64,000 nucleotides of DNA, from IMG/VR virus record IMGVR_UViG_3300043426_000266, positions 141,064-205,063 of that record; one strand, given 5' to 3'. The notes under the pieces are model-generated. The model was not told the origin of the DNA. It saw nothing but the letters and a program-made list of their open reading frames with translations, and ran no database searches. How positions within the stretch are numbered: the stretch's first letter is position 1; the number at the start of each line of letters is the position of its first letter. Below, piece after piece: positions 1 through 64,000 of this stretch. The position numbers and the translations under genes are program-made.

Positions 1-175
1 GTAAACCAAAAATACTATCTATATCTAACCCAAACCGAATAAATGTTTTCAATTGACCCATGGTCAGTTTAACAGAAACCCATGTATCGTTTACGTTTTG
101 GGATATGATCGTTAAATCCTCATCAGAGAGCGCTTCTGGCGCTTCACCTAATGTACTAATCGCTGAGTCAACCAT
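1..175 (-). CDS. Partial CDS running off the window start; probable tail-fibre/virion protein N-terminus (MVDSAISTLGEAPEALSDEDLTIISQ...)
   Basis: Translated by hand: AGGAG SD, ATG at 175 on the minus strand, 58 open codons to the window edge. The IS-x-L-x-x-A...D start is common in phage fibre proteins. It follows 185..682 on the same strand. Confidence 0.55.
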   Translation of the reverse strand, partial: MVDSAISTLGEAPEALSDEDLTIISQNVNDTWVSVKLTMGQLKTFIRFGLDIDSIFGL

Positions 176-184
176 TTCCAACTC

Positions 185-682
185 CTAAAGTAATATTTTG
201 CTACCATTTTCTAAAAGTAGATAATCCATGTTTTCTTTTCTTAGATAATTCCCATCAACGGTACCATTACCAGCTAAGTCCCCGATATACCCAAGGGATG
301 TTGGCTTAGTTTGAATTACCCAGTTGACAATCTCTAAATCATCTTCAGTAAAGTCAAACCCATGACTATTTAGAAACTCTAAGGCAAGTTGTAAACTCAT
401 TACGGGAATTTGAAGATCGATGGGTACGATGTCTCGAATATCAATTCGATCGTACAAACAAGATCTTAGAACTTCACCAATACCAGCTTGTGGGTCATTA
501 TTTTCCCCAACAACAGAAGGATCAACTTTTAATACAATCTTACTGTTGTAGAGTGTATAATCTATCGTCTCAACCGAAACAACTTCAATACCAGGATAAC
601 TGGAACCTCTAAGATCATCTAAAGAAATGTTTTTACCTTCTACAGAAATGTAAACCCGTTTCCTTAACACCGGCATTGCCAT
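185..682 (-). CDS. Virion structural protein with a phiKZ-type 'Y-x-R-x-D...DL...SLGYIG' domain
   Basis: 165-aa ORF. LYDRIDI...FTEDDLEI...KPTSLGYIG resembles a domain repeated in phiKZ-like tail/baseplate proteins (recalled pattern). Confidence 0.5.
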   Translation of the reverse strand: MAMPVLRKRVYISVEGKNISLDDLRGSSYPGIEVVSVETIDYTLYNSKIVLKVDPSVVGENNDPQAGIGEVLRSCLYDRIDIRDIVPIDLQIPVMSLQLALEFLNSHGFDFTEDDLEIVNWVIQTKPTSLGYIGDLAGNGTVDGNYLRKENMDYLLLENGSKILL

Positions 683-690
683 AAATCCTC

Positions 691-1908
691 CTAACCAAAG
701 TAATCCTTGGAAAACATTCTAAGAATGATGTAGAGCATCACCCCGGTTCTAATTACAGCAATCACGGAAGGGTTTGAATTTCTAATATTCTTTTTAATAA
801 ACTTTTCACCAATATCCCGCATTTTCTCAACATCGCCTTTAGCCTTAGATGCGGTGTATAATGATCTCATGTAGGTTAAAAGCTCTGGTAGGTTACTCAC
901 CTTCTTGGCAGTTTTAGGGTCAGTAACAACTTGTTCAAAACAATGACTAATGATTAGGTCCAACCACTCTTGAGTCATCTTGTTCTTTTTACTATGTTGT
1001 TGATGAAAACTAATTAAAGCAGGTGCTAATAAGTGTGGTGGTAGTGTTGGTAACATAGATGTTACTACTGTGACTAAGTCAGTTTTAATAAACTCATTTA
1101 AAGGCGAACCAACCACACCTTCCATGTAGACTCGGTAAGCGTTATATTTCTTACTCATGTCTTTAATAACAATATCGCCTTCTAAGTTACTAAAGTAAGA
1201 TTGTTTATGACGTTTCATTTCTTTTTCTTTAATACGTGCCAAAACTTCCCAAAGGTTTTTAATAATGGAACGAAGTCGTCCTTGAATATCAGTGATCATG
1301 TATTGTATATCACCATCATCATTAAACTTAGTTAATGTTTCGGAGTGAATACCAGATTCACTAATAATGTCTTCTGCTCTTTCGACCATCAACCCCATCC
1401 AGCTCCCTTCTTTACGAAGTGTATATTTCATGGATAACTCATCGTAGATCATCTGGGATAGTTCAGGATTAACCGGGTGTGGGAAAAAGTGTGTCATTAA
1501 AGAAGTAATCAGTTTGAAATTCATAACAAGAATTGCTTGATACATCCCATCCATTTTATCTTTAGCAGATAAGTTTGATGTTTTAAAACGATGAGCAAGC
1601 CATAAACAACTTAGGTTCATAACGTCAGTACCACGAACCCAATCCTCATTTACAGTCGGTAAAGATTTTACCTCATTACGAATTTCGGTTTCCTCTAAAC
1701 CTAGCAGGTCAATTAAGAACGCATGGCGATCGGAGGACTTAAATTTTACAGGATATACACCAATCGCATTACCGCCAAAAAATTGAACACTCTCCTCGGA
1801 TGAGTTTACAATTCCAACCCCATAATCCGTTAATTTTTTAACTAAACCACGGTCAAATTTAATAGTCGACCCATGACGATCAAAGATCGATTTTATACTC
1901 TGCGCCAT
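691..1908 (-). CDS. Conserved chimallivirus protein, probably virion structural (405 aa)
   Basis: Long ORF with a GAGG SD. The FFGGNAIGVYPVKF motif and C-terminal GVMLYIILR resemble a phiKZ-like core protein. Function not determinable. Confidence 0.5.
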   Translation of the reverse strand: MAQSIKSIFDRHGSTIKFDRGLVKKLTDYGVGIVNSSEESVQFFGGNAIGVYPVKFKSSDRHAFLIDLLGLEETEIRNEVKSLPTVNEDWVRGTDVMNLSCLWLAHRFKTSNLSAKDKMDGMYQAILVMNFKLITSLMTHFFPHPVNPELSQMIYDELSMKYTLRKEGSWMGLMVERAEDIISESGIHSETLTKFNDDGDIQYMITDIQGRLRSIIKNLWEVLARIKEKEMKRHKQSYFSNLEGDIVIKDMSKKYNAYRVYMEGVVGSPLNEFIKTDLVTVVTSMLPTLPPHLLAPALISFHQQHSKKNKMTQEWLDLIISHCFEQVVTDPKTAKKVSNLPELLTYMRSLYTASKAKGDVEKMRDIGEKFIKKNIRNSNPSVIAVIRTGVMLYIILRMFSKDYFG

Positions 1909-1989
1909 AATCTGAATCCTCTAAGCTCAAATGATTACAAAGTAAAAAATTACAAATATATAATATTAACTTGAATAACCCGCATAAAG

Positions 1990-2021
1990 AAAATACAAAG
2001 GGATTAATCCCTTTGTATTTT
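1990..2021. terminator. 32-bp perfect palindrome, bidirectional intrinsic terminator
   Basis: AAAATACAAAGGGAT|TAATCCCTTTGTATTTT region; base pairing checked position by position across 1990-2021. Confidence 0.75.
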
Positions 2022-2189
2022 TACTTGTGTTGAATGTATAAGTAATGCGGCGTTAGTTTTAAGTCCTAATTTAATCATGGAGTAATTTGATTTATCACTC
2101 TTGTCTTTAGAACTCTTTTTAGTTGTACCTAACGCAGCTAAGCTACCCGCTTCCGAAAATTGATTTAACATCGCAATTTCGATTTTCAT
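2004..2189 (-). CDS. Small basic hypothetical protein (61 aa)
   Basis: AAGGGA SD before the ATG; the ORF ends inside the palindromic terminator at 1990-2021. Confidence 0.4.
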   Translation of the reverse strand: MKIEIAMLNQFSEAGSLAALGTTKKSSKDKSDKSNYSMIKLGLKTNAALLIHSTQVKIQRD

Positions 2190-2210
2190 ATTCCCTTGCC
2201 CTGAATATTT

Positions 2211-2226
2211 ACATATTATTAGGGTG
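2211..2226 (+). promoter_or_regulatory. Candidate early (virion RNAP) promoter motif
   Basis: ACATATTATTAGGGTG, a variant of the AYATTAT(T)TA motif that also precedes 8249, 16970, 25416, 30577 and 45801. Confidence 0.45.
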
Positions 2227-2276
2227 TTTAATTTACTGAACCGTCTATTTATTTAGATAACCAAAGGAGTGACAGT

Positions 2277-3131
2277 ATGTCAATAAAACTAGCTTCAATA
2301 ATGGCGGTAGATTTAAGTGGTGGTATTGGTTACAAGGGCCAGTTACCTTGGCAAAGTAACCGAGCGGATATGCGTTGGTTTAAAGATGCAACTCTTCATC
2401 AACAGGTCATTGTAAGTCCAACTACTTATGATGGTATTCCAAACGGTTTACCAGGGCGTCATGTAATTATGGCTCGTCGTCAACACAAAGACGAAACCCG
2501 AGAAATTTATTTAGAGGACCTGACGGGTCATCCTATTGCCAAATGCTTTGATAGTATGTCTAATAAAGGGTTGGGTGATTTACCCATTGTGCTCGGTGGT
2601 AAAAAGGTTTACGAGTCATTCGAACCAGAAACAGTAACAAAGTTTATTACAATTATTCCTGGTCATCATGTTGCCGATACCAAAATGAATCTAGAAAAAC
2701 TCTTCGACCCAGAGCACTGGGAAGCAAGATTTATTGGCGGGTCTATACTTAAAGAACAATATTGTTATCTTGTTATTCTTGACCGTAAGGGTGAAAAGGA
2801 ACATCATCACGGAATGGTAGAGCAGGTGAATAATCATTTTGAACCTTATGTTAAGTTAACGCTAAAAGAAGGAATCGTTGTTAAACCAAATGCACATGGT
2901 GTCTCAAGCATTAATGAATTTATTGTAATCCCTAAACACCAAACGGGTATATTCTCTATCCGTAAATCACTTGCCATAAAAGGATTATATACCTCAGGTC
3001 AGACCTTTTCTCGCAACTGGCTAGGGTATCCACAAATCATCATCACTAATCAATCGCTTAACGAGATTGAATTACCAGCTGGTACAGAAATCGGCGAACT
3101 TGCTTTACTTAACTCCAACTACACAGGTTAA
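2277..3131 (+). CDS. folA: Dihydrofolate reductase fused to a C-terminal degenerate dUTPase/dCTP-deaminase-like domain
   Basis: DHFR motifs IMAVD-x-x-GGIG-x-x-G-x-LPW, DMRWFK-x-x-T, LPGR and IVLGG-x-x-VY. The C-terminal IP-x-x-x-x-G-x-x-x-x-RKS...G-x-PQIII-x-N...ELP-x-G-x-x-IGEL pattern fits the trimeric dUTPase fold. Confidence 0.85.
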   Translation: MSIKLASIMAVDLSGGIGYKGQLPWQSNRADMRWFKDATLHQQVIVSPTTYDGIPNGLPGRHVIMARRQHKDETREIYLEDLTGHPIAKCFDSMSNKGLGDLPIVLGGKKVYESFEPETVTKFITIIPGHHVADTKMNLEKLFDPEHWEARFIGGSILKEQYCYLVILDRKGEKEHHHGMVEQVNNHFEPYVKLTLKEGIVVKPNAHGVSSINEFIVIPKHQTGIFSIRKSLAIKGLYTSGQTFSRNWLGYPQIIITNQSLNEIELPAGTEIGELALLNSNYTG

Positions 3132-3137
3132 ATCAAC

Positions 3138-3995
3138 ATGTCAACTTTAAATATTCAAATGTTAAACACCCTTCGAGTTATCGCAGAAGGGGAAACTATG
3201 GAAGAAGATAAGAGTTTATTACCAACCGACCTTTTCGATTTTCCAGAAACTTTCAACGACGTAGTTTCCGATATGTTGCAAGGTTCAGCAACCCCAGAGG
3301 AAATCCGTGATTTAATTAAATATGCAGTTATTATTGATACGAATATTCGTTATCGTTATAACCCGGAAGAAGTCGCAAAATTAGAGAATGAGTCAGGCAT
3401 CAATCCATCCGAATTTGCCAAGGTTTATGATTTGATTGATTCAAATTTTAAAGTCTCGGAAGGTCAGGCAGTTGCCGGGATTTTAGAAGGAACCTCTTCT
3501 TACATCTTGTGTGGTTTAGCGGGCGTAATTCGTCGCAATTATTCCGAACTGTACGACGATGGTTCTACCACGGCTTTCTATAATCTAATTGCGTTACATG
3601 CTAATCTCTCAGCATCTAACCCAAGTTCAACTGAATGCTGGTGGTTAGAAACACTATTCACAATGTATGGAAACGACGAATCAATTGAAAGCATAGAAGA
3701 CACTTTCTTTACTGACGAAGAAACAGTGAATCATGCAATTGAATTATGGTACATCTCATTCGTACAACCGCTTCAAAATTTCTGGGACAATATCGCCAAC
3801 GTTACAAACGAATATAACCCAAGTCATTTGGTTTCATTCCTATATTCGGATGTAGAAAATACACTTGCGGACTTGTATGAGGTTGGGTTACCTAAAGCCG
3901 AATCAGGTTATATTTCTCCGATCTCATCGATTAGTGTTAGTAAATCTGTAACCAATGTTGAACAGATGATGTTTGCGTTACTCACCAGTGAGTAA
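3138..3995 (+). CDS. Acidic hypothetical protein (285 aa)
   Basis: ORF track; rich in D/E/S; follows DHFR and is followed by a terminator. Confidence 0.7.
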   Translation: MSTLNIQMLNTLRVIAEGETMEEDKSLLPTDLFDFPETFNDVVSDMLQGSATPEEIRDLIKYAVIIDTNIRYRYNPEEVAKLENESGINPSEFAKVYDLIDSNFKVSEGQAVAGILEGTSSYILCGLAGVIRRNYSELYDDGSTTAFYNLIALHANLSASNPSSTECWWLETLFTMYGNDESIESIEDTFFTDEETVNHAIELWYISFVQPLQNFWDNIANVTNEYNPSHLVSFLYSDVENTLADLYEVGLPKAESGYISPISSISVSKSVTNVEQMMFALLTSE

Positions 3996-4002
3996 GCGAC
4001 CT

Positions 4003-4031
4003 AAATAAGAAGGGGTAACCCCTTCTTATTT
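4003..4031 (+). terminator. Intrinsic terminator
   Basis: AAATAAGAAGGGG-TAA-CCCCTTCTTATTT followed by a T-run. Confidence 0.8.
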
Positions 4032-4043
4032 TTTTAGGATTTT

Positions 4044-4049
4044 TATGAG
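4044..4049 (+). promoter_or_regulatory. Candidate late (nvRNAP) promoter TATGAG; also at 13501, 46379, 61269 and 63850
   Basis: TATG is the established phiKZ late-promoter core. Here TATGAG recurs in intergenic gaps shortly upstream of start codons, mostly just after a terminator. Confidence 0.5.
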
Positions 4050-4077
4050 TTTCCCCATTCTATAGTGAGAAAATAAA

Positions 4078-4881
4078 ATGAGTGCAGATGCTGCTACGAA
4101 GATTGATATTGCGCCATTAACAATTGTTGTTTCAGAAGCGCTCGACCCTCGTGTACGTCGTAAGTTAGAGGCAGAACAACAGGCAGATGTAAAGACCTAT
4201 AAAGAATTAACCCGTTCTTTAGAAACTCAAGAAGATTTAAATAAAATCAGACAAGAAGTGGAGGATCAAGGAGATGAAGCAGACCCATTCAAAACTCCAG
4301 AACCAACGGAATCAGAGCCAGCAGAAGCAGAAGCCCAACCCCAACAGCCGACCCCTGCTGAAAACCCAACGCCTGCTGCGGAACAAACTGCTGAACCTGC
4401 AACAACGCCGGCTACTACAGAAGTGCCAGCCGACACAGCAGCTCCAGCGGAGACTCCAGCGGCTACTGGACAAGATCAAGGTGCTGATGAGGATCTTAGT
4501 TCAGCGTTTGAAGGATTTGGCGTAAATTTACCGCGCAATCTTCTTCGTAAAATTGTAAAAGATTACATTAAGATGGAATCAAGTGACATTGACTCGATCG
4601 GTGAATTGGAGCACATTAAGTCATTTGTTTACATCGACTTAAGTCAGAATAAAGTAGATGGTGATACGCTTGAATCAGTTCAAACACTACGTGATCCAGA
4701 AAACACAATTGTGGTTATCAATGAAGAATCGATCCCTGATGCTGATACCACAATTCGTGCCCGCCGTATCGCAGAACAATTGTCTAACCGTGGTGTGAAA
4801 ATCTTCTATGATTTAGAAGAAGCAACAAACTATTTAAATGAACTTTACGATATCGTCTCTGGACGTAAAAAGGATGCTTAA
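4078..4881 (+). CDS. Hypothetical protein with a P/A/E/T-rich linker and a C-terminal alpha/beta (Rossmann-like) domain
   Basis: 267-aa ORF with a low-complexity centre. SLE, MES and TLES motifs could be head-protease sites. The ending RGVKIFYDLEEATNYLNEL resembles nucleoside-deoxyribosyltransferase-like domains (weak). Confidence 0.6.
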   Translation: MSADAATKIDIAPLTIVVSEALDPRVRRKLEAEQQADVKTYKELTRSLETQEDLNKIRQEVEDQGDEADPFKTPEPTESEPAEAEAQPQQPTPAENPTPAAEQTAEPATTPATTEVPADTAAPAETPAATGQDQGADEDLSSAFEGFGVNLPRNLLRKIVKDYIKMESSDIDSIGELEHIKSFVYIDLSQNKVDGDTLESVQTLRDPENTIVVINEESIPDADTTIRARRIAEQLSNRGVKIFYDLEEATNYLNELYDIVSGRKKDA

Positions 4882-6032
4882 TGATAAACTATAAAAGTTT
4901 AGTTGCCGATGTTTTAAATAACGGCAAAATGGTAAACACAGGCAAAGGTAGAACAAAACGTTTAATAGGTGCAATGGTTCGCTATGATATCGGTAATAAA
5001 CTTCCCGTTGTTACCGGTAAAAAAACAAACATCAATTGGGCTTTGATTGAAACCGCAATGTTTCTTAAAGGTGAGCACCATACTGATTTCTTAAAACAAT
5101 ATGGCGCGGAAAAGATTTGGGAAAAACAAGCTTTAAGTGAAGACTTTAAAGTTAAACATCCGATTCCACCCGCTGATGTTATTGCTAAACTGGTTGAATT
5201 AAAAGGTATAACTACCGAAGAAGCTGCCGCTGAGTTTGAAGGTTTAGCTATTGCGTACCAAGAACAACTTGTGAATATCGGCAAAGAATTTCAAGCAAAG
5301 GAAGGTGAAGAAGTTAATGAAGCTGGTTATAAAGAAGCAATTGAAAAACACACAATTGCTTTTGAAACCACTTTAACGGATCTAGGTCTTGAGATTTATT
5401 CAGAAAAGGTCATTTACTCAAAAGGTGAAATGGGTCCTACCTATGGCGCACAATGGGTGAAATGGTTGGGTGTAAATCCAACTGATAATCGTCTAGTGTA
5501 TATTGACCAAATCAAAGAAATTCTTTGGAAATTGGAAAACATCCCAGACTCTCGTCAGATTATTTTATCAGCCTGGAATCCTGCGGTAATTGCTCGAGAA
5601 ACAATTCCGTATGATGCTAAAATTAAAGCGGGTTACATGGGGCAGCCACCATGCCATCTTGTAACTCAATTCTTAGCAGATTTGAATGAAGATGGTACTC
5701 GTACATTAAACGCGGTATTATTTATTCGCTCGAATGACTTAGCTTTAGGCCACCCATTCAATATCATTGGTTACGCGGCGATCCTTCACCTTATTGCTGC
5801 TAAGTTTAACTGGAAGGTAGGTGAGTTGGTTGTTCAAATTGGTGATGCTCATATCTATGAAAATCATCTAGAGGGAATGAAGACTTATCTTTATGATCGT
5901 CCGATTCATGAAACCCCGACATTCAAACTCGCAGAAGGAGTAACGATTGATAACTTCACAGTTGAAGATCTCTTAACTGCGGTTGGTGAATACAAACACG
6001 AGGCGTACATGCCTTTTGAAATTAACGTTTAA
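4881..6032 (+). CDS. thyA: Thymidylate synthase (ThyA type) with an insertion of about 95 aa
   Basis: MGPTYGAQW, SRQIILSAWNP, catalytic PPCH, RSND-x-x-LG-x-PFN-x-x-x-Y, GDAHIYENH. Confidence 0.97.
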   Translation: MINYKSLVADVLNNGKMVNTGKGRTKRLIGAMVRYDIGNKLPVVTGKKTNINWALIETAMFLKGEHHTDFLKQYGAEKIWEKQALSEDFKVKHPIPPADVIAKLVELKGITTEEAAAEFEGLAIAYQEQLVNIGKEFQAKEGEEVNEAGYKEAIEKHTIAFETTLTDLGLEIYSEKVIYSKGEMGPTYGAQWVKWLGVNPTDNRLVYIDQIKEILWKLENIPDSRQIILSAWNPAVIARETIPYDAKIKAGYMGQPPCHLVTQFLADLNEDGTRTLNAVLFIRSNDLALGHPFNIIGYAAILHLIAAKFNWKVGELVVQIGDAHIYENHLEGMKTYLYDRPIHETPTFKLAEGVTIDNFTVEDLLTAVGEYKHEAYMPFEINV

Positions 6033-6044
6033 TAGGTTAACAAG

Positions 6045-6806
6045 ATGGACTTAAAATTAGCACAACGAATCGTCGCAGGTACCGCTGCATTCTTTGATAG
6101 CCGACTACATGCTCGTGTTGATGTAGTTACTCAGTGTGATGGTGAAAAAGCAGTTTATGTGGATTCACTTGGTGTTTCGACAATTCCTGACCCAACCTCA
6201 GTTGGCCATAACCTTTACAAGTTTATCCCAAAAAGTAAAAGTTTCGTTCAAGAACTTCATTTCCAATCTGGTTCGCCATCCAATGGGGTGAATGGATTAA
6301 CGAACGAGTCAGCCTTGGCGGCAGTTTTACACCGTATCACCAAACAGAACGAGACCTTTCCTTCTGCATATAACCAATTAACAATTCTTTGTCTACAAAC
6401 TGCAATTGCGGCTTTGCAGATGCGAATTAAAGATCGTAAAGATTTTGGTATTTATGATACTGATCAAGTTGAGCCAAACGCAGAAACAGAAATGGAAGTT
6501 TCAAAGGCACTCTCAATCATAAACAGTATTGGCCTTCTTGGTGATTTGATTATCAAGTTCGATCGTTCGTATGCTTTATCAGCCCCTGGTGCGGTTCATA
6601 AGCAGATTGAACGTTTACTTGCGTTTGTTAAACCAGAAGAAGAAGTTAACGTGGTTACAGCAACAACAATGATGGGTACTGTGGTGCAGATGTCTGGCAT
6701 TCTTACCTTTTGGCGTGGTCTAGCTGCCAGCATCAATCAGGTTTATAAGGAGAATGTTGATGTCTCAAAACCAGCCGAAAATAATTCAGCTAACGACTCC
6801 GCTTGA
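6045..6806 (+). CDS. Tad1-like anti-defence nucleotide-signal sponge with a C-terminal extension
   Basis: H-x-x-Y...LHFQSG...GVNGLTNES-x-L-x-x-V-x-x-R...F-x-S-x-x-N...A-x-x-x-L-x-x-R-x-x-DR matches the Tad1 family pattern as recalled. Confidence 0.75.
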   Translation: MDLKLAQRIVAGTAAFFDSRLHARVDVVTQCDGEKAVYVDSLGVSTIPDPTSVGHNLYKFIPKSKSFVQELHFQSGSPSNGVNGLTNESALAAVLHRITKQNETFPSAYNQLTILCLQTAIAALQMRIKDRKDFGIYDTDQVEPNAETEMEVSKALSIINSIGLLGDLIIKFDRSYALSAPGAVHKQIERLLAFVKPEEEVNVVTATTMMGTVVQMSGILTFWRGLAASINQVYKENVDVSKPAENNSANDSA

Positions 6807-7272
6807 GCGTTTTCAAAAGTTTGATGCAGCAGTTGATTCAGTTCTTTTGTCACTAGACAAGGTCGGTGAACTTTATACCGACCTTGGGTTTAGAGAAGAC
6901 GACCTTGTAGGTTTATCTGTTCACAAAAAAGAACAGTTTAAAGAGGAATTGATTCAGCATGGCCAACTTTGTCTCGCTCTACTCCACCATCCAATGATTG
7001 AGGTTTTAAAACAAGCCAGAGAAAAAGCCAGAAGACCAGGTGATAACTTAGAGCTTTATAAAACCCCAACTGGTGTATGGCAACATTACAAAGGCAACTA
7101 TTATGAAATGATCGGTGCTTGTAAGTCGACTGATCATCATTGTAATGCCGTAATGTATCAAGAACATGGGAAGCCGGATGGTGATATTTACACAATCACC
7201 TTGTTTAATTTCTACACCAAGAAAGAAGTAAAAGGTCAATATGTTTCTCGTTTTGTAAAAATACGAGAATAA
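6760..7272 (+). CDS. DUF1653-domain protein with an N-terminal degenerate MazG-like helical domain
   Basis: C-terminal GVWQHYKGNYY-x-x-IG...VMY...F...RF matches DUF1653. N-terminal LDKVGEL...FKEELIQ resembles MazG EE-x-GE/EL-x-Q. TAAGGAG SD favours the ATG at 6760. Confidence 0.7.
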   Translation: MSQNQPKIIQLTTPLERFQKFDAAVDSVLLSLDKVGELYTDLGFREDDLVGLSVHKKEQFKEELIQHGQLCLALLHHPMIEVLKQAREKARRPGDNLELYKTPTGVWQHYKGNYYEMIGACKSTDHHCNAVMYQEHGKPDGDIYTITLFNFYTKKEVKGQYVSRFVKIRE

Positions 7273-7274
7273 CT

Positions 7275-7300
7275 TAAACCCTCCCGGTCGGGAGGGTTTA
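7275..7300. terminator. Bidirectional terminator between convergent genes
   Basis: TAAACCCTCCCG-GT-CGGGAGGGTTTA. Confidence 0.8.
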
Positions 7301-7312
7301 TTTATGCAGCAT

Positions 7313-8113
7313 TTACATCTTTCCAATTAAAGCCCGAAGATGTCTTTCTTTAGATTTCGGATCAGCCATAATACTGATCTTCTTCCAACGTTCAGTAAAG
7401 AACTCTTCATACTGTTCCATCGCATCAGAGTAGTTATCAACAATCTCAGCAAATTTACCAAGTTCTTGACCACCATCAAGTTGAGCTCGATCAATCGTTA
7501 CACTAAGCTCTGTCCAGATATGTGCTTTACAGGCTAACTCACAGAGCTTAGCAAATGCAATCCAGGCTGGCTTTGGTAAGTTGTTGAAATTCTCATCCGC
7601 AGACAAATAACAGTTTACAAATAAATTAAAACTGCTGAATAAAATATCTGTCACATAGATGACATTATTATCAAGCAACTCAACAAACGGTGTTCCAGTA
7701 ATTGGTGTCGGCATCACGGAGTCCAATACCTTCTTAGCCCCACTCAACGCAGCATTTGAGTTTAAAGAAGCATAAGTGCTCAAACCACCTGTGTTACCTT
7801 GCCCAAGTTCTACCGAGGTTACACGCGTAATTACGCGCCCCTGCGTCGCACTCATTGGAACACGAATCAAATACTCTCCATTCCCTTGATTGCTTAACCA
7901 GGAAGATTTGATAGGGAGCTGGATAAAGGTAGAACCAAGTAATTCAATATCAGCGGCAACTCGGTTGTCGATAATATGTTCTCTAATAAAAGAATCAATA
8001 GATCGAGATTCTCTATATCGATGACGTCCAGAACTAATAAAGGTCTTTTCTAAAATTTGTCTAGGGATTGCAAATTTAATCTTATTAATTGCGTATGCAA
8101 TAGGGTTTTCCAT
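7313..8113 (-). CDS. Virion neck/head-completion protein (T4 gp13-like)
   Basis: CKAHIW-x-x-L...QLDGG-x-x-LG...Y-x-DA-x-E-x-x-EE parallels the T4 gp13 K-x-x-W-x-x-x-L...QLPGG...Y-x-x-A-x-x-E motif. Confidence 0.55.
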   Translation of the reverse strand: MENPIAYAINKIKFAIPRQILEKTFISSGRHRYRESRSIDSFIREHIIDNRVAADIELLGSTFIQLPIKSSWLSNQGNGEYLIRVPMSATQGRVITRVTSVELGQGNTGGLSTYASLNSNAALSGAKKVLDSVMPTPITGTPFVELLDNNVIYVTDILFSSFNLFVNCYLSADENFNNLPKPAWIAFAKLCELACKAHIWTELSVTIDRAQLDGGQELGKFAEIVDNYSDAMEQYEEFFTERWKKISIMADPKSKERHLRALIGKM

Positions 8114-8200
8114 CGAGTTTAACTCCTATGTATTCAGATGATTATTTAGATATAAACTAGATAGGATAATCATTTGAAGCCTGTAATCTAACGAATTTAA

Positions 8201-8220
8201 GATATATATTATACAAATGA
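8201..8220 (+). promoter_or_regulatory. Candidate early promoter driving the acidic-protein array
   Basis: GATATATATTATACAAATGA; resembles the phiKZ early TATATTAC-type consensus. Confidence 0.6.
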
Positions 8221-8248
8221 GATGGTTAAGATAACCAAAGGAGTTGTT

Positions 8249-9205
8249 ATGCAAAAAGGTTGTTTAATTGAGTTATCAGAAGAGATTACACAATACAACG
8301 ATTTTATTAGTTCTTTATTAAACCCAAAACCTAATTTTTCATTAGTTAACCGAATCTCAGCAGAGTTACTAACAGTACAAATTGAATCTATTTTAGATTC
8401 AAAGTTGAGCTCCGTTTTCAGATCAGGTAGTGATTTATTAGAAACCTTTCAACATGTTATCCAGGTGTTCGATCACCCAGACTTTACCACTGACTCAATC
8501 GCCCAGATTAGTGAATTCCTTTATGAAACCGGAGTTGAGCTTTATAGACGTTTAACAGATATGTTTCACGATGTTGATATAGGTTATGCGCTATGGAATG
8601 TTAAACCAATAAATTCAACGGTTGCATTGGTTGAGTACTTGGGGGATTACCGTATCATGGAATGGCATGAACGTAGCGGGATTGCCTATGATAAAACTCA
8701 GAACGATGTTAAGTACGAGTTTGAAATTAGCTCTGCGGTAAGTGTAATTAAATCAGCATTAGAGAAACATCGAGGTCGTTATGCAGGGAATTTCTTTGCA
8801 CGAACAATCTCACACATTGTTAATGTGATTATCGAAGAATTTGTATTTCTTGGTAACAACCTTAAACTCTATGATGGTTTAACTGATGTGTATGCTTCTG
8901 AGTACCAGCTAACAAAAACTAAACTCTTGGATTATTTCCCTCATTTAACAACGGCAGAGTTATCTGCTTTCGTCGTCGATGTTGAGCAAACGATTAATGA
9001 ATATGTGGTAAAACCAATTCAACTGATTACACAATTGGATGAGGTAAATACTTGGTACGTCACAGACAACATTCTTACAATCAACATTGACAAACCTTTA
9101 ACTATCGTAGACTTTGGGGAACGTTTGAAAAATGATATCCGAGCTTCTATTGCTAATGGAGATTGGGTTCCCCCAAAAATGCGAGATATCGCGGAATTTT
9201 ACTAA
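8249..9205 (+). CDS. Hypothetical protein (318 aa), first gene of the acidic array; two similar halves
   Basis: Start moved to the ATG after the AAAGGAG SD. Confidence 0.75.
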   Translation: MQKGCLIELSEEITQYNDFISSLLNPKPNFSLVNRISAELLTVQIESILDSKLSSVFRSGSDLLETFQHVIQVFDHPDFTTDSIAQISEFLYETGVELYRRLTDMFHDVDIGYALWNVKPINSTVALVEYLGDYRIMEWHERSGIAYDKTQNDVKYEFEISSAVSVIKSALEKHRGRYAGNFFARTISHIVNVIIEEFVFLGNNLKLYDGLTDVYASEYQLTKTKLLDYFPHLTTAELSAFVVDVEQTINEYVVKPIQLITQLDEVNTWYVTDNILTINIDKPLTIVDFGERLKNDIRASIANGDWVPPKMRDIAEFY

Positions 9206-9733
9206 GTGATAGACTCAATAACTTTTCCTGTTGACCTCGCCCCGCTTTATTCGTCTGTAAAAAATGTAGAGCGGATCGATATCATACTTGACGTGTATGA
9301 TACCGTTGGGCGGTTCTTTAACACATTCGTATCATCAGCAATTATCAGCCTGGTGAGTGATGGTTCGATTTCAGAGTATAAGATTGGTCGTAGTGATACA
9401 GACGATGCGATCGTATATGAATTACTTAGTAAGTCGTTTAGAAAATCAACTAAAAGCATACAGTTTGACCGAGATCTTTTAGACGACCTAGGGATCGGTA
9501 GATTAGAGTTATTAAAATTAATGAAACTGATTTCAGCTTTGTTAATTGAAATAACGCTACCCATTTGTGTTGAGGAATTACAATACACCGCACAAGAGAA
9601 GGGGTTGAGAATTGATAGACTTATCGAATTATCAGTTGAGAATGAATTTTCAGCCCCAGGGGAGCTACCAACCGTTATGCATTTGGTGGCTGAATTTAAA
9701 CTTGATTATATTAAACAAATAGAGGGTTATTAA
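9206..9733 (+). CDS. Acidic hypothetical protein
   Basis: GTG start abuts the previous TAA. Confidence 0.7.
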   Translation: MIDSITFPVDLAPLYSSVKNVERIDIILDVYDTVGRFFNTFVSSAIISLVSDGSISEYKIGRSDTDDAIVYELLSKSFRKSTKSIQFDRDLLDDLGIGRLELLKLMKLISALLIEITLPICVEELQYTAQEKGLRIDRLIELSVENEFSAPGELPTVMHLVAEFKLDYIKQIEGY

Positions 9734-10155
9734 TGTTAGCTTTCCCATTTACTGAAACTGGTGTGACGCTATGGTTTGACCAACACAATATCTCGAACCC
9801 ACATGAGGTTATTGAACAGACCATAGATGAGTTTGGAACAGAAGTCCCGTTGTTGAAGATCATTCAAGCGTTTATGTTGGGACCTTCGGATATTACTGAT
9901 ATTATTAGTAACCCTAAACTCGCCAAAGAAATCCTAGAATCTTGGTTAGAAAAAGGTTTATTTCAGATAGATGGTGTTATATCTGAACTGGTTGAATTGA
10001 ATTGGAAAAAAGTTGTTCTGGTCGCGTATGTTATTTTCAATGAAGATGCGTGTTTTGACCATTTTCAAGAAGCGGCCAAATGTGGCGAGTATGGCATGAT
10101 TTCAGAAGTTATTTTTCTAGAAAACTGTATGTATATTGTATTCGAGACATCGTAA
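9733..10155 (+). CDS. Acidic hypothetical protein
   Basis: TAATG stop/start coupling, GAGGG SD. Confidence 0.7.
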   Translation: MLAFPFTETGVTLWFDQHNISNPHEVIEQTIDEFGTEVPLLKIIQAFMLGPSDITDIISNPKLAKEILESWLEKGLFQIDGVISELVELNWKKVVLVAYVIFNEDACFDHFQEAAKCGEYGMISEVIFLENCMYIVFETS

Positions 10156-10592
10156 TGAGCGATGTCCATGCTGTGCATATCAGCCTAAATGAGCTACTTG
10201 ACCACGCCAGAAATCTTTTTAATCCATCCCCTTTAGAGTGGACTAAACTACGCGATGCTTTAGAATACGTTTGGAGACACTTCAGCTACGATGATTTAAT
10301 TAAAACTGGAGTGTCTACCTGTATTGTCTTAGCTGAACGATTTCTTGACGAATCAGATGACGATGATGGGTTTGACTTTACTGAAATGGATTTTGATATT
10401 CAAACCACCCTGAGGTCCCTTTTCGACACCTATGAAACCTCAGCAATGGATGAATCAGAAATTCTAGCCATCTCAACTTTTGCAGAAACTTTGCATGACT
10501 TTATCTTAGAGTATTTAGATATTAGTAATTGGTTGGGTGATCTTAGTTTGATAGAACGATTAGGGGAGCGTTTTACTCTTTATTTTGGATAG
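10155..10592 (+). CDS. Acidic hypothetical protein (145 aa)
   Basis: TAATG coupling places the start at 10155 rather than 10080. Confidence 0.7.
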   Translation: MSDVHAVHISLNELLDHARNLFNPSPLEWTKLRDALEYVWRHFSYDDLIKTGVSTCIVLAERFLDESDDDDGFDFTEMDFDIQTTLRSLFDTYETSAMDESEILAISTFAETLHDFILEYLDISNWLGDLSLIERLGERFTLYFG

Positions 10593-10595
10593 CCT

Positions 10596-11093
10596 ATGGA
10601 ACTACATCGTTTTGAAGTCCCCATATGGGACTTCATTCATTATTATGCTGGGTACTACTCAGTTGATAGAAAAAACAGCTATACGGCTGCTTCTTGTTGT
10701 GTATGGTTTTACGAAACCATTATGGATTTGCCCGACATTGAAAGTTTCCTAATCCCTGTCTTTAATGAATTAAACAATTTTAAAAATTTAAGAGATATGA
10801 ATGAAGATGGTCCTACCAATAGTGAAGAGTACGATGAAGAAAGCGAGTATGACGAAGAGGTTATGCGGTTAATCAATTACCATTTAGAAGAATACCGTTA
10901 TGAATTTGATGTCGGTAGTCTAGGTAATGAACACCACATGATCGAAGAGGAAGACGTTGTGTTTGAGTTATTTCTATTACTTATTGCGTGGATTGAAATG
11001 TTAGGGGAAGAAGTAGATGAAATTTTTAGAGAGAGGGGGATCTTAGAAATTAGGAGGATGAGTACAGATGTCTTCGTTTATACTTTCGCATAG
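10596..11093 (+). CDS. Highly acidic, aromatic-rich hypothetical protein
   Basis: ORF track; contains EEYDEESEYDEE. Confidence 0.7.
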   Translation: MELHRFEVPIWDFIHYYAGYYSVDRKNSYTAASCCVWFYETIMDLPDIESFLIPVFNELNNFKNLRDMNEDGPTNSEEYDEESEYDEEVMRLINYHLEEYRYEFDVGSLGNEHHMIEEEDVVFELFLLLIAWIEMLGEEVDEIFRERGILEIRRMSTDVFVYTFA

Positions 11094-11535
11094 GCCGATC
11101 AATACCACGACAAGAGAAGTTACTTTTCTTATTGAGATAAATCAAATCATTGAAGCAATTTACGATCAAGTCGTAGAAGAGTTTTTTACGTTTAGCGAGC
11201 TTAAGCATCACTTGACAGTCGATGCGCCATCTGAGAGTAACCAGCTTTTGTCATTCATGTCGTTTGGGTACAAGTATCTTAAAATTGCTCAGAAATCCGA
11301 GTTTTATGATGTGGTAAATGATATCGAATATAGCGCCCCTCTAGACATCCTGAAGGATTATGTGCTTGAGAACGCAACTAATCGCTTTATAGGTTATCTT
11401 GCATATACCTTATTGTCCGAAACCGATATCGAGGAATATCTCGACAAACCGCAGTTTAAACTTTCCAGTATTCACCATTCATTTGTAACCTTCTCCTATT
11501 CAATAGAGAGGAAAATAACGGGTATTATAAACTAG
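11068..11535 (+). CDS. Acidic hypothetical protein
   Basis: GGAGG SD; overlaps the previous gene. Confidence 0.7.
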   Translation: MSSFILSHRPINTTTREVTFLIEINQIIEAIYDQVVEEFFTFSELKHHLTVDAPSESNQLLSFMSFGYKYLKIAQKSEFYDVVNDIEYSAPLDILKDYVLENATNRFIGYLAYTLLSETDIEEYLDKPQFKLSSIHHSFVTFSYSIERKITGIIN

Positions 11536-11552
11536 CATTATCAGGTTAAGCC

Positions 11553-11846
11553 ATGAATTATGATTATACAGTTTCTCTAAACACCGATGATTTTATCGAG
11601 GACATCGGTGAACCGGAGATAAAACGGGTATTAACAAACGCAATGGTGTGGTTATCTGGATTTTGTACAAATCACCACATCATGGAACAAAATAATCTAT
11701 ATGACACAACAATTGATATCATTCATTACTTCGATCGCTTATTAAGATCGGAAGGTGAAGATATTCACAACTTTGCAGAAGCCACGCTTATACGTTGTGA
11801 TGACTACTCAACAGTTGTTAGATTTAGAGGCGTTATTAATGACTAA
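11553..11846 (+). CDS. Acidic hypothetical protein
   Basis: AGGT SD; 97-aa ORF. Confidence 0.65.
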   Translation: MNYDYTVSLNTDDFIEDIGEPEIKRVLTNAMVWLSGFCTNHHIMEQNNLYDTTIDIIHYFDRLLRSEGEDIHNFAEATLIRCDDYSTVVRFRGVIND

Positions 11847-12255
11847 TCAACATATCACCTTACATCGTTTAGAGGTCGGGACAACATTTAGAGTATTTGA
11901 TAATCTGGTGCGATATAAAGGCACGCACTTGATGGCCGGGGAAATTGAGTTGCTTCATAAGCTCACTTTTGAAGCAGTTGTGAAATCGTATCTAGATACC
12001 GGATTACAGGATGCTCAAACAAATTTTGAAACGAAGCTAAATGAATTAAGATGGGTTAATGGGTACAACGATGTCCAGGATAGCGATTTTTATGAAATCT
12101 ACACAGAATGGATGAACATCGTTCTTGAGCTCATTGACGAGTACTTAACACTTGGAATATTTGATTACGATCGGGAAAATGAATCCATTGAGATTAATGT
12201 AGGGCAACTCACTGACTCCTATGTAAATATCGAGGTTATTAAACGAGATCGTTAA
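11839..12255 (+). CDS. Acidic hypothetical protein (138 aa)
   Basis: GAGG SD favours the ATG at 11839. Confidence 0.65.
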   Translation: MTNQHITLHRLEVGTTFRVFDNLVRYKGTHLMAGEIELLHKLTFEAVVKSYLDTGLQDAQTNFETKLNELRWVNGYNDVQDSDFYEIYTEWMNIVLELIDEYLTLGIFDYDRENESIEINVGQLTDSYVNIEVIKRDR

Positions 12256-12268
12256 TCTTGGGGGTTAA

Positions 12269-12598
12269 ATGGAGTTGATCGACCTTTTCAATGGCGATTA
12301 CGTTATTGATAAACTAATAGAAGCTCATCAGCTGTATGTGATGGAAAACTTCACCGATTATCCGGGCAAACATATTAGATTTAGAAGATTTGCTGAAAAG
12401 GTCTTAGCCGCTGTATTGAAAAACGATCAACATGCATTTTCGTTGTTGATTCCGAATAACCAATACATTTTCGAAGACTTGAACGAAACTCTTGTGAGCT
12501 CAAAACTAATAAAAGCTTGGAATGAAGATTCTTATTACTATTATATAACTTATCTCGGTTCTCTTAATTTGATCTGTATTGAAAGAGAGCCTAAATAA
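12269..12598 (+). CDS. Hypothetical protein
   Basis: GGGGG SD; 109 aa. Confidence 0.65.
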   Translation: MELIDLFNGDYVIDKLIEAHQLYVMENFTDYPGKHIRFRRFAEKVLAAVLKNDQHAFSLLIPNNQYIFEDLNETLVSSKLIKAWNEDSYYYYITYLGSLNLICIEREPK

Positions 12599-12612
12599 CT
12601 GAGGATTTAAAC

Positions 12613-13011
12613 ATGGGTTATGCGTTATTACAAACAGGTAATATTGTTTCATTTAGTGTACAGAGCAACATCATCGGTGGTAATTTCGAAGGAGTTGAGG
12701 TACTCGGTGTCGTAAGTCACGAGATTGCCAGGCTCCAAGCCGATGTGCAAGCATTACATTTTCAATTTAAATCGTATATTCCCGCATTACCTAATGCCTA
12801 TACCGATTATGCTTACCTGATTGCAAAATTACCAAATGGTTCTAAAACTGTTTTAGGATTACCTTGGTTAATTGAGTCTTCAATCACGCTTTCTCAACAA
12901 GCCGCTTATACGATTGTAATCAGTGGTGTTGAGCCAGGTGATGTAGATAGTATTCGCCGAGGGCTTGTAAACCGTGGGTTAAATGTTGAATCTTTTGAAA
13001 AGAATGAATAA
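12613..13011 (+). CDS. Conserved chimallivirus small protein (possible SH3-like fold)
   Basis: GAGGA SD. The G-x-x-VSF...V-x-V-x-G...Y-x-YL...G-x-PW pattern is recalled from phiKZ-like phages. Confidence 0.6.
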   Translation: MGYALLQTGNIVSFSVQSNIIGGNFEGVEVLGVVSHEIARLQADVQALHFQFKSYIPALPNAYTDYAYLIAKLPNGSKTVLGLPWLIESSITLSQQAAYTIVISGVEPGDVDSIRRGLVNRGLNVESFEKNE

Positions 13012-13038
13012 ATAAGAGAACCTACGGGTTCTCTTATT
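13011..13038 (+). terminator. Intrinsic terminator with a cUACGg tetraloop
   Basis: AATAAGAGAACC-TACG-GGTTCTCTTATT. Confidence 0.8.
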
Positions 13039-13091
13039 TTATGCTCTCGAAGCACTACTATTATTTATTACGATCATTAGGAAATTAAATT

Positions 13092-13415
13092 ATGCCGAAT
13101 TCTAACTTAGTTGTTAAAATGATGTCAGGTGAAAACTTGGCTGATGATAATACATCTAAAGGTTTTACAATCGTGGAAGCTTATGGTGAAGTATTTTGTT
13201 CTCGCGACGCTGAAGGTAAACCGGTTGTTTCTATTCCATTAGAGACTGGTCAACACGCACTATATCACCCAGAAGGTAACGTGTATGTTATCAAGAACAA
13301 TAAAACCGTTGCGACATTTGCGTATAGTGGGTACAAAGATACCAAAGTTACACGTGTTAAAGGTACTGTTCAATCATTTCAACAACATCAGAAAGCTTCA
13401 CGGAATACGATTTAA
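13092..13415 (+). CDS. Hypothetical protein (107 aa)
   Basis: AGGA SD; flanked by terminators. Confidence 0.65.
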   Translation: MPNSNLVVKMMSGENLADDNTSKGFTIVEAYGEVFCSRDAEGKPVVSIPLETGQHALYHPEGNVYVIKNNKTVATFAYSGYKDTKVTRVKGTVQSFQQHQKASRNTI

Positions 13416-13438
13416 TATTTATTGTGGCAAAATAAAGT

Positions 13439-13462
13439 AGAAGGGAGCAACTGCTCCCTTCT
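13439..13462 (+). terminator. Intrinsic terminator
   Basis: AGAAGGGAGCA-AC-TGCTCCCTTCT followed by TTATGC. Confidence 0.8.
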
Positions 13463-13524
13463 TTATGCCGCGTTTTTAATTTTTACCGACTCATCTCTTC
13501 TATGAGCCAGCGAGGTGAAACAAA

Positions 13525-15681
13525 ATGACTGCAACTCCAAGACCTTTTATTTTTGATAAATTTGAATACCAGCGGGATGGTGATCCATTAGCACATTGGA
13601 TTAAAGCTCAAACTGATTATATCACAAAGTTATACGGCTACGATCGAGATTATGTTGAGCGTTGGGTGAGAGACTCGATCAAAGAGGGTGGTGCTTCTCC
13701 GTTCTTTGATCGCAAAGTCCAGTTAATACAACAAACTTCTCCTGGAAATAGAGAAGTGCAAGTAACTTCTTTTTATGCTTATCAGAAAACAGCACAAAAA
13801 GAAGGGTATGTATTATCCCCATCTCAAACTGCGTATAAAGATCCAGTTGAAAACCCATCCATTATGGCGAAGTTTACAGACTTTAACGCAAAGCTTCGTT
13901 CAAAATATAAAAAGACAGCACAAGATGCTAAGGTAAAGAAACAAACCGCAATCGCTGAAGAAAATGGTGTACTCCAGCTGAACACAAAAGAGTTAAACAA
14001 CTCATTCTCAGGTGCGAACTCATCATGGTACAACGCTCTTTGTAATGCATCTGGCCATCAGGCATTAACCTCAACTTGTCGCTCTGCTACGTCGTATGCA
14101 AACATTATTTGCGAGCGATTCTTAATGGGTAATCGAGTTTACGTTAATGTGGATATTGTTATTCAGGAATTATCAAATGCGTGTTTACTAGCAGACCATG
14201 ATTCTATTTGGAAAATAGTTAATGAGTACAACTTAAAAGTTCCAACGGCAGATGACGTGTATTCGACGGCTGAAAAATCTTTCTCTAAGTATTTCCGCTC
14301 AAGAGAAAAAACGGCAGACATTAAATTGTTTATTTCAACAATGGACGATGTATCTCGCTGCGCATTTGTTTATCTGGGGGATTTGTATCATCTAGATAAG
14401 TTAAATCCGTGGTTCGTAGAAAATCTATTCAAAGAACTTAGTGAGTTTACCAAGGAGAACACTGAACCAACCGATGATCTCTACTCAACTGCTTCTGACG
14501 ACATGCGTACTTTAGTATTCTCGTTGCTCAAGGATATGACCAAGGGTAAAGTTTATAAAGACTTTACAACGGCAGAAGATCCTACTGGCAAATCAATTAT
14601 TAATAACACCATCAAATCGTATTACTCGTTTTTCAATAAGTACGAGAAATTTATTAATGCGTTGTGGAGACCTACTTACTTACCTTCTGGTATGGCGTAT
14701 CTACGAACAATGTTACGAGAGGTTATTTTAACTTCTGATACTGACTCGGCAATTGGAACCACGCAGCATTGGACAAAGAGAATAACCGGGTCTTATAATT
14801 TCGAACCTGAATCATTTATGGTTTGCTTTAATTTAATTTATTTCATTTCAGAATCTGTCGCTAACGCCTTTGGTAAACTTTGTGCGAACATGGGTGTGCC
14901 TGGTGAACTGATTGATCAGCTCGGAGCAAAGAACGAATACTACTTCCCAATTTATACACTAACAGAAGCAATGAAACATTATTTCTGTTGGAAGATGTTG
15001 GAAGAAGGTCGAGTACTTCCCGAACTTGATTTAGAAAAGAAAGGGGTTGGTTTCATTAGTGCTAGATACGCGGCTAAAATTCAGACTGAGTTAGATGAGT
15101 ATATTGAAAAAGACATCTTAACCAATGTAATGCAGAATATACACTTAACTAAGGAGCAGGTGCTCGCAAGACCATTGGCGTTAGAAGAGGAGATACGAAA
15201 CTTAATTCGTTCAGGTGGGATTATTTATCAAACAGACAACATTAAAAGTGCAGAGTCTTATAAAACAAATACAAGTAATGCGACCTACCGCCAGTATCTT
15301 TTATGGCAAGAGGTCTTTGCACCTACTTACGGCATGGTTGATGAGCCCCCGTATTCAGCGTATAAAGTCCCAGTCGCTATCGAGAAAAAACGGCATATTA
15401 AAGCTTGGATCGAAAAGATCCAAGATAGAACATTAGCAGGCAGACTTCAAGCATTTTTAGATAAACACGGCGTAGAACAAATGTCCTCAATTCTCGTTCC
15501 AACCCAGCTTGCTGAGCAGATCGGGATCCCACGAGAAATTGTTGAAATCGCTGATGAAATGAGAGCAACCTCTCAAATCATGCAGCCATTCTATTTAGTG
15601 TTGCAAGGTCTTGGGTTTCTCTATACAAACCATAGTCAAACAAAATTAATCAGTGACTATCGCTTTATAGAAGAGCGGTAA
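13525..15681 (+). CDS. Split family-B DNA polymerase, fingers/palm/thumb subunit (phiKZ gp50-like)
   Basis: Motif B Q-x-x-x-K-x-x-x-NS-x-SG (QLNTKELNNSFSG), motif C SDTDS, and KHYF. Motif A is missing here and lies in the 43961 gene. Confidence 0.9.
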   Translation: MTATPRPFIFDKFEYQRDGDPLAHWIKAQTDYITKLYGYDRDYVERWVRDSIKEGGASPFFDRKVQLIQQTSPGNREVQVTSFYAYQKTAQKEGYVLSPSQTAYKDPVENPSIMAKFTDFNAKLRSKYKKTAQDAKVKKQTAIAEENGVLQLNTKELNNSFSGANSSWYNALCNASGHQALTSTCRSATSYANIICERFLMGNRVYVNVDIVIQELSNACLLADHDSIWKIVNEYNLKVPTADDVYSTAEKSFSKYFRSREKTADIKLFISTMDDVSRCAFVYLGDLYHLDKLNPWFVENLFKELSEFTKENTEPTDDLYSTASDDMRTLVFSLLKDMTKGKVYKDFTTAEDPTGKSIINNTIKSYYSFFNKYEKFINALWRPTYLPSGMAYLRTMLREVILTSDTDSAIGTTQHWTKRITGSYNFEPESFMVCFNLIYFISESVANAFGKLCANMGVPGELIDQLGAKNEYYFPIYTLTEAMKHYFCWKMLEEGRVLPELDLEKKGVGFISARYAAKIQTELDEYIEKDILTNVMQNIHLTKEQVLARPLALEEEIRNLIRSGGIIYQTDNIKSAESYKTNTSNATYRQYLLWQEVFAPTYGMVDEPPYSAYKVPVAIEKKRHIKAWIEKIQDRTLAGRLQAFLDKHGVEQMSSILVPTQLAEQIGIPREIVEIADEMRATSQIMQPFYLVLQGLGFLYTNHSQTKLISDYRFIEER

Positions 15682-16780
15682 CACGTTCAAACAAACTTGT
15701 TGTTTCTAAATCCAACGGAACATTGATTGGGCGATCATTATTTAAGATTATTAATCTTCTTTTAATGTACGCTCTTGTGTCTAAGTTCCGAGGGGCAAAC
15801 GAGGTTCCAGGTTGTTGTTTTTGAACATCAGTCATCTTAGAGGCCTCATAACTCAAAAGGTTATAGATTGTTCTAAGTCTAGTTAGATCTAAAACCCATT
15901 TAACAGATCGTGTCGGAGTAATCTCAGGCAACACCATAACTTGTCTTTGATTATCGTAACTAATCGCAGGAATCTGCAATAGCACTTCTTCATAAGTCAA
16001 GTTTTTGGTTCTGAGTGTTTGACAAACATTTCGCAGCGCATTATCTAACAACTGCGAGTAGTCCCGAATCGCAACCGGGTGTATCTTTAAAAAATTACTT
16101 ACTGGCTCTTTATTATAAAGCTTGAAGAAGCGATTGCGGATAGAAATATCCAAATGACTTTTCATTGCGTTGAACATAGGGTAACGTACAAGAAATTGCG
16201 CTTGGGTTGTGGTAACATCCCCAGTAAATTCTTTAATTGATTCAACCCAGTAATGAAACTGAACAATTAACATTGCAACGTTTACGCTGATAACCGCTAA
16301 ACCCTTTTGAGGTAATGAACTTTGAAAATGGTTATTTGGCATATTCAGATTGATATCATCAAACGGATGTTCCAATACTTTAATCGGTTCTAATTGTTGC
16401 CAGTTACCTTTAACGGCATTTGCATCAAACCAAGAGTCATCGTAAACGAGTAACTCTAAACAATTGTTATTATAAAATTGTGAAATTGGGGGATTTCGGG
16501 TTGTTGTGATTGAGGAGTAAAATCCAAAAGTTCCAACTAAACTAGAGAAATCCTCTCTTACACATTCAGCCACATAATTTTTATCAGTATTAGGGGAGAC
16601 ATCTACTGTTGTAAGAATTTGATTTAACACATTTTGGTTTCTGGAGAACTGAGCACTAACACGATAATGTTTAGCAAGCTTATTCATTTCATCTAAAACA
16701 ACACCCCTGGTTTGATTCCAACCAGTTACTCGATTGAGTGCCGGGTTAAATAAAGTAGGGGAATTAAACAAATTATACAT
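15665..16780 (-). CDS. Virion structural protein (phiKZ gp52-like)
   Basis: 371 aa on the opposite strand between the DNA polymerase and chimallin, the position expected from phiKZ synteny. Confidence 0.65.
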   Translation of the reverse strand: MYNLFNSPTLFNPALNRVTGWNQTRGVVLDEMNKLAKHYRVSAQFSRNQNVLNQILTTVDVSPNTDKNYVAECVREDFSSLVGTFGFYSSITTTRNPPISQFYNNNCLELLVYDDSWFDANAVKGNWQQLEPIKVLEHPFDDINLNMPNNHFQSSLPQKGLAVISVNVAMLIVQFHYWVESIKEFTGDVTTTQAQFLVRYPMFNAMKSHLDISIRNRFFKLYNKEPVSNFLKIHPVAIRDYSQLLDNALRNVCQTLRTKNLTYEEVLLQIPAISYDNQRQVMVLPEITPTRSVKWVLDLTRLRTIYNLLSYEASKMTDVQKQQPGTSFAPRNLDTRAYIKRRLIILNNDRPINVPLDLETTSLFERVTALL

Positions 16781-16894
16781 TGTTAAATCCTCAAGGTAAA
16801 TTCATACCATTTGTCCATATGTTATAGAGAGTAACCAATCGAATGATTGGATATTCTACTAACCAGTCTTATTCGTCGTTTCCAAAAAATAACG

Positions 16895-16916
16895 AATATA
16901 TATTATTTACGTGAAC
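16895..16916 (+). promoter_or_regulatory. Candidate early promoter of chimallin
   Basis: AATATATATTATTTACGTGAAC, the recurring motif. Confidence 0.65.
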
Positions 16917-16969
16917 GAGACTAATTAATGTCTTTTCATTAACAATTGTTATCAAGCAAGGATATATCC

Positions 16970-18835
16970 ATGACAAGTTTAAAAATCGGTAATCAAAATC
17001 AAGAAACAACTCAAAACCAAACTAACGATCGCGGTCATGGTGGCGACCGCCGTGAGTCTCGTCGTGAGTCTCGCCGCAAAAATGCAGACGACACGTTCGT
17101 AAGTTTAGTAGAATTGCTTCGCCCAGAAGCAGCTGGCAAAGCAATGCAACCCCGTGCTGAAAATGCACTTAAATGGGTGCAAGCTTCACTTGCTCGTGAT
17201 CCTGAAATTATTAAAGGCCATGAAGTTCGCATCACTTCAATTTCTCGTGAAAAAGGATACCCAGTTAAATATCCTGGTATCGTCATCACTTTGTTTAACC
17301 CATCAACAAATCGTATCGCTTCACATACCTTGATGTTAGAAGATGGCGAAACATTACAACCATTAGAAAACCGTACTTTCCGCGGCGAAAATATTACCCC
17401 AGAACCAGTACCTTCAATGGTGTGGGATTCTGAATACCAACAAGCGGTTCGCACAGAAGTGTACGAGCTTTATAAAGACGTGGCTGATGTGAAATATGCA
17501 TCAATGGGTGTGACTGTAGTTCCACACACACTGTCTATCCCAATTATCACTGAACATACCAGTCAAGACATTAACCCGTTAGATGCGCAGTTTGTTGCAA
17601 TTGTAGAAAGCTTGTCAAGTTTCTACAAATGGTTAGGTCGTGATGCAAGTCGTGTTAAACTAGGTGAAGCATTCAACCCTGACCGTGAACAGCTGGTTGC
17701 AAACGTTGACCAAGCACCAACCATTGAGTTTGATCAAATGGGTCAACCACGTCGTTCAGACTTCTGTATTTCGTTGTCTGTGAAAAAGCGCCGTGATGAA
17801 AAACGCGACGTTGGTCCGCTGTCTTATAACCGCGATGACCAAGTTGATTCCGGTACTATTCTTCGTGTATCAGGTTATTGCTTGCCTTACTACACTCAAC
17901 CAAACCTCGATGATAAAAAACCACGTAACTTCGGTATCAATATCATCGTAACTGCAATTGAAGGTAAATCAACACCGTCGTTAGAATTGTTCCTTTACGG
18001 TATGGCTTCAACAACTGTATTGACCAACAACGACATGTGGGCGGATGGTTTCAAACCAGCATTGATCGTTGCAGACCCAATGCGTAACCTTGGTGGCCTG
18101 TTCCTTGAGATCCCTGATCAAAATGGTGAATCAATGCCGCGTCGTGACTACGCTGCGAGTTCATCTAATGAATTCTTAGATGACGTAGATTTCTTGTTCA
18201 GCTCTGATGTTACTGTGTCGTTAGATTGTTCTGAATCTGGTGCGACTGCCTGGATTACAGATTTGTTCTTGAACAACGATCTTGACGCAATTGAAGAAGC
18301 TGCTGACAACTTGACCAACGAAGAATATAGCGCCATCGTGAACAACGATGTGAATGATGCAATTGTTCGTAGTGATACTCGTCGTTTCTATACTGGTGAA
18401 TACAGCGGTGCACATTCTGTACGTGATATTCGTGATGTTGATTATTTATATCTTATCAACAAATTCGATGAAAACGGTTCCGCAGAAGCTGCAAAAGACT
18501 GGGATGAATCTTTGGGTGATGATAGCGAGTATGGTTTACACCAACGTGCGGTATTGACTCAAGAAGCACTTGGTCACGGCACTTATCGTATCACTGGTGT
18601 GGTTGACCGTGTGAAACTTGATGCTTCATTCTTTGAAGCAGTTGTGAATGCGTTACATAACACTGACATGCTTCCTAACACCAATGATATTTCTCGTGGC
18701 TTCCGTCCTAAACAGCGTCTTGAAGCGAAAAATGTTAAAGGTCGTATGGACAGCCAAGAGCTTGGTTCAAACTATCGCACCAACCATAGTCGCCAGGTTA
18801 ATCGTCAACGTAATGCATTTCGTGATCGCGGTTAA
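16970..18835 (+). CDS. chmA: Chimallin, phage nuclear shell protein
   Basis: 621 aa, directly upstream of the nvRNAP beta-prime gene. G-x-P-x-RSDF, MRNLGGL and RDIRDVDYL-x-x-IN parallel the chimallin motifs G-x-P-x-RAD, MKDIGAL and RD-x-RDLD-x-L. Codon bias of a highly expressed gene; own promoter and terminator. Start placed at the ATG after AAGGA. Confidence 0.88.
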   Translation: MTSLKIGNQNQETTQNQTNDRGHGGDRRESRRESRRKNADDTFVSLVELLRPEAAGKAMQPRAENALKWVQASLARDPEIIKGHEVRITSISREKGYPVKYPGIVITLFNPSTNRIASHTLMLEDGETLQPLENRTFRGENITPEPVPSMVWDSEYQQAVRTEVYELYKDVADVKYASMGVTVVPHTLSIPIITEHTSQDINPLDAQFVAIVESLSSFYKWLGRDASRVKLGEAFNPDREQLVANVDQAPTIEFDQMGQPRRSDFCISLSVKKRRDEKRDVGPLSYNRDDQVDSGTILRVSGYCLPYYTQPNLDDKKPRNFGINIIVTAIEGKSTPSLELFLYGMASTTVLTNNDMWADGFKPALIVADPMRNLGGLFLEIPDQNGESMPRRDYAASSSNEFLDDVDFLFSSDVTVSLDCSESGATAWITDLFLNNDLDAIEEAADNLTNEEYSAIVNNDVNDAIVRSDTRRFYTGEYSGAHSVRDIRDVDYLYLINKFDENGSAEAAKDWDESLGDDSEYGLHQRAVLTQEALGHGTYRITGVVDRVKLDASFFEAVVNALHNTDMLPNTNDISRGFRPKQRLEAKNVKGRMDSQELGSNYRTNHSRQVNRQRNAFRDRG

Positions 18836-18841
18836 TTAGCC

Positions 18842-18867
18842 AAATGAGGGGATTCGTCCCCTCATTT
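18842..18867 (+). terminator. Intrinsic terminator of chmA
   Basis: AAATGAGGGGA-TTCG-TCCCCTCATTT plus T-run. Confidence 0.85.
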
Positions 18868-18898
18868 TTTATTTCAACTCTTGATCAAGGAATTAACA

Positions 18899-20320
18899 AT
18901 GCAAGGTGGAATAACCTGGGGCGAGTTTAACAATATCGTTGGTGATATTGTTAATTTAGATGAGGTCTTTGAGGAGGAAAAAGCGAGAAAGCCAATAACC
19001 TTTGTAAATGATATTAAAGTGAAAACTGATGGTGATGCATTAAGTCTACGAGACAAACTCACAATCAAATACACGGATGACATCATTGATTTGTTGCAAG
19101 GGTCAAATCCAATTGAGCAACCCGTGGAAATCGATTACTGGATCCGTACACCAGATTCAGTTGATTGGTTTATGACACCTATCATTCGAATTATGCTCGA
19201 AGATAAAACGCGGTTTAGAGATAAAAACTCTAATACCTACATTTCAACACTCAGTTACTTTTGTGATCCAACATACCGATTACCAGTAGGTTATGTTCCT
19301 GATAAACGATTTAAACGTTTATTAGACGAAGGGATTCCACGTGGTATAAATGAATTTTATCATCATTTCGATACCTTTATTGATATTTGGTTTGGAATTA
19401 AAACAAAACGGGGTGGCTACACCAAGTTCTCGGAACCCGTTTATGATTTAATTCAAAAGTATCGTGATCGGGTTTTTATCAAACATCTGCCCATGTATAC
19501 TAGACACGCGTTTGTGATTGAGTCAAGTGAGAATTATGAATCTATGGATAAGTCCGTAGTCTATCTTGCTTTAGACGCAGTCTTTACAATCACATCATTG
19601 GATATGGAAATTAAGGAGTTAAGTCCTAAGAAGTTACAAGCAAAGGCGTGGAAAGTCAATACGTTAATGTGTGAATCTGTAGAAGCTTATTTAAGACATA
19701 TCTTTTTAAAGAAAGAAGGTTTGTTACGAAAAAGTAACTGCGGAACAACCGCGTCGTTTAACACCCGTTGTGTAATCGCTTCCAATCAGGAACGTAACCA
19801 CAAATACGAATCTATCAAACTCCCTTGGGGTGTAGCGATGGTTTTGTTTGCACAAGAGATCGGCGGTATTCTTGTACGCGAACACGGATGGACTGCAAAC
19901 CAAGTTTTCCATATGCGTGCTTTATTCGCTAAAAAGTTTGATCCCTTCATTTATCAATTATTAATGAAGTTTTTAAAAGATCATCCTGATGGCGGAAAGT
20001 GGGGTATCTTACATCGCCCGCCAACTCTTGAGCGTGGTTCTCATCAGACCGTGCTTGCTGACGACATTAACACTGATCCTCGAATCTTAGTTATTTTCAT
20101 GAGTAACTTGATTACAAAAGCATTTAATGCGGACTTCGACGGTGATGAGCTCTGCTGGACTGTTCTGCATGACCGTAGAATGGAGACGTTGTTTGAAGGA
20201 CTTAGACCGCATTATGGTGCGATGGATTTAAATACCCCTTTGACTTTCAGTAGTAATCTGGGTATACCAAAAGCACATGCGGTTAAACTGGAGAGATTTT
20301 TAAATCGACACAGAGGATAA
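18899..20320 (+). CDS. Non-virion RNA polymerase beta-prime N-terminal subunit (phiKZ gp55-like)
   Basis: Catalytic FNADFDGDE, LHRPPTL (NR-x-PTL), and R-x-N-x-G...R-x-VI. Confidence 0.95.
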   Translation: MQGGITWGEFNNIVGDIVNLDEVFEEEKARKPITFVNDIKVKTDGDALSLRDKLTIKYTDDIIDLLQGSNPIEQPVEIDYWIRTPDSVDWFMTPIIRIMLEDKTRFRDKNSNTYISTLSYFCDPTYRLPVGYVPDKRFKRLLDEGIPRGINEFYHHFDTFIDIWFGIKTKRGGYTKFSEPVYDLIQKYRDRVFIKHLPMYTRHAFVIESSENYESMDKSVVYLALDAVFTITSLDMEIKELSPKKLQAKAWKVNTLMCESVEAYLRHIFLKKEGLLRKSNCGTTASFNTRCVIASNQERNHKYESIKLPWGVAMVLFAQEIGGILVREHGWTANQVFHMRALFAKKFDPFIYQLLMKFLKDHPDGGKWGILHRPPTLERGSHQTVLADDINTDPRILVIFMSNLITKAFNADFDGDELCWTVLHDRRMETLFEGLRPHYGAMDLNTPLTFSSNLGIPKAHAVKLERFLNRHRG

Positions 20321-20322
20321 AT

Positions 20323-20934
20323 ATGAATATAGTAGAGGGAGGTAGTTTATCAGGTTACGCTTCTTTTGGTCGCCTTGCAAGTAAAAAGACTATCGACTAT
20401 ATAAAAGATAGACGAGATTCTTTTAAAAGCCGAATCACAAGCGATCGAATCGCAAACCTGGTTTTCAATTTTGAAACAAGTGCACGTCGTTTAGATATTG
20501 GTGAACTTAAAGATGAAATTCGTATCGCAAAACGTCGCGAGCGTAATCTCTTTGATGATGGACATATTCGTTATATCCATGAACCAGGTGATATTCAACA
20601 CTCAAACTTTACAATGCGTCGCTTAATCATGGCTGATGTTGAAATTCAGTCTAAAGCGAGAAGTAATTTAATTGATGGTTGGGTAAATCTCTACGTCGAT
20701 CCTGACGAAGGTAAATCAGAATGGCGACATCGTGATTATCGTCGATTAAACAAAGGTCTGTATAAGAAAACTGAAGAAGGGGTAACCCGGTCAAGTTATT
20801 ATTATGAAGACCAGGGAGCAGATGAATTAACGCTTACCGAGAAACTCGATGCATTACGAACAATTGATCGAATTAAAAACCTGATTCGATTAGGGGGTGA
20901 AGACCCTACGTCGCTCAATGGTGGTCAATTATAA
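20323..20934 (+). CDS. Conserved hypothetical protein (chimallivirus core block)
   Basis: 203 aa, ends EDPTS-x-x-GG-x-L; coupled to the RNAP gene. Confidence 0.7.
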   Translation: MNIVEGGSLSGYASFGRLASKKTIDYIKDRRDSFKSRITSDRIANLVFNFETSARRLDIGELKDEIRIAKRRERNLFDDGHIRYIHEPGDIQHSNFTMRRLIMADVEIQSKARSNLIDGWVNLYVDPDEGKSEWRHRDYRRLNKGLYKKTEEGVTRSSYYYEDQGADELTLTEKLDALRTIDRIKNLIRLGGEDPTSLNGGQL

Positions 20935-20939
20935 AGACT

Positions 20940-20963
20940 AAAGAAAGGGTACGCCCTTTCTTT
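20940..20963 (+). terminator. Intrinsic terminator
   Basis: AAAGAAAGGG-TACG-CCCTTTCTTT. Confidence 0.75.
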
Positions 20964-20981
20964 TTTTGAGGATTCACCTTT

Positions 20982-21401
20982 ATGGCTAACCGTATCCCGT
21001 CTATGGATGGTTCAGGTTTTATTACTGACCCGTCTTTAAAAATAGATTATCTAATGGCTTGTTATTGTTCAACCCAACATTCACAGACTGTATTATACAG
21101 ACCTCTTATTTCAAGTTTTAGTAAAGATATTCAACTCTCATCTCAACAATGGGAAAGTTTACCTGGGTATGTTGAAGCGAGTTTGTCTCGTTTATTTACT
21201 TCTTACTTTGACCAAACTGAAATTGCAGTATCTATTGATGAGAATTCAATGGAAGATGGAACCAGTCTTTTTAAACTTATAATTGAAGGGATTGTTCGTC
21301 AGGATGGTACAAGTTATCAACTATCTAAAGAGCTTTATGTTAACCACGCCAAACTCAGTAGTGTAACTGATTTTAATATAGGAAATACAAATTATGCGTA
21401 A
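20982..21401 (+). CDS. Conserved chimallivirus protein (possible gp25/baseplate-wedge-like fold)
   Basis: 139 aa, GAGGA SD; the fold guess is weak. Confidence 0.55.
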   Translation: MANRIPSMDGSGFITDPSLKIDYLMACYCSTQHSQTVLYRPLISSFSKDIQLSSQQWESLPGYVEASLSRLFTSYFDQTEIAVSIDENSMEDGTSLFKLIIEGIVRQDGTSYQLSKELYVNHAKLSSVTDFNIGNTNYA

Positions 21402-21702
21402 GCAACTTTATATCGGAACAGTTGTTGTTGGTGAAATTGGTTATAAATACACCGTTGAAAAAGTACCTTCAAAAGAAGATTTAGTTGAAGGGGAATTAGA
21501 AGAGTCCGCTGAGGAATCAGACAACACAGTTTATGCAGATTTTAATACGCTGCTTGCCAATTTACCAGCACCATTAAACACTATTGAATATATCAACCCT
21601 GCATTCTTTCCATGTGTGGTCTTAATTGAACCAGACGCTGAATATGGTAAAGAAGAAGTTACTCAGGAGTCCGAGGAGACCACTAATGACGAAGAAAAGT
21701 GA
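21394..21702 (+). CDS. Acidic hypothetical protein
   Basis: ORF track; AGGA SD. Confidence 0.6.
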   Translation: MRKQLYIGTVVVGEIGYKYTVEKVPSKEDLVEGELEESAEESDNTVYADFNTLLANLPAPLNTIEYINPAFFPCVVLIEPDAEYGKEEVTQESEETTNDEEK

Positions 21703-21979
21703 TTTACCACTGAATTTTGATTTATCAGATCGAATCCTTCTTGCAATAAATAAATCTGAAGAAGCAATCCATTCGGTTTATTTAGTTCGCTGTAAACCAC
21801 TGTTGGTTGATCCGTATTATCATACGTTTGAAGAAATTCAAGAACAGGTACCTTTCAAAATTGACTTTAGTCATTTAAATCCACTTCATGTATTGCCTTG
21901 TGGTATTAGTATCGAGACTCAAGCGGTATTTAAAGAAGCTGAAAACCTGGTCGAAACGGATGAAAAAGGAGGTGAGTAA
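21686..21979 (+). CDS. Hypothetical protein (97 aa)
   Basis: GAGGAG SD favours the ATG at 21686. Confidence 0.6.
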   Translation: MTKKSDLPLNFDLSDRILLAINKSEEAIHSVYLVRCKPLLVDPYYHTFEEIQEQVPFKIDFSHLNPLHVLPCGISIETQAVFKEAENLVETDEKGGE

Positions 21980-22579
21980 ATGCATCCGTTTACAAAGGTT
22001 ATAGTTGATTTAGTAAATGAGTCTCCGGCACTCTACGATCGTCCTCGTTTAGATTATTTCGAGTTTAGAGATCGTTGGCTACCATTGTTCAACAAAGACT
22101 CTAACACTGCTCTAGCGCCGTTAGGTGAGTGGATACAAGGGGTGGCAAGAGGTAACGGATATATGGATGTCGATATCATTAAAGGTGGTCGAGCAATCCC
22201 GGATGAAATGTATCCGCCATATATGACAATCGAAGGCGGTGAACTAATGTTCACTGTCCCTGGAATACTTAATCGCACGATTAATGTTAAGTTAGATTCT
22301 GGTCGTGTATTGGATAACGTTCTTACTGAGTCCCAGCGTAAACGAGAAGGTCACTTGGTTGCTGGGGAAAAATATTACAATGAAGAGTTTATAGATAAGC
22401 TCAACATTGGAGTTCCGGTAGATCCAATGTTGTTTGAGAAGATGAATGAAATTTTCAAACACTTTGGAGTTGAACGTACTACTTTTAAAACCGTTGAAAA
22501 AACTACAGAAGCTTCTAATAATGTAGATAATTCAGCAGCAGGTAAAATCGACAATGACCTCCTCGACTTCGAATTCTAA
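21980..22579 (+). CDS. Conserved hypothetical protein
   Basis: GGAGGT SD; 199 aa in the nucleus core block. Confidence 0.7.
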   Translation: MHPFTKVIVDLVNESPALYDRPRLDYFEFRDRWLPLFNKDSNTALAPLGEWIQGVARGNGYMDVDIIKGGRAIPDEMYPPYMTIEGGELMFTVPGILNRTINVKLDSGRVLDNVLTESQRKREGHLVAGEKYYNEEFIDKLNIGVPVDPMLFEKMNEIFKHFGVERTTFKTVEKTTEASNNVDNSAAGKIDNDLLDFEF

Positions 22580-23732
22580 AAGAGAGTTGGCAAAATTTCT
22601 TTGGGTTCAGGATGTACATTTCGGAGCAAATGGGTTACCGTTTAATGCGGTAACCCATTCTTTTATGTACGTTTACAATATTGCAAAAAGAAAAGGGATT
22701 AAAGCGGTAGTCTTTGGTGGTGATACAACTGATAGAGAATTGCCACTTTGGTCTGATGGTGCAATTGAATATATTAACTTTATTCATTGGTTATTAAAGG
22801 ACGCAGAAGAAAACAATATTGCAATTGTTGGGATTGAGGGAACACCTTCTCATGACCGTAAGCAGTTTGTTTTGTTTGAGGAAATTAAAGCAAGTGCAAA
22901 ATTAAAGACTCAACTTATATATGTAAGTAAATTATCAATTGTTGATTTACCTATGTTTGGCCATGTTTTAGTTGTTCCCGATGAATGGAGAAGCAAAGCT
23001 ACCGACACTTACAACGAAGCAATTCTCCTTTTAAAGGAAAAAGAATTAAAACAAGTTGACTGGTGTTTTATGCACGGGTCTTTTAAATACCAGGTTCCTA
23101 GCTTTCTACAACATCGACTAGATTTACATGATCAAGATGACTACTGTAAAATCGTAAAGAAAGGTTTATTTGTTGGGCATGAACACGTCCATTCTGAATA
23201 CCAAAAGATACATTGCGCAGGTTCTCTTGAGAGATGGTCGTTTGGGCAGGAAGCCGAAAAAGGTGCTTTTTATGTTGAAGAATTAATGAATGGTTCAACA
23301 TATGTTGAATTCATTCGTAATGCAGTTGCTCAAACTTATATTGATGTAATTGTTGATGGATTAACTTCAAATGAAATTTTAGGAAAACTTAAGAAATTAA
23401 ATATTGATTTGAATAGCCAGGTCAATATTCGTTTAACAACGACTTCCGGAATTGAAGTAGTCAATGAGTTTATTGAAAAGTATAAATTCATTTATACCGA
23501 GATTAAATGGAAGTCAAAAGACCTATCTAAAAAAGGTTCCAAACCTGTCACCTTAACCGCAGATTCTAAACTAATATTTTCTAAGGTTAATTTAGATTTT
23601 GAAACATTAGAATCATTAATGTTAAAAAGGTTGGCTGACAAGTATCCGGATAAGATAAATCAACTAACTTATATCTTTAAAGATATGTTGGTAGACTTTA
23701 GAGGTAAAAATGCCGAGCGCAGTGAACGTTAG
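22554..23732 (+). CDS. sbcD: SbcD/Mre11-like metallophosphoesterase nuclease
   Basis: D-x-H (QDVHFG), GD-x-x-D (GGDTTD), GTPSHD, MHG, GH-x-H (GHEH), and GSLER. Confidence 0.9.
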   Translation: MTSSTSNSKRELAKFLWVQDVHFGANGLPFNAVTHSFMYVYNIAKRKGIKAVVFGGDTTDRELPLWSDGAIEYINFIHWLLKDAEENNIAIVGIEGTPSHDRKQFVLFEEIKASAKLKTQLIYVSKLSIVDLPMFGHVLVVPDEWRSKATDTYNEAILLLKEKELKQVDWCFMHGSFKYQVPSFLQHRLDLHDQDDYCKIVKKGLFVGHEHVHSEYQKIHCAGSLERWSFGQEAEKGAFYVEELMNGSTYVEFIRNAVAQTYIDVIVDGLTSNEILGKLKKLNIDLNSQVNIRLTTTSGIEVVNEFIEKYKFIYTEIKWKSKDLSKKGSKPVTLTADSKLIFSKVNLDFETLESLMLKRLADKYPDKINQLTYIFKDMLVDFRGKNAERSER

Positions 23733-24567
23733 AGAGATGGGTGACATCTCCGTTTCAATTGGAACAAGCTTTGCAATCCAGAGTTTGTTTAACAAACACC
23801 CAGATAAAAAACCGGAAAAGTATTTACCCGCAGCAAGAGTCGATGGTATTTATATCAATGTTCGAACTCTATTGCGTAATATGTTTAATGCAACAGAGAC
23901 ATCACGAATATTAACTACCAAACCCAAGGATTATCTAACCGCACTTAAATCTGAACTTACAGATATTAAAGCGTACATTGATTCGCAAGAAGGAAGTAAG
24001 TTAAAAGTTTACTTCTACCTACCAACTTATGCATCATTACACAAAGAGTTTGGTAAAACCGCTGAATTGAGAATTCCTAAAACTGATTTACAGAAACAAA
24101 AGCTTGAAATTGAAAAAGAGGTTTTTGGTAAATTAGAACAAGAGCTCCTTAGTTTAGATGAAGATAAACGTTATGTTAATATTACCGACATGGGCGTTAA
24201 ACCCTCAAATAGAGAAATTGGTTTACTACTTACCCACTATCCAGTGGATCTCCTTTATTCTCCAGGGTTCTCGAAGCTTTTGCTTATAGAATCTCATACT
24301 GGTCAAATCAAAGGTGAAAATGAGTGGTATACGAAGTTCTCCGCAACGGCAACGGAACGTATTCCTTTTAATAAGGCAATGCTGACTTTCTTTGGTGATA
24401 GCGGGGGGATGTTTAAACCCCAACATCATAAAGCCCGAGATGCTTTAATGTCTGTGGCCGATAAATACAAATGGACTTACCAAACTACTAGGGATAAGAT
24501 TATTCTTAATCTTAAACTCGGCGGCGAAGGTGTAATTGAACAAACCGTTCGAAAAATGTTTGGTTAA
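23710..24567 (+). CDS. Conserved chimallivirus protein (phiKZ gp66-like), possibly a nuclease-fold protein
   Basis: IN-x-RTL-x-RN, H-x-x-VDLL, ESHTG and FGD motifs; lies between SbcD and ChmC. Confidence 0.55.
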   Translation: MPSAVNVREMGDISVSIGTSFAIQSLFNKHPDKKPEKYLPAARVDGIYINVRTLLRNMFNATETSRILTTKPKDYLTALKSELTDIKAYIDSQEGSKLKVYFYLPTYASLHKEFGKTAELRIPKTDLQKQKLEIEKEVFGKLEQELLSLDEDKRYVNITDMGVKPSNREIGLLLTHYPVDLLYSPGFSKLLLIESHTGQIKGENEWYTKFSATATERIPFNKAMLTFFGDSGGMFKPQHHKARDALMSVADKYKWTYQTTRDKIILNLKLGGEGVIEQTVRKMFG

Positions 24568-24618
24568 ATAAAAACTAAACTTAATCTATTATGACTTGAA
24601 ACACTTGAGGATAAAGAC

Positions 24619-25323
24619 ATGTCTGATTTTAAAGCCCCTCCACGTACGAAAACCATTCAAGATAATCCATCGCTGCGACTAACTGCTCCAAAAGTGCAAG
24701 GTGCTGAGCGCGGACCTAGCTTAATGCTTTATGTTCATCCGAATGATAAAAACCCCTCCAACACACAGGGTCGAATAGTCGTATTTACTCAAACCCCTGA
24801 GAATGACCCAAAGAAACAAAAGATCGAAGTTAAAATAGAACTTCTTGATTTACAAACAATCGTGAAAACGATTAAACGTGCTGCAATGGCAACTGATAAG
24901 TTTGAAGTTGCGGCTGTCCAAACTCGCGTACCTAAAGACTATCGTAATCGCGCTGCTGGGATGCGTGATGATGTTAAGGTTGTTGTTGGTAAATCAGAAC
25001 AAGGGGTTTATATCTCTTTAATTAGTTGGAATGCTGAAGTTCCACGTATTCGTTTCTACTTTGGTTCAACTGAAGTCTTTGAGTTTATTCAACAAGAAGA
25101 TAAAGGTATGAAGTTTGTAGAATGGTCATCTATTCGTGCCGAAGCTTGGTGCGATATTCAGAGTTCATTAAACGTTGAAATGTTCCGTAAACACTGGAAA
25201 CCTTGGGTGCCTGCAAATCAAAACTCGGGTCAAGGCGGCGGTTATAGCGGTGGGCAGCAAAACAATTACCCTGCTAAAGCTAATCAAAACAACGATGATG
25301 ATTTAGATGATGTTTTTGGATAA
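24619..25323 (+). CDS. chmC: ChmC-like nucleus-associated ssDNA/RNA-binding (Whirly-fold) protein
   Basis: Directly upstream of the gp68-like RNAP subunit. Beta-rich body, G/Q/N linker and acidic tail; own terminator. Confidence 0.7.
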   Translation: MSDFKAPPRTKTIQDNPSLRLTAPKVQGAERGPSLMLYVHPNDKNPSNTQGRIVVFTQTPENDPKKQKIEVKIELLDLQTIVKTIKRAAMATDKFEVAAVQTRVPKDYRNRAAGMRDDVKVVVGKSEQGVYISLISWNAEVPRIRFYFGSTEVFEFIQQEDKGMKFVEWSSIRAEAWCDIQSSLNVEMFRKHWKPWVPANQNSGQGGGYSGGQQNNYPAKANQNNDDDLDDVFG

Positions 25324-25339
25324 ATAAACAATAACTATA

Positions 25340-25363
25340 AATGAGAGGACTCGTCCTCTCATT
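25340..25363 (+). terminator. Intrinsic terminator
   Basis: AATGAGAGGAC-TC-GTCCTCTCATT. Confidence 0.75.
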
Positions 25364-25374
25364 CTATTTTTTTT

Positions 25375-25399
25375 AAGATATACATTATTTACATGAATC
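25375..25399 (+). promoter_or_regulatory. Candidate early promoter
   Basis: AAGATATACATTATTTACATGAATC. Confidence 0.65.
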
Positions 25400-25415
25400 A
25401 GCACGGGGTTTTTAA

Positions 25416-26996
25416 ATGAGACTTGCACTTGAAAATGAATCGGCCATTATTATCAGCCATGGCCTAGAAAGAGAAGTGTTTCCAATCTCAGGAACGAATA
25501 GTTACGAGAAAACGAAACTCACCAAGATCATTGAGGATGATGAAGGGAATCCATACGACCCGTTTAAAAACATAAATGATTTCATTTTAACCTTAGGGCG
25601 AAGAAAACAACAGGAGCTGTTTGACGTCTATGTTCAAGTAAGTGAAAGCTTTATTGATATTTTACCTTTGGAGGAATTAAAAACCCAGTTACAAAACGCA
25701 TTTACAAGCATCTTTGATATTGTATCTGTGGATGAAGTTGAGGAGTGGATGACCAAGTATGATCTTGTTCACATTCCAACACAGATTGAACAAAACGAAT
25801 TTAGTCATTACAAGTCTGAACGCACGTATACGCCAGAGAAGTATAAAGGGTTAATTGCATTATCAGTCGCATTAAAACTTGCTGTACCAATCTGGGGTGC
25901 TTATGTTAAGTACATTACGAAAGGGTTTGGAGTTGGGCGTAAAGAGATTCATTGTATTCAGTTACTTTCCAATTCAACGATTGTAAACTCTAATCAATAT
26001 ATTGACTTTAACAGTTTTATCGTTTCAACACATGAGGTGGGTAAGTTTAAGATAGATACAATCTTAACTGGTGTGGGTACAGAGGAACAAGCAACATTAA
26101 TCCCGGCTGCTTGTTTGTTTAGAAAGATCGCGATTGCCCCTAATTTAAAGTCTAAATCAGCGGTAACTGAGGCTTATAACTATGTTGTAAATGACGGGCC
26201 GTCGCATGAGCGTAAACATCCCCATATCCGGGCGAAGAAAATTGAACGTGGTGGTGTTGGGGAAATTGAAGAACAAGCACTTTTAGAAACGTTTAAAACC
26301 AAAGAATCCATCTCCGCAGGTGATATTGCATTTATCGCATATTGCTGTGAGTTCATTGGTTTGAACTTAAAAAGTATTGTGGGTGAGGTTCCACCAGAAT
26401 GGGTTAAAGAAGCAGAAAATCTTAGAGATTACTTAATTAAAGAGAAGTTTGATTCAAACATCATGAACCTACGTTTATTACAATGGTTTGTTCCGGGCGC
26501 GCCACCACAAATCATCACTCGATTAAAATCGAATGATATCTATACACTCATGGCACATGTTGGTGTGGTAAATCCCGACCAGTATCGTGAGTACCCGATT
26601 GAGTCTTTGCTTGCAACATTGTTTACCGCTTTGGTTTACATGGGTTATCCTCAGATTGCATTGATGGTAACCGCGGTCATCTCTGACGAAGAAATAGATA
26701 CTTCAATTGGAAATTCTAGAAAACAAATTCCAGCGGAGCTTGATGCTGCGCTCGATGACCTTTACCCGATTCGTGTATCAGGTGGTAAAGACAGTATCAA
26801 CATGGTAAAAGAAGCAATAAGCAGATATTTTAATGCTTATTCTGGACGATCATACCGATCACTCTATACACCCTTTTTCAAACAGTATGTAGAGCAATTA
26901 GAAGATCGGGAAGGTAACCACTATCTTCGTCCAGAGACTCCAATTCTTCTTGCCAAAATCACATTAGACATTTATGGAGAAAGAAAAAATGCGTAA
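25416..26996 (+). CDS. Non-virion RNAP promoter-specificity subunit (phiKZ gp68-like)
   Basis: 526 aa; size and position match. Y-x-x-E-x-Y-x-x-L-x-ALSVALK-x-x-x-P-x-WG-x-Y motif recalled. Confidence 0.75.
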   Translation: MRLALENESAIIISHGLEREVFPISGTNSYEKTKLTKIIEDDEGNPYDPFKNINDFILTLGRRKQQELFDVYVQVSESFIDILPLEELKTQLQNAFTSIFDIVSVDEVEEWMTKYDLVHIPTQIEQNEFSHYKSERTYTPEKYKGLIALSVALKLAVPIWGAYVKYITKGFGVGRKEIHCIQLLSNSTIVNSNQYIDFNSFIVSTHEVGKFKIDTILTGVGTEEQATLIPAACLFRKIAIAPNLKSKSAVTEAYNYVVNDGPSHERKHPHIRAKKIERGGVGEIEEQALLETFKTKESISAGDIAFIAYCCEFIGLNLKSIVGEVPPEWVKEAENLRDYLIKEKFDSNIMNLRLLQWFVPGAPPQIITRLKSNDIYTLMAHVGVVNPDQYREYPIESLLATLFTALVYMGYPQIALMVTAVISDEEIDTSIGNSRKQIPAELDAALDDLYPIRVSGGKDSINMVKEAISRYFNAYSGRSYRSLYTPFFKQYVEQLEDREGNHYLRPETPILLAKITLDIYGERKNA

Positions 26997-28551
26997 TGAC
27001 GGAGCACAATCCATTAATGGTGGATTCGTAATTACCGATCTTATCATGTTGGAAAGTGGTCGATATAATGACCGCTTTCTACGTTCATTGAAAATTGGTA
27101 AAATCAGTTACGATACAATTGATCGTTTGGCTGAAGAAATCCTAACAACAAACGGTAAAACTTTTCGCCCCGGTGTAATTGCTTCAATTCGTTCTCCAGT
27201 AATTACATTAGATCCAGAGGTAAACCGCTCTGATGATTTGCTTGAAATATCTCGCGGATTTGATCAAAAACGTTTTTGTTGGATTATGAAAATCGAAGAA
27301 ATGGGTGCAGCTGCCGGACATCAGGCAAAACGATATACAATTACTGGCTACACTGATCGAATGGAGTTTTCAAAATTCAGTCGATCGATTCCGGATGAGT
27401 TAGAGTTTTATATCAACTCAATTCTTGAAGTAAATGGTAGTCGAAAAAATAACCTTCAACTATTTACCGAAATGAATGTACAATCCTCTAGTAAAGATTT
27501 GTATATGGTTCGTCCATCAGATGTGATTTCTAAACATGCTTTTATCAATCTCAGCACAAGCACACGTAACCGTGGGTCATACCACGGTGATGTGATTACA
27601 GGTAAGACGTTTAAAACGAGTTCTCGTCAGAATAACATTCCTGCCAATTACTTAGCTAAAACGTTGACCGGGTTACAAAAGACGCGAATGGAACTTGAAA
27701 CTGATCGATTACTTCGTGATCGTGATGAAGATATTCATAATAGTTTCCTATCTTCAGGATCACGTCGAACCGGAAGCGGCCGCTCGAATGAAATCGAATC
27801 TGAGTATGAATCAGCCCGGTTAGCGGTACACGACAGCTACGCTGAAGATTATGAATTTATTCAGATGTTAAAAGATGAAGCACGTCAAACTCAACGGGTT
27901 GGTTCATTCAACTATCGTCAATTATCCAAACTCGTTCCAGACATCGGGGATTTTATTACCCTAAATCTAGTCCGTAAAGACCTGACTTCCATTCGTGGTC
28001 GAAACGGGGATACGAACGACCGTATGGGTGATATGGACGGTGAAACTTGGGGTTACTCAACTCAAGAAGAATTGGTTGCTACTGAAGTCGCCAATGCATT
28101 CTCGACCGTAGCACTATCAACGTTCATTGCAAACATCGACATTATGTTTACTCTTAACTACGATGAGATGGATGAGATGGAATGGGATTTTGCAATCGGC
28201 TATGAAGATGACCGAGGTGAACAAGAGGGTGCTGTTTTATTCTTAGATGATGTCGGTGAAGAATTGGAAAAAGAGTTGATCGATAAACTCGGCTATACAA
28301 TGATCGACAGTGTATTAAATTCTTATCGTAGTTATGGTTACGATATTTTCATTTCTGTACAGTATAACATGAATAGAGAACTCTTTGTTCGTGTTGCAAT
28401 TGACTCCGATGAGGCACAGGAATTTTGTACCCCAATTTTCTGTGACTCAATTACTTCCCCAATTGTCTCAAACAAATCTCGTACTGGTTTAAATCTTGGT
28501 AGTGGTATTACCGAGCTTTATAAACAAGTTTACCGAGCACAAAAATCATAA
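26974..28551 (+). CDS. picA: Phage-nucleus protein import factor PicA/Imp1 (phiKZ gp69-like)
   Basis: 525 aa directly after the gp68-like gene. G-x-Y-x-x-x-x-x-R start, GYTD and F-x-INS motifs; assignment rests mainly on synteny. Confidence 0.7.
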   Translation: MEKEKMRNDGAQSINGGFVITDLIMLESGRYNDRFLRSLKIGKISYDTIDRLAEEILTTNGKTFRPGVIASIRSPVITLDPEVNRSDDLLEISRGFDQKRFCWIMKIEEMGAAAGHQAKRYTITGYTDRMEFSKFSRSIPDELEFYINSILEVNGSRKNNLQLFTEMNVQSSSKDLYMVRPSDVISKHAFINLSTSTRNRGSYHGDVITGKTFKTSSRQNNIPANYLAKTLTGLQKTRMELETDRLLRDRDEDIHNSFLSSGSRRTGSGRSNEIESEYESARLAVHDSYAEDYEFIQMLKDEARQTQRVGSFNYRQLSKLVPDIGDFITLNLVRKDLTSIRGRNGDTNDRMGDMDGETWGYSTQEELVATEVANAFSTVALSTFIANIDIMFTLNYDEMDEMEWDFAIGYEDDRGEQEGAVLFLDDVGEELEKELIDKLGYTMIDSVLNSYRSYGYDIFISVQYNMNRELFVRVAIDSDEAQEFCTPIFCDSITSPIVSNKSRTGLNLGSGITELYKQVYRAQKS

Positions 28552-28562
28552 GGTTATCAATT

Positions 28563-30080
28563 ATGAAATTAGTCGTAGAACATTACAATAAACTGCTTCC
28601 ATCACTTGGTTTATACGCAGGTGATGATAACATCATCCGCATGGGTGGTGGTGAACTTGGTAAACTCGCTGAGTTTAAAGTCGACGGTAGAGAAGTTTAT
28701 TTACCCACGGATGAAGCGCTAACTACCTCAACCTTTAAAGAAAAGGTTGCTTTCCATCCACTTGCTGAAAACGTTTTAAAGAAACGTTCACATGTATTAA
28801 CCGCAATTCAGTCAAGTCTTCAAACTCGTTTATTCACAGTCGGGTATTTATTAATTGAATCATTATTGGGTGCCGCCGCTGCTCAGAAAAATGGTTCGTT
28901 AAAAACCAATGCTCCAGACTTATTGAAGTTTATGTCTGGATTAGAAGACGTAACTGACGACACCAGTCGTTTCTTCTCTAGTCTCGCTGATCGAATGAAA
29001 ACAAACCCATCTCATACTTTGTTCAATGTGTATTTAAAACATGGCGGACAAATTAAAGGTGAGAAGTATCTTCGTATCTGTGCAATCTCTTCGCCTTTGG
29101 TTAAGGCGTTAGAAGATGCTCAGGTTCGCGGTGCTGCTAAATCGGGTAGTATTGAGGTTTGGGGTGTTACCCCTAAGCGGAAAATGGACGTAGGTGTTTT
29201 ACTGCGTGTAATCAAAACTATCTTTCCGTTTCTAGAAACTGATGGGTACACGGCAGGGAGCAATAACAAACATGCACCTTACTGTGATGCACTGTTACAA
29301 TCCGTACAATTGCTTAATAAAGATATTCGCTATGCGACCCAGCACTTAGCATATGTCGAGCCTTGTAAATCAGCCATTGACTACCTTATCGTAAATGATG
29401 ACGTGATCAATGAAATGGACAATTTTGATGTATTGCGTAATGGGGTTTTGTTAACCACCTATAACGATGGTGATGGGTACGCAGGTGACGATCAACGCAA
29501 TGAATTGGTTGATAAAGTAACACACAGTCACCCTGTTAAAAGCTACCAAACCCAATCAGCTCATCAACAACCAACCACGCCAGAGTTAACAACGATTGAG
29601 AATATGAAACATCTGGTCAACCCAATTGTTCGTATTCCAGGTACGCGTCAGCCAATTTTGGAGATCCCAGAAGAAGCTTATCGAACTGTTCCAGAACAAC
29701 GTCGTCGTTACACTGGTTTTCAACGTGAGTTAGAGCCAGAGGTTCGTGGGTTTTCACATCCAACCCAAGCAGCTGCAATTCCACAGCGCAATCAAAGCCC
29801 CCGAGCAACTGATTTAGAGTTACAGCTCGACCGTGCTTTGGAACGCGCTCAAGAGTTAGAAGATGAACTTCGTAGCCGTAATAGTCGTCGCGGTGGTTTT
29901 GCAGACGACCGTGACCGTGACCGTGACCGTGACCGTTATGGGTTTTCTAGTCGAGATCGCTACGAGGACAGCTATGACTCTCGCCGCGAACCTCGCCGCC
30001 CTATTCCTCGGGCCGCGGCTAGCTCAAGTCGAGATCGTGATCGAGGTCGCGGGCGTGGTCTAGATCGTTTCGGACGCTAA
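28563..30080 (+). CDS. Conserved nucleus-block protein (phiKZ gp70-like) with a long R/D/S-rich C-terminal tail
   Basis: FHPL-x-EN motif; lies between PicA and the beta subunit. Confidence 0.65.
   Translation: MKLVVEHYNKLLPSLGLYAGDDNIIRMGGGELGKLAEFKVDGREVYLPTDEALTTSTFKEKVAFHPLAENVLKKRSHVLTAIQSSLQTRLFTVGYLLIESLLGAAAAQKNGSLKTNAPDLLKFMSGLEDVTDDTSRFFSSLADRMKTNPSHTLFNVYLKHGGQIKGEKYLRICAISSPLVKALEDAQVRGAAKSGSIEVWGVTPKRKMDVGVLLRVIKTIFPFLETDGYTAGSNNKHAPYCDALLQSVQLLNKDIRYATQHLAYVEPCKSAIDYLIVNDDVINEMDNFDVLRNGVLLTTYNDGDGYAGDDQRNELVDKVTHSHPVKSYQTQSAHQQPTTPELTTIENMKHLVNPIVRIPGTRQPILEIPEEAYRTVPEQRRRYTGFQRELEPEVRGFSHPTQAAAIPQRNQSPRATDLELQLDRALERAQELEDELRSRNSRRGGFADDRDRDRDRDRYGFSSRDRYEDSYDSRREPRRPIPRAAASSSRDRDRGRGRGLDRFGR
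29907..29936 (+). repeat. (GACCGT)x5 hexanucleotide tandem repeat encoding (DR)5
   Basis: Read directly from the sequence. Confidence 0.95.
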
Positions 30081-30085
30081 TAAAT

Positions 30086-30109
30086 AAAGAGGGGCAATTG
30101 CCCCTCTTT
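30086..30109. terminator. 24-bp perfect palindrome, bidirectional terminator
   Basis: AAAGAGGGGCAATTGCCCCTCTTT between convergent genes. Confidence 0.85.
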
Positions 30110-30143
30110 TTATTTGTATGAAATGATTTAAAATTTAACTACA

Positions 30144-30506
30144 CTATATATTTCTTTGAATAACCGCATTGTTTTGTTTAAGACGATAGACGACTTCAAA
30201 GTCAGGAATGATGATGTTTATCATTTCTTTTCTATAATCTTCATAACCCATCAATCCGTTTACTCGCATAACAATCCACACCATGTTTAAAGGGATCTTA
30301 AAATATGCTGCAACCTTACGAAAATCCCCATCACAAGCAGCAGCTTCTGATGCAGGTAAAACAGAAATGTTTTGAGCATTTGTTGCATTAGCAGCATAGT
30401 TTTTGATATAGTCTAGATTTTGTTCAATGATGCACTTAAAGCCTTCTCGATGATAAATAGTATCATTTTGATCAATGTCTAAATCTGCTAAAGAAGTTTG
30501 ACTCAT
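30144..30506 (-). CDS. Conserved small protein, possibly LysM/tail-X-like
   Basis: GGTGG SD; A-x-x-F...W-x-x-MR-x-NGL...IIP pattern. Confidence 0.5.
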   Translation of the reverse strand: MSQTSLADLDIDQNDTIYHREGFKCIIEQNLDYIKNYAANATNAQNISVLPASEAAACDGDFRKVAAYFKIPLNMVWIVMRVNGLMGYEDYRKEMINIIIPDFEVVYRLKQNNAVIQRNI

Positions 30507-30527
30507 AGAACCACCTAATAAATTTTC

Positions 30528-30550
30528 AAATACACATTATTAGATTGAAG
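30528..30550 (+). promoter_or_regulatory. Candidate early promoter
   Basis: AAATACACATTATTAGATTGAAG. Confidence 0.6.
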
Positions 30551-30576
30551 AGACTTAGATAACCAAAGGAGTTGTT

Positions 30577-32685
30577 ATGCAACTAGGGTATAAAGAAAGT
30601 GAAGTTGATGTTCGTGCACTAGGTTCCGCTGGATTAAATTTTGCAGCAAGCAACACATCGTCACAACGTCTTCACATGGATACCTCCCATCTTAAACAAC
30701 ATCTCACACTTATCGACGGGGATGCTAAAAGATGGTTTACTGGAGTTGAACGTGAGTATGCTAAACGCGCATATAAAGCAGAATTTCCAGTTGATTGTAT
30801 GCGCGTATTTGAAGTTATCACTAAATACTCGGGTATGATTCCGTCCGATATGGATTCACCTTTAACATTGGTTGTTTACGAAAGACGAGATGACCATAAA
30901 ATCGCAGTATTAGAACTAGCTAGTTCTCGTTGTGAACATCAAACCTTTGGTTTTACTTACAAGAGAACCAAAGAAGGTCGAGGGGTTTTAAAACATAAAG
31001 CATTTAAAGCAGGGACTATTCTGGCCAAACCACCAACGATTACTGACGACGGTGATTACAAGTATGGAAAGGAATTAAAAACCTTTGTGGGTAATACATC
31101 CGCCGGGGTTGAAGATGGTGCCTGGATCTCCGATGAAGCTGCATACATGCTTCGTACTGATGCGTTTGGTGAGTTAGACATGACACTTGATAAAGGGCAT
31201 GTATTACTTAACATGAATGGTAACGAGCGTCATTTCAAAGGGATCCCGGACATCGGGGATTATCTACGAGACGATGGTTTGGTAATGGCGTGTCGTGAAT
31301 TGCATAAAGATTTCCCGATGCAGCTTTATAACAAACATGCGTTACGGGAACATTCGCAACTTGACAACTTACGATATGGTGAACCGTTTGTTGATACCGC
31401 TCAATACATTGGGTTTGAATTACCGCCCGGGGAAGAGTTATTACTTCGCCCTCGTGTAATCGATATTGAGGTGATTAAAGGTGGTTCTAACAAAACCCCG
31501 ATTACCAAAAGTGAAGAGCAATTAAATAAGTACTGGGAAAAAACCGTACGTTTTCATGAAGCAATTCGCAAAACCCATGAAGATTTAGAGCGTTTAATTC
31601 CAAACTATGAACTTGACCCTTCTTGGCAACGTTATGTTGACGATGCATACTTTTATACCACCCAACCCCATGGCACTCGTTCTGAAACATTAAAGAACAA
31701 ACCATTACCCCAGTGGTCAATTAAGGTAAAATATCGTTATACTTTCGTACCGACTATTGGTGCAAAAATCACAAACATTCACGCGGGTAAAACAGTAATC
31801 GTTAAGAAAACCCCGCGACACATGATGCCAAAAGATGCCGATGGTAATTATGCCGATGTGGTTGTTGAGGATATCTCAATTGCAAACCGTATGAATCCTG
31901 GGGTTGCGTTTGAGGGTCGTTTAGGTTCGTGTGAATTGGCAACACGTAAACGAATTAAAGAAATGTGGGATGCTAAAGTTCCTTTTGATGAAATTTATGA
32001 TTATTATGTTGGGTTTGTTAAAATTGTATCCCCAATGTCTTACCATGAATTATTAAATCCAAGTATTGATCGTGAGTTAGAACTCAAAGAAGTTATGGAG
32101 GGAGGTATTTATGCTTATGTTCCACCTTCTTTAGGCGCATACATGATTGATATCTTAGCTGAACTCACCGCTAAGTACCCACCTTGTAGAGAGCGTCTTG
32201 AACTCACAACGAATGATGGCCGAAAAATCCTGACTGACGAGAAAGCAGAAATTGTAGTCTTACATTATCAGTTTACGGAGCGAGCTGGGAATAGCTTCTC
32301 TGCAGTTAGTTCGGCTAAACGTCAACCCTTCGGCATCCCAACCAAAGCATCTCAATTGGATAAGAATAGTTTTCCAACTAAGATTTCATCTACTCGATTC
32401 CCGTCGGAGGCGGATACAAAATCAATCCAATCTCACATTAACAATGAAGGGATTCCAGAACTTATGGATCGTAGTTTAAACCCCGTTTCTCATTGGTTCT
32501 TATTACGATCTTTGATTAGAAGCGTAAATCCCGCGAAGATTAAAGATGCGGTTTCTCGTAAAATTATTCCACGTATTGGTAATCGGATTATCGCAATCCG
32601 AGACACTATGCTTTTAATTGCGGGAATCAAGTTTAAAGAGGGGCGGGATGGTAATAGCGTTTTACCAGAAGACGAGGTAGAATAA
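30577..32685 (+). CDS. Non-virion RNAP beta C-terminal subunit (phiKZ gp71-73-like, uninterrupted)
   Basis: SS-x-R-x-x-M-x-x-SH-x-x-Q, EDG-x-x-IS, GAKITNIHAGKTVI (GDK...H-x-x-K), RMNPG. Confidence 0.92.
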   Translation: MQLGYKESEVDVRALGSAGLNFAASNTSSQRLHMDTSHLKQHLTLIDGDAKRWFTGVEREYAKRAYKAEFPVDCMRVFEVITKYSGMIPSDMDSPLTLVVYERRDDHKIAVLELASSRCEHQTFGFTYKRTKEGRGVLKHKAFKAGTILAKPPTITDDGDYKYGKELKTFVGNTSAGVEDGAWISDEAAYMLRTDAFGELDMTLDKGHVLLNMNGNERHFKGIPDIGDYLRDDGLVMACRELHKDFPMQLYNKHALREHSQLDNLRYGEPFVDTAQYIGFELPPGEELLLRPRVIDIEVIKGGSNKTPITKSEEQLNKYWEKTVRFHEAIRKTHEDLERLIPNYELDPSWQRYVDDAYFYTTQPHGTRSETLKNKPLPQWSIKVKYRYTFVPTIGAKITNIHAGKTVIVKKTPRHMMPKDADGNYADVVVEDISIANRMNPGVAFEGRLGSCELATRKRIKEMWDAKVPFDEIYDYYVGFVKIVSPMSYHELLNPSIDRELELKEVMEGGIYAYVPPSLGAYMIDILAELTAKYPPCRERLELTTNDGRKILTDEKAEIVVLHYQFTERAGNSFSAVSSAKRQPFGIPTKASQLDKNSFPTKISSTRFPSEADTKSIQSHINNEGIPELMDRSLNPVSHWFLLRSLIRSVNPAKIKDAVSRKIIPRIGNRIIAIRDTMLLIAGIKFKEGRDGNSVLPEDEVE

Positions 32686-34647
32686 ATGTCCAATTTCGAT
32701 TTCAACGAGATCATCCATGTTAAGTATGAAGAAATTCAGCATATAATGGAAACAAATGATCAGGTATCGGTTCGCTGTGATGATGGGGTTTTAACCACCC
32801 CATCAGAAGATTTTCTGTTCAACTGGATTTGTTGGCAATTGTTTCATGCGTTAGATAATGATTTCCCTTCATCTGTTCAGTATACAGTCACCCGAATTGA
32901 ACACATTACCACGAGACCACATTTAGATATCGGGAGTTGGATTCTTAAAGACTATGTTAAATGGTCTGAAGAAAAAGGTATTATTCAAAACCTGGACGGT
33001 ATTAAGAAGCAGATTTACGATTTAACAAATCTTCTTTATAACTTTATTGACAATGAACTTGATAACCAAACAACGGATATTTGCTTTGATCACTTCAATG
33101 AGATTTATCAACATCCTGATGTGTTAAAAGCAAATACGGCAATTCAAAATGCGGTCGTCGTGAGTCATGAAAACATTAAACACGTTTATGAGGTTATTAC
33201 CAAAACAACTCTAAATGATCCAGGTCTAGCAAACAACTCACTCGCATTGGCAGCGCGTTGTGGGGTCATTAAACTAACCCAGCTTTCAATGGTGCTTGGT
33301 CCAATTGGATTCTGTACTGATATTAACTCTAAGATCATTCCTAAAGCAATTCGTGTAGGTTTCTTCAGAGGAATGGGTAAACTTGATGATATGCTTTATG
33401 AGTCAAGAAATGCTTCAATTGCAGCGTTATTCAACATTGTAATTATGCCGCTATCTGAGTATACAAACCGTCGAACACAGCTCCCTTGTGAGAACGTGCA
33501 AACAATTGTGTATAAAGATTGTGGGGCGAAGTCTGAGCGAATTCAAGTAGTGAGTAAAGCTCACTTAAAAACCTTACTTGGATTTACATTAACCGATGGT
33601 CGTGAAGGTCGACCAATCAAATACATTGAGGAATCAGATACAAGTTTAATTGGGCAAAGTATTTTCATCCGCTCGCTGAACTACTGTCGACACAAAGTTC
33701 GTAATGAGGTTTGTTCGACCTGTGTTGGGCTCATGCATTATTCATTTCCTAATGGTTGTGTTGTGGGTCACGTGTCTGGGACTCAACTGGGCGCGGCTTT
33801 ATCCACATCAGTGTTACAGCGTAAGCATGAAAACTTAACCAGTAAAGCTGGTGGATTAACCATTGATGAAATATACCAAAATTATTTCAGAGTGAATGAG
33901 ATTGGTAATGGGTTATGCTTCTCAGATAGCTTTGACTTCTCCAAGTGGTCGATTGTTTTAACTCCAGAATCAGCTTCTCATTTAAAAGAGGTCAATAGTG
34001 AGTACGGTGACGGTTTAATTCCAAGCCAAACAACTCGTATTGAAATGCTTCAACTTCAATCTAAAGACGGTTTGGAATCTATCCTGATGCCAATCGGTCT
34101 AGGGCAACGTGCTGGATTCCTTACCAAGGAGATGCTACGGTTCTATAAGGAAAAAGGTTGGACGTTTATTGATGGTAATCTTTATCAGCTCGATCTAGAG
34201 GGTTGGGATAATCAGTCTGAATTCTTAACCATTCCGCAGATTGAGTTTACACCTCCAGATTTAATCTCAGCAGTCAGTGGATTCATCTTCAGTGGTAATA
34301 AAGGTAAGAATAGCGCATTCAAAACGCCAAGCTTATCAAATTGTCTAAATGTAGATGATGCGTATGCGTCGTTCTATGATCTGATTAAAGATCACCTGAA
34401 GCTACACTCAGTTCATCTGATGTTTATCATTCTGGCAATGTCAGCACAAAATCCACGCGTTTACGATTATCGTCTACCGTACCCTCGAGAGACTTCTCGT
34501 ACCGCAAAACTAGATGATATTATGTTTTATCGATCTGCCGGAGGAGCAATGGCTTATGAAGAACAAAACACGTTCTTTTTAAACCCGATTACCTATTTAG
34601 TTGATCGCAGACCTCCACACATTTATGATTCTATCATCATGGGTTAA
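32686..34647 (+). CDS. Non-virion RNAP beta-prime C-terminal subunit (phiKZ gp74-like)
   Basis: GF-x-RG...ESR bridge-helix region, DCG, and RS-x-x-x-C...C-x-x-C-x-G zinc site. Confidence 0.9.
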   Translation: MSNFDFNEIIHVKYEEIQHIMETNDQVSVRCDDGVLTTPSEDFLFNWICWQLFHALDNDFPSSVQYTVTRIEHITTRPHLDIGSWILKDYVKWSEEKGIIQNLDGIKKQIYDLTNLLYNFIDNELDNQTTDICFDHFNEIYQHPDVLKANTAIQNAVVVSHENIKHVYEVITKTTLNDPGLANNSLALAARCGVIKLTQLSMVLGPIGFCTDINSKIIPKAIRVGFFRGMGKLDDMLYESRNASIAALFNIVIMPLSEYTNRRTQLPCENVQTIVYKDCGAKSERIQVVSKAHLKTLLGFTLTDGREGRPIKYIEESDTSLIGQSIFIRSLNYCRHKVRNEVCSTCVGLMHYSFPNGCVVGHVSGTQLGAALSTSVLQRKHENLTSKAGGLTIDEIYQNYFRVNEIGNGLCFSDSFDFSKWSIVLTPESASHLKEVNSEYGDGLIPSQTTRIEMLQLQSKDGLESILMPIGLGQRAGFLTKEMLRFYKEKGWTFIDGNLYQLDLEGWDNQSEFLTIPQIEFTPPDLISAVSGFIFSGNKGKNSAFKTPSLSNCLNVDDAYASFYDLIKDHLKLHSVHLMFIILAMSAQNPRVYDYRLPYPRETSRTAKLDDIMFYRSAGGAMAYEEQNTFFLNPITYLVDRRPPHIYDSIIMG

Positions 34648-34651
34648 TTAA

Positions 34652-36190
34652 ATGAAAATGACTATCTACGTGTATAGCCATAGTTTCGTGGTCAGCACAG
34701 TTGAACGACGATTTAAACAAATCTTAGCTGCCTTTATCAGAAACAGACTTACCGTAGAGAAGTTTAAAATCGGTAAAGGTGACCCGGGAAAGAAGGTGTT
34801 CGCATCTTCTTCCCCAGACCGTAATCAGATCTTTTTCCACATCAATCTCTTCGAGCAGTTTAAACTTTTCTTACTTTCACAAGGGGTGAGGGCTGATGAG
34901 TATGAAGTGGTGTATAGGAAACCAAAGAAGGGTAAACGGATTGAGGTTAAATTCATTGCCCCGTATTCAATGTCTGAACTACAGAATCGTTGCTTAGATT
35001 TTATTAGGGATGACCGGGTTACGACAATTGCACCGCTACAGACAGGTAAAGGCAAAACAGCACTCGCGTTATACTTTATGTGTGAATACGGTCGCCGTAC
35101 AATGATCACGATGAATGCTAAATACATTCCTCGGTGGATTCAAGACTTAAGTGGTGAAAGTGCAATTGTAGATTTTGGTGAAGGGGATTTGTTGGTCATT
35201 AAAGGTTTAATCCAATTGAAAAAATATATTCAGTTGGCAAAAACCAAACAACTCCCCGAGTTTAAAGCGTTGTTAATCTCGAACACAACACTCTATATGT
35301 TTTATAAAGACTTTACTGATCATCCAGAGGAATGGAAAGAATATGGTTTAAAAGTTCCACAAGATCTTTACAACCTATTTGAGATTGGATTTAGGATTCG
35401 AGATGAATTCCATGAAGACATTCATTTCAACTGCAAATTCGACACCTTCACCAATGTAGGTAAAGCGTTGGATTTATCTGCGACGATTATCTACGATGAT
35501 CCTGGAATGGAGAGAATTAGTCAATTAATCTCCCCTATTAGTGATCGATTTAACCAAGGTAGATGGGATACATATACGGAAGTCTATGCGACCTTATATC
35601 GGATTAATTTACCTACCAAGCTTCGTTGGCAGATGGGTTGGAATGGTCCGTACAACCATAACGAGTTTGAAAAATCGGTTTTGAAAATACCGATTCATAA
35701 AAAGAACTTTATCTCAATGGTGACAGGCTTGGTAAGAGATCTTTTTGTAAATGACTACAAAAAAGGTCAACGCTGTTTAGTCTATGCCAGTACAAAAGAG
35801 ATGTGTACAATTCTATCAACCTTTATGGCTGAAGAGTTTTCACATCTATTCGTTCATCGATATATAGGAGAAGATGAGTATGAAGAATTATTAACAGGTG
35901 ACCTTGTGGTTAGTACACCTAAATCAGCAGGTACTGGGGTTGATATTCCCGGGTTGATTCTTGTGATCGATACAGTGAACACATCATCCACCCAAGCAAA
36001 CATCCAAAAAATAGGACGCTTGCGTAAACCAACGCTTACTGACGAAGAAGGAAAAACTATTGTTCCTAAGTACTATTACACCACCTGTGTACAAATCCCT
36101 CAGCACATGAAGTATCATTATGAGAAGCAGTCGAAACTTCGTGGGTTTGTAAAATCACTACAAACGTATGATACGGCTTACAAACTCTAA
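34652..36190 (+). CDS. Superfamily 2 (DExH) helicase (phiKZ gp75-like)
   Basis: QTGKGKT, DEFH, SAT, GTG-x-DIP, Q-x-x-GR-x-R. Confidence 0.93.
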   Translation: MKMTIYVYSHSFVVSTVERRFKQILAAFIRNRLTVEKFKIGKGDPGKKVFASSSPDRNQIFFHINLFEQFKLFLLSQGVRADEYEVVYRKPKKGKRIEVKFIAPYSMSELQNRCLDFIRDDRVTTIAPLQTGKGKTALALYFMCEYGRRTMITMNAKYIPRWIQDLSGESAIVDFGEGDLLVIKGLIQLKKYIQLAKTKQLPEFKALLISNTTLYMFYKDFTDHPEEWKEYGLKVPQDLYNLFEIGFRIRDEFHEDIHFNCKFDTFTNVGKALDLSATIIYDDPGMERISQLISPISDRFNQGRWDTYTEVYATLYRINLPTKLRWQMGWNGPYNHNEFEKSVLKIPIHKKNFISMVTGLVRDLFVNDYKKGQRCLVYASTKEMCTILSTFMAEEFSHLFVHRYIGEDEYEELLTGDLVVSTPKSAGTGVDIPGLILVIDTVNTSSTQANIQKIGRLRKPTLTDEEGKTIVPKYYYTTCVQIPQHMKYHYEKQSKLRGFVKSLQTYDTAYKL

Positions 36191-36202
36191 TGGGAGGTGT
36201 TT

Positions 36203-36397
36203 ATGCCATTCAGAAAAGAAACTCATCGAGATCAATTTAAAACTTTTCACCCCGGTATTGGGGTATCAGAGGATGATCCTATTTACTTAGGTGTCAAATC
36301 TAACCTAGAACATCTCCAACGCGGGGAGGCACTAGAAGATGAAAAAGATCCAATGGAGTTGCAACTTGATGATGAAGATGAAGACTTTGATGTTTAA
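36203..36397 (+). CDS. Small acidic-tailed hypothetical protein
   Basis: GGAGG SD, ATG at 36203. Confidence 0.6.
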   Translation: MPFRKETHRDQFKTFHPGIGVSEDDPIYLGVKSNLEHLQRGEALEDEKDPMELQLDDEDEDFDV

Positions 36398-36399
36398 AG

Positions 36400-36425
36400 A
36401 ATAACCGCCCCTAGGGGCGGTTATT
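36400..36425. terminator. 26-bp perfect palindrome terminator
   Basis: AATAACCGCCCCTAGGGGCGGTTATT. Confidence 0.8.
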
Positions 36426-36453
36426 TATATACCTTAACTTGAGTGAATAAGCG

Positions 36454-36978
36454 ATGTATGAATTTTCATTGAATATAAACCGTAACGAACCGAATGTTGG
36501 TGTTGCCACAATATATGCGCTGACCGGAAATCGTTTCGTGGTTGACTATAATGGTTACGTTAAATTTAATCGTATACCTGAATATTGGATTACAACAATT
36601 TTTCTACATTTTAAAGAAGATAATGTAAAGATTGAATTAGAGTGGATAGATACCCGACCAACTTTATACACTACACTGGATCGTTATATTCCTAATGTAG
36701 TTGCTGATTACATGAAGAATTATTATCCGAATTATGATACAGCCGATTCCTCTGGAAACAAATGGTCATGCTTAGTAATGATTAGAAAGGTATCCAAGAA
36801 AGAGCGAGAGGTTTGGTCAAGTGAAGGAATAGAGTTTTCCCCAACACCGTTACTTCAAGATGAGGATCCTGAGATTTGGAATTTCAATTACATGCTTCCG
36901 GAATCTACTGAAAATTGTATTGTCCTCAACCAAATTCCAAACCTTAGTTGGCTCACCAAAAAGAAAAAACGCAAATAG
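36454..36978 (+). CDS. Hypothetical protein with a basic C-terminus (174 aa)
   Basis: ORF track; flanked by terminators. Confidence 0.6.
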   Translation: MYEFSLNINRNEPNVGVATIYALTGNRFVVDYNGYVKFNRIPEYWITTIFLHFKEDNVKIELEWIDTRPTLYTTLDRYIPNVVADYMKNYYPNYDTADSSGNKWSCLVMIRKVSKKEREVWSSEGIEFSPTPLLQDEDPEIWNFNYMLPESTENCIVLNQIPNLSWLTKKKKRK

Positions 36979-37006
36979 AAAATAGAGAGCCTAGGCTCTC
37001 TATTTT
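36979..37006. terminator. 28-bp perfect palindrome, bidirectional terminator
   Basis: AAAATAGAGAGCCTAGGCTCTCTATTTT between convergent genes. Confidence 0.85.
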
Positions 37007-37013
37007 TTTTATG

Positions 37014-37976
37014 TTAACGAAGGGTTTGTGCCCAACCCAAGAAGGCTTCAGTATAACGTGCTTTATCGGCTGGGAATTTACCTACAATTGCGCCTAGCTT
37101 AAATTCACGGAGGGTGTGTAGTCGATCGGACGGATTAGCAATCGCTTGGAAAATACTGTTCATTGTATTAAACATCAGCAACTCTGGGATATCCCAACGT
37201 GAGGTACGAGTAAATCGACCAAGGTAAGTAACACGATAAGAACTCTTTTCATTCTTAAAGAATTTCCAAAGTAGATAATCCATTGCAATAGATCGCTCTT
37301 TAGGTGCAATCATCAATGCCCGCAGATAGTTACGATACAATTGTTGCTGAAGACTTGCTCCTTTTTGCTCAGGCACAACCACACCACGAGCCATTTCAAT
37401 TTCATAACGATCGAAGAATTGAATGATTTCTTGTAAATCGTCCGAACCCGTACCAAAAACATAACCATGTTTCATTTGGAAGTATTCTTCCGTAGAAATT
37501 GTATTAATGTTAACAGTATCAGCTTTAGCTTCAACACGTTTCATGGAAGGTACTGATTTAACAACCAAAGGCTTAGTTTCCGCTTTAACCTCTGGCTTAG
37601 CTACAGCGTCTTTCTCTTTGTCTATTGGTGCTTCAGTTGCTTCTTCGGTATCCGCTTTTTCAGGAGCTGGTGTAGGTTCAGGTTCAGGTTCAGTCTGATC
37701 AGACTGAACCGTAGATTCGTCTTCTTTTTCAACATCAGTAGACGGTTGAATCTCACTAGGGGAAGTCGGTTGCGTATCAGCATCCCCACTCTCAGGTTGT
37801 TGTTCAGATTCGTTCTGAGTTTCCTCAGCAGGAACCTCGGTTGAAACTTCCTCAACTTCTTTTTCTACCTCTGATTGAGTGTTGACTTCCTCAGTAACAA
37901 CCGGGGTTGTTTCCTCTGGGGTTGTGGTAGGGGTAGGTTGTTGCTGTGCTTTAGTTTTGTTACGCTGACCAGCCAT
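37014..37976 (-). CDS. Virion/head protein with an E/T/P-rich disordered N-terminal half (phiKZ gp79-like)
   Basis: AAGGAG SD; downstream of the vRNAP subunit as in phiKZ. Confidence 0.6.
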   Translation of the reverse strand: MAGQRNKTKAQQQPTPTTTPEETTPVVTEEVNTQSEVEKEVEEVSTEVPAEETQNESEQQPESGDADTQPTSPSEIQPSTDVEKEDESTVQSDQTEPEPEPTPAPEKADTEEATEAPIDKEKDAVAKPEVKAETKPLVVKSVPSMKRVEAKADTVNINTISTEEYFQMKHGYVFGTGSDDLQEIIQFFDRYEIEMARGVVVPEQKGASLQQQLYRNYLRALMIAPKERSIAMDYLLWKFFKNEKSSYRVTYLGRFTRTSRWDIPELLMFNTMNSIFQAIANPSDRLHTLREFKLGAIVGKFPADKARYTEAFLGWAQTLR

Positions 37977-37986
37977 TATAAGCTCC

Positions 37987-39267
37987 TTACGTCAAATGAA
38001 TTTTAGGATTGAATTCAGCAATTTTAAATGAACGACCATGCATTGCTTTCATGGCGTTGTTCATGATAATGGATCCAGGAAGAGAGGTTTCGATATGCAC
38101 CATTTCTCTTGAAGTAAAGAAGAAAGTATCTGTGCAGTGACCACAGAAGTTCGGTGGCTTCGTTTTACATCTCGCTGGAGTTCGTACGGTAATCGTTTTA
38201 TTGATTAATGATTTTGCCAACTCCGGAGTAATCTCGTTGGTTTTACCTGACACAGGATCAACGGTATATCGACCATAATAACGCTTCATATTATCTTGAG
38301 TCAATAAAACATTTACACCAGTCTTTACCCCACAGTCATCTTCTGAAATCTTTGAGTTCATGAAGATACGATATAGATAGTTTACTAGTTCACCGCCCTG
38401 CGCGGTTAAATGTCCACGAGAGTATGACGCTGCGCGAGTTGTATCGGCATTCGCTGGGATATTTTTAACGTCCATCCCGTCAGATAGTGGTTTGGTAATG
38501 ATCGCGGGTTTACCCCCGCCGAGACCATCGTCTAACCCGTACATTACGTGTGCTTTTTTTCTAGAATTTTCAAAAGACTTATCTGAAACAAAGAAGTCCT
38601 CCGCAACATCCCCCTTGAAAGAGTTCTTATCCATTGCAACAAGTTCTTTTTCAATTTCAGCAATCACCACGGTATTATCAAGTTCCGCTGCGTGCTTCTT
38701 CAACAACTCATCCCGACGGATTTCTACTGATTTATCAATAGACATTGTTTTGGCAGAACCAGTTGGAGTCGACACTGCCCATAACCCATTGAGCATGTTT
38801 AGACATTCACACCAGTAGTAGAATTCTGCAGCAGTGATTCTTTTCTCTTTAATGAACTGCTCAACAACTGAATTAATATCAGATGGTTTAAGTTTTTTGT
38901 TTAGATAAGGAGCTTTATCCCCAAATGCAGCAATAAGACAAATTAAATTACCTAGGATTGTTCCACCCGTACTCATTGTTACTTCGTGGATGTTTGGTAA
39001 ATCCCCAGGGTTTAAAGTATAAGTGGTTTTATAATCAATAATACTTTCTAATGGTTTAACTCCGTCTATCTTTTCAAACGCATTTGTTTCGGAGTTCCAA
39101 AACATGTGCTGGCCAGTATCACGGTCAATGGCGATATCAAAACCAATCCAGTCACGTATCTCATCACTGAAGGGGTGGGTAGCAACAGTAAAGACGCACA
39201 GCAACCAACGGGTCTCTTTATATCGATTTGCTTTCACACCACCTAAGAAAAAATTAAAACGATCCAT
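37987..39267 (-). CDS. Virion RNA polymerase beta-prime C-terminal subunit (phiKZ gp80-like)
   Basis: T-x-x-GGE-x-x-x-x-L-x-R, EDDCG, RTP-x-x-C...C-x-x-C, MKAMHG. Confidence 0.9.
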   Translation of the reverse strand: MDRFNFFLGGVKANRYKETRWLLCVFTVATHPFSDEIRDWIGFDIAIDRDTGQHMFWNSETNAFEKIDGVKPLESIIDYKTTYTLNPGDLPNIHEVTMSTGGTILGNLICLIAAFGDKAPYLNKKLKPSDINSVVEQFIKEKRITAAEFYYWCECLNMLNGLWAVSTPTGSAKTMSIDKSVEIRRDELLKKHAAELDNTVVIAEIEKELVAMDKNSFKGDVAEDFFVSDKSFENSRKKAHVMYGLDDGLGGGKPAIITKPLSDGMDVKNIPANADTTRAASYSRGHLTAQGGELVNYLYRIFMNSKISEDDCGVKTGVNVLLTQDNMKRYYGRYTVDPVSGKTNEITPELAKSLINKTITVRTPARCKTKPPNFCGHCTDTFFFTSREMVHIETSLPGSIIMNNAMKAMHGRSFKIAEFNPKIHLT

Positions 39268-40111
39268 TAATCTTCTCCTGGATACAGATGTTATTAATTT
39301 GATAACTTAATTCTGCTAAATACATTGGGTCTTCGCCGTATAGGTCTTTAGCAAGTGAATTCACTTTTGTTTTTAAATCTTTCCATTCAGTTTTACCAAT
39401 CAAAGCAATTTCAACCAACTTCCAAGCAACCCGGTTCTTAGTTGTTCCTGATTTTAATGATTTTAACATATCTCTAAAGTTGGACATGATAACAATATCA
39501 CTAATTGGTAAATTTAATTCATCGTTATAAACAAAGTGTTTAACAGTGTTAATTTGTTTAAGACCCCAAATTCTAAACAACAGTTCTTTTTTACGACTAT
39601 CAATTTCTGGAACTGTAATCAAACCTTCTGATTGCATTACACGCATCGGACTAAAATGGATATTGTAAATACGTTCGATAAACTCGGTGGGGATACGTTC
39701 AACAATATCTTCGAATTGAATTAAGTCGGCGTAACAAACTTTTTCTATTAGGTCTAAAAAACCGTCTAAAGGTGTTTCAGCATTATCTAAAAGTTCAGTA
39801 ATTAAAACATGTTCATCCGATTCTTCAATCACTGATAAATAGCTTAACAACGCATTTGAGGTTGCAATGTTATCGCAGTTGATTTGAATACCAAGTTCTT
39901 CAAAAATTAACTTCTGATATTGGCGAATGTGACCGTAGCATGTTTGAATAACTTCAAACGTGTCATTGTTTTCTAACAACATCCCTAGCTCATTTAAGTT
40001 AAGTTCAATATCCACCATTCCAAAATTTTGAATCGTGTGAATTGAATCATTAATTAAAGCCTGTTGTTCTACCGTGCACGTATCAGTTAAGAATTGTTGG
40101 ATAATGTCCAT
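39254..40111 (-). CDS. Conserved hypothetical protein co-transcribed with the vRNAP subunit
   Basis: GAGG SD; 285 aa. Confidence 0.65.
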   Translation of the reverse strand: MDIIQQFLTDTCTVEQQALINDSIHTIQNFGMVDIELNLNELGMLLENNDTFEVIQTCYGHIRQYQKLIFEELGIQINCDNIATSNALLSYLSVIEESDEHVLITELLDNAETPLDGFLDLIEKVCYADLIQFEDIVERIPTEFIERIYNIHFSPMRVMQSEGLITVPEIDSRKKELLFRIWGLKQINTVKHFVYNDELNLPISDIVIMSNFRDMLKSLKSGTTKNRVAWKLVEIALIGKTEWKDLKTKVNSLAKDLYGEDPMYLAELSYQINNICIQEKINGSF

Positions 40112-40148
40112 TTAAACCTCTGTAAAATAATATTAGATATCAATACAT

Positions 40149-40721
40149 ATGAACATAAACGTTGGAAATTACAAAATGCAATGTCTTGAAAAACTGCACC
40201 TACTCGATGGAAAACCATTTGAAGTTGTTCGTCAAGAAGCAATTGATGAATATAACAATACGGGCGGTAAACCATTATCGGAAACGGATAAAGAAAACCT
40301 GCGCAAAAGTTACATTAAACAAAAGAAAACCAAAACGGATTATCGGCTCTACCCACTCTATCAATCGATTAAAGAAATTGAGCTGCATTGTACCCCCACC
40401 ATGAGCGAGTTACTTGTTCAGGATGAAGATGGTGCTTGGACTCAAACAGAGGTATATACACTTCTAGCGAGTTTAAAACCTGAAAATGCTGAGTTGCTTA
40501 AACAAATGGAAGTTCTTTGGATTCCATCTGTTGGTAAAGCAGACCAGCTCAAACGAACTTGGATTAAAGAAAAAGTTATTCAAACTCGATTCTCTCGCCG
40601 AGGACAGGAGTTTGTCGAAAAGCTTCAAGCGTTGGTTGATGATTTATTTTCACTCTCAACTTTATGTATCAATGTGCAACTACTACTCAACGATTTAACA
40701 AAGGAAGTAACTGATGTCTAA
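40149..40721 (+). CDS. Hypothetical protein (190 aa)
   Basis: ORF track; overlaps the start of the next gene. Confidence 0.6.
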   Translation: MNINVGNYKMQCLEKLHLLDGKPFEVVRQEAIDEYNNTGGKPLSETDKENLRKSYIKQKKTKTDYRLYPLYQSIKEIELHCTPTMSELLVQDEDGAWTQTEVYTLLASLKPENAELLKQMEVLWIPSVGKADQLKRTWIKEKVIQTRFSRRGQEFVEKLQALVDDLFSLSTLCINVQLLLNDLTKEVTDV

Positions 40722-43017
40722 TCTTTCAATTATTATTTCCCCATTGGCGGATGCTGAAAAAGTAAAAACCGAATTGCAAGAACTGTTAGTTGGTAAATCA
40801 GTAGTGATCTCTGATGACCCATTTGCAATTGGTGATGTCGTCATTACTCAATATTTCTCTGACTTGTCAAAACATTTATCGGGTCATGTTTTAGATACAC
40901 TCCTAGAGCGTAAAGATTTATTGGTACAAACACACACCCAGGTAAGTGTAGGTGAACATATTGGTTCGTTGATGAATGATGAGAACTCAGACACAGCAGC
41001 AATATCTAGAATTTCAACCAATGCGTTTTCAGCAATTGCGTTTGCAAATCAAATTGCAAAACTAAATGAAAAGTTTATTATCACAACATCAGTTGATCAT
41101 AGTTTTGGTGAAGAGATGGCATTTTCTGATTGGTTGAACCGCCAACCGCAAGTTCAAGAGACTGTGACCACAGAAGTTAAGATTGAGCCAGAGGCGCCTG
41201 CTGCTGAAGTTGCTACTTCTGCAGAAACAGTCGTACCTGCGGTAGTGGAAACAGATCCAGTCCCTGTTGACGATAAGACTGAAATCGCCGGTGATGGTCT
41301 TGGATCAACCGATACCGCCCCTGTGGTTGATGAAGCGTTTTTAGACCCACTTTCAAATGTGATCAGCGCAACGACTGACCCCCAACCAATTGTCTTGGAA
41401 GAAATTTCCGTCAATGAGGTCTCTGAAACTGATACTTCAACTGCTGTAGAGGAAGCTGCTCCTCTGGTCGAACTAAACTCTGATATGGATTCCTTTGATC
41501 CGTTAGCACAAGCATTCGCAACTTCTTCTCAATTAGCAAACGAGGAGGAACCCAAACCAGAGCCTGATTTAGATGCGTCAATTTACATCGGTCGTTTACC
41601 AGACTATCCAAAAGTCGAAACAACAGTTGAAATTTTAAAACACCCATTGGTGAAAAAAGCTAAAGACGAACCATCAAGTGAAGCAATGTTTTACGACTGG
41701 GGTGGTGACGTGGATTCGCTTACATCTGAGTTAGAAAGACTTGATCGAATGTCTGAGGAAGCAACTCAACGTAAACGTCGCCCCAACTTCACAGAACAAG
41801 ACATGCAGACGCTGGCATGTATGAGTGATCGAATTGGGTCTAGAGACATAATGAACCGAATGTTTACACCCCAGTCTAAATGGTCACAAGCGCTTCGCAC
41901 AGAGACAAAAGCAATTCCGCTACTCACTGTAGTTAAAAACCCAAACTATGGCGATCAGCGCTATGTGGGTACTGATGCAGTACCGTTGCTTGCTAACCGT
42001 ATGAAAATTGGTGTAACAATTGGTGTAATGCTACCACATACTGGTATTTACGTTTTAATTGTTTCACCAGGAGATGATGAAGTATTAAACACGCTGTCCA
42101 TCATCAATGCACAACGTGTTGAAACCCTACGCTCTTCTTCTGGGATCTTATTAGGTAATAGTAATTACTATCTAAATAAACAAATCATTGACTTGTTCTT
42201 AAATAGCGTAACAGATTGTTCTTTAACCGCACATAATCGTGAAATGCTGCAAAAGCTAATTGATGATCGTGATGTTGATATTATCGCTGCTGCGCTGTAT
42301 GCATCTATCTATCCAGATGGCTACGACTATACACAGGTTTGCGGGTTAGAACTTGCCAATCATCCAGGTAAAATTTGCCCGGGTAGTCAAGAGTTTGTTG
42401 CTGATTTAAAACGTATGGTGTTTGTAGACAATTCACGTTTAAATGAATATCAACGTAACATCGCAACAGCTGGATTAACCAAACGTTCAGTTAAAGAAAT
42501 TGAAGACTATCAAAGTCAACATTATCTTGGTTGGGAAAAACCATACGAGATTACTGAAGGTGTTCAATTCATTTATAAACCAGTGTCTTCTTTGGTTGCA
42601 ATTGAAGCAGGTGAAAAATGGATTAGTGAAATCTCTAGCGTCGTTGACCGTTTGATTGCGTTTAAACAAGATGAAACTGAACGGAATGTGATGATCAACC
42701 AACGAATCGATATTACGCGTATTCGTGAGTTTAGTCATTGGGTATCTGAGATTCATGTTGACGGGTTGATTCTTAAAGACCGTGATAAAATTGATCAGTT
42801 GTTAAATAAACTGAGTCGTAATCCAGAGGTTGTGAACAAAGTAGGTGAAACCCTATCCGAGTTCCAACGTTTATCTGTTATTGCAATGGTGGCTATTCCA
42901 CGCGTGGAATGTCCGACTTGTTCTCAGACTGATCAGAAGGATTTAGATATTAGCCCTTATTTAATTCCACAAGATGCAGTCTCTCGTTTTTTTACCCTCG
43001 CCCACCAAAGATTCTAA
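40714..43017 (+). CDS. Large CxxC protein, probable tail/baseplate-hub assembly chaperone (T4 gp26-like C-terminal domain), with a long acidic linker
   Basis: AAGGA SD; C...C pair plus CPTC; ends SRFFTL. The functional call is inference. Confidence 0.55.
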   Translation: MSNLSIIISPLADAEKVKTELQELLVGKSVVISDDPFAIGDVVITQYFSDLSKHLSGHVLDTLLERKDLLVQTHTQVSVGEHIGSLMNDENSDTAAISRISTNAFSAIAFANQIAKLNEKFIITTSVDHSFGEEMAFSDWLNRQPQVQETVTTEVKIEPEAPAAEVATSAETVVPAVVETDPVPVDDKTEIAGDGLGSTDTAPVVDEAFLDPLSNVISATTDPQPIVLEEISVNEVSETDTSTAVEEAAPLVELNSDMDSFDPLAQAFATSSQLANEEEPKPEPDLDASIYIGRLPDYPKVETTVEILKHPLVKKAKDEPSSEAMFYDWGGDVDSLTSELERLDRMSEEATQRKRRPNFTEQDMQTLACMSDRIGSRDIMNRMFTPQSKWSQALRTETKAIPLLTVVKNPNYGDQRYVGTDAVPLLANRMKIGVTIGVMLPHTGIYVLIVSPGDDEVLNTLSIINAQRVETLRSSSGILLGNSNYYLNKQIIDLFLNSVTDCSLTAHNREMLQKLIDDRDVDIIAAALYASIYPDGYDYTQVCGLELANHPGKICPGSQEFVADLKRMVFVDNSRLNEYQRNIATAGLTKRSVKEIEDYQSQHYLGWEKPYEITEGVQFIYKPVSSLVAIEAGEKWISEISSVVDRLIAFKQDETERNVMINQRIDITRIREFSHWVSEIHVDGLILKDRDKIDQLLNKLSRNPEVVNKVGETLSEFQRLSVIAMVAIPRVECPTCSQTDQKDLDISPYLIPQDAVSRFFTLAHQRF
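42987..42993 (+). promoter_or_regulatory. Candidate -1 ribosomal frameshift heptamer T TTT TTT
   Basis: In-frame X XXY YYZ within CGT TTT TTT ACC; the -1 frame is open into ORF 43116..43511. Confidence 0.6.
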
Positions 43018-43511
43018 TTGGTAACGAAGAGTTCAATCGAACTCTTCCGCCTGATGGCCAGCATGTTTTACATATCGAGTATGGTACGAGTGAGCCTGAA
43101 GTTATTCCTCGTATCATGGTCGCTGCTGATGAGTTTAGGTTAGGGCTTGGTGTAAGTACAATTAATGGTTTCGAACGAGCAGCGATAAGACAGGATGTCT
43201 ATGATCAAGTGTTTTTAAAGGAATCCGATCACCCTTATTCAACGATTCGCATGAGTAATAAAGAGCGGTATTCTTCAACCCATTTGTGGTATAGTCGTAT
43301 GGCAGAGTTTATGCTTTATAACGCCGCTGAGAAAACGGGGTTATCATTCGTAGAGTTTGTTAAAATGCCAACATGGTTTGTTGAAAATACACTCTCGACA
43401 CTTAGACAACAAAGTAAAGACACGAGACAGGGCGCTGCAAGTCTTCAAAAAGACATTGAGAAGATGGGTGATGCTGCTGTTGAAAACTTTTCCAACATGA
43501 AAAAACGGTAG
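42993..43511 (+). CDS. -1-frame ORF (172 codons from the slip site; 131 aa from the ATG at 43116), probable C-terminal module of a frameshift fusion (GT/gp51-like)
   Basis: No stop from 42954 to 43509, no ATG/GTG/TTG before 43116, and no obvious SD at 43116. TGLSFVEFVKMP-x-W resembles the chaperone GT/gp51 motif. Confidence 0.65.
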   Translation, partial: YPRPPKILIGNEEFNRTLPPDGQHVLHIEYGTSEPEVIPRIMVAADEFRLGLGVSTINGFERAAIRQDVYDQVFLKESDHPYSTIRMSNKERYSSTHLWYSRMAEFMLYNAAEKTGLSFVEFVKMPTWFVENTLSTLRQQSKDTRQGAASLQKDIEKMGDAAVENFSNMKKR

Positions 43512-43531
43512 GGTAATTACCCTACCGTTTT
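43502..43531. terminator. 30-bp perfect palindrome terminator
   Basis: AAAACGGTAGGGTAATTACCCTACCGTTTT. Confidence 0.85.
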
Positions 43532-43611
43532 ATGGATTAAAATATTTTTAGATATATTATTTAAGAGCTATCTGAATATATTGCAAGCCTGAAAAATAAT
43601 AGTCTATCGCA

Positions 43612-43815
43612 TAAATAAAGAAGGGGCAATTGCCCCTTCTTTAAGTATATTTAGTTAACGCATTAACCCCGGAGAGACCAGCCTCTCCGGGGTTAAATGT
43701 CTGACCTTTCTGGAGTTGGGTCAGAGGGGGTAGTGCCCATTCTACACTTACCCTTTATGATAAACTTAACATTCATGAGACTTTCTCATGAATCAATCGG
43801 TGTTAAGTTTATCAC
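43612..43815 (-). ncRNA. Candidate structured non-coding RNA (strand tentative)
   Basis: Four adjacent hairpins in a 450-bp gap with no ORF of 60 aa or more. A minus-strand TATG ends at the foot of the longest hairpin, with a palindromic terminator at 43616-43643. Confidence 0.35.
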
Positions 43816-43931
43816 ATACTAATAGAAAAAAATTGTATTTAAAGATATGTATGCAGCTTACGATTATTTCATAAGACAATCTTTGAACCAGTCAAATTTG
43901 AACTCTTTGAGTTTACAATCCTGAAAAAATA

Positions 43932-43949
43932 AAGGGGCAATTGCCCCTT
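43932..43949. terminator. Palindromic terminator downstream of the DNA polymerase exonuclease gene
   Basis: AAGGGGCAATTGCCCCTT, same core as at 30091 and 43623. Confidence 0.75.
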
Positions 43950-43960
43950 CTACTTTTTTG

Positions 43961-45691
43961 TCAATTAACGGTTATTTCCTGATACATCTTAGCGGGTAGT
44001 TTGTGCGCGGCAGCAAAGTCTTTATGAAGATCTTGTAATGTTTTTAATTTGTACAAGTCTCGACACGTCGTAATTGCATTTGCATACCCCCCGGTCAGAT
44101 TCACACAAACATAACGGTGTTGGAATGAATCAATCCCTTGTATCTTACATATCTCAAATACCGTGTTTCTTCGACACAACCCCAGCAAGATACCGATCTT
44201 AGGATAAGCTGATATCAAATCCAGGTCGTAGTTATGAATCGTTGTTCTAGATTTTAAGAACGTTTTATCATCTTTAACTAATTGGATTCCTATATCTTCA
44301 AGATGAGTCGCCTCTAGAATATTAATCCAAAGTTCCTTACCAATAACCATCTTGTCAATCTCTTCCTTCATTCGATCAGAAGTTGTAGACATAACCTGGT
44401 CATTCTCTAGGCAGAAAGTATGCAAGGCATCACATAGTTTTCTAGGGTTAGAGTTAAAGTCTTTAATTTGAGAATTACCCAACAACAAAGGTAACTTGGT
44501 GCTGATGTCTTTAAACTTCTCATCGAACTCCTCTACGCGAATACAGTCAATCAAACCATAAGCACAGTATTCCTTTTTAAAGTGTTTCTGCATCACCATG
44601 TGCCATCTCCCAGTACCCGTAGGGATGCCTTTTAATAACTCATGTTCTACGTGATATTTACCTTGACCCAGATACTTCGTTGTTAAGTAGTCTAATGAAT
44701 AAGAAGGCTCTGCTTTCATTTTACGAAGACCGCGAAATAAGGAAGCAGGGTCAATAAAGTAAAATGGTGAAGTGGAATATACTGTATGCCATTGTTCCGA
44801 TACTGCCAGGGGTCTAGAAGTACCATCATCTTTACGTTTCACTAATGGTCCTCGTTTGAATTCAAAATGTTTGAATTCAGGAGGAACAGAGGAATGAGAG
44901 AAAATGTCTTTAGGATCAACATTAGCATCCCTGAGGATATCTAATATTACACTCATATCGTAGTTGATGTTCCAAAAACCAATAACGTCAGGCATCCATT
45001 CATTGGCTTTCTCGTACATCTTTTTAATTCCATCAACCATATTGTTAACGAAATCTAATTCTAGTTTAATCTTTCTATCTTTTATTTCTGGCAACTCATC
45101 TTCAATAAACTTACGATATTCTTCAGCAGTGTCTCCAGGATTAACCCACTTGTTTAAAACAACCTGATAAGCTTTGTCTTTAAAACTCATGCTAAAGATA
45201 ATCATCCCAAGATTACCATTCATGTCAAATTCAGTATCTTGAACCGCGACAGTTAAACGGCTACGGGTACTGCGTTTGAATTTCTTTTCGTATTGAAGCT
45301 TAACAACAGAGTTAATGTCAATATCACAACCGTATACAAACGGGCTACGAAAGCACTCTGCTAATCGCATTTGCGGGGTGTAGGGTTTACTAAGTTTGTA
45401 CTGGACTTGACGAATCAGGTCACGTTGAGTTGTTTTGTAATTGATTAAGTTCTGTAGGTATTCTGTCTCTAATTTGTATTGATGTTTTTGATGCGCTTTT
45501 TTTGTAATCCAAAAATCACGTTTAACGTTCTCATGGAACACATACTCAGGGGTACACCCGTCAGTACCATCTGCGTTTTTAACAAAACGATTACGTTTAA
45601 CAAATACAGCGTCCCCCTCATGGGATTTATTATTAATTGCGTAGCATGAATGAATATATTCAAATTCAGGATTATTAACATCGGTACTCAT
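43961..45691 (-). CDS. Split family-B DNA polymerase, 3'-5' exonuclease plus motif A subunit (phiKZ gp82-like)
   Basis: ExoI D-x-E (QDTEFD), ExoII WNINYD, YSLD, ExoIII Y-x-x-x-D (YGLID), motif A DLDLISAYP. GGAGG SD favours the start at 45691. Confidence 0.92.
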   Translation of the reverse strand: MSTDVNNPEFEYIHSCYAINNKSHEGDAVFVKRNRFVKNADGTDGCTPEYVFHENVKRDFWITKKAHQKHQYKLETEYLQNLINYKTTQRDLIRQVQYKLSKPYTPQMRLAECFRSPFVYGCDIDINSVVKLQYEKKFKRSTRSRLTVAVQDTEFDMNGNLGMIIFSMSFKDKAYQVVLNKWVNPGDTAEEYRKFIEDELPEIKDRKIKLELDFVNNMVDGIKKMYEKANEWMPDVIGFWNINYDMSVILDILRDANVDPKDIFSHSSVPPEFKHFEFKRGPLVKRKDDGTSRPLAVSEQWHTVYSTSPFYFIDPASLFRGLRKMKAEPSYSLDYLTTKYLGQGKYHVEHELLKGIPTGTGRWHMVMQKHFKKEYCAYGLIDCIRVEEFDEKFKDISTKLPLLLGNSQIKDFNSNPRKLCDALHTFCLENDQVMSTTSDRMKEEIDKMVIGKELWINILEATHLEDIGIQLVKDDKTFLKSRTTIHNYDLDLISAYPKIGILLGLCRRNTVFEICKIQGIDSFQHRYVCVNLTGGYANAITTCRDLYKLKTLQDLHKDFAAAHKLPAKMYQEITVN

Positions 45692-45748
45692 TTTTGTATC
45701 CTCCAACCTTCACATATACTCAAACCTCGTTTTATTAAAAATAAAAAT

Positions 45749-45771
45749 AGATATATATTATTTACATGCAC
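45749..45771 (+). promoter_or_regulatory. Candidate early promoter
   Basis: AGATATATATTATTTACATGCAC. Confidence 0.65.
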
Positions 45772-45800
45772 ACTAACCGTGTTTTATCAAGGAGACTATC

Positions 45801-46316
45801 GTGTCAACTATCTTAACTTTTAATCATGATCCAGAAGCAATATATGAACTAGACCAATATTTTGATATTGTAAGCAATATCGAGAATGATCTTATCCGTC
45901 AAATCTTTGCAGCAGTTTTAGGGGAATGGCAGGGTGATCTAGAATCAGACGATTGGGGTGAATATACCCACTACGAATTAGTTAAAAAACTATCAGATGA
46001 AGAAATGGAAGCATTAATAAATATTTATTCTGAAATTACCAATTTACCAATCAGCGTAATAGGGCTTCTAAGTTTTTATGAGTCTACTACTATTGACAAT
46101 GACAATTACCAACTCGATTATACAGATGATGTTGTTGGGGTGGGTTTTGAAGACTTTATTAATGCGAATCTTTCTAAATCAATCTTTGAAAATGATTTCT
46201 CAGTCTCTACTACTAAATCACCATTTGAAGATGAACCAAACGCGATTAGTGTTCAGATAGAAGGAAAATTCTCCTTGTTATTTGAATTGATTGAAGAATT
46301 CAATCAAGACGTTTAA
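45801..46316 (+). CDS. Highly acidic hypothetical protein in a stand-alone early cassette
   Basis: AAGGAG SD, GTG start; own promoter and UUCG terminator. Confidence 0.7.
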   Translation: MSTILTFNHDPEAIYELDQYFDIVSNIENDLIRQIFAAVLGEWQGDLESDDWGEYTHYELVKKLSDEEMEALINIYSEITNLPISVIGLLSFYESTTIDNDNYQLDYTDDVVGVGFEDFINANLSKSIFENDFSVSTTKSPFEDEPNAISVQIEGKFSLLFELIEEFNQDV

Positions 46317-46323
46317 TTAAATT

Positions 46324-46354
46324 CAAGGAGCTTCGGCTCCTTGTTTTTTTTTTT
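46324..46354 (+). terminator. Intrinsic terminator, cUUCGg loop plus long T-run
   Basis: CAAGGAGC-TTCG-GCTCCTTG followed by a long T-run. Confidence 0.9.
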
Positions 46355-46406
46355 GCACTCGTTGATATTCAATCATTTTATGAGTCAGGTTTTCATCGAG
46401 GTCGTC

Positions 46407-47684
46407 ATGGATTTATTTAAAGGAGCACTCTCTTTGGAGTCAGCTCAGTTCCTTGATACCGATTTTGCCGAGGAACTCTTAAACGAACTCCAGCGATTAA
46501 GAGACATTGGTGATTTTGGTCAAGCAGCAATGAAGAAATGTAAAGTGTCTGCAATTACAAAACTATATACAGACATTGATTTACAGTTTGTTATTTCAGA
46601 TCAAATTCAAAATAACGCATATTTTATTCTCCCGCACATGGATAAAAACCATCCATTCTTTAAACAGATGGGGTTATCCCCGGATTGGGCTTCTTCTTCA
46701 ACCACACTACAGTCTATTCGTGAAGCTGCAAGTAAGTCTAAAGATGCTGGGGTTGACTTGCGCACAGGACGTGTTAAAGGTTATTTTAAACAAGTAAAAG
46801 TAACCATCGTCATGTCGCATAATTTCTTTGTTGATAAGAAATGGAAAACCCAAGAAATTGCAGGCATCTTCGCACATGAGTTAGGTCATGCATTTACCTA
46901 CTTTGAATACTTCGGTAATATCGTCCGTCGCTCGATGTTAATCGACCAAGCATCTAAAACAGTGATGGATGCAAAGTATAACTCTGAAGAAAAGAAAAAG
47001 TTAATTACTGAGGTTGAAAAGCAGCTTGGAATCGAAACCTTAACCGCTGAGAAAACAATTAACTTAAATGGCATAAAAGGTAAACATAGCATTGAAGAAG
47101 TGCTTATTACTGACGATGTATTTAATCATTCCCGTACTGAGTCTTCAACCCCATTCTACGATGCTCGTAATGTAGAACAACTTGCTGATCAGTTCTGTGT
47201 GATTCACGGAATGGGCAAATGGCAAAGTGAAGCCTTGGCGAAACTATACAAACATTACCGTGATCCAGAGGCGGTGACTTCTCTTGAGTTCTTTGTGGTT
47301 GAGATTATTAAGTTAACATTATTTTTAGTTTTAACTTTCTACAACCCTTTCTTTACATTGATCTATGGGTTAACCTTTGTTCCGATGAGTCAAATCTACG
47401 ATAAACCTAAAGATCGTATTCTTTTCTTAAAACGACAAATGATCTCTAACCTGAAATCAACCAATGATAAATTTATCAAAGCAAAATTGGTTACTGATAT
47501 TCAGGCGATTGATGACCTACTTACTGAGTTTACAAAACGAAGCACTATTTTCGACTTCTATTGTAACTACTTGAACCCGGTAGGTCGTCGTATGTTTAAA
47601 GAAGAAACTTTCCGTAAAGGAATTGAGAATGCTTTAAACAATGATATTTTCTTAAAAGCTGCAGAATTGGAGATGATTAAATGA
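46407..47684 (+). CDS. Virion head protein with a zincin metallopeptidase motif
   Basis: FAHELGH (HExxH) plus EQLADQF; N-terminal SLE|S protease site; GAGGT SD gives the start at 46407. Confidence 0.7.
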   Translation: MDLFKGALSLESAQFLDTDFAEELLNELQRLRDIGDFGQAAMKKCKVSAITKLYTDIDLQFVISDQIQNNAYFILPHMDKNHPFFKQMGLSPDWASSSTTLQSIREAASKSKDAGVDLRTGRVKGYFKQVKVTIVMSHNFFVDKKWKTQEIAGIFAHELGHAFTYFEYFGNIVRRSMLIDQASKTVMDAKYNSEEKKKLITEVEKQLGIETLTAEKTINLNGIKGKHSIEEVLITDDVFNHSRTESSTPFYDARNVEQLADQFCVIHGMGKWQSEALAKLYKHYRDPEAVTSLEFFVVEIIKLTLFLVLTFYNPFFTLIYGLTFVPMSQIYDKPKDRILFLKRQMISNLKSTNDKFIKAKLVTDIQAIDDLLTEFTKRSTIFDFYCNYLNPVGRRMFKEETFRKGIENALNNDIFLKAAELEMIK

Positions 47685-48151
47685 GCGTCATGAATATTAA
47701 AGACCTTTACCAGGCGGTGAAGAGTATTGAAACTGACTTTGGTTCAACTGTTGCAGTGAATCGTTCTGAGTATGTTGCTGTTGCTGTTGGTGCAATTGCA
47801 GCGTCTATTCTACCTTTACCTACATCACCTGTAAACAACCCAACAAACCATTGGATTTTACAGTGTGAATCTACGTTAAAAACATTACTCTCACAGCTCA
47901 ATGAAATGTACGTGATTGACATTAAACAATCCCTGACCATTGCACGACAAGTCTATCTTGCGCGTTACCGCCGTGTCTACGATGTTGCTTTGATTGTTTC
48001 TGAGCTTAATCTACTTATGCCTGACCATGTTTCTAAAATGCCAGACGGCGTGAAGAAAATGTTTGAGGGGATGAGTGAGAATCAAAAGCATGGGTTCGGT
48101 AATCATCTCACAACGGTTTTAACTAATATGTTAGAATCACCAGCACAATAA
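47681..48151 (+). CDS. Hypothetical protein, probably virion-associated
   Basis: ATGA overlap, GGAG SD. Confidence 0.65.
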   Translation: MSVMNIKDLYQAVKSIETDFGSTVAVNRSEYVAVAVGAIAASILPLPTSPVNNPTNHWILQCESTLKTLLSQLNEMYVIDIKQSLTIARQVYLARYRRVYDVALIVSELNLLMPDHVSKMPDGVKKMFEGMSENQKHGFGNHLTTVLTNMLESPAQ

Positions 48152-48155
48152 CAAA

Positions 48156-48175
48156 AAGGAGGGGAAACCCTCCTT
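48156..48175 (+). terminator. Intrinsic terminator with a GAAA loop
   Basis: AAGGAGGG-GAAA-CCCTCCTT. Confidence 0.75.
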
Positions 48176-48192
48176 CTTTTATCGAGGTCGTC

Positions 48193-49887
48193 ATGGCTGA
48201 ATTATATCAGATGTATGCTGATAAACAATCACAAATTGAAAGTGTAGTAAATGGATTATTAACCTCCGGCATGATTTCCATGGAAGAGGCGAATGAACTG
48301 GAGAGTTTAGTTCCAGGGGAAATTCAAAACCTTGATCCAAATATCATTTTTGATCTAGACCCATCCAACCATGGGTCTAAAATTGCACTAGAAGCAGCGC
48401 TGGCTGGGTTAGATAAAATTAAGATTGCTTTTATTGTTGCAGTTGTTGCTTTCATTTTGCGCTACATTAGTTCTCTACACAAGTCAGCAGGTTATTCCTT
48501 TAGCGGTGGTTCTGGTGGTGGTTGGGGCGGTTCTGCACCAACTGAGTTTAAATCGAACGCAAAACCAGTATCAACTCGATTCTCTAGCGATGTTGCAAAC
48601 CATCAAAACTTATTGGTTGATGATTTTAAAATGAACCATGATAAATTCATGGAGCAGTTAGACAAATTTACTCCATGGGGAAATAATGCAGGTCATTTGA
48701 AAAGTTTAAAATCAAACAAATCATTTAAACGTTTTGTTGAAGTAACGATCAAAGATATTTTGAATCGTAACAAACATCAAGATGACCACGGGAATATTTA
48801 TTTTTTCTCAGAAGGAACAAAACCAGTTTCTTTTGTTGAATATGCCGAAGGTCGTGGTTTGGAAGATAAGAATCTAGCTAACCTGCCTAAGGTCTTAAGT
48901 TTAATTAACGAGTACTATAATCCTAAGGCGGTGTTCTCTGTTAATTATTCCAAAAATAAGATTCAGATCCCACCATTTGTATTATCTGAAAATCTAATTA
49001 CACCAGCCCTTGAATTTATTAAACAGGTCACAGTTCCTGTTTCTAAACTTCAAGAAATTGAAGCAGACGTAAGTAGTTTTATTAGTAAAATCAATTTAAA
49101 TAAAACCGTCCATCTTAGGCAACAAACCGAAGATGTCGTTGGTTGGATTAGTGGGCATTTTATTCTTCAAAATAATACCATTGGCAATGCGTCAGCAACC
49201 TCCAAACTCGGCGAGACCCTCTCTTCAATCTGTTTAATTCCAGTACCTGGAATTACTGCATATACAACAAATCATCAAATCGCAATATTTGATACAATGT
49301 ACCTAGACACAAACAAAATCTCTAACCATATTAAAAATATGATTAAAGTTTTTACTGCTTCTGTTGTTGATAAAAATGGTGCAACTGCTAAAGCGGACGA
49401 TGATGCGTTAAATAAACTTACGCGTGAATACTTTGAGGCAGTAACAAAAGGTGATGCAGATAAGGTTGATAAGGTTACTCGGATGGATCAGTTTATTCCA
49501 GTTATCGAAAGTTTCAATGAGCTACTCGAGAATGGTTATAAAGACTTTGAAAATCTTCAAGAAATCATTCAAGAATTTATTCAGCTTAACGCCGAATTTA
49601 AAAACCAAGGTCAAGGGTTTTTAGACTCTAAAACAGATGAGGAACGTAATTCTGAAGAGCAAAGGCACCACAGGGCTTTAAATTCGTTTATCGTTTGTTT
49701 AGATTTAACGTATAACGCAGTGATTGCATTGAGTTCTTGCTTTGCTGGTGTGGCGACTATTGGTGCTCAAATCCAAAAATTTGAAGTGGCAAAAATCAAA
49801 CAAGTAATTGGGGAGTTAAATGAAATGAATAAACATTATTTCGATTTAACTCAAGATTTAATTAGAATTAATGAGGCACACCCATGA
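48193..49887 (+). CDS. Internal head protein (564 aa)
   Basis: SME and ALE processing motifs followed by a hydrophobic stretch and a G/S linker. Confidence 0.65.
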   Translation: MAELYQMYADKQSQIESVVNGLLTSGMISMEEANELESLVPGEIQNLDPNIIFDLDPSNHGSKIALEAALAGLDKIKIAFIVAVVAFILRYISSLHKSAGYSFSGGSGGGWGGSAPTEFKSNAKPVSTRFSSDVANHQNLLVDDFKMNHDKFMEQLDKFTPWGNNAGHLKSLKSNKSFKRFVEVTIKDILNRNKHQDDHGNIYFFSEGTKPVSFVEYAEGRGLEDKNLANLPKVLSLINEYYNPKAVFSVNYSKNKIQIPPFVLSENLITPALEFIKQVTVPVSKLQEIEADVSSFISKINLNKTVHLRQQTEDVVGWISGHFILQNNTIGNASATSKLGETLSSICLIPVPGITAYTTNHQIAIFDTMYLDTNKISNHIKNMIKVFTASVVDKNGATAKADDDALNKLTREYFEAVTKGDADKVDKVTRMDQFIPVIESFNELLENGYKDFENLQEIIQEFIQLNAEFKNQGQGFLDSKTDEERNSEEQRHHRALNSFIVCLDLTYNAVIALSSCFAGVATIGAQIQKFEVAKIKQVIGELNEMNKHYFDLTQDLIRINEAHP

Positions 49888-51614
49888 CCATTGCAGCATA
49901 CTTAGACAAAGAAGATGATCCAGAAATCAATCGGATCTCCGAACTCACCCCATCTCAGTATCAGGGGTTAGCAAACGTATTAGCGATCGACAAGGCTGAA
50001 CAATCTATTATAGATGAAGTCACTGGTGTTGATGGCGACGAAGCAGACGACGAAGCTGAGGAAGCCGCAGAGGAAAAAGAACTTAAATCTCTTTTTGAAT
50101 CCCTTTACGAAATTGATCCTGAAACAAAAGAACCTTTTGTTAAGGGCTCTGCTTACGATTTGAAGAAGTGGGATGAAAGCATGATTTGTTTTGCTTTCGG
50201 CTCAGAAGAAGAAGCAATTGCTTTGGAAGATTATCGTAGCCCTGGCGAGAAGTATTTCCAAAAAATGTTCGATCGTGTTGGTACTAAAGAAACTGAATTA
50301 TCTCAATTCATTCGTTCTAAACGTTCGTGTATTGACTCAGGTACAGTGGATAAAAACTTTGCAAAAGGCTACGCTGCTGTTATGGGTCATCCAATGCAGA
50401 ATGTTCGAATGGAATCATTCACCAATGAACCAACAGCAACGAACTTTAAAATTGCAATGGAAGAAATGACACAACAACAGATGGCGTTGGCTGCAGGCGG
50501 CGCCGTGCTTGGTGTTGGTTTGGTGTACAAGATGATTCAATGGTTTGCAAAGGCGTTAAACAAAAATACTTTAGCAACCAGTTCAATCAAAGAGAACTTC
50601 AGTGCCTTTACTAGCCGTAAAGAGATGTTGAAGAATGGTAAATACGAACTTGCTATTGCCAAAGATACCGTTAAACAAGCAGTAGACAAACTTGTTGCCG
50701 ACTATTCATCTAAAATTAAAGAAATCGGACAAGCGCCAGGGTTGCTTAGCGATGCTTTAAGTAAAGAAGATCCAGCTGCAGTCTTTTCTATTCTCACTTC
50801 ATTGGAAGCTAAAACTGTTTTGAAAGGAAAGTATAATCTCTTCATTAAACAACTTATTGAAGGAAAAATTGGTTCTACTTTCTGGAGTAATTTAAATACA
50901 TTAACAAACGATGCAATTGTTGCACAAACAACAATTGGTAGTTCTATTGAATATATGCTGGACAATCGCCGTATTAATGAAGAGAAGCCAAAACCCGTTG
51001 ATTTTAAATTCCTAAATACAATAACTTTGTTGGTTAAAGAGTTGGGTATTGAAATTGGCGGCAATGGGTTTGTTGCTTTTAATCCATCAACAAACAATGC
51101 GGAAGAATGTATCAATAGTTTTAATGCGATCGCTGACCAACAACTCTTTATTGTAAAAGAAGGTGAGCCTGATTTCAATGCTCAGCAGCTTAATAACAAT
51201 AATAGTTTTGAGATGATTTCCACCGAAACATTTGGTAACTTCTCTAACGAGTATATTGACAACCTGATTGATAGCGCCAAACAAATTGAAGAATTGGCAA
51301 GTAAGTATCATGGTGAAAACGAGGTTAAAGACAACACCGATAAGGTTGAAATTGCAAATAAACGAAATCGAGTTAAAGAACTGGTAAAAGAGTTTAAATT
51401 GGTTTCTTCTATTTTGCGTTTTGTTATTCGTGTCCGTAACCAACTTGGTACACTTGCTTTAGCAATGAATAAAGTCAGTGAAAGCACGCTAAGCAAAATT
51501 CAATCATACTTTAAAGGTATTGGTTCAACAGCAGCAAGTGTCATTGATAGCGTCAAGGAAGCAACTGACTTGGTCGGTAGCGGATTCCGTGGTGATACTA
51601 AGAAACGAACATAA
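49884..51614 (+). CDS. Internal head protein (576 aa)
   Basis: Acidic propeptide, ALE/AME motifs, then the hydrophobic ALAAGGAVLGVGLVY segment. Confidence 0.65.
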   Translation: MTIAAYLDKEDDPEINRISELTPSQYQGLANVLAIDKAEQSIIDEVTGVDGDEADDEAEEAAEEKELKSLFESLYEIDPETKEPFVKGSAYDLKKWDESMICFAFGSEEEAIALEDYRSPGEKYFQKMFDRVGTKETELSQFIRSKRSCIDSGTVDKNFAKGYAAVMGHPMQNVRMESFTNEPTATNFKIAMEEMTQQQMALAAGGAVLGVGLVYKMIQWFAKALNKNTLATSSIKENFSAFTSRKEMLKNGKYELAIAKDTVKQAVDKLVADYSSKIKEIGQAPGLLSDALSKEDPAAVFSILTSLEAKTVLKGKYNLFIKQLIEGKIGSTFWSNLNTLTNDAIVAQTTIGSSIEYMLDNRRINEEKPKPVDFKFLNTITLLVKELGIEIGGNGFVAFNPSTNNAEECINSFNAIADQQLFIVKEGEPDFNAQQLNNNNSFEMISTETFGNFSNEYIDNLIDSAKQIEELASKYHGENEVKDNTDKVEIANKRNRVKELVKEFKLVSSILRFVIRVRNQLGTLALAMNKVSESTLSKIQSYFKGIGSTAASVIDSVKEATDLVGSGFRGDTKKRT

Positions 51615-51616
51615 GC

Positions 51617-51644
51617 AAAAGAGAGCCCCTAGGGGCTCTCTTTT
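51617..51644. terminator. 28-bp perfect palindrome, bidirectional terminator
   Basis: AAAAGAGAGCCCCTAGGGGCTCTCTTTT. Confidence 0.85.
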
Positions 51645-54586
51645 TATTTTGATGCAGTTGAATGTTCAACGAATTCAATTCGAACTTCATCGGCAACAAT
51701 GAGTTCTAAATTCGATGTAACGTCTAAACGTTTTGGAACAGAGAAAGAGATTGAGTTATCTAACACCGTCGCAGTTTCAAATTCGTCTTTCAACCAACCG
51801 TTAACCTTGACACCGATCACCCATTCCCCCATTTCATTTTTCAACATTGAAATAATGTCTGATTTAGAAATGGTTAGATTTATTTCAAAGAACTTAACTA
51901 AAACCTCTGCGGTTCGTTTTCGAATGGCCTTGACAATAGATTCGTTAGATGAAATACGTTCATCAACAATATAAACAATATGAAGCTTCTGAGAAGCAGG
52001 CATGTAGATTTGTTCATTATTGTCAACAAGAATCTTAATATCCCCTTCGGTTGTTTTAGGGTGGAAGAAGACCGAGGTGCGCTCTAATAATTCATCAGCG
52101 TACTTATCAATCACATCTAACCAACCATCAATTTCGTTTTTAACTGACTCTCGGTAATCGAGCGTCGGTTGATGCGTTGCAAAGAAATATTTACCATCCA
52201 ACAACAACAAATCGTACTGTCTCATGAAACCCCGTTCACCCCCAATTGGAACCGGGTTTCCTTGCTCATCAACCACCGTATCCCCAGCCACATACTTGAT
52301 TCTTGGTAAATCGTTTGCATCAAGTTTAGGATCACCTTTTGCATGAAGAAGTGTGTAAACAATCTCACCATTTACCCAGGTGAATTCAGGAGATCCGAAG
52401 TTATCTAATTGATACTCGTTTTCCTCGTAAACCAATGGAACGTCAGCAGCATACTTTTGGAATCGGGTTTCATCAATTGAAGTCCGTGCTCGTCTCCATA
52501 GGTGTTTAAGTTCATTACCTAAAACAATTCTCACACGCTCATGAACAACAGCAAAATAGTTCGCTGAATTCATTAACGTATACCCGGGTAAACTTTCGAC
52601 ATCCAACATACTATCAATCTGAGTTCTTAAGTCCTCACCCAACCCTTCCTTATAAACTACGGTGAAGATGTCAGCAAAACCATCAAGTTTAAATGGAATG
52701 TTTCTTGGACCAATAAGAATTTCATCATTATCAGTAATCTCCCAGTCGGTTGGTAAACTGAAACGATAAATGTAGTTGTTGTCCACTGGTTTCTCTGTGT
52801 TAATATCAATTGGGGTAGTCAGCACGCCAGTGAACCAGTAGAAGTAACGATTGTTTTCATCAGAAATTCTAAGTTGAATAGAAAGATTATTCGTTGGCTC
52901 ATCTCTAAGTTCAGCAGAGGGTTGTATCTGAACATAAATAGAATAGCCAGAATAATTCGCATCAATTTGAATCTTGTACGAAATAATACTCGAAGAGAAA
53001 CCAATTGACGTGTTCTCGGTTTCAATACTTTTCGAAATGATTCTTGGACGATCTAAACGATATGGTTTAACACCATAAACGTCTTTAGAGATATCATGAA
53101 CCATAAAGTACGGACAGTAGAAGAAACGAGCATCATTCACCGTGTTAATGAGATCATCAATACCCGTTATGTTTCGATTTAAGAGATTTCTTAAACGTTG
53201 CTGGTCAACCAACCAGAGTTTACCATTAATAAGCTCATAAAGCGCATTAGGAAGCACTGTAACCTGGTTTGTATTATTTCTGGTAGAATCTGTATTTAAA
53301 ACTAATTCGTTCAGTGTGGTCGAATGAGGCATCATTAATGCGCCAATCGCAGAGGAGGCATTCATGTCAGGGGTTGCCAACTGTTTTGTTGCTAGGAAAA
53401 CCCGATCAGTAATATTATCTAACGCCAGTAACGTTGAGAACCCATCGTTTTGTAACTGAGTTTCAAGTTGGTTTGGTGTAATTGCAATTCCTTCAGTTAC
53501 ACTTGAACGATTGACTACTCGTTTACGCATCTGGTCAAATGTAGTTCCATTTGTACCACCAGTAATATAACCCTCTGACGCAATGATGTAATTTGTAAAA
53601 ACGTTCATCTGTGCAGAGAAACGCTCTTTCTCCAATACATCATGATCAACCCAGCTTGCTTTAAATAAGGTATTACTGATGTTAAAGATTGGAACGTTGA
53701 TTTCACCTTGAGTTGTATAGATATCAATTCGAATGTTATCTTTTAATAGATTGGTATTCTTGTATACTTGAGGGATTTCAATGTCAACTGTACCATTATT
53801 TACTTTAGCGATGACAGTTGGTGTACCATTATCAATCACGATCGGATTATGTCGAACGGACATTGGTTGCCAATCTTCATTGTCGTTCCGCATAAAGGCT
53901 CGAAGAAAGTAAAACTTATCCTTGAACTTTAAAGAACGTTTTAAACCCTGAGTACCAGTAACTGCGCTAACTGAAGAGCTTACCTCTAATTGAAGAATCG
54001 GGATTTCAAAAAAGAGATAAGTGATACTTCCTTGTTTACGGAACTCAAATTCAATATCTGGGGTACTGATATTTTGTAATGGGTTCTTCTTCGATAAATT
54101 GTATTTAACCGAAAGACCGCCTGCCTTAGTCACAGTAATGTCAATTGGATATAAAAGGGTTAATGGAATGTCTACAGGAGTAATCTGTGAGTTTCTAGAA
54201 ATGGTAAGTTTGCGATTCCCAGAACCATCATTCACACTCACCGCTCTTTGTTCAATTTCATCCAGTGCCAGCCAGAACATTATCTTAGCCGAGCCAGGTG
54301 ATGAGAAACGACCTAAATAGTCCTCATCACTCATATGGCGATATAGATCATCCCAGTTTGAAGAGTTCTCTGGATATAATCGAGTGAGTGTCGCTAAGGA
54401 TTTATCCAAACCATTACAATAAACCGCAACCATTGTTTCCATTGCATAAACGAAAGGGTTAGACGGGTCAACAATCTTTGATTCACCATTTGAAAGTGCT
54501 TCTAATGCCCGTAGGGATAAGGAAGCAATCGCAGCAGGGTTTCCTTGTAGCTGGTCAATCGCAGCTTTAAAATCAACATTTAACAT
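51644..54586 (-). CDS. Baseplate wedge protein (phiKZ gp87 / T4 gp6-like)
   Basis: 980 aa; GG-x-x-G-x-T-x-D-x-x-R-x-R motif of baseplate J/gp6 proteins; TAATG coupling at 54586. Confidence 0.7.
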   Translation of the reverse strand: MLNVDFKAAIDQLQGNPAAIASLSLRALEALSNGESKIVDPSNPFVYAMETMVAVYCNGLDKSLATLTRLYPENSSNWDDLYRHMSDEDYLGRFSSPGSAKIMFWLALDEIEQRAVSVNDGSGNRKLTISRNSQITPVDIPLTLLYPIDITVTKAGGLSVKYNLSKKNPLQNISTPDIEFEFRKQGSITYLFFEIPILQLEVSSSVSAVTGTQGLKRSLKFKDKFYFLRAFMRNDNEDWQPMSVRHNPIVIDNGTPTVIAKVNNGTVDIEIPQVYKNTNLLKDNIRIDIYTTQGEINVPIFNISNTLFKASWVDHDVLEKERFSAQMNVFTNYIIASEGYITGGTNGTTFDQMRKRVVNRSSVTEGIAITPNQLETQLQNDGFSTLLALDNITDRVFLATKQLATPDMNASSAIGALMMPHSTTLNELVLNTDSTRNNTNQVTVLPNALYELINGKLWLVDQQRLRNLLNRNITGIDDLINTVNDARFFYCPYFMVHDISKDVYGVKPYRLDRPRIISKSIETENTSIGFSSSIISYKIQIDANYSGYSIYVQIQPSAELRDEPTNNLSIQLRISDENNRYFYWFTGVLTTPIDINTEKPVDNNYIYRFSLPTDWEITDNDEILIGPRNIPFKLDGFADIFTVVYKEGLGEDLRTQIDSMLDVESLPGYTLMNSANYFAVVHERVRIVLGNELKHLWRRARTSIDETRFQKYAADVPLVYEENEYQLDNFGSPEFTWVNGEIVYTLLHAKGDPKLDANDLPRIKYVAGDTVVDEQGNPVPIGGERGFMRQYDLLLLDGKYFFATHQPTLDYRESVKNEIDGWLDVIDKYADELLERTSVFFHPKTTEGDIKILVDNNEQIYMPASQKLHIVYIVDERISSNESIVKAIRKRTAEVLVKFFEINLTISKSDIISMLKNEMGEWVIGVKVNGWLKDEFETATVLDNSISFSVPKRLDVTSNLELIVADEVRIEFVEHSTASK

Positions 54587-55755
54587 TAGTAACCTCGAGC
54601 AATGAGTTCTTGATAAATCTCTGGAGCAATCCACCACTCCATATCCATGGTTTCAGGATTAATTCGTGGATAACCCATGTTGTCCATTGATGTGTATTTA
54701 GAAAAAGGAATTTTGATATAAACCGATTCCCGTTTACCCGAAACCATATTTGGATTAAACTGTTGAACCGTCTTATTAAACCACTCAATGATTCTTGGAT
54801 CGTAATAAACCGCTCCAAAACACGCAAAAGAAATACTTTGCATATTGGTATCGTCAACAAAAGGTTTATTCTCACTTTGGTTGAAACTCGCCCCTGTGTT
54901 TGTCGCAGTTGGGAAGGAAGCCCCCGTACAAAACATTTTTAATACCCGGGTGCGAGTAGGGTCTAAAACAAAACGATAAATACGAGTTTGATAATCAATT
55001 TCATTATCAATAATGGAATCAATGTATGGGTTAATATCCCCAAGATAAACCGAAGACATGTAATATAACCACAGATACAGCATTGTTCCTAATGGATCAC
55101 CATACATGTTTTTAAATGTAAAGTTTAAATCATATTTTCCGTACAAAGTGGATACATCATCGATCATCCCCCATTGTTCATGCATCACCCCCTCAGGTGA
55201 GGTGTATTGGTTCAAATCAGTATCTGGATAGCCGCTACTTGAGGCAACGTTGTTTCCAAGTATTGTTATGAATGGATTTAATGGATCGACTAGATCTGAT
55301 TTGTATATTGTTGGATTTAAACCTCTTAAAGTTGTTGCCGTTGGAGCAACTGGCGTACCCCCTGTATAGGGATCTAAAAAAGCACGAATAGCCCTCGCAA
55401 TTGAGCGGGGGTTATCATTTGCCAATAATGATAAAATATTCGCTAAAATGTTTTGATCACTTAAATTTAAACGCGGTCTTGTAAAAAATGTTAGACCAGT
55501 ACTCTCCTTTGCTGGAGGTAAAAGCCCTGGATTAGCAGAGCGTCTTGTTCCCCAAAAATTCGCGGTTACTGCTGAATCTAAAGGACCAAGACCAGAGACT
55601 GCGAGTAGATCATCTAAGTTTCCTAAATTCACAACAGTTTTAGCTAAATTAAGTCGCTCAATGTTCATACTAGATTTTGCTAGGGGTGTATTCTCTAATG
55701 TAAAATCTGCAAGCGCTTTCAACGGATTAAAAGACAATTCATTTGGATTAGTCAT
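54586..55755 (-). CDS. Baseplate/tail-tube-initiator-like virion protein (phiKZ gp88-like)
   Basis: G-x-TFFTRP-x-LNL and Y-x-TRIYRF-x-LD motifs; start at MTNPNE after GAGG. Confidence 0.65.
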   Translation of the reverse strand: MTNPNELSFNPLKALADFTLENTPLAKSSMNIERLNLAKTVVNLGNLDDLLAVSGLGPLDSAVTANFWGTRRSANPGLLPPAKESTGLTFFTRPRLNLSDQNILANILSLLANDNPRSIARAIRAFLDPYTGGTPVAPTATTLRGLNPTIYKSDLVDPLNPFITILGNNVASSSGYPDTDLNQYTSPEGVMHEQWGMIDDVSTLYGKYDLNFTFKNMYGDPLGTMLYLWLYYMSSVYLGDINPYIDSIIDNEIDYQTRIYRFVLDPTRTRVLKMFCTGASFPTATNTGASFNQSENKPFVDDTNMQSISFACFGAVYYDPRIIEWFNKTVQQFNPNMVSGKRESVYIKIPFSKYTSMDNMGYPRINPETMDMEWWIAPEIYQELIARGY

Positions 55756-55776
55756 TGAAAACCTCATGGTGGTAAT

Positions 55777-56868
55777 ATGCTTAGTAAAATCTTACAGCCG
55801 TTTCTTACAAACGCAATGAGTATTACGGAACTCTTTCGTAGTGCAACTGCAAACTCTTTAGTTGAGTATGCCTCTCACACCCGCGCAGAACCCACTTGTC
55901 TTATTGAAAATGAGATTTCTCATTTACCAGAAATGCAAGATATTGCTCGGACAATGCTTACAATTTTTTCAGGTTATTATTTAGCAAGCGTTGCAATTAG
56001 CACAAACGTTGGCGATATTAATATCATTAAACAACTAGATAAAGTCAATCCAAATCGTCGTATTAGCAACTCACTTGGGTCACCGGTTGATGCTTTGATT
56101 GCGATGGAGGCTTATGAAAATGGGTTACCTGATCCAAGCAAACCACGTAAGGTCGCATTAGAATCAGCTGATTCAGATGATTCGGCTGGGACAACCTCTG
56201 GGCGAAATACGATCGAGTTGATTAAAGCAGCAGATCAGCTCTCTGTAGGTAAAACTTTAGAAGTACAGTTTAATAGCCAAGGTGAGTCACGTACTATCTT
56301 TGTTAACACGCGTTTACAAGTACAACTTGCAACAGCGCAAGCGATGGCAAATATTTTAGCGATTGGCTCAATTGATAACTCGATTAAAGAACGTTATCAC
56401 AAATGGAAAGCTGGTGATGCGGACATGGTAAAAGATATTCTTTTATGCCGTGACATTTATGTTAACCATCGTAAAGCGTTGATTGCTGATAATACTGGCT
56501 ACTACGCCGCAGCACGTGCTGCAAATAAAGCCAATAAAATCTCAGCAATCTTATCCCAAAACCCATCGGTTGCAAACTACTCTTCTATTTTTATTGTTTC
56601 TCAAGAAACGGTAAATCGTTTAGAGCGTGAAACGGGTTATAAACTAGATCGTTTTGATCAACGTGAAAAAATCTTCGGTAAAACTTTTGCAATGATGATT
56701 GCAGTAGTAGAACCGCAGTGGCAACAAATCACCGTTTATCACCACTCAATTAACCGCCATACAACAGTTTCATTTAAAGATATGAAGTCTGTAGGTAAGT
56801 CAGGGTCTGGTGATGAAGTTAGTCAGGTTTTAGAAGCGTATAAGATCGGCGACGCTCCTAAATTTTAA
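55777..56868 (+). CDS. Major internal head protein (phiKZ gp89-like)
   Basis: SL-x-EY...R-x-EP, Y-x-x-YYL; AME and ALES processing sites; synteny. Confidence 0.7.
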   Translation: MLSKILQPFLTNAMSITELFRSATANSLVEYASHTRAEPTCLIENEISHLPEMQDIARTMLTIFSGYYLASVAISTNVGDINIIKQLDKVNPNRRISNSLGSPVDALIAMEAYENGLPDPSKPRKVALESADSDDSAGTTSGRNTIELIKAADQLSVGKTLEVQFNSQGESRTIFVNTRLQVQLATAQAMANILAIGSIDNSIKERYHKWKAGDADMVKDILLCRDIYVNHRKALIADNTGYYAAARAANKANKISAILSQNPSVANYSSIFIVSQETVNRLERETGYKLDRFDQREKIFGKTFAMMIAVVEPQWQQITVYHHSINRHTTVSFKDMKSVGKSGSGDEVSQVLEAYKIGDAPKF

Positions 56869-56882
56869 TAAGGATGTAAGAC

Positions 56883-57779
56883 ATGAGTTTTCTTAATTAT
56901 TTAAAAACGATGAATGAGTCTTTTCCAAAGAAGCAAATCATCGAAGACATCAATGTTCTACGTGAAGACTTATTAAGTTATACTAAGCCGAACTATGAAC
57001 TTGCCAATAAAAACTTTGGAACCGTTGGGTTTAAATCGAAGTGGTATGAAAACTTTCATGAGCAATTGAAAAACAAAGTAAGTCGGGTTAATTCAAAAAA
57101 CTTTATCCCACCTACGTTGAAAGCAATTGATAAAATCATTGATCGTTTAGATTCAATTGAAAAATTAGTTGATGATAACTTTAATGATGACGTGTTAATT
57201 AATGCGATGAATATTAAACGCATTAACATTCTAGCCTATTTAGAAGCATGTAGTTTCTTTTCTATCTACGCTCGTCGTTTATTAAACATGGTGATGTCGG
57301 TTGAGATCAACACTCAATCTGATGATGTAACCAATGAGTTAGATGATATTTTACCATTTAACTTAGAGTGGTTGAAACAACGTCGTGATTCTTGGTTTAC
57401 TGTTTTAGATATCTTCTATAATGGTAAAGGTGACTTAGAAAAAACTGTTGAAGCATTACCTGACATCAATGTTAATCAAACTAACATTCGTGCGGTTGAA
57501 GCAGTGAATCGTAACCTTGACCCAAATGGGTTTGGTTTTATTCCAGTGGTTTTAAATCCAGCTTATCATATCGGTATGATTGTTGCTGAGTGGCAGGTTT
57601 CTCGTTTGCATACCGCAAAAGCAGAGCGAGACGTTTTAGAAGTTCAGGTTTTAAATCTAAAACTTCTTCTTGATGGCAAGAACGATGCTAAACTTCAACA
57701 GAAGATTAAGTACATCGAAAACGAACGTTTGAAACCACTCTATCAGCGTATTTCTAAGATGGAGGCCAAGTATGGCTAG
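56883..57779 (+). CDS. Major internal head protein (phiKZ gp90-like)
   Basis: NP-x-YHIG-x-x-x-AE-x-Q motif; synteny. Confidence 0.7.
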   Translation: MSFLNYLKTMNESFPKKQIIEDINVLREDLLSYTKPNYELANKNFGTVGFKSKWYENFHEQLKNKVSRVNSKNFIPPTLKAIDKIIDRLDSIEKLVDDNFNDDVLINAMNIKRINILAYLEACSFFSIYARRLLNMVMSVEINTQSDDVTNELDDILPFNLEWLKQRRDSWFTVLDIFYNGKGDLEKTVEALPDINVNQTNIRAVEAVNRNLDPNGFGFIPVVLNPAYHIGMIVAEWQVSRLHTAKAERDVLEVQVLNLKLLLDGKNDAKLQQKIKYIENERLKPLYQRISKMEAKYG

Positions 57780-58284
57780 AATCACTATCTGGGCATCTGG
57801 CGGTTATGTGACCCCAGGTGCTAACGTAGCAGAACATTATGGCTGCTACGAAGATTGGACACTTGGTGATAATCGCGTCAATGAATTTGCTGCTACACCA
57901 AGCTTAGAAATCATTGATAAAACTCATCCAGAGTTAATCTTAGAGATTTCTAAAAAAGCAGTTGAGTTGTTTGGTGGAAATCATCTTCTAAGCTTCATTC
58001 AAGAAAATTTAAAATATAACCGTTTTAAATCCGATTTGCATTTTGAGTTTTTGAAAGATACAATCGAGTTTATTAAAACGGGTAAAAGAAGTATGAGTAT
58101 TAGTACTTGGCAGAGTTTACTTATTATTCCAACTGGAAAGATGAGTACGACACAAGCAGCTAAGACTACATATTCTATGAATCCTAGTGAATATTCTGGA
58201 GCAACAATCCAGAAGTGGTTAACTCAGGAAAACGGCCTAGCCGATCTCACGTACAGTATGCGTATTATTTTTGGTCGTTATTAA
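57772..58284 (+). CDS. Conserved virion-associated protein
   Basis: GGAGG SD; 170 aa in the head operon. Confidence 0.6.
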   Translation: MARITIWASGGYVTPGANVAEHYGCYEDWTLGDNRVNEFAATPSLEIIDKTHPELILEISKKAVELFGGNHLLSFIQENLKYNRFKSDLHFEFLKDTIEFIKTGKRSMSISTWQSLLIIPTGKMSTTQAAKTTYSMNPSEYSGATIQKWLTQENGLADLTYSMRIIFGRY

Positions 58285-58345
58285 AAATAATACCGTACAT
58301 AATCATTAATTTCTTATTTCGCGAAATTTAAGAAGGAAACAACTC

Positions 58346-59737
58346 ATGAGCGCATTTCAATACGCATTAGAATCAGCTGACAACGCTGAGTTCAACGAAG
58401 CACCACTAGCTAATGGTGAAGAAACACATACTGTCGCAAATGCAATTGCAGAAGCACAGGACCTTGCACAAGAAGCAGCAGATGCAGATAAAGTTGCTGA
58501 GGATCTTGAAGATGAACAAGAACAAGCCGAAGACCTTGCAGGCGAAGTAGAAGATACTGTTGCTCAAGAAGGTGCGTTAGATCCAACCGCAGCTCGTATT
58601 TTAAAAGTTGCGTTTGCTAATATCGTTGGTAAGCGTCATGCTGGTAAAGTATTGCCTGCAACTGAAAACTTCGAAGGTGGTCGTCAAGCTGGTCGCGAAT
58701 CAACCCGTATTGCTTTAGAAGGTATCAAAGATACTTTGAAAGCTTTCTGGGAAGCAATCAAAGCCCAGTTCAAAAAAGTTTATGCAAAAGTTAAAGACTG
58801 GATGGTTAAAACTTTCTCTGCTGCTAAAAAACTTCAAGCTCGTGCCGAAGCGCTTCAAAACAAAGCAAGTTCTACTGTAGGTTCTATCGAAGAGAAAAGC
58901 TTTAGCTTTAGCCAAACCAAAACAATTGCTGTAGACGGTAAATACAATGAACCTGGCAAGTTAACATCAGGTTTGAACAACCTTCGCCAAGTGGTTGTGG
59001 GCACAATCACTGAGTTGAAAAAAGACACAGTTGATACAGCTATTGATAATACTGTAACTGCTATCAAAGATGCATTTACAGGTGCTGGTAGTAATAGTCG
59101 TAAACTGGAGCCAACGAAAGTAGAAGCTCTAAAGACTGCTGTTAAATCAGCTATTAAAGGTGCGACTGCTGGGAAAATCCCTGGTTCGGTTGGTGACACT
59201 AAAAAATATGCTGATCAGTTTGGTGATTCAGCTGAAGTGGATGTAACTGGTGTATTTGATTTACCAGGTGGTAAAGCGATCATCGTTGTTGAACCTAAAG
59301 GTCAGCCTATCAACTTAGATGCAGCTGTGAAGACACTAAAAGGCGCCAAACTCGTACTGGCTTCTGATCGCTACAACCTTCGTGAAGTATCTGAAGGTGA
59401 CGTCAAAACGTTAACGACTTCTCAAATTGATAAAGTGTGTGATGACGTAATTGAAATCGCTGAATCAGTTCATACTTTCGAGAAGAACTGGAAAGAAAAC
59501 GACAAGTTGGTTGAGAAAATCCAACGTGAAGTTGACGACCTTGTTAAAGAATACGATCAAGAAGACGGAACCAAAGACAACGAGCAACGTATCTTCCGTA
59601 ACTTCTGTAACTCAGCAGTTGGTGCTATCCGTCGCAGCAGCCAGTTCAAAGCAAATCTTTGTCAGTATGGTTTAACTACTGGTAATGCGTTCTTGAACTA
59701 CGCAGAGCGTTCTTTAGCTCAGCATAAATCTAAGTAA
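58346..59737 (+). CDS. Inner-body/head protein, paralog 1 (phiKZ gp93-family-like)
   Basis: Acidic propeptide with ALE/AQE/ATE sites ending IALE|GIKDTLK-x-FW. Confidence 0.8.
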   Translation: MSAFQYALESADNAEFNEAPLANGEETHTVANAIAEAQDLAQEAADADKVAEDLEDEQEQAEDLAGEVEDTVAQEGALDPTAARILKVAFANIVGKRHAGKVLPATENFEGGRQAGRESTRIALEGIKDTLKAFWEAIKAQFKKVYAKVKDWMVKTFSAAKKLQARAEALQNKASSTVGSIEEKSFSFSQTKTIAVDGKYNEPGKLTSGLNNLRQVVVGTITELKKDTVDTAIDNTVTAIKDAFTGAGSNSRKLEPTKVEALKTAVKSAIKGATAGKIPGSVGDTKKYADQFGDSAEVDVTGVFDLPGGKAIIVVEPKGQPINLDAAVKTLKGAKLVLASDRYNLREVSEGDVKTLTTSQIDKVCDDVIEIAESVHTFEKNWKENDKLVEKIQREVDDLVKEYDQEDGTKDNEQRIFRNFCNSAVGAIRRSSQFKANLCQYGLTTGNAFLNYAERSLAQHKSK

Positions 59738-59750
59738 TTAGGTTTTGATT

Positions 59751-59775
59751 AGAAAGACCCCAGTGGGGTCTTTCT
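59751..59775 (+). terminator. Intrinsic terminator
   Basis: AGAAAGACCCCA-G-TGGGGTCTTTCT. Confidence 0.8.
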
Positions 59776-59801
59776 TTTATGCAGCTATTTAATGTTTTCT
59801 T

Positions 59802-61259
59802 ATGAAGATTAATCGGAGACAAGTAATGTCTGAATTTAGTAAATTGATTGAAAATGCTGATGAAGATGTTAAGCACATCGTTTTCACAGAAAATAAAACA
59901 AACGATATTCAATCCTTAGATAACTCTCATACTGAGGCAGAGATTGCTCGTGACCATTTGGATGAGATTGAAGAACGTAATGCTGTAACGATTGAGTTAT
60001 TAAAAGATGTTGATGTGGCGACTGAATCTCGTGATCTAACTCCAGCCGAATTTAATATCTTAAAAACTTCTCTTCGCGCAATTACCAATTCTCGAGTTTT
60101 AAAAGACGTTGCAATGGAATCAAGTGAAGGTGCTAATCTTCGGCCAATTGCGATGGAGGGAATTAAAGATACTTTGAAAAAGTTCTGGGTTTTCATTAAA
60201 GAACAAGTGAAAAAGTTTTGGACAATGTTAAAACAATGGTGGATTAAATGTTTTGATATTTCTAAACGTTTAAAAAAACGCGCTGATAACCTAATTAAAG
60301 AAGCGGATGATCAATATGGTTCGGCGTCTGAAAACACAATGGACTTTCCAGAAATTAGCAAACTAGCAATTGCAGGTAAATATAACGACCCTACCGCGAT
60401 TGTACACGGGTTAAAAAGTTTAGAAGATATTACGGCTGACTTTATTAATGATAATACTTCTGAACGGTTTAATGAAACTGTTGAAGAGTTGTCAGATAAA
60501 ACAACCCGAGTAATTGAAAACATCTACTCAGAGGCAAAGGATGTTCTAAGTCAAGTACCCGATCAACGTATCGAAAGAGATCGTATCTATATCTCTAAAG
60601 ATGACATCACTTCAATTAAAACAACCTTATCAAAAATCCTAACGACAGCAGACAATGATTTTATTAAAGATGCTTCTTTTGCCTCAACTGGAAATGAAGA
60701 TAAATTTAAAAAACTTCATGGGGTTGAGAGTGATAAAGATCGCTTTACACGTTCTGTGAATTTACCTGGGGATAAATGGGTACTTTCAGTACAACCGGAA
60801 TTAGCAACCTTATCAAATACGAATTTATCAAATTTACCCGATATTATTGATTATGTTCGTCGTAGTAAACTTACCATTGGTTCTTGTTTCTACAACGCTA
60901 AAAAATATGATTCAGGTTTAGAAGTTCGTGCATTAAACCCATCTTTGATTTCTAGAGGATGTGAATCAGTTTCTAAGATTTGTGAATATGTTTTTGAATA
61001 TCGTCAAGCATTTGAAAAGCGTGATAAATTTAAAGAACGTGTGATCAAAGATATTGATCGTTTAATTAATGAAGTTACTGATGAACATGAAAATGCTTAT
61101 CAAGAAGTCGATCGGACGACAAGGACCTTTGCCAATTCAATGGTTGGTCTTATCCGTCGCCGTTCTGATTTCGAAACCTCACTGTGTTCGTATGCGATAG
61201 CCACTGGTGTAGCCTTTGCTAACTATTCAGAAAAGTCTTTAAAATTATACTCTAAATAA
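59802..61259 (+). CDS. Inner-body/head protein, paralog 2
   Basis: IAME|GIKDTLKKFW, GKYNDP and LPG-x-K motifs shared with paralogs 1 and 3. Confidence 0.8.
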   Translation: MKINRRQVMSEFSKLIENADEDVKHIVFTENKTNDIQSLDNSHTEAEIARDHLDEIEERNAVTIELLKDVDVATESRDLTPAEFNILKTSLRAITNSRVLKDVAMESSEGANLRPIAMEGIKDTLKKFWVFIKEQVKKFWTMLKQWWIKCFDISKRLKKRADNLIKEADDQYGSASENTMDFPEISKLAIAGKYNDPTAIVHGLKSLEDITADFINDNTSERFNETVEELSDKTTRVIENIYSEAKDVLSQVPDQRIERDRIYISKDDITSIKTTLSKILTTADNDFIKDASFASTGNEDKFKKLHGVESDKDRFTRSVNLPGDKWVLSVQPELATLSNTNLSNLPDIIDYVRRSKLTIGSCFYNAKKYDSGLEVRALNPSLISRGCESVSKICEYVFEYRQAFEKRDKFKERVIKDIDRLINEVTDEHENAYQEVDRTTRTFANSMVGLIRRRSDFETSLCSYAIATGVAFANYSEKSLKLYSK

Positions 61260-61316
61260 CACGATATTTATGAGTCATTACTAATTCTCAATTAACCCCC
61301 TATAAAGGAAATCAAC

Positions 61317-62732
61317 ATGAGTGCATTCAATAGCTACGCTGCTGAGTCAGCTGATAGCCAAAACGAAGATGTAACAGCTGTGCCAGAAGATGAAACCGCA
61401 ACTTCTGAATTAGCAGATGCGACTGCGGAACAAACTGAAGTTGCTCAGGAAGATGACATTGCTGAACAACTTGGCGAAGAGCAAGAACAAGTAGAAGATC
61501 TCGGTGAAGCAGTTGCTCAAGAGTCTGGTGGTTTAACTCCACAAGCAGCCCGTATGCTTAACTTAAGTTTACGTCGTATCGTTGGTAAAAAACACGCCAG
61601 CAAAATTATTGCAACTGAAAACTACACCAGCTCACGTTCACTTCAGCTAGAAGCTAAACAAATTGCTTTAGAAGGTATCAAAGATACTTTGAAAGCTTTC
61701 TGGGAAGCGATCAAAGCTCAGCTCAAGAAATTCTATAACAAAGTTAAAACATTCTTTGTTAAGGTTTTCTCAGCCGCCCGTAAACTTTCTGAACGTGCTA
61801 AAAAACTTCAAGATAAAGCTTCTGAAACCGTAGGCTCTATCGAAGAGAAAAGCTTTAGCTTTAGCCAAACTAAAGCCATTTCAGTCGACGGTAAGTATAA
61901 TAACCCAAGTGATTTAACTAGCGGTTTAAATGAAATTTATCAATGGATGAAAGGTAATCTTACAGTTAAAAAATCTGAAGACTATGAAAACGTCATTGAA
62001 AAAACTCAAGGTCAAATTGAAAAATCAGTTAAAGACCTTATTGATGATGTCAAAGGCGGCGGTAAGGGTTTTGGTTTAGCAAGTGGTGGCAAAACCTCAA
62101 TTAGTGCAGAACTTGATAAGGCAGGTGTTATCAAAATTACACCACTGGGTAAAATGAGTTCCCCAGACAGTAAGCTTGTTGACATGTACAAAGATAAAAC
62201 TGATAACACCGTTACAGTTGGATTCAGTAAAGGTCTACCAGGCGGTAAATCTATCGTTTCAGTTTCAGTCAGTAAACCAATGGGTGGTACTTCAATTGAG
62301 GGTTTAACCGCCGCTATCAAAGAAGTTAAGCAAACTCGTTTACTTCTTGGTAACGATAAATATACACCACGCGATGTAACTGAAGGTGACGTCAAAACAT
62401 TAACCACTTCTCAAATTGATAAAGTGTGTGATGACGTCATTGAAATTGCTGAAATTTCCTACACGTATGAAAAAGCGTGGGAGCGTCGTGATAAGTTCCA
62501 ATCTAAACTTGAACGTGAAGTTGATCAAATTGTAAAAGAAGTTGATCAAGAAGATCACGACAAAGTTGATTCAACAGTACAACGTGCCGTTCGTCAGTAT
62601 GCCGAAGCATTCACTGCATCAGTTCGTCGTCGTACAACTTTTGAATCTCAGTTCATTGGTTATGCATTGAATACCGCTTCTGCAATGTTGAACTATTCTG
62701 AACGTTCACTTGCGCAACATAAAGCTAAGTAA
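61317..62732 (+). CDS. Inner-body/head protein, paralog 3
   Basis: IALE|GIKDTLKAFW; shares identical DNA blocks with paralog 1. Confidence 0.8.
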   Translation: MSAFNSYAAESADSQNEDVTAVPEDETATSELADATAEQTEVAQEDDIAEQLGEEQEQVEDLGEAVAQESGGLTPQAARMLNLSLRRIVGKKHASKIIATENYTSSRSLQLEAKQIALEGIKDTLKAFWEAIKAQLKKFYNKVKTFFVKVFSAARKLSERAKKLQDKASETVGSIEEKSFSFSQTKAISVDGKYNNPSDLTSGLNEIYQWMKGNLTVKKSEDYENVIEKTQGQIEKSVKDLIDDVKGGGKGFGLASGGKTSISAELDKAGVIKITPLGKMSSPDSKLVDMYKDKTDNTVTVGFSKGLPGGKSIVSVSVSKPMGGTSIEGLTAAIKEVKQTRLLLGNDKYTPRDVTEGDVKTLTTSQIDKVCDDVIEIAEISYTYEKAWERRDKFQSKLEREVDQIVKEVDQEDHDKVDSTVQRAVRQYAEAFTASVRRRTTFESQFIGYALNTASAMLNYSERSLAQHKAK

Positions 62733-62746
62733 TTAGTTGAATGTTA

Positions 62747-62773
62747 AACTCTACCCCCGTAGGGGGTAGAGTT
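62747..62773 (+). terminator. Intrinsic terminator
   Basis: AACTCTACCCCC-GTA-GGGGGTAGAGTT. Confidence 0.8.
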
Positions 62774-62834
62774 CTTTATGCAGATTTATTTATTTTACAA
62801 ATAGTCCATTATTATAGAACAAAGGAGATAATCA

Positions 62835-63146
62835 ATGGTTCATGCAAAAGATTTAGAAAACTTAATTTATCGTCTTATTGGTTTGATACATCGTCTGGAT
62901 AAAATTAACCCATTATTAATTCGTCGTCGGGAATGCTCTAGTGTTCGACGAACACTAGAGGAAGCAAAGGAAGCCTCGACCAACCGTGTGTTAGGGCAAA
63001 TGCGTAGATTAGAACGACAGTGGGTAAAACGAAACGCGACTATAAGTGATTTGGTTAAACAAACCATCTCATTTGAGAAAAAGTTTCAAACGATGATTCA
63101 GGACAAACTTGAACAACTTGATAAACTAGAACAGGATCCGACTTAG
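62835..63146 (+). CDS. Basic, coiled-coil hypothetical protein
   Basis: AAAGGAG SD; 103 aa. Confidence 0.65.
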   Translation: MVHAKDLENLIYRLIGLIHRLDKINPLLIRRRECSSVRRTLEEAKEASTNRVLGQMRRLERQWVKRNATISDLVKQTISFEKKFQTMIQDKLEQLDKLEQDPT

Positions 63147-63436
63147 TGAGTTTACAAAAGAAAAACTTAAATCTAGTTCTTGAACGGCTACGTGCCAAGA
63201 TTAAACTCATTAGTGGATGGGACGAGTATTATCCTGGAATAGAACCTAAACAGCGGATTGGAGGTGAGACTTCTGATGAACATCTTCTTTGGATGTTAAA
63301 TGAAATTCAAACCAACTACAATGAAAAAGACGATAGTAAATATCAGCGTTGGTTAGGTTTCATTCAGGGTGTCATGGTTGCAAAGGGTCATACGACCGCA
63401 ACTAGTGAACGAGAGCTTACTAGAGGTTTACTTTAA
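63146..63436 (+). CDS. Widespread phage hypothetical protein (HLLWML...K-x-x-RWLGFIQG...ER-x-x-TR family)
   Basis: Motif recognised as a recurrent phage family of unknown function; GTG start overlaps the previous stop. Confidence 0.65.
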   Translation: MSLQKKNLNLVLERLRAKIKLISGWDEYYPGIEPKQRIGGETSDEHLLWMLNEIQTNYNEKDDSKYQRWLGFIQGVMVAKGHTTATSERELTRGLL

Positions 63437-63461
63437 CTGTGAGTCAAATGAGAAAACCAAA

Positions 63462-63734
63462 ATGAAAAAGTTGTTGTTAACATTGAGTTGTGTATTGACG
63501 ATAGGTTGCTCTTCTTCTAGTGATGCAACCAAGGCTTTAAAAGCTCAAGGTTTCACACATATTCAAACTCGTGTGACGTTTTTTGGTTGTAATGAGGATG
63601 ATGCATCTAAAACCAGATTTAGTGCTAAAAACACCAAAGGCGAAATCGTTACTGGAGTGGTATGTTTAAACCAGTTGAAAGGTTTTATTATTCGTTTAGA
63701 TTATGGTGATTATGAAATTAAAAACAAAAATTAA
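63462..63734 (+). CDS. Small phage lipoprotein (90 aa)
   Basis: MKK, hydrophobic core and TIGC lipobox; then FFGC-x-x-x-D...F-x-A...G-x-VC. Confidence 0.7.
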   Translation: MKKLLLTLSCVLTIGCSSSSDATKALKAQGFTHIQTRVTFFGCNEDDASKTRFSAKNTKGEIVTGVVCLNQLKGFIIRLDYGDYEIKNKN

Positions 63735-63822
63735 GCGGCGTAATCAACAACGTCGTAGATTCTATCAATTAAAAGTTATTCGAATTATTGCGAAGATTGA
63801 ATATCAACCTTTGAGTACTCTC

Positions 63823-63848
63823 AATAAAGTCCCCTAGGGGGCTTTATT
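63823..63848. terminator. Near-perfect palindromic terminator (CCCCTAGGGG core)
   Basis: AATAAAGTCCCCTAGGGGGCTTTATT. Confidence 0.75.
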
Positions 63849-63915
63849 TTATGAGCTCATTGTCTTACAAGACACCCCCCCCCCTAACTAAGATCTTAAA
63901 ATTGAGGGTTTTTAA

Positions 63916-64000
63916 ATGCCTAGTATATTTGCAAATGCAATGGAAGATTCAGATGTTATGAATGAATTCCAAAGTGTGATTGAACCAGAAACACTAGCCG
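63916..64000 (+). CDS. Partial CDS (MPSIFANAMEDSDVM...), probably another processed head protein
   Basis: GAGGG SD, upstream TATGAG, early AME motif; runs off the window end. Confidence 0.55.
   Translation, partial: MPSIFANAMEDSDVMNEFQSVIEPETLA

What the first reader, a model, noticed from the sequence alone, without database searches (positions are those of the whole stretch)
6045..6806. Tad1-like anti-defence sponge with rewired pocket residues and an extra 110-aa domain
Seen: residues about 50-140 read GHNLY...ELHFQSGSPSNGVNGLTNESALAAVLHR...FPSAYN...TAIAALQMRIKDRKDFGIYDT. Established: Tad1 proteins sequester Thoeris gcADPR and CBASS cyclic oligonucleotides, with the pattern H-x-Y...FQ-x-G...G...LL...RL...F-x-S/C-REN...EEAL-x-W...R-x-x-DR-x-x-R-x-V-x-GT (recalled). 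Here REN becomes AYN, EEALxW becomes QTAIAA, and the terminal R-x-V-x-G becomes FGIY. A hydrophobic helical C-terminal domain is added. Inference: altered signal specificity or a second function. The nuclear shell protects DNA from nucleases but not from signalling-based abortive infection, so a sponge would be useful to this phage.
Basis: partly seen in the sequence, partly recalled or inferred. Interest (0 to 1): 0.75.

Follow-up and report, generated by a model that had tools for sequence, protein, structure and literature searches.

The report
Tad1-family sponge with extra helical tail
A nucleus-forming giant phage from fresh and waste water encodes a real relative of the known Tad1 immune-signal "sponge" that keeps most of the small-signal pocket, lacks the second binding site, and carries a conserved extra helical tail of unknown role.

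Summary
The ORF at 6045..6806 (+, 253 aa) is real, conserved and under purifying selection. Residues about 31-141 are a genuine Tad1 domain. The clade profile hits CmTad1 at E 1.8e-06, a wider profile hits all solved Tad1 chains at 1e-18 to 1e-24, and the AlphaFold model's 20 best PDB matches are all Tad1.

Three of the four residues needed for gcADPR/cyclic-dinucleotide binding are kept (N110, R127, R131). The cyclic-trinucleotide residues and the hexamer interface are replaced.

In the model, the first helix of the 112-aa extension (147-176) packs on the Tad1 helical hairpin. The rest folds poorly, is not membrane-like and has no relatives outside the clade.

The gene sits between thymidylate synthase and a DUF1653 gene throughout a deep, uncultured chimallivirus lineage.

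Tad1 is already known in chimalliviruses (phiKZ gp184, packaged and injected), so this is a new architectural variant, not a new kind. Sponge activity, ligand and oligomeric state remain untested.

The parts
6045..6806 (+). Whole gene, 253 aa plus stop: Tad1-family protein with C-terminal extension
   Evidence: ORF. 19 homologues of 39-72% identity over 87-100% of the length, plus fragments. In wastewater strains all 8 natural variants lie at third codon positions and 7 are synonymous.
6045..6134 (+). Residues 1-30: N-terminal helices ahead of the Tad1 domain
   Evidence: Helices 3-16 and 19-23 at pLDDT 67-72. They lie outside the part aligned to solved Tad1 chains (model 32/34 onward).
6135..6467 (+). 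Residues 31-141: Tad1 domain (beta-sheet 45-73, helices 87-104 and 108-133, C-terminal 'lid' 134-139)
   Evidence: Profile hits to all Tad1 structures. Foldseek top 20 are all Tad1, TM by target 0.62-0.72. VIA-align gives 8kbe_A Z 9.1, rmsd 2.4 over 109 residues, and 8kbb_A Z 8.3, rmsd 2.0. pLDDT is 85-98.
6372..6374 (+). N110, equivalent of CbTad1 N92 (gcADPR/CDN pocket)
   Evidence: Alignment. N in 17/17 of the clade and 106/110 other homologues.
6423..6437 (+). R127...R131 (RIKDR), equivalents of CbTad1 R109 and R113 (gcADPR/CDN pocket)
   Evidence: R127 is invariant in all 127 sequences. R131 is in 17/17 of the clade and 104/110 others.
6366..6389 (+). A108 to L115: positions of the cyclic-trinucleotide-binding R90 and T97 of CbTad1, both replaced
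   Evidence: Alignments. The clade has A/P at 108 and Y/L/I at 115.
6444..6461 (+). F134-G-I-Y-D-T139: F, G, I, D and T invariant in the clade, Y137 in 13 of 17; replaces the R-G-V-E-G-T lid of most Tad1 homologues
   Evidence: F134 in 17/17 against R in 80/110 others; Y137 against E in 68/110; D138 against G in 83/110.
6483..6572 (+). Residues 147-176: first helix of the extension, modelled as the third helix of a bundle with the Tad1 hairpin
   Evidence: pLDDT 91-93 in the full-length model against 55-60 when folded alone. Residues 86-180 align to three-helix bundles. It is the best conserved part of the extension. A hydrophobic stripe is gained on helix 108-133.
6591..6767 (+). Residues 183-241: three further helices, rich in S/T/A/G, low confidence
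   Evidence: pLDDT 59-65. Summed insertion free energy is +3.7 to +6 kcal/mol, so not membrane-like. No relatives outside the clade.
6768..6803 (+). Residues 242-253: disordered acidic tail ending in a conserved short motif
   Evidence: pLDDT under 50. The linker varies in length but the end motif is conserved in the alignment.
4881..6032 (+). Thymidylate synthase gene, directly upstream (13-nt gap)
   Evidence: PF00303 at E 5.9e-57. ThyA lies upstream of the homologue in all 7 related contexts: directly in 6, one small gene apart in L017.
6747..7272 (+). AAGGAG ribosome-binding site (6747-6752) and DUF1653 gene (probable start 6760), overlapping the end of the Tad1-like gene
   Evidence: Sequence. 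PF07866 at E 3.1e-08. Same neighbour in relatives down to 25% identity.
7275..7300 (.). 11-bp GC-rich hairpin between the convergent + strand block and the - strand DUF7484 gene: likely terminator
   Evidence: Terminator scan.

Best explanation
The gene encodes a member of the Tad1 family of phage 'sponges', proteins that bind and hide the small nucleotide signals made by bacterial Thoeris (TIR) and CBASS (cGAS-like) defences.

Shown: residues 31-141 are homologous to Tad1 and are predicted to adopt its fold. They keep the family-wide conserved residues, including three of the four residues whose mutation abolishes gcADPR and 2',3'-cGAMP binding in CbTad1.

Inferred: the protein still sequesters an ADP-ribose-derived or cyclic-dinucleotide-type signal in a pocket between two protomers, helped by a clade-specific aromatic lid (F134, Y137). 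It has lost the cyclic-trinucleotide site and the canonical trimer-of-dimers interface. The first helix of the C-terminal extension packs on that same face of the helical hairpin, so the oligomer probably differs from the Tad1 hexamer.

The gene lies in one block with the nucleotide-metabolism genes (DHFR, ThyA) and overlaps the DUF1653 gene. From this I infer that it is made in the infected cell's cytoplasm, where a nuclear shell gives no protection against signalling-based defence. The role of residues 177-253 is unknown.
For: Homology. Of 1327 profile hits at E<=0.001, most of the 150 listed are 105-135 aa proteins matching profile positions about 32-139.

Fold.

Pocket residues were mapped through the HMMER alignments onto the mutational data in bioRxiv 10.1101/2023.11.15.567273, and are conserved across 127 homologues.

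Burial of the former hexamer face:
- Hydrophobicity is gained at 111, 112, 115, 116, 119, 122 and 126 compared with 100 short homologues.
- Helix 147-176 is confident only in the context of the Tad1 domain.
- Residues 86-180 match three-helix bundles.

Anti-defence association of the nearest short relatives: in OBP, Yubaba and a metagenomic chimallivirus they sit directly upstream of Acb1 genes.

Real, selected gene.

Chimallivirus identity. A Tad1 is already known to act for phiKZ.
Against: No binding or protection data exist for this clade.

One validated pocket residue, F82, is replaced by K100/Q101, and the lid arginine present in most homologues is F134.

Pfam's Acb2/Tad1 hairpin model does not score the protein.

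The three-helix packing rests on a monomer model whose coordinates I could not inspect. Oligomers could not be modelled.

Fixed synteny across a deep lineage, with divergence no faster than ThyA, is unusual for an anti-defence gene and could point to a housekeeping role.

The record is about 70% complete, and the host and its defences are unknown.
Confidence: 0.6

Rival explanations
1. A packaged and injected Tad1. As with phiKZ gp184, the protein is built into the head and delivered with the DNA. Here the C-terminal extension and its conserved end motif, rather than an N-terminal one, would serve as the head-incorporation or anchoring part. This concerns the role of the extension and is compatible with sponge activity.
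For: phiKZ gp184 is a Tad1 domain (residues 117-226, E about 2e-06 to every solved Tad1) behind an N-terminal part wedged into the capsid. It is cleaved by the head protease and injected. A 145-aa Tad1-fold protein of chimallivirus Eowyn is annotated 'structural protein'. This record holds no second Tad1-like gene that could be the packaged one. The acidic linker at 142-152 separates the two parts.
Against: The extension shows no similarity to the gp184 N-terminus (hhalign probability 0.2%) and has no paralogue in the record. The gene lies in a nucleotide-metabolism block, not among head genes. The first helix of the extension seems integrated into the Tad1 domain rather than detachable. The S/A/G-x-E motif that I recall for the phiKZ head protease is not consistently present in the linker. 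In a quick tree the clade is a separate lineage from gp184.
Confidence: 0.2
2. A Tad1 fold put to another use. The protein would be a conserved lineage-specific factor, for example a nucleotide-binding regulator or partner of the thymidylate-synthesis genes or of the DUF1653 protein, and not an immune-signal sponge.
For: The order ThyA, then the Tad1-like gene, then DUF1653 is kept down to 23-27% identity. Its divergence matches that of ThyA and DUF1653. It overlaps the DUF1653 gene, which points to coupled translation. The trinucleotide site and hexamer interface are lost.
Against: The residues that are best kept are exactly those that hold the ligand in Tad1 (N110, R127, R131, plus the family-wide F73, Q74, G76, N83, G84, E88 and R97). 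The closest short relatives sit next to Acb1 anti-CBASS genes. In phages, adjacency to metabolic genes is weak evidence of shared function.
Confidence: 0.15
3. A membrane-anchored sponge. The two hydrophobic helices of the extension would insert into the cell membrane or the early infection vesicle.
For: There are two stretches of about 20 residues with few or no charged residues (152-172, which holds D167 and K171, and 201-223, uncharged), with a Kyte-Doolittle maximum of 1.56. Chimalliviruses do use a lipid vesicle early in infection (abstracts listed).
Against: The summed biological-hydrophobicity free energies are +3.7 to +6 kcal/mol in all 16 clade members, far from membrane helices. The scale values were recalled from memory, and position effects were ignored. 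The first stretch is modelled with high confidence as packed on the Tad1 hairpin.
Confidence: 0.05

Closest known systems
Tad1 (Thoeris anti-defence 1): CbTad1 (7UAV, 7UAW, 8SMD, 8KBE) and CmTad1 (8KBB-D)
   Same: Homologous sequence and the same predicted fold over residues 31-141. It keeps the N92, R109 and R113 equivalents and the FQxG...G(V/I)NG...E...R core. It is phage-encoded.
   Different: Twice the length (253 against about 120-140 aa). The trinucleotide-binding R and T are absent, the hexamer-interface residues are replaced by small or hydrophobic ones, the pocket F82 is replaced, and the lid is FGIYDT instead of R-x-V-x-GT. A helical extension of about 112 aa is added. Binding has not been tested.
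phiKZ gp184 (Tad1 of a chimallivirus; inner-capsid vertex-binding protein, PDB 8Y6V chain I)
   Same: A Tad1 domain carried by a nucleus-forming jumbo phage and joined to an extra region.
   Different: In gp184 the extra region is N-terminal (about 116 aa), is wedged in the capsid and is cut off by the head protease. Here the extension is C-terminal, unrelated in sequence and apparently packed on the domain. gp184 keeps a canonical CEEN motif and a RRKEQGTEGT end. The genomic setting differs, and in the quick tree it is a separate lineage.
Short Tad1-like proteins of Petsuvirus chimalliviruses (OBP_060, 108 aa; Yubaba_02250, 151 aa) and metagenomic P0025
   Same: These are the closest relatives in cultured phages (32-38% identity over the domain; the 108-aa BFVD entry G9I9V2, probably OBP_060, at TM by target 0.85). 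They are chimallivirus-encoded.
   Different: They have no C-terminal extension. They sit directly upstream of an Acb1 gene rather than between ThyA and DUF1653.
Acb2 (anti-CBASS 2)
   Same: Pfam joins the Acb2 and Tad1 helical hairpins in PF24729. T4 Vs.4 (7UQ2) appears as a weak structural match (Z 7.3).
   Different: No sequence match. The beta-sheet half of the domain is Tad1-like, not Acb2-like.

Membership tests
Tad1 family | Significant sequence homology to experimentally characterised Tad1 proteins | tested here: met
   The clade profile hits 8kbb at E 1.8e-06. The wider profile, seeded only from the clade's own hits, reaches all Tad1 chains at 2.7e-24 to 4e-18.
Tad1 family | Tad1 fold: N-terminal antiparallel beta-sheet followed by two long helices | tested here: met
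   The AF2 model has pLDDT 85-98 over the domain. The Foldseek top 20 are all Tad1 at probability 1.00. VIA-align gives Z 9.1 and 8.3 at rmsd 2.0-2.4 over 107-109 residues.
Tad1 family | gcADPR/cyclic-dinucleotide pocket residues (CbTad1 F82, N92, R109, R113) | tested here: inconclusive
   N110, R127 and R131 are kept and near-invariant. The F82 position holds K100/Q101. Three of four are met; the effect on binding is unknown.
Tad1 family | Cyclic-trinucleotide site (CbTad1 R90 and T97; CmTad1 R88 and T95) | tested here: not met
   A108 and L115 here; the clade has A/P and Y/L/I. Li et al. report that 6% of Tad1 homologues have substitutions at this site.
Tad1 family | Hexamer (trimer of dimers) through the helical hairpin (CmTad1 R88, T95, K96, Q98, E99, M102, W103, K106) | tested here: inconclusive
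   Seven of the eight interface positions are replaced (A108, L115, C116, T119, A122, A123, M126); only Q118 matches. A hydrophobic stripe is gained. The oligomeric state itself could not be modelled or measured.
Tad1 family | Sequesters Thoeris or CBASS signals and rescues phage from those systems | not testable with these tools
   This needs binding and plaque assays.
Tad1 family | Small single-domain protein (about 105-140 aa) | tested here: not met
   253 aa. Most of the 150 listed profile hits are 105-135 aa.
Pfam PF24729 Acb2/Tad1 hairpin | Scores above the Pfam model's threshold | tested here: not met
   No Pfam family at E<=1. Only 3 of 127 homologues match at E<=0.01. Even so, 93 of the 100 nearest ESM Atlas clusters share a Pfam family set headed by PF24729, and relative P0022 has a weak precomputed hit.
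Packaged Tad1 of the phiKZ gp184 type | N-terminal capsid-anchoring region removed by the head protease | tested here: not met
   Only about 30 residues precede the domain. The extension is C-terminal and unrelated to the gp184 N-terminus.
Packaged Tad1 of the phiKZ gp184 type | Present in virions and injected | not testable with these tools
   The phage is uncultured and no proteome exists.

The most novel reading that the evidence does not exclude
The extension has remade the sponge. Its first helix would fill the hairpin face that other Tad1 proteins use to build the hexamer and the trinucleotide site. That would give a different oligomer with an aromatic lid (F134, Y137), tuned to a signal other than those known for Tad1. 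The low-complexity linker and conserved end motif would dock the protein to a phage or host structure such as the head, the early vesicle or the nuclear shell. On this reading, a counter-defence protein has become a fixed, vertically inherited core gene of a chimallivirus lineage.
Probability: 0.25. Interest if true: 0.7.

Novelty: new variant of a known kind. Interest (0 to 1): 0.45.

Why it matters
Nucleus-forming phages hide their DNA from nucleases but not from defences that sense infection and signal with small nucleotides. The papers read here name Tad1 (phiKZ gp184) as the only counter-measure of this kind known in jumbo phages.

This lineage shows a second, independent way in which a chimallivirus carries a Tad1 domain: a C-terminal extension built onto the domain, the trinucleotide site lost, and a fixed place in the genome over deep divergence.

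If the protein binds a signal, it gives three things:
- a natural experiment on how the two Tad1 sites and its oligomer can be uncoupled;
- possibly a probe for a new signal;
- a handle on which signalling defences the unknown freshwater and wastewater host uses.

If it does not bind a signal, it would be an example of a sponge fold recruited to another task.

Tried and rejected
- Megablast of 4000-9000 against phage records found nothing, and no relative of the clade turned up in IMG/VR contigs by pattern scan. The clade is known only from Logan and ENA assemblies.
- Pfam on the whole protein gave no family. Pfam on 19 extension sequences gave only chance-level hits.
- A word-indexed search restricted to residues 142-253 found only four proteins of the window's own sub-clade. 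ESM Atlas feature scores for that part were 0.50, which is uninformative, and the structure rows were generic helical matches to a low-confidence model.
- The extension was folded alone and gave pLDDT 55.6 and pTM 0.29, too poor for a fold search, so none was run.
- No paralogue of the extension exists in the phage record, and it shows no homology to the gp184 N-terminus.
- The membrane-anchor idea was rejected on hydrophobicity.
- A sigma-70 promoter scan found no more sites than shuffled sequence (18 against 21.8), as expected for a phage that uses its own RNA polymerases.
- The freshwater metatranscriptome X20 holds only four 151-nt contigs in the region, one inside the gene (6057-6207). 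This does not show transcription.
- The DUF1653 neighbour has no solved relative, and the record holds no Acb1.
- The Nature version of Li et al. (PMC12159963) is not held, so phiKZ Tad1 details come from secondary sources.
- The model coordinates are not exposed, so helix packing and pocket geometry could not be measured directly.
- The careful tree did not finish, so only the quick tree is reported.

Full report
**The observation**

An ORF runs from 6045 to 6806 on the + strand (253 aa).

It is a real gene:
- 19 related proteins (a few of them fragments) were found in public assemblies. Sixteen of them share 39-72% identity over 87-100% of the query, and most are 252-258 aa long.
- Wastewater strains about 99% identical carry eight differences inside the ORF. 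All eight are at third codon positions and seven are synonymous. Four of them lie in the C-terminal extension.

**The genome**

The window is the last 64 kb of a 205-kb IMG/VR virus record that is about 70% complete. It encodes:
- a nuclear-shell (chimallin) homologue at 16946..18835;
- split multisubunit RNA polymerase beta subunits;
- two DNA polymerase pieces;
- the phiKZ gp42 orthologue (DUF7484, 7313..8113, minus strand).

The chimallin is only 22-25% identical to those of cultured phages, so this is a deep, uncultured chimallivirus. Near-identical DNA occurs in freshwater and wastewater metagenomes of several studies.

**Homology to Tad1**

| Query | Target | Result |
|---|---|---|
| Single sequence | PHROG 2428, residues 64-141 | E 1.5e-15 |
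| Single sequence | CmTad1 8kbb | E 0.038 |
| Profile of the clade | 8kbb | E 1.8e-06 |
| Profile of the clade | phiKZ gp184 | E 6.4e-04 |
| Profile of the clade | CbTad1 chains | E about 0.2 |
| 127-sequence profile | every solved Tad1 chain | E 2.7e-24 to 4e-18 |
| 127-sequence profile | gp184 | E 1.2e-19 |

An exhaustive profile search of 1.84 billion representatives gave 1327 hits at E<=0.001. Most of the 150 listed are 105-135 aa proteins that match profile positions about 32-139. The 127-sequence profile above was built from the clade plus these hits.

An AlphaFold2 model made with that alignment has mean pLDDT 80 and pTM 0.74, with 85-98 over residues 21-180:
- Its 20 best Foldseek matches in the PDB are all Tad1 (probability 1.00, TM by target 0.62-0.72).
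- VIA-align superposes model residues 34-142 on CbTad1 (Z 9.1, rmsd 2.4, 109 residues) and residues 32-138 on CmTad1 (Z 8.3, rmsd 2.0).
- The best viral match is a 108-aa entry without a name in the tables at hand, probably OBP_060 (TM by target 0.85).

Residues 31-141 are therefore a Tad1 domain.

**Which residues changed**

Li et al. (bioRxiv 10.1101/2023.11.15.567273) showed three things:
- CbTad1 F82, N92, R109 and R113 are needed for gcADPR and 2',3'-cGAMP binding.
- R90 and T97 are needed for cyclic trinucleotides.
- The helical hairpin (CmTad1 R88, T95, K96, Q98, E99, M102, W103, K106) builds the hexamer.

Through the HMMER alignments these sites map as follows.

| Site in Tad1 | Here | Note |
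|---|---|---|
| N92 | N110 | kept |
| R109 | R127 | kept; invariant in all 127 homologues |
| R113 | R131 | kept |
| F82 | K100/Q101 | replaced |
| R90 | A108 | trinucleotide site lost |
| T97 | L115 | trinucleotide site lost |
| Hexamer interface | A108, L115, C116, T119, A122, A123, M126 | replaced (Q118 kept) |

All family-wide near-invariant positions (Y58, F73, Q74, G76, G81, N83, G84, E88, R97, N110, A120, R127, R131) are present.

Much of it (FPSxxN instead of F-S/C-REN, A instead of W) is the norm among the other homologues recovered, most of them short.

What is specific to this clade is the C-terminal lid FGIYDT. F, G, I, D and T are invariant in the clade and Y137 is in 13 of 17. 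Most homologues have R-G-V-E-G-T there.

**The extension**

Residues 142-253 are predicted as a short acidic linker, a long helix (147-176, pLDDT 91-93), three further helices (183-241, pLDDT 59-65) and a disordered tail. Folded alone, the extension is poor throughout (pLDDT 55.6, pTM 0.29).

In the full model, residues 86-180 align as a unit to compact three-helix bundles. So the first helix seems to pack on the two Tad1 helices.

Sequence supports this independently. Compared with 100 short homologues, the clade has gained hydrophobicity at 111, 112, 115, 116, 119, 122 and 126. These positions form one face of helix 108-133, the face that builds the hexamer and the trinucleotide site in CmTad1 and CbTad1.

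The extension is conserved, though less than the domain (mean column identity 0.59 against 0.73). It ends in a short conserved motif behind a linker of variable length.

Other tests on the extension came back negative:
- It is not membrane-like.
- It has no relatives outside the clade, no Pfam family and no paralogue in the record.
- It is unrelated to the capsid-anchoring N-terminus of phiKZ gp184.

**Context**

The gene lies in a + strand block:
- a DHFR fused to a dUTPase/dCTP-deaminase-like domain (2277..3131);
- two unknown ORFs;
- ThyA;
- the Tad1-like gene;
- a DUF1653 gene.

The block ends at a strong hairpin (7275-7300), facing the convergent DUF7484 gene. The DUF1653 gene probably starts at 6760, behind an AAGGAG at 6747-6752 inside the Tad1-like ORF. 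That gives a 47-nt overlap and suggests coupled translation.

The order ThyA, Tad1-like gene, DUF1653 and then DUF7484 on the minus strand (directly, or after one or two small genes) is kept in five related contexts at 66, 43, 39, 32 and 27% identity. In the most distant of them (L017) one small gene lies between ThyA and the Tad1-like gene. Two short contigs add ThyA and the Tad1-like gene. The gene diverges about as fast as ThyA and DUF1653.

In a quick maximum-likelihood tree of the domain:
- The extended, ThyA-linked proteins fall on one side of a branch (SH-aLRT 87).
- The gp184 domain lies in another, well-supported group (97).
- The careful search did not finish, so this is provisional.

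**What is already known**

phiKZ gp184 is a Tad1. Its residues 117-226 match every solved Tad1 at about 2e-06. Its N-terminus is wedged into the inner capsid vertex complex (PMC11297242), and the C-terminal part is freed by the head protease and injected (bioRxiv 10.1101/2025.11.23.690004; review PMC13282480).

Short Tad1-like genes of OBP and Yubaba, and of a metagenomic chimallivirus, lie directly upstream of Acb1 anti-CBASS genes (PF23474, 50.6 and 51.1 bits against a cut-off of 27). This ties the nearest short relatives to counter-defence.

The window's record holds no Acb1 and no second Tad1-like gene.

**Conclusion**

The best-supported reading is a Tad1-family sponge of a new architecture. 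It would be made in the cytoplasm. It retains the pocket for ADP-ribose-derived or cyclic-dinucleotide signals, lacks the trinucleotide site, and has its former hexamer face covered by the first helix of a C-terminal extension.

| Claim | Confidence |
|---|---|
| Homology and fold | about 0.95 |
| Sponge activity | about 0.6 |
| The structural details | lower than 0.6 |

The rivals are a packaged and injected form, a non-immune role tied to its fixed neighbours, and, unlikely, a membrane anchor. None can be settled without oligomer modelling, binding assays and a cultured relative.

It is a new variant of a known kind, of moderate interest.

Noticed in passing
L011:2902-3699 (OBP_060/061); L012:2932-3855 (Yubaba_02250/02260); L018:6001-6814: In Petsuvirus-type chimalliviruses a short Tad1-like gene is followed directly by an Acb1 (PF23474) gene, forming a two-gene counter-defence pair. 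The records call the Acb1 of OBP and N1M2 'RNA ligase' (Yubaba's is 'hypothetical protein') and some of the Tad1-likes 'ABC transporter ATPase'.
   Followed up: partly
window 6747-7272: The DUF1653 gene overlaps the end of the Tad1-like gene by 47 nt, with an AAGGAG site inside it. The pair is kept across the lineage down to about 25% identity. The DUF1653 protein has no solved relative and no PHROG.
   Followed up: partly
window 2277-3131: This ORF joins a DHFR domain (residues 5-149) to a dUTPase/dCTP-deaminase-like domain (173-277). The same fusion is seen in related contigs.
   Followed up: no
window 4078-4881: This 267-aa ORF has a long acidic stretch rich in Pro, Ala and Thr. One wastewater run carries a diverged replacement of 4593-4804 inside it, so it is a variable segment among strains.
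   Followed up: no
window 16946-18835: The chimallin (nuclear shell) homologue is only 22-25% identical to those of cultured chimalliviruses, so the phage belongs to a deep uncultured branch found in freshwater and wastewater.
   Followed up: partly
P0038 (284 aa, metagenomic): This protein has two Tad1 domains in tandem. The second has fully canonical motifs (FSCREN...LQESLMW...RGVEGK).
   Followed up: no
P0023 (149 aa, metagenomic): Here the C-terminal extension stands alone behind a signal-peptide-like N-terminus. It may be a chimeric or truncated gene call.
   Followed up: no
P0118, P0120, P0151, P0064, P0068 (metagenomic): These Tad1-domain proteins carry unrelated C-terminal extensions of 70-115 aa. 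In the quick tree they fall outside the ThyA-linked clade, so Tad1 domains have been extended more than once.
   Followed up: no
window 7275-7300: An 11-bp GC-rich hairpin lies between convergent genes and is likely a two-way terminator. Natural variants at 7287 and 7288 fall in its loop.
   Followed up: no

Follow-up and report, generated by a model that had tools for sequence, protein, structure and literature searches.

A run of seven T's near the 3' end of a large phage gene very probably causes some ribosomes to slip back one base, thereby extending the encoded 767-aa protein with a further domain of 172 residues. We found the -1 frame to be open from the same site in 31 of 31 related loci, including that of the model phage phiKZ, and consider this a conserved recoding site, most likely operating by ribosomal -1 frameshifting (with a probability of roughly 0.8), although this rests on comparative evidence without direct evidence for either protein product. 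No published description was found in the literature searched, which did not cover subscription-only papers.

Organization of the locus

The analyzed window is a stretch of 64,000 nucleotides from IMG/VR record IMGVR_UViG_3300043426_000266 (positions 141,064 to 205,063). A preliminary description, made from the sequence alone, proposed a programmed -1 frameshift at the T7 that fuses the 767-aa protein to the downstream ORF. All its sequence statements were confirmed and its central claim is supported. The 0-frame ORF ends with CGT TTT TTT ACC CTC GCC CAC CAA AGA TTC TAA, so that T_TTT_TTT lies in X_XXY_YYZ phase on two Phe codons and seven sense codons follow the second Phe. In the -1 frame, 41 codons (YPRPPK...IPRI) precede the ATG used by gene callers, and no earlier ATG, GTG or TTG exists. 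The features of the locus are listed in Table 1.

Table 1. Features of the recoded locus and its neighbors in the window
Feature	Position	Strand	Characteristics
RNA polymerase beta subunit gene	37987-39267		Neighboring gene
0-frame ORF	40714-43017	+	767 aa, short product; orthologue of phiKZ gp77 / 201phi2-1 gp136 (phrog_4585)
Open -1 frame	42954-43511	+	Ends with TAG at 43509-43511
Slippery heptamer T_TTT_TTT	42987-42993	+	Proposed -1 shift site on the invariant FF motif
-1-frame extension	42993-43511	+	172 codons plus TAG; helical domain (phrog_12109 / phrog_7580); predicted long product 760+172 = 932 aa
Dual-coding overlap	42994-43017	+	0 frame TLAHQRF-stop, -1 frame YPRPPKIL
Hairpin	43026-43047	+	Perfect 9-bp stem, GAAGAGTTC/AATC/GAACTCTTC; 32 nt after the heptamer, 8 nt after the 0-frame stop
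Annotated ATG	43116-43118	+	Start of a 131-aa ORF; no clear Shine-Dalgarno sequence
Terminator-like palindrome	43502-43531	.	13 pairs; overlaps the stop of the extension ORF and marks the end of the transcription unit
DNA polymerase gene	43961-45706		Neighboring gene

Within this window alone the pattern is not beyond chance, since there are 8 runs of T7 or longer against about 10 expected, and three in-phase TTTTTTT heptamers occur in ORFs of at least 100 aa. The significance comes from comparison with relatives. A megablast of the locus against GenBank phages and tblastn with the extension both found nothing, as the family is too divergent, and relatives were therefore reached through the upstream protein, for which tblastn found 166 phage records. 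The 767-aa protein matches phrog_4585 with an E-value of 6e-68. Phage 201phi2-1 gp136 is annotated as similar to phiKZ gp77, and PHIKZ077 lies at the corresponding locus.

Conservation of the -1 frame

The 31 related loci have extensions that are 17-90% identical and include phiKZ gp77, 201phi2-1 gp136, Goslar, PCH45, RAY, and phages of Vibrio, Ralstonia and a Bacillus phage. In all 31 the -1 frame stays open for 153-179 codons from the FF motif, while the median is 12 open codons for the +1 frame and 13 for the 0 frame. The distance to the 0-frame stop (9-46 codons) and the position of the first start codon vary widely, so many indels have occurred and all have kept the frame. The extension aligns over its whole length across relatives only 11-24% identical to it. 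In many lineages -1-frame stops lie 2-6 codons upstream of the heptamer, which, combined with the nearest 0-frame stop, confines the shift to about 11 codons, where the T-run is the only shared repeat.

Gene callers annotate two ordinary adjacent genes in all records, and some lineages indeed have a start codon 10-28 codons after the site. We nevertheless consider it very unlikely that the downstream protein simply starts at its annotated ATG and that the T7 is a coincidence. This ATG is not conserved, as the aligned column reads M, M, M, M, K, F, C, C, C in close relatives. Among nine close relatives, the interval between the 0-frame stop and the ATG shows the same codon-position substitution pattern (0.43/0.31/0.59 for positions 1/2/3) as the region after the ATG (0.41/0.31/0.63), and an 80%-identical relative shows synonymous third-position changes there. 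In one alignment of the extension, His26, located upstream of the ATG, is invariant. The first ATG, GTG or TTG after the site is found at extension codon 105 in MadMel, 87 in phiKZ/SL2, 89 in AgentSmith and 87 in a further related locus (L033), and most of the domain can therefore not be made by independent initiation in these lineages.

Termination followed by reinitiation at a non-AUG codon in the -1 frame is likewise improbable. The two frames overlap by only a few codons in this clade, ATT codons lie at 43011 and 43017, and a hairpin follows the stop. However, conservation of the -1 frame begins at the T-run, before the 0-frame stop: among close relatives, the A/V and H/R/L changes in the 0 frame are synonymous in the -1 frame, where YPRPP is invariant. 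In PCH45, FBKp24 and Moabite the 0-frame stop lies 39-46 codons after the site while the FFYP junction is kept, and no conserved restart codon is present.

No fused single-ORF version was found among the 166 upstream-protein representatives or the best 150 of 1243 extension-domain representatives. The latter are all 85-191 aa long, with starts scattered over profile positions 1-93. The two longest family members were inspected as possible natural fusions, but one simply has a longer N-terminus and the other runs into the +1 frame. Homopolymers are error-prone, and Xanthomonas phage RTH11 has a T-run one base shorter than its sister phage LucasX, its ORF running into the +1 frame. A miscounted homopolymer hiding a T8 and a single 932-aa ORF is highly unlikely here, however, since eight contigs carry the identical 767-aa ORF, relatives 54-90% identical from different samples all need the same shift, and six phiKZ-like isolates all have T7. 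The one-base length differences among phiKZ-like genomes fall in a poly-A tract after the extension stop and not in the T-run. The 0-frame tail FFxLxxQ+ is itself conserved, so both products appear to be under selection.

Slippery site and proposed mechanism

Twenty-five of the 31 loci have an in-phase T_TTT_TTN heptamer with T-runs of 6-8, and the wobble base of the preceding codon is T although the encoded residue varies (R, I, V, T, L, G, Y). The remaining six have weakened sites, specifically A_TTT_TTT, A_TTT_TTC and, in one clade of four, A_CTT_TTT with only T5, where the mechanism would have to be single-tRNA slippage on U_UUU. In the proposed mechanism most ribosomes read through CGU UUU UUU ACC and terminate nine codons later, while a minority slip back one base when the two tRNA-Phe occupy U_UUU_UUU, then read UAC CCU CGC and continue for 172 codons. 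The last seven residues of the short form are thus replaced by a Pro-rich linker (YPRPP) and a helical domain.

That the shift is ribosomal is an inference. Transcriptional slippage, in which the phage or host RNA polymerase adds one extra U in a fraction of transcripts, would give the same long protein, and comparative sequence data cannot fully separate the two mechanisms. Most lineages have T7 or T8, and these phages use unusual split multisubunit RNA polymerases, one of which is encoded next door. We consider this alternative unlikely, because the three Vibrio phages have exactly the minimal T_TTT_TTC with only T6 and two clades have only T5, which is probably too short for appreciable polymerase slippage, and because the run always keeps its X_XXY_YYZ phase with T at the preceding wobble position, which polymerase slippage does not need.

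No conserved stimulator was found. The preliminary description pointed to the 9-bp hairpin downstream of the heptamer, but RNAalifold and per-sequence folding showed no consensus structure among nine close relatives and no consistent fold or z-score among 30 loci. The hairpin is kept only in the closest relatives, without covariation, and is too far from the heptamer for a classical stimulator; it probably does not stimulate frameshifting. An Rfam scan of 42700-43700 found nothing above threshold, and no upstream Shine-Dalgarno-like element was found. The shift is thus inferred to be inefficient (a few per cent). Against the proposed mechanism, U_UUU_UUU and U_UUU_UUA are much less shift-prone than A_AAA_AAG in E. 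coli (PMC5009743).

Relation to known systems and implications

The upstream protein has a conserved C-terminal domain (about residues 365-767) with four conserved Cys and a terminal helix ending in SRFFTLAHQRF. Its AF2 model (pLDDT 84, pTM 0.84) matches BFVD models named baseplate hub subunit or hub assembly protein with probability 1.00, E-values of 2e-5 to 6e-4 and target-normalised TM-scores of 0.45-0.59. The gp26-gp51-like pair suggested in the preliminary description is only half right, as the resemblance to the T4 gp26/gp51 family (PF12322) is uncertain and concerns the upstream domain and its predicted fold only. There is no PF12322 hit for the window protein (E up to 0.1) or for 18 relatives (E up to 1), whereas T4 gp26 and gp51 themselves score 216 and 178 bits, and hhalign of the family profile against T4 gp26 and gp51 was negative. 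The extension is an unrelated helical domain with no known match. Pfam gave no significant hit for either part (best match a sub-threshold Transposase_29 at E 0.02), the PHROG families are of unknown function, and PDB sequence searches with the family profile and with the Goslar and phiKZ-like orthologues, as well as PDB fold searches for both AF2 models, were negative. Neither phiKZ gp77 nor the Goslar orthologue (taking its gp number from its locus tag) is named in the published virion structures and neither matches any solved chain, which would fit an assembly factor. T4 gene 26 also gives two products (26 and 26'), but by internal initiation, and T4 gp26 and gp51 are paralogues on opposite strands rather than an upstream/downstream recoded pair.

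The tail assembly chaperone frameshifts of dsDNA phages, which appear to use G_GGA_AAG in lambda G/GT and T_TTT_TTG in P2 E/E+E' (Xu, Hendrix & Duda, 2004), share with the present case a -1 shift near the 3' end of a phage gene with a morphogenesis-type role (here only suggested by fold), a minor C-terminally extended product, a downstream ORF lacking its own start and the absence of a strong stimulator, and in both cases conservation across a whole phage group is the main evidence. The present gene is not a G/GT-type tail chaperone by position, since it does not lie between the tail tube and tape-measure genes but next to RNA polymerase and DNA polymerase genes, a synteny that also holds in relatives. 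The protein family differs as well, without a tail-chaperone Pfam or fold match, and the upstream protein is large (about 480-850 aa rather than roughly 100-150 aa). E. coli dnaX tau/gamma and IS-element OrfAB likewise involve -1 slippage on a homopolymeric X_XXY_YYZ heptamer that sets a fixed ratio of two proteins. However, dnaX and many IS elements use A_AAA_AAG with an upstream Shine-Dalgarno-like element and a 3' hairpin 5-9 nt away, while the site described here is U-rich, and in dnaX the shifted product is the shorter one. By the logic of lambda G/GT, the two forms are inferred to act together in baseplate-hub assembly at a fixed ratio, a role for which the predicted fold is the only link.

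Programmed frameshifting is a well-known device in phage morphogenesis, but this instance appears to have been missed since phiKZ was sequenced. In phiKZ the extension shows up only as a 218-nt ‘gap’ plus an 80-aa remnant ORF, PHIKZ076.4. Recognizing it would correct the annotation of a gene that recurs across these phages, define a second protein product of about 650-930 aa and give a clean genetic handle for studying how these phages assemble, through a synonymous ‘no-slip’ and a one-base ‘always-long’ version. Relatives with T8, T7, T6 and T5 sites form a graded series that offers a natural test of U-run slippage without stimulators. It is somewhat more likely than not that phiKZ-like jumbo phages share an obligatory, unannotated -1 recoding event in a conserved gp26/gp51-like gene, which every lineage sampled keeps and none replaces with a fusion or a separate gene. 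If that holds, the ratio of short to long form is an essential, tunable parameter of virion (baseplate hub) assembly, and the at least 1243 representative clusters found with the extension profile would make this one of the most widespread recoded phage gene families outside the tail chaperones.

The locus and its relatives

The sequence of the locus is as given in the preliminary description. The 767-aa ORF ends in a stretch in which the last base of a CGT codon and the two following Phe codons form T_TTT_TTT in X_XXY_YYZ phase, and the -1 frame is open across this site. After a -1 slip the reading would be FF-YPRPPKILIGNEEFNRTLPPDGQHVLHIEYGTSEPEVIPRI-M..., which adds 41 codons before the only start codon in that frame, an ATG without an evident Shine-Dalgarno sequence. 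The reported hairpin is exact. Taken alone this arrangement is not remarkable, since the window (38% G+C) contains eight runs of T7 or longer against about ten expected, and three in-phase TTTTTTT heptamers in long ORFs. The features of the locus and of the related loci are listed in the table.

Coordinates of features in the window and in related phage genomes.
Sequence	Feature	Position	Remark
Window	Upstream 190-aa ORF	40149-40721	
Window	Overlap of the 190-aa and 767-aa ORFs	40714-40721	8 nt
Window	767-aa ORF	40714-43017	ends in TAA
Window	N-terminal half of the 767-aa protein	40714-41800	residues about 150-330 form a low-complexity linker
Window	Open -1 frame	42954 to the TAG at 43509-43511	
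Window	Run of seven T's	42987-42993	
Window	9-bp hairpin	43026-43047	
Window	Start codon in the -1 frame	43116	ATG
Window	Terminator-like hairpin	43502-43531	
Window	G+C-rich palindrome	43616-43643 and 43931-43950	AAGGGGCAATTGCCCCTT core
Window	ORF with a listed TTG start	46341-47684	
Window	T11 run	46344-46354	at the very start of ORF 46341-47684
Window	C10 run	63875-63884	near the end of the window
phiKZ, NC_004629 (L040)	Locus	71442-71945	minus strand
phiKZ, NC_004629 (L040)	T7 run	71939-71945	
Erwinia phage MadMel (L002)	Annotated overlap of gp269 and gp270	4476-4611	136 nt
T4 (L039)	Genes 26, 26' and 51	3803-5229	

The window comes from a 205-kb IMG/VR contig and has no close relative among GenBank phages. 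The 767-aa protein matches phrog_4585 (E 6e-68) and, by tblastn, a conserved protein of 166 jumbo phages at about 25% identity. These relatives include phiKZ gp77 and 201phi2-1 gp136, Goslar, PCH45, RAY/MadMel, RSF1, Psa21, several Vibrio phages and Bacillus phage AgentSmith. The neighborhood is conserved and consists of a split RNA polymerase beta subunit and a hypothetical gene on the other strand, followed by a small gene, the gene studied here and a small downstream ORF. The 190-aa ORF overlaps the start of the 767-aa ORF, and the same tight junction is seen in relatives, at the position of phiKZ gp78, which suggests translational coupling. The low-complexity linker of the 767-aa protein is long, acidic and Pro/Glu/Val/Thr-rich. 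It is absent from most orthologues (500-560 aa) and is the reason why the proteins of the window's clade (731-845 aa) are longer. The G+C-rich palindrome occurs twice in the 450-nt intergenic region between the extension ORF and the DNA polymerase gene, with a third terminator-like hairpin nearby, and may be a repeated terminator element.

Comparative analysis of the -1 frame

We collected 31 loci (window included), of which 17 are GenBank phages, five are IMG/VR contigs and nine are metagenomic relatives that are 54-90% identical and were reached through the protein search. In the distant set, the extensions are 11-24% identical to that of the window. In every one of the 31 loci the -1 frame is open from the homologous FF motif to the end of the downstream ORF, for 153-179 codons, while from the same point the +1 frame is open for a median of 12 codons and the 0 frame for a median of 13. 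The distance to the 0-frame stop varies from 9 to 46 codons, and the first start codon in the -1 frame lies anywhere from codon 10 to codon 105. Many indels have therefore occurred, and all preserved the frame relation. Twenty-five of the 31 loci carry T_TTT_TTN in phase, with T-runs of 6 to 8. The base before the first Phe codon is T in CGT, ATT, GTT, ACT, CTT, GGT and TAT, i.e., the residue varies but the nucleotide does not. FF is invariant in the distant set.

The extension behaves as a coding sequence that cannot start on its own, which argues against two ordinary adjacent genes, the arrangement produced by gene callers. The -1-frame peptides align over their full length. In alignment A5, His26 is invariant, and a [DN]G.HV...FG motif lies upstream of the window's ATG. 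Among nine close relatives, the column of this ATG reads M, M, M, M, K, F, C, C, C. Pairwise differences per codon position are 0.43/0.31/0.59 between the 0-frame stop and the ATG and 0.41/0.31/0.63 downstream of the ATG, which is essentially the same. Inside the overlap of both frames YPRPP is invariant, whereas the corresponding 0-frame residues change (A/V, H/R/L) through substitutions that are synonymous in the -1 frame. In addition, an 80%-identical relative shows CCG>CCT, GAT>GAC, GGC>GGT, AAC>AAT and GAG>GAA in the 41-codon stretch, all silent in the -1 frame.

The first ATG, GTG or TTG after the site is found at extension codon 105 in MadMel, 87 in phiKZ and SL2, 89 in AgentSmith and 87 in locus L033. 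In MadMel, the annotated start of gp269 lies 78 nt upstream of the slip site inside gp270 because the -1 frame is open there, which gives the annotated overlap. In phiKZ, PHIKZ077 (533 aa) is followed by an unannotated ‘gap’ of 218 nt and then by an 80-aa remnant call, PHIKZ076.4, both in the open -1 frame, with a predicted long product of 687 aa. A profile of the extension finds 1243 representative clusters at E up to 0.001. The best 150 are all 85-191 aa, and their starts are scattered over profile positions 1-93, which is what gene callers produce when they take the first available start in an ORF that has no real one.

An assembly error is unlikely to explain the arrangement. Eight contigs carry the identical 767-aa protein, and relatives from unrelated samples need the same shift. 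Six near-identical phiKZ-like isolates (L014, L040-L044) all have T7, and their differences of one or two bases lie in a poly-A tract immediately 3' of the extension ORF. In the homologue of Xanthomonas phage RTH11 (627 aa), the called protein continues after ‘...GTIF’ for about 75 residues in the +1 frame of its sister phage LucasX, and its T-run is therefore one base shorter (T7 against T8), which represents either a homopolymer miscall or real length variation at the slip site. Elsewhere in the window, the T11 and C10 runs are long homopolymers that could affect start assignment or be error-prone.

Position and mechanism of the proposed shift

The -1-frame stops lie only 2-6 codons upstream of the heptamer in PCH45, phiKZ, FBKp24, Moabite, the Vibrio phages and AgentSmith, and the nearest 0-frame stop is nine codons downstream (in the clade of the window). 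Aligned on FF, the shift must therefore fall within about 11 codons, and the T-run is the only shared repetitive element there.

We favor ribosomal -1 slippage of the two tRNA-Phe on U_UUU_UUN, since both the phase and the preceding wobble T are conserved. Three Vibrio phages have just the minimal T6 heptamer and two clades have only T5, which is too short for polymerase slippage, although transcriptional slippage at T7-T8 cannot be excluded without RNA data. No conserved stimulator was found. Per-sequence folds of the 90 nt downstream give no consistent structure, RNAalifold on nine close relatives gives no consensus pairs, and no Rfam element is present. The 9-bp hairpin, noted in the preliminary description as following the slip site, recurs only in the nearest relatives of the window, without covariation, and begins 32 nt after the heptamer and 8 nt after the 0-frame stop. 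U-rich heptamers are much less shift-prone than A_AAA_AAG in E. coli (PMC5009743). We therefore expect a low efficiency, like that of lambda G/GT.

Six loci have weakened sites, specifically A_TTT_TTT in Psa21, A_TTT_TTC in PS119XW and A_CTT_TTT in a clade of four close relatives. All six keep the open, conserved -1 frame but would need single-tRNA slippage on U_UUU. That motif class is used by a frameshift predictor trained on annotated phage cases (the ‘five’ motif) (PMC10885494). This step is the least secure.

Predicted domains and the two products

The extension is predicted as a helical domain of moderate confidence (pLDDT 65), with no PDB match and no named family. The upstream domain is confidently predicted (pLDDT 84, pTM 0.84) and contains four conserved cysteines (C...C and CPxC), which we infer to be a zinc site. 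It has no PDB fold match. In BFVD, after its own orthologues, it matches models named ‘baseplate hub subunit’ or ‘baseplate hub assembly protein, T4-like’ with probability 1.00, E 2e-5 to 6e-4 and target-normalized TM 0.45-0.59. T4 gp26 and gp51 both match that family, PF12322, strongly, and are thus paralogues, transcribed divergently. gp51, not only gp26, carries a CxxC motif. However, the phage protein matches neither the HMM nor, by hhalign, the T4 sequences, and we therefore call it gp26/gp51-like by predicted fold only, whereas the preliminary description had proposed a gp26-gp51-like pair.

Several points fit an assembly factor rather than a virion component. The phiKZ structural atlas does not mention gp77, and the Goslar virion preprint does not mention gp81 or gp82 (taking the gp number from the locus tag). 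PDB holds no chain matching the Goslar or phiKZ-like orthologue. The 201phi2-1 record marks the neighboring gp138, but not gp135 or gp136, as found by virion mass spectrometry. The idea that the two forms cooperate in hub assembly at a fixed ratio is an inference by analogy.

The closest known systems in logic are the tail-assembly-chaperone frameshifts (lambda G/GT, P2 E/E+E'), but the gene is not a member of that family by position, sequence or fold, contrary to the tail-chaperone analogy of the preliminary description. Full-text searches, which did not cover subscription-only literature, found no report of a frameshift in this gene or in Chimalliviridae. It is not mentioned in the papers we checked, including the core-genome paper, two virion-structure papers, a frameshift-predictor paper and the 2016 recoding review, and none of the 17 GenBank records annotates a joined CDS here. 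The mechanism is ordinary, while this instance appears previously unrecognized, is very widespread and is present in a model phage.

Both products appear to matter. The 0-frame tail FFxLxxQ(R/K) is conserved and forms the end of the last helix of the predicted upstream domain. No fused single-ORF version was found among 166 cluster representatives of the upstream protein, of which the two longest were checked and are not fusions, and none of the best 150 extension-domain hits is long either. The arrangement is thus maintained rather than resolved, as expected if a ratio of short to long form is selected.

What the first reader, a model, noticed from the sequence alone, without database searches (positions are those of the whole stretch)
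43530..43960. Structured 430-bp non-coding island: four hairpins between two copies of the same terminator core
Seen: no ORF of 60 aa or more. It contains a 14-bp stem TTAACCCCGGAGAG/CTCTCCGGGGTTAA (43663-43696), a 7-bp stem (43700-43725), a bulged GGGTAGTG/CACTTACCC stem (about 43728-43753), and a 57-nt nested hairpin with a 14-bp outer stem (43758-43771/43801-43814) and 10-bp inner stem (43771-43793). Both ends carry GGGGCAATTGCCCCTTC palindromes (43623, 43934), each with a CCTGAAAAA-like motif upstream. A minus-strand TATG (43818-43815), the phiKZ late-promoter core, would start transcription exactly at the foot of the long hairpin. That gives an RNA of about 200 nt ending at the 43616-43643 palindrome. 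Inference: a phage structured ncRNA, or alternatively a replication origin or packaging/organising element beside the DNA polymerase exonuclease gene.
Basis: partly seen in the sequence, partly recalled or inferred. Interest (0 to 1): 0.7.

Follow-up and report, generated by a model that had tools for sequence, protein, structure and literature searches.

The report
Hairpin cluster in a wrecked cargo slot
The hairpin-rich 430-bp gap next to this giant phage's DNA polymerase gene is real and is the most strongly folded stretch of the genome, but it is mostly the wreck of a variable accessory-gene slot, and its unique four-hairpin core looks more like an orphaned RNA leader than a replication origin or a proven stand-alone RNA gene.

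Summary
The 160-nt window 43658-43817 is the most stable fold in the 205-kb genome of a nucleus-forming, phiKZ-like jumbo phage from wastewater and freshwater.

The island is composite:
- The two "terminator cores" are the genome's stock bidirectional terminator, which occurs seven times.
- 43534-43618 is a deletion scar. Half an early promoter is fused to the last 21 codons of a 270-aa accessory gene that the nearest relatives still carry at this spot.
- The four-hairpin core (43663-43814) occurs only in this phage species. It has no Rfam, tRNA or covariance-model match anywhere else I could search.

The slot between the conserved 131-aa gene and the DNA polymerase gene holds different cargo in every relative, and cumulative GC skew does not turn here. 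An origin or packaging role is therefore unlikely.

Strand evidence is split and slightly favours the plus strand. H3 plus TTTATGA is a phiKZ-type terminator/promoter junction. The H4 polymorphisms are G-U-compatible on the plus strand only. In one co-circulating strain, a ribosome-binding site and ATG follow H4.

No transcript data exist. A second hairpin array elsewhere in the genome shows compensatory stem changes, so such arrays are maintained in this clade. Interest is moderate to low.

The parts
43116..43511 (+). Conserved 131-aa gene (phrog_12109, function unknown). It forms the left border of the variable slot.
   Evidence: Orthologues flank the slot in every relative examined.
43502..43531 (.). 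Terminator A. A 13-bp palindromic stem-loop overlapping the stop codon, followed on the plus strand by TTTATGG.
   Evidence: It fits the phiKZ-type terminator motif of a GC hairpin followed by TTAT (PMC10914365).
43534..43561 (+). Upstream half of an early promoter, truncated at an ATTAT microhomology.
   Evidence: It scores -2.4 on the early-promoter matrix, against 10.6 or more for the 29 intact copies, all of which lie on the plus strand. It is a near-copy of the promoter at genome position 121328 with one AT missing. The junction was mapped against L080.
43553..43618 (+). Remnant of the last 21 codons of a lost 270-aa-family accessory gene. It reads YII*ELSEYIASLKNNSLSHK* with an in-frame stop at 43562-43564.
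   Evidence: tblastn E = 0.001-0.002 against the 270-aa protein of L080. The local alignment scores 59, with 0 of 2,000 shuffles as high. A 22-nt stretch is 86% identical up to the shared stop codon.
43616..43643 (.). Terminator B. The stock GGGGCAATTGCCCC palindrome that once ended the lost gene. Its TTTAT tail is intact on the minus side only.
43663..43696 (.). H1. A 14-bp perfect stem with a 6-nt loop, invariant in all 11 copies.
   Evidence: The same stem sequence occurs by chance in 63 unrelated bacterial and metagenomic places.
43700..43725 (.). H2. A 7-bp stem with a 12-nt loop that contains CTGGAG.
   Evidence: Its stems do not vary.
43728..43760 (+). H3. An 8-bp bulged stem followed directly by TTTATGA. 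On the plus strand this is the genome's standard terminator/TATG-promoter junction.
   Evidence: and PMC10914365. All four polymorphisms in H3 (43737, 43740, 43742, 43748) fall in the loop or the bulge.
43758..43814 (.). H4. A nested hairpin (14-bp outer stem, 10-bp inner stem, 7-nt one-sided internal loop). Its 3' half carries TTCTCATGAATCAATC and TTTATCA.
   Evidence: The 16-nt stretch is identical to the initially transcribed region of an early unit at genome position 28299. The A>G polymorphisms at 43763 and 43764 give G-U on the plus strand only, and T>G at 43776 breaks one inner pair.
43812..43818 (-). TATGTGA, a candidate promoter core for the phage's non-virion RNA polymerase, at the foot of H4 on the minus strand.
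   Evidence: It is identical to the core upstream of the DNA polymerase gene. 5 of the 17 genomic copies are intergenic. It ranks at the 97th percentile of a low-information TATG matrix.
43815..43912 (.). AT-rich spacer. It contains a 25-codon plus-strand ORF (43847-43924) with no good ribosome-binding site, and may be a decayed 5' end of a second lost gene.
   Evidence: The resemblance to the lost gene's C-terminus is weak (p = 0.0085-0.24). In one strain this stretch is replaced by a ribosome-binding site plus ATG.
43913..43951 (.). Second copy of the ..CCTGAAAAA(A)TAA.. motif plus the GGGGCAATTGCCCC palindrome. This is terminator C, the terminator of the DNA polymerase gene on the minus strand.
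   Evidence: direct-repeat families D1 and D2.
43961..45706 (-). DNA polymerase gene (phrog_3011). It forms the right border of the slot.

Best explanation
The island is the wreck of a hypervariable accessory-gene slot between two conserved genes of a chimallivirus. It is not a single designed element.

Read on the plus strand with this genome's own punctuation (a stem-loop followed by TTTATG marks the end of one unit and the start of the next), it parses as follows:
1. The 131-aa gene, ended by terminator A.
2. The scar of a deleted early gene: half an early promoter fused to the gene's last 21 codons, ended by terminator B.
3. A short unit with no ORF, made of H1 and H2 and closed by H3 plus UUUAUG.
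4. H4, which encloses what was the start of the 5' untranslated region of a second cargo gene. That gene is lost here, but a co-circulating strain still seems to have it directly behind H4.
5. Terminator C, shared with the DNA polymerase gene.

The four-hairpin core is therefore most likely a plus-strand structured leader or upstream RNA module that has been orphaned by gene loss. It would work like the structured leaders and prematurely terminated 5'UTR RNAs described in phiKZ and 201phi2-1. Transcripts fold into very stable stem-loops, most end at the H3 terminator as a short stable RNA, and read-through would have carried on into the cargo gene.

Shown: the anatomy, the deletion scar, the stock terminators, the restriction to one lineage, and the variable slot.

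Inferred: the strand, the transcription, the link to a lost gene, and any present-day function.
For: Identity of the phage: the window encodes a nuclear shell protein, multisubunit RNA polymerase beta subunits and phiKZ-type DNA polymerases.

Deletion scar.

Variable slot: relatives with DNA polymerase 68-85% identical, or a 131-aa protein 90% identical, carry something else here. These include a 270/274/290-aa ORF, or one or two secreted-looking ORFs of about 111-113 aa, or a 66-73-aa ORF. Most lie on the plus strand behind an early promoter.

Stock terminator: 7 copies in the genome.

Punctuation grammar: 38 intergenic cases of a hairpin followed by TTATG (31% of intergenic TTATG sites against 3.6% of those in coding sequence). 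This matches the published phiKZ terminator motif (PMC10914365). H3 fits it on the plus strand only.

Promoter spacing: 21 gene starts have a TATG 18-32 nt upstream.

Strand evidence from polymorphism:
- The H4 changes at 43763 and 43764 keep pairing as G-U on the plus strand only.
- The block loses 4.4-5.8 kcal/mol on the plus strand against 8.2-10.2 on the minus strand in the haplotypes that carry the H4 changes.
- Variable sites avoid stems: 3 of 10 fall in stems against 65% expected, binomial p = 0.028.

Co-circulating strain: a 180-nt contig from run X10 (record 5) is about 93% identical over 43685-43824. It then continues with CAAGGAAACATTTTAAATGATG.., a canonical AAGGA ribosome-binding site plus ATG.

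H4 content: its 3' half is identical over 16 nt to the start of an early transcript elsewhere in the genome.

Precedent in the same genome: the hairpin array at genome 119360-119860 keeps its hairpins by compensatory changes in a relative. One 10-bp stem has 4 pairs changed on both sides, with the same loop and the same linkers.

Published analogues: short structured 5'UTR RNAs made by premature termination in phiKZ and 201phi2-1 (PMC10914365, PMC11512511).
Against: - No intact promoter was found between terminator B and H1 on the plus strand. The early-promoter matrix gives nothing there.
- Terminator B stands between the broken promoter and the hairpins.
- The link to a lost gene rests on the 39 unaligned bases of a single low-depth contig. 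I could not recover that sequence elsewhere.
- The minus strand offers a tidy unit running from TATGTGA to terminator B.
- Two singleton changes in one haplotype (43624, 43699) are G-U-compatible on the minus strand only.
- The block diverges at about twice the synonymous rate of the flanking genes (6 substitutions in 161 nt against 15 synonymous changes in 2,930 coding nt). One change breaks an H4 pair without compensation. The block may therefore be unconstrained today.
- No double-sided compensatory change exists among the available copies.
- No RNA data exist.
Confidence: 0.42

Rival explanations
1. A stand-alone minus-strand non-coding RNA of about 205 nt. The phage's non-virion RNA polymerase would start at TATGTGA (43818-43812). 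The RNA would begin with H4 as a protective 5' hairpin, run through H3, H2 and H1, and end at terminator B with its UUUAUUUAUG tail. It would be an accessory RNA gene that replaced a protein-coding cargo gene, for example a decoy or regulator.
For: TATGTGA is identical to the core 24 nt upstream of the DNA polymerase ATG, and 5 of its 17 genomic copies are intergenic. It ranks at the 97th percentile of the TATG matrix. Terminator B has the phiKZ-type TTTAT tail on the minus side only. The L082 changes at 43624 and 43699 are G-U-compatible on the minus strand only. The whole unit is structured from end to end. All 4 substitutions in H3 lie in its loop or bulge while the stem is kept, which would suit a specificity loop.
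Against: TATG-type motifs carry very little information, with 1,318 in the genome. The common H4 polymorphisms create C-A mismatches on this strand, and the block loses 8-10 kcal/mol. H3 plus TTTATGA and the ribosome-binding site plus ATG behind H4 in another strain both point to the plus strand. There is no homologue in any relative and no covariation.
Confidence: 0.25
2. Functionless debris. The hairpins would be by-products of inverted duplication or template switching in DNA that lost its genes, and they persist only because the deletions are recent.
For: The block lies among proven gene and promoter remnants. The 5' half of H4 is a reverse copy of its 3' half, which itself resembles an early-transcript start. 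That pattern is what a single inverted duplication would give. The divergence rate is at or above the neutral rate, and one stem pair is broken. The block is absent from all relatives outside the species.
Against: Four adjacent near-perfect stems form the most stable window of 2,562 in the genome. Variable sites avoid stems (p = 0.028). The block is kept in all 11 contigs from several studies and in a more diverged strain. The other hairpin array in this genome is maintained by compensatory change.
Confidence: 0.22
3. A DNA-level element: a replication origin, a packaging site or a site that organises the genome beside the polymerase gene.
For: It has strong potential to form cruciforms or single-strand hairpins, and AT-rich DNA lies beside it.
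Against: It is absent at this position in relatives whose neighbouring proteins are 84-90% identical, and the slot content differs in each relative. Cumulative GC and AT skew rise steadily through the site with no turn. No iterons or direct-repeat arrays were found. No second copy exists in the genome.
Confidence: 0.04
4. A small non-autonomous mobile element (MITE-like or IS200/IS605-derived) with hairpin ends, inserted between two terminators.
For: A 15-nt inverted repeat (12 of 15 complementary) brackets the block at 43638-43652 and 43831-43845. Direct repeats of the terminator module flank it.
Against: It is single-copy in the genome. No Y1 transposase or TnpB domain was found in the 205-kb record. 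No other copy turned up in IMG/VR, JGI metagenomes or GTDB genomes beyond chance H1-like terminators.
Confidence: 0.03
5. A small protein gene: the 41-codon ORF at 43697-43822 or the 25-codon ORF at 43847-43924.
For: Both ORFs exist on the plus strand. The one substitution inside the 25-codon ORF (43864) is synonymous.
Against: The 41-codon ORF loses its ATG in L082 and is frameshifted by the G deletion at 43726 in most haplotype B copies (5 of 6). Neither ORF has a good ribosome-binding site. The 41-codon ORF shows no similarity to the slot's cargo proteins (p = 0.25-0.97).
Confidence: 0.03

Closest known systems
Short structured 5'UTR and intergenic RNAs of phiKZ and 201phi2-1, made by premature termination (ONT-cappable-seq; PMC10914365, PMC11512511)
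   Same: The phage family is the same. So are the ingredients: a phage promoter, one or more stable stem-loops, and a hairpin-plus-TTAT terminator inside a leader, giving RNAs under 250 nt of unknown function.
   Different: No transcript has been seen here. There is no sequence or Rfam similarity. No intact upstream promoter and no downstream gene exist in this genome. Four tightly packed hairpins make it far more structured than the published examples.
phiKZ-type intrinsic terminator motif: GC stem-loop followed by TTAT (PMC10914365)
   Same: Terminators A, B and C and H3 all fit the motif. The genome has 38 intergenic hairpin-plus-TTATG junctions.
   Different: H1, H2 and H4 have long stems or large loops and no T-rich tail, so they are not stock terminators.
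PeSL composite terminator/early-promoter cassettes of T4-like phages (PMC2839356, PMC4122927)
   Same: A stem-loop terminator followed within about 60 nt by a conserved early promoter borders the variable cargo. Close relatives differ by insertions, deletions and replacements at exactly these cassettes.
   Different: The phage family and the promoter sequence differ. The deletion seen here used a 5-6-nt microhomology inside the promoter rather than recombination between cassettes. Excised circles or recombination intermediates were not tested.
The second hairpin array of the same genome (G000 119360-119860) and its counterpart in a relative (L093:1170-1614)
   Same: Both are tandem perfect stem-loops of 8-15 bp in a long intergenic region, ending in a hairpin plus CTTTATGC.
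   Different: That array is conserved in position and shows compensatory stem changes. It also sits upstream of a plus-strand gene. The array in the finding has no counterpart in relatives and no gene behind it.
REP/BIME extragenic palindromes of enterobacteria (from general knowledge)
   Same: Both are clusters of stable palindromes between convergent genes, and both could stabilise 3' ends and block read-through.
   Different: REPs are multi-copy families. These hairpins are all unique sequences. Other convergent junctions in this window manage with a single terminator in 29-63 nt.

Membership tests
Any Rfam 15 family (including ribozymes, CRISPR-DR families and known phage RNAs) | Score at or above the family's gathering threshold | tested here: not met
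   There were no matches at gathering thresholds over the whole window. At E up to 10 on 43450-44010, the best match was His_leader at 31.6 bits against a threshold of 49. All matches are driven by the terminators.
tRNA / tmRNA | Cloverleaf recognised by ARAGORN | tested here: not met
   No genes were found in the window.
phiKZ-type intrinsic terminator | GC-rich stem-loop directly followed by a (Y)TTAT(K) tail | tested here: met
   The motif fits terminator A (plus strand), H3 (plus), terminator B (minus) and terminator C (minus) (motif from PMC10914365). Actual termination was not tested.
phiKZ-like early (virion RNA polymerase) promoter | Full match to the genome's early-promoter consensus ..AGATATATATTATTTACRTGAA.. 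| tested here: not met
   The copy at 43534-43561 scores -2.4, against 10.6-59.7 for the 29 intact sites. It is cut off downstream. No other match exists in 43480-43990 on either strand.
TATG-type middle/late (non-virion RNA polymerase) promoter | TATG core with T-rich upstream sequence, typically 18-32 nt before a start codon | tested here: inconclusive
   Candidates lie at 43754 (plus strand, TTTATGA) and at 43818 (minus strand, TATGTGA, identical to the DNA polymerase core). The motif carries too little information to decide.
5'UTR-derived short RNA by premature termination (phiKZ, 201phi2-1) | A mapped transcription start upstream, a terminator inside the leader, and a gene downstream | tested here: inconclusive
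   A terminator-like H3 is present. No start site could be mapped. The downstream gene is absent here and only hinted at in one variant contig.
PeSL-like terminator/early-promoter cassette | Stem-loop terminator plus early promoter bordering variable genes, with insertions and deletions between close relatives at the cassette | tested here: met
   About 10 of the 29 early promoters have a stem of at least 8 bp within about 60 nt upstream. The slot's left border is such a cassette in the window and in L080, L005, L010, L090 and L091. Recombination intermediates cannot be tested with these tools.
Conserved structured RNA | Base pairs kept by changes on both sides across homologues | tested here: inconclusive
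   Across 7 distinct haplotypes and 52 pairs, no pair changed on both sides, 2 pairs changed to G-U on one side, and 1 pair was broken. The copies are at least 95% identical.
Replication origin | Conserved position among relatives, a skew inflection, and iterons or an unwinding element | tested here: not met
   It is absent in relatives. Skew shows no turn. There are no iterons.
IS200/IS605-type element or MITE | Cognate transposase or TnpB in the genome, and multiple copies | tested here: not met
   PF01797 and PF07282 are absent from the record. The block is single-copy. The record is only about 70% complete.
Protein-coding small gene | An ORF kept intact across haplotypes | tested here: not met
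   The 41-codon ORF loses its start codon in L082 and is frameshifted in 5 of the 6 haplotype B copies. The 25-codon ORF remains untested beyond one synonymous change.

The most novel reading that the evidence does not exclude
The four-hairpin block is a live accessory RNA gene of a nucleus-forming jumbo phage. It would belong to a wider, undescribed class of tandem hairpin-array RNAs in this clade, whose stems are kept by compensation while their loops turn over quickly. All four H3 substitutions lie in its loop or bulge. Such an RNA might act as a decoy or specificity element in phage-host or phage-phage conflict.
Probability: 0.12. Interest if true: 0.65.

Novelty: new member of a known kind. 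Interest (0 to 1): 0.35.

Why it matters
If the plus-strand leader reading holds, the locus is a clean natural example of how chimalliviruses turn over cargo genes at terminator/promoter cassettes. It shows that regulatory RNA modules can outlive their genes.

Together with the second array, which has compensatory changes, it also points to hairpin-array RNAs as a recurring and unstudied feature of these phages' long intergenic regions.

Practically, it warns that the most structured stretch of a phage genome can be largely a scar. Origin or RNA-gene calls made from structure alone need comparison with close relatives.

Tried and rejected
**Known RNA families.** Rfam at gathering and at permissive thresholds, and ARAGORN, found nothing.

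**Public phage records.** blastn found no DNA match. The DNA polymerase reaches only 31-35% identity to known jumbo phages.

**Pattern scans.**
- IMG/VR scans with the DNA polymerase and with three hairpin patterns, plus the variant's sequence behind H4, found nothing.
- Scans of JGI metagenomes and GTDB genomes with the H1 stem gave 63 hits. They share only H1 and are chance terminator look-alikes, mostly in Clostridia.

**Covariance model.** A model of the block, searched over the whole 205-kb genome and the relatives' loci, matched only itself.

**Remnant hypotheses.**
- The 41-codon ORF as the N-terminus of the lost gene family: rejected (p = 0.64 and 0.97).
- The spacer and second repeat copy as a second C-terminal remnant: unconvincing (p = 0.0085 against copy 1, 0.24-0.51 against the proteins).
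- Cargo proteins of relatives against the island: only the C-terminal scar is significant.

**Other functional readings.**
- Insulator between convergent genes: other convergent junctions in the window are 29-63 nt with one terminator.
- Origin: skew shows no turn.
- Mobile element: no transposase was found.

**Transcript evidence.** The wastewater runs labelled RNA-Seq are marked as probably DNA and exist only as contigs, so they say nothing about transcription.

**Selection from rates.** Divergence is patchy along the region. The hairpin block is at about 4% and the neighbouring non-coding DNA at about 0.3%, against about 2% at synonymous sites. This looks like mosaic recombination rather than a readable signal of selection.

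**Cargo gene function.** Pfam and PHROGs gave no function for the cargo proteins.
Full report
**Setting.** The window is the last 64 kb of a 205-kb IMG/VR contig, estimated about 70% complete, with 38% G+C. It encodes a nuclear shell protein (16946-18835), multisubunit RNA polymerase beta subunits (30577-34647) and phiKZ-type DNA polymerase genes. Its DNA polymerase is only 31-35% identical to phiKZ-like jumbo phages in GenBank. The phage is therefore a divergent nucleus-forming chimallivirus. Near-identical DNA is present in freshwater and wastewater runs from several studies.

The fold is far from chance, with z = -10.75 on the plus strand and -9.58 on the minus strand. The window 43658-43817 is the most stable of 2,562 160-nt windows across the genome, about 6 sd from the mean. 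The 449-nt gap lies between convergent genes: a conserved 131-aa gene on the plus strand and the DNA polymerase gene on the minus strand. Rfam and ARAGORN find nothing.

**The genome's own grammar.** Three recurring signals help to read the island.
- A strong early-promoter consensus (..AGATATATATTATTTACRTGAA..) occurs 29 times, always on the plus strand and upstream of genes.
- A stem-loop followed directly by (T)TTATG occurs 38 times between genes, which is 31% of intergenic TTATG sites against 3.6% of those in coding sequence. This matches the conserved phiKZ terminator motif of a GC hairpin followed by TTAT (PMC10914365). TATG also tends to sit 18-32 nt before start codons, so these junctions look like a terminator and a middle/late promoter in one.
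- The core GGGGCAATTGCCCC is a stock bidirectional terminator with seven copies, all at gene ends.

**The slot is variable and the left third is a scar.** Homologues of the DNA polymerase form a graded series. Contigs with a 99-100% identical polymerase carry the same island. More distant relatives do not:
- The relative with an 84% identical polymerase (L005) has a 274-aa ORF there.
- The relative whose 131-aa protein is 90% identical (L080) has a 270-aa ORF there.
- Others have a 290-aa ORF, or one or two secreted-looking ORFs of about 111-113 aa, or a 66-73-aa ORF.

In the window, 43553-43618 translates to YII*ELSEYIASLKNNSLSHK*. This matches the C-terminus of the 270-aa protein (..SIIELAEYVTKLEENSLLHK*), with tblastn E = 0.001-0.002 and an alignment score of 59 that none of 2,000 shuffles reached. 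Directly upstream lies the upstream half of an early promoter, joined to the remnant at an ATTAT microhomology. So 43534-43643 is half a promoter, the last 21 codons of a deleted gene, and that gene's terminator B.

**The hairpin core is lineage-specific.** H1-H4 and the spacer have no counterpart in several places I searched:
- the relatives' loci;
- the rest of the genome;
- IMG/VR.

Matches to the H1 stem in JGI metagenomes and GTDB genomes are unrelated terminator look-alikes. Unlike the stock terminators (6-12-bp palindromic stems with 4-nt loops), H1, H2 and H4 have long stems or large loops and no T-tail.

**Population variation.** Eleven contigs fall into two haplotype groups, and the same variants appear in four wastewater runs.
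- Within 43655-43815, ten sites vary. Seven are unpaired, including all four changes in H3, which lie in its loop or bulge.
- Two changes (43763 and 43764, both A>G) keep pairing as G-U on the plus strand only.
- One change (43776, T>G) breaks an H4 pair with no compensation.
- The avoidance of stems is modest (binomial p = 0.028) and the sites are linked.
- The 41-codon ORF across H2-H4 loses its ATG in one haplotype and is frameshifted in most copies of the other, so it is not a gene.
- There are no double-sided compensatory changes, because the copies are too similar.
- Divergence in the block is about twice the synonymous rate of the flanking genes, while the adjacent non-coding DNA is nearly invariant. 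This pattern suggests mosaic exchange rather than a readable signal of selection.

**Which strand?**

For the plus strand:
- H3 plus TTTATGA fits the terminator/promoter junction on this strand only.
- The G-U polymorphisms favour it, and the block keeps more of its stability on this strand: it loses 4.4-5.8 against 8.2-10.2 kcal/mol in the haplotypes that carry the H4 changes.
- Most cargo in this slot in relatives is plus-strand, behind an early promoter, sometimes with a structured leader that shows compensatory change.
- H4's 3' half is identical over 16 nt to the start of an early transcript at genome position 28299, and it contains the TTTATCA typical of early 5'UTRs.
- A 180-nt variant contig in run X10, about 93% identical over 43685-43824, continues after H4 with an AAGGA ribosome-binding site and ATG.

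For the minus strand:
- TATGTGA at 43818-43812 equals the core upstream of the DNA polymerase gene.
- Terminator B has its TTTAT tail on the minus side only.
- Two singleton changes are G-U-compatible only on this strand.

I weigh this as roughly 60:40 for the plus strand.

**DNA-level readings.** An origin or packaging site is unlikely.
- The element is missing from close relatives, and the slot content changes from phage to phage.
- Cumulative skew rises steadily through the site.
- There are no iterons.

A mobile element is also unlikely. The block is single-copy, and no Y1 transposase or TnpB domain is found in the record. Other convergent gene pairs in the window are separated by only 29-63 nt, so a four-hairpin insulator is not a general need.

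**Precedent in the same genome.** A second array of tandem perfect hairpins lies at genome 119360-119860, outside the window. MAFFT cannot align the syntenic gap of a relative beyond the first 95 nt. The hairpins nevertheless sit in the same order, with identical linkers and loops and with compensated stems. One 10-bp stem has four pairs changed on both sides. Both versions fold far better than shuffles. Hairpin arrays are therefore maintained as structure in this clade. This raises the prior that the block in the finding is, or recently was, functional.

**Verdict.** The island is a composite of stock terminators, a proven deletion scar and one unique four-hairpin module. The module is best read as an orphaned plus-strand structured leader or short RNA unit of a lost cargo gene (confidence about 0.4). 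Its rivals are a stand-alone minus-strand RNA (about 0.25) and plain debris (about 0.2). The closest published analogues are the short structured RNAs produced by premature termination in phiKZ and 201phi2-1 (PMC10914365, PMC11512511), and, for the slot's borders, the PeSL terminator/promoter cassettes of T4-like phages (PMC2839356, PMC4122927). Transcript mapping is the decisive missing evidence.

Noticed in passing
Outside the window: G000:C1:119360-119860 (L092:1461-1961); relative L093:1170-1614: A second array of 5-7 tandem perfect hairpins lies upstream of a 248-aa gene. In a relative the sequence is unalignable, but the hairpins keep their order, linkers (TTCCTTATAGAG, GGTTrrTT) and a loop (CTTGTT), with compensatory stem changes. 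The array starts with a conserved GAAA-tetraloop hairpin and ends in a hairpin plus CTTTATGC. It is a good candidate for a real structured RNA.
   Followed up: partly
Window 1958, 8204, 16898, 25380, 45753, and 24 more sites in the rest of the genome: A highly conserved early-promoter consensus (..AGATATATATTATTTACRTGAA..) has 29 matches. All are on the plus strand and upstream of genes. About 10 are preceded within 60 nt by a strong terminator stem-loop, forming PeSL-like cassettes.
   Followed up: partly
Genome-wide, for example window 13038, 13462, 59776, 62775: A stem-loop followed directly by (T)TTATG(C) recurs 38 times between genes. It matches the published phiKZ terminator motif and doubles as a TATG promoter 18-32 nt before many start codons.
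   Followed up: partly
L010:5771-6707 and L091:2068-2692: In the 72-73% relatives the slot holds one or two ORFs of about 111-113 aa with signal-peptide-like N-termini and conserved cysteines (two in L010, one in L091). An early promoter and a roughly 200-nt leader precede them, and the main hairpin of the leader shows compensatory changes between the two phages.
   Followed up: partly
Outside the window: G000:C1:28290-28420: A mini early unit: an early promoter, a 45-nt leader, a 15-codon ORF (MRTKSKTFKSNWLCC) and a terminator. Its first transcribed bases are identical over 16 nt to the 3' half of H4.
   Followed up: partly
Outside the window: G000:C1:10650-10720 and 80140-80210: Two gene ends share an identical stretch of about 50 nt (..aaatcgaaataaaagtagaa, the stock terminator core, then ttctctttaatatgc). 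Each is followed by another very strong hairpin. These are duplicated 3' modules.
   Followed up: no
Window 45766-45855, seen against L088: One otherwise near-identical contig is heavily diverged over about 90 nt. The patch covers the divergent promoter region between the DNA polymerase gene and the next plus-strand gene. It is another mosaic patch.
   Followed up: no
Window 13525-15681 and 43961-45706: Two separate DNA polymerase-family genes (phrog_2927 and phrog_3011) lie 28 kb apart, as in phiKZ-like phages.
   Followed up: no
L080:2841-2855: This Logan contig ends in CTGTCTCTTATACAC, which from general knowledge is a Nextera adapter. Its last bases, including the terminator of the 270-aa gene, are therefore not phage sequence.
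   Followed up: no
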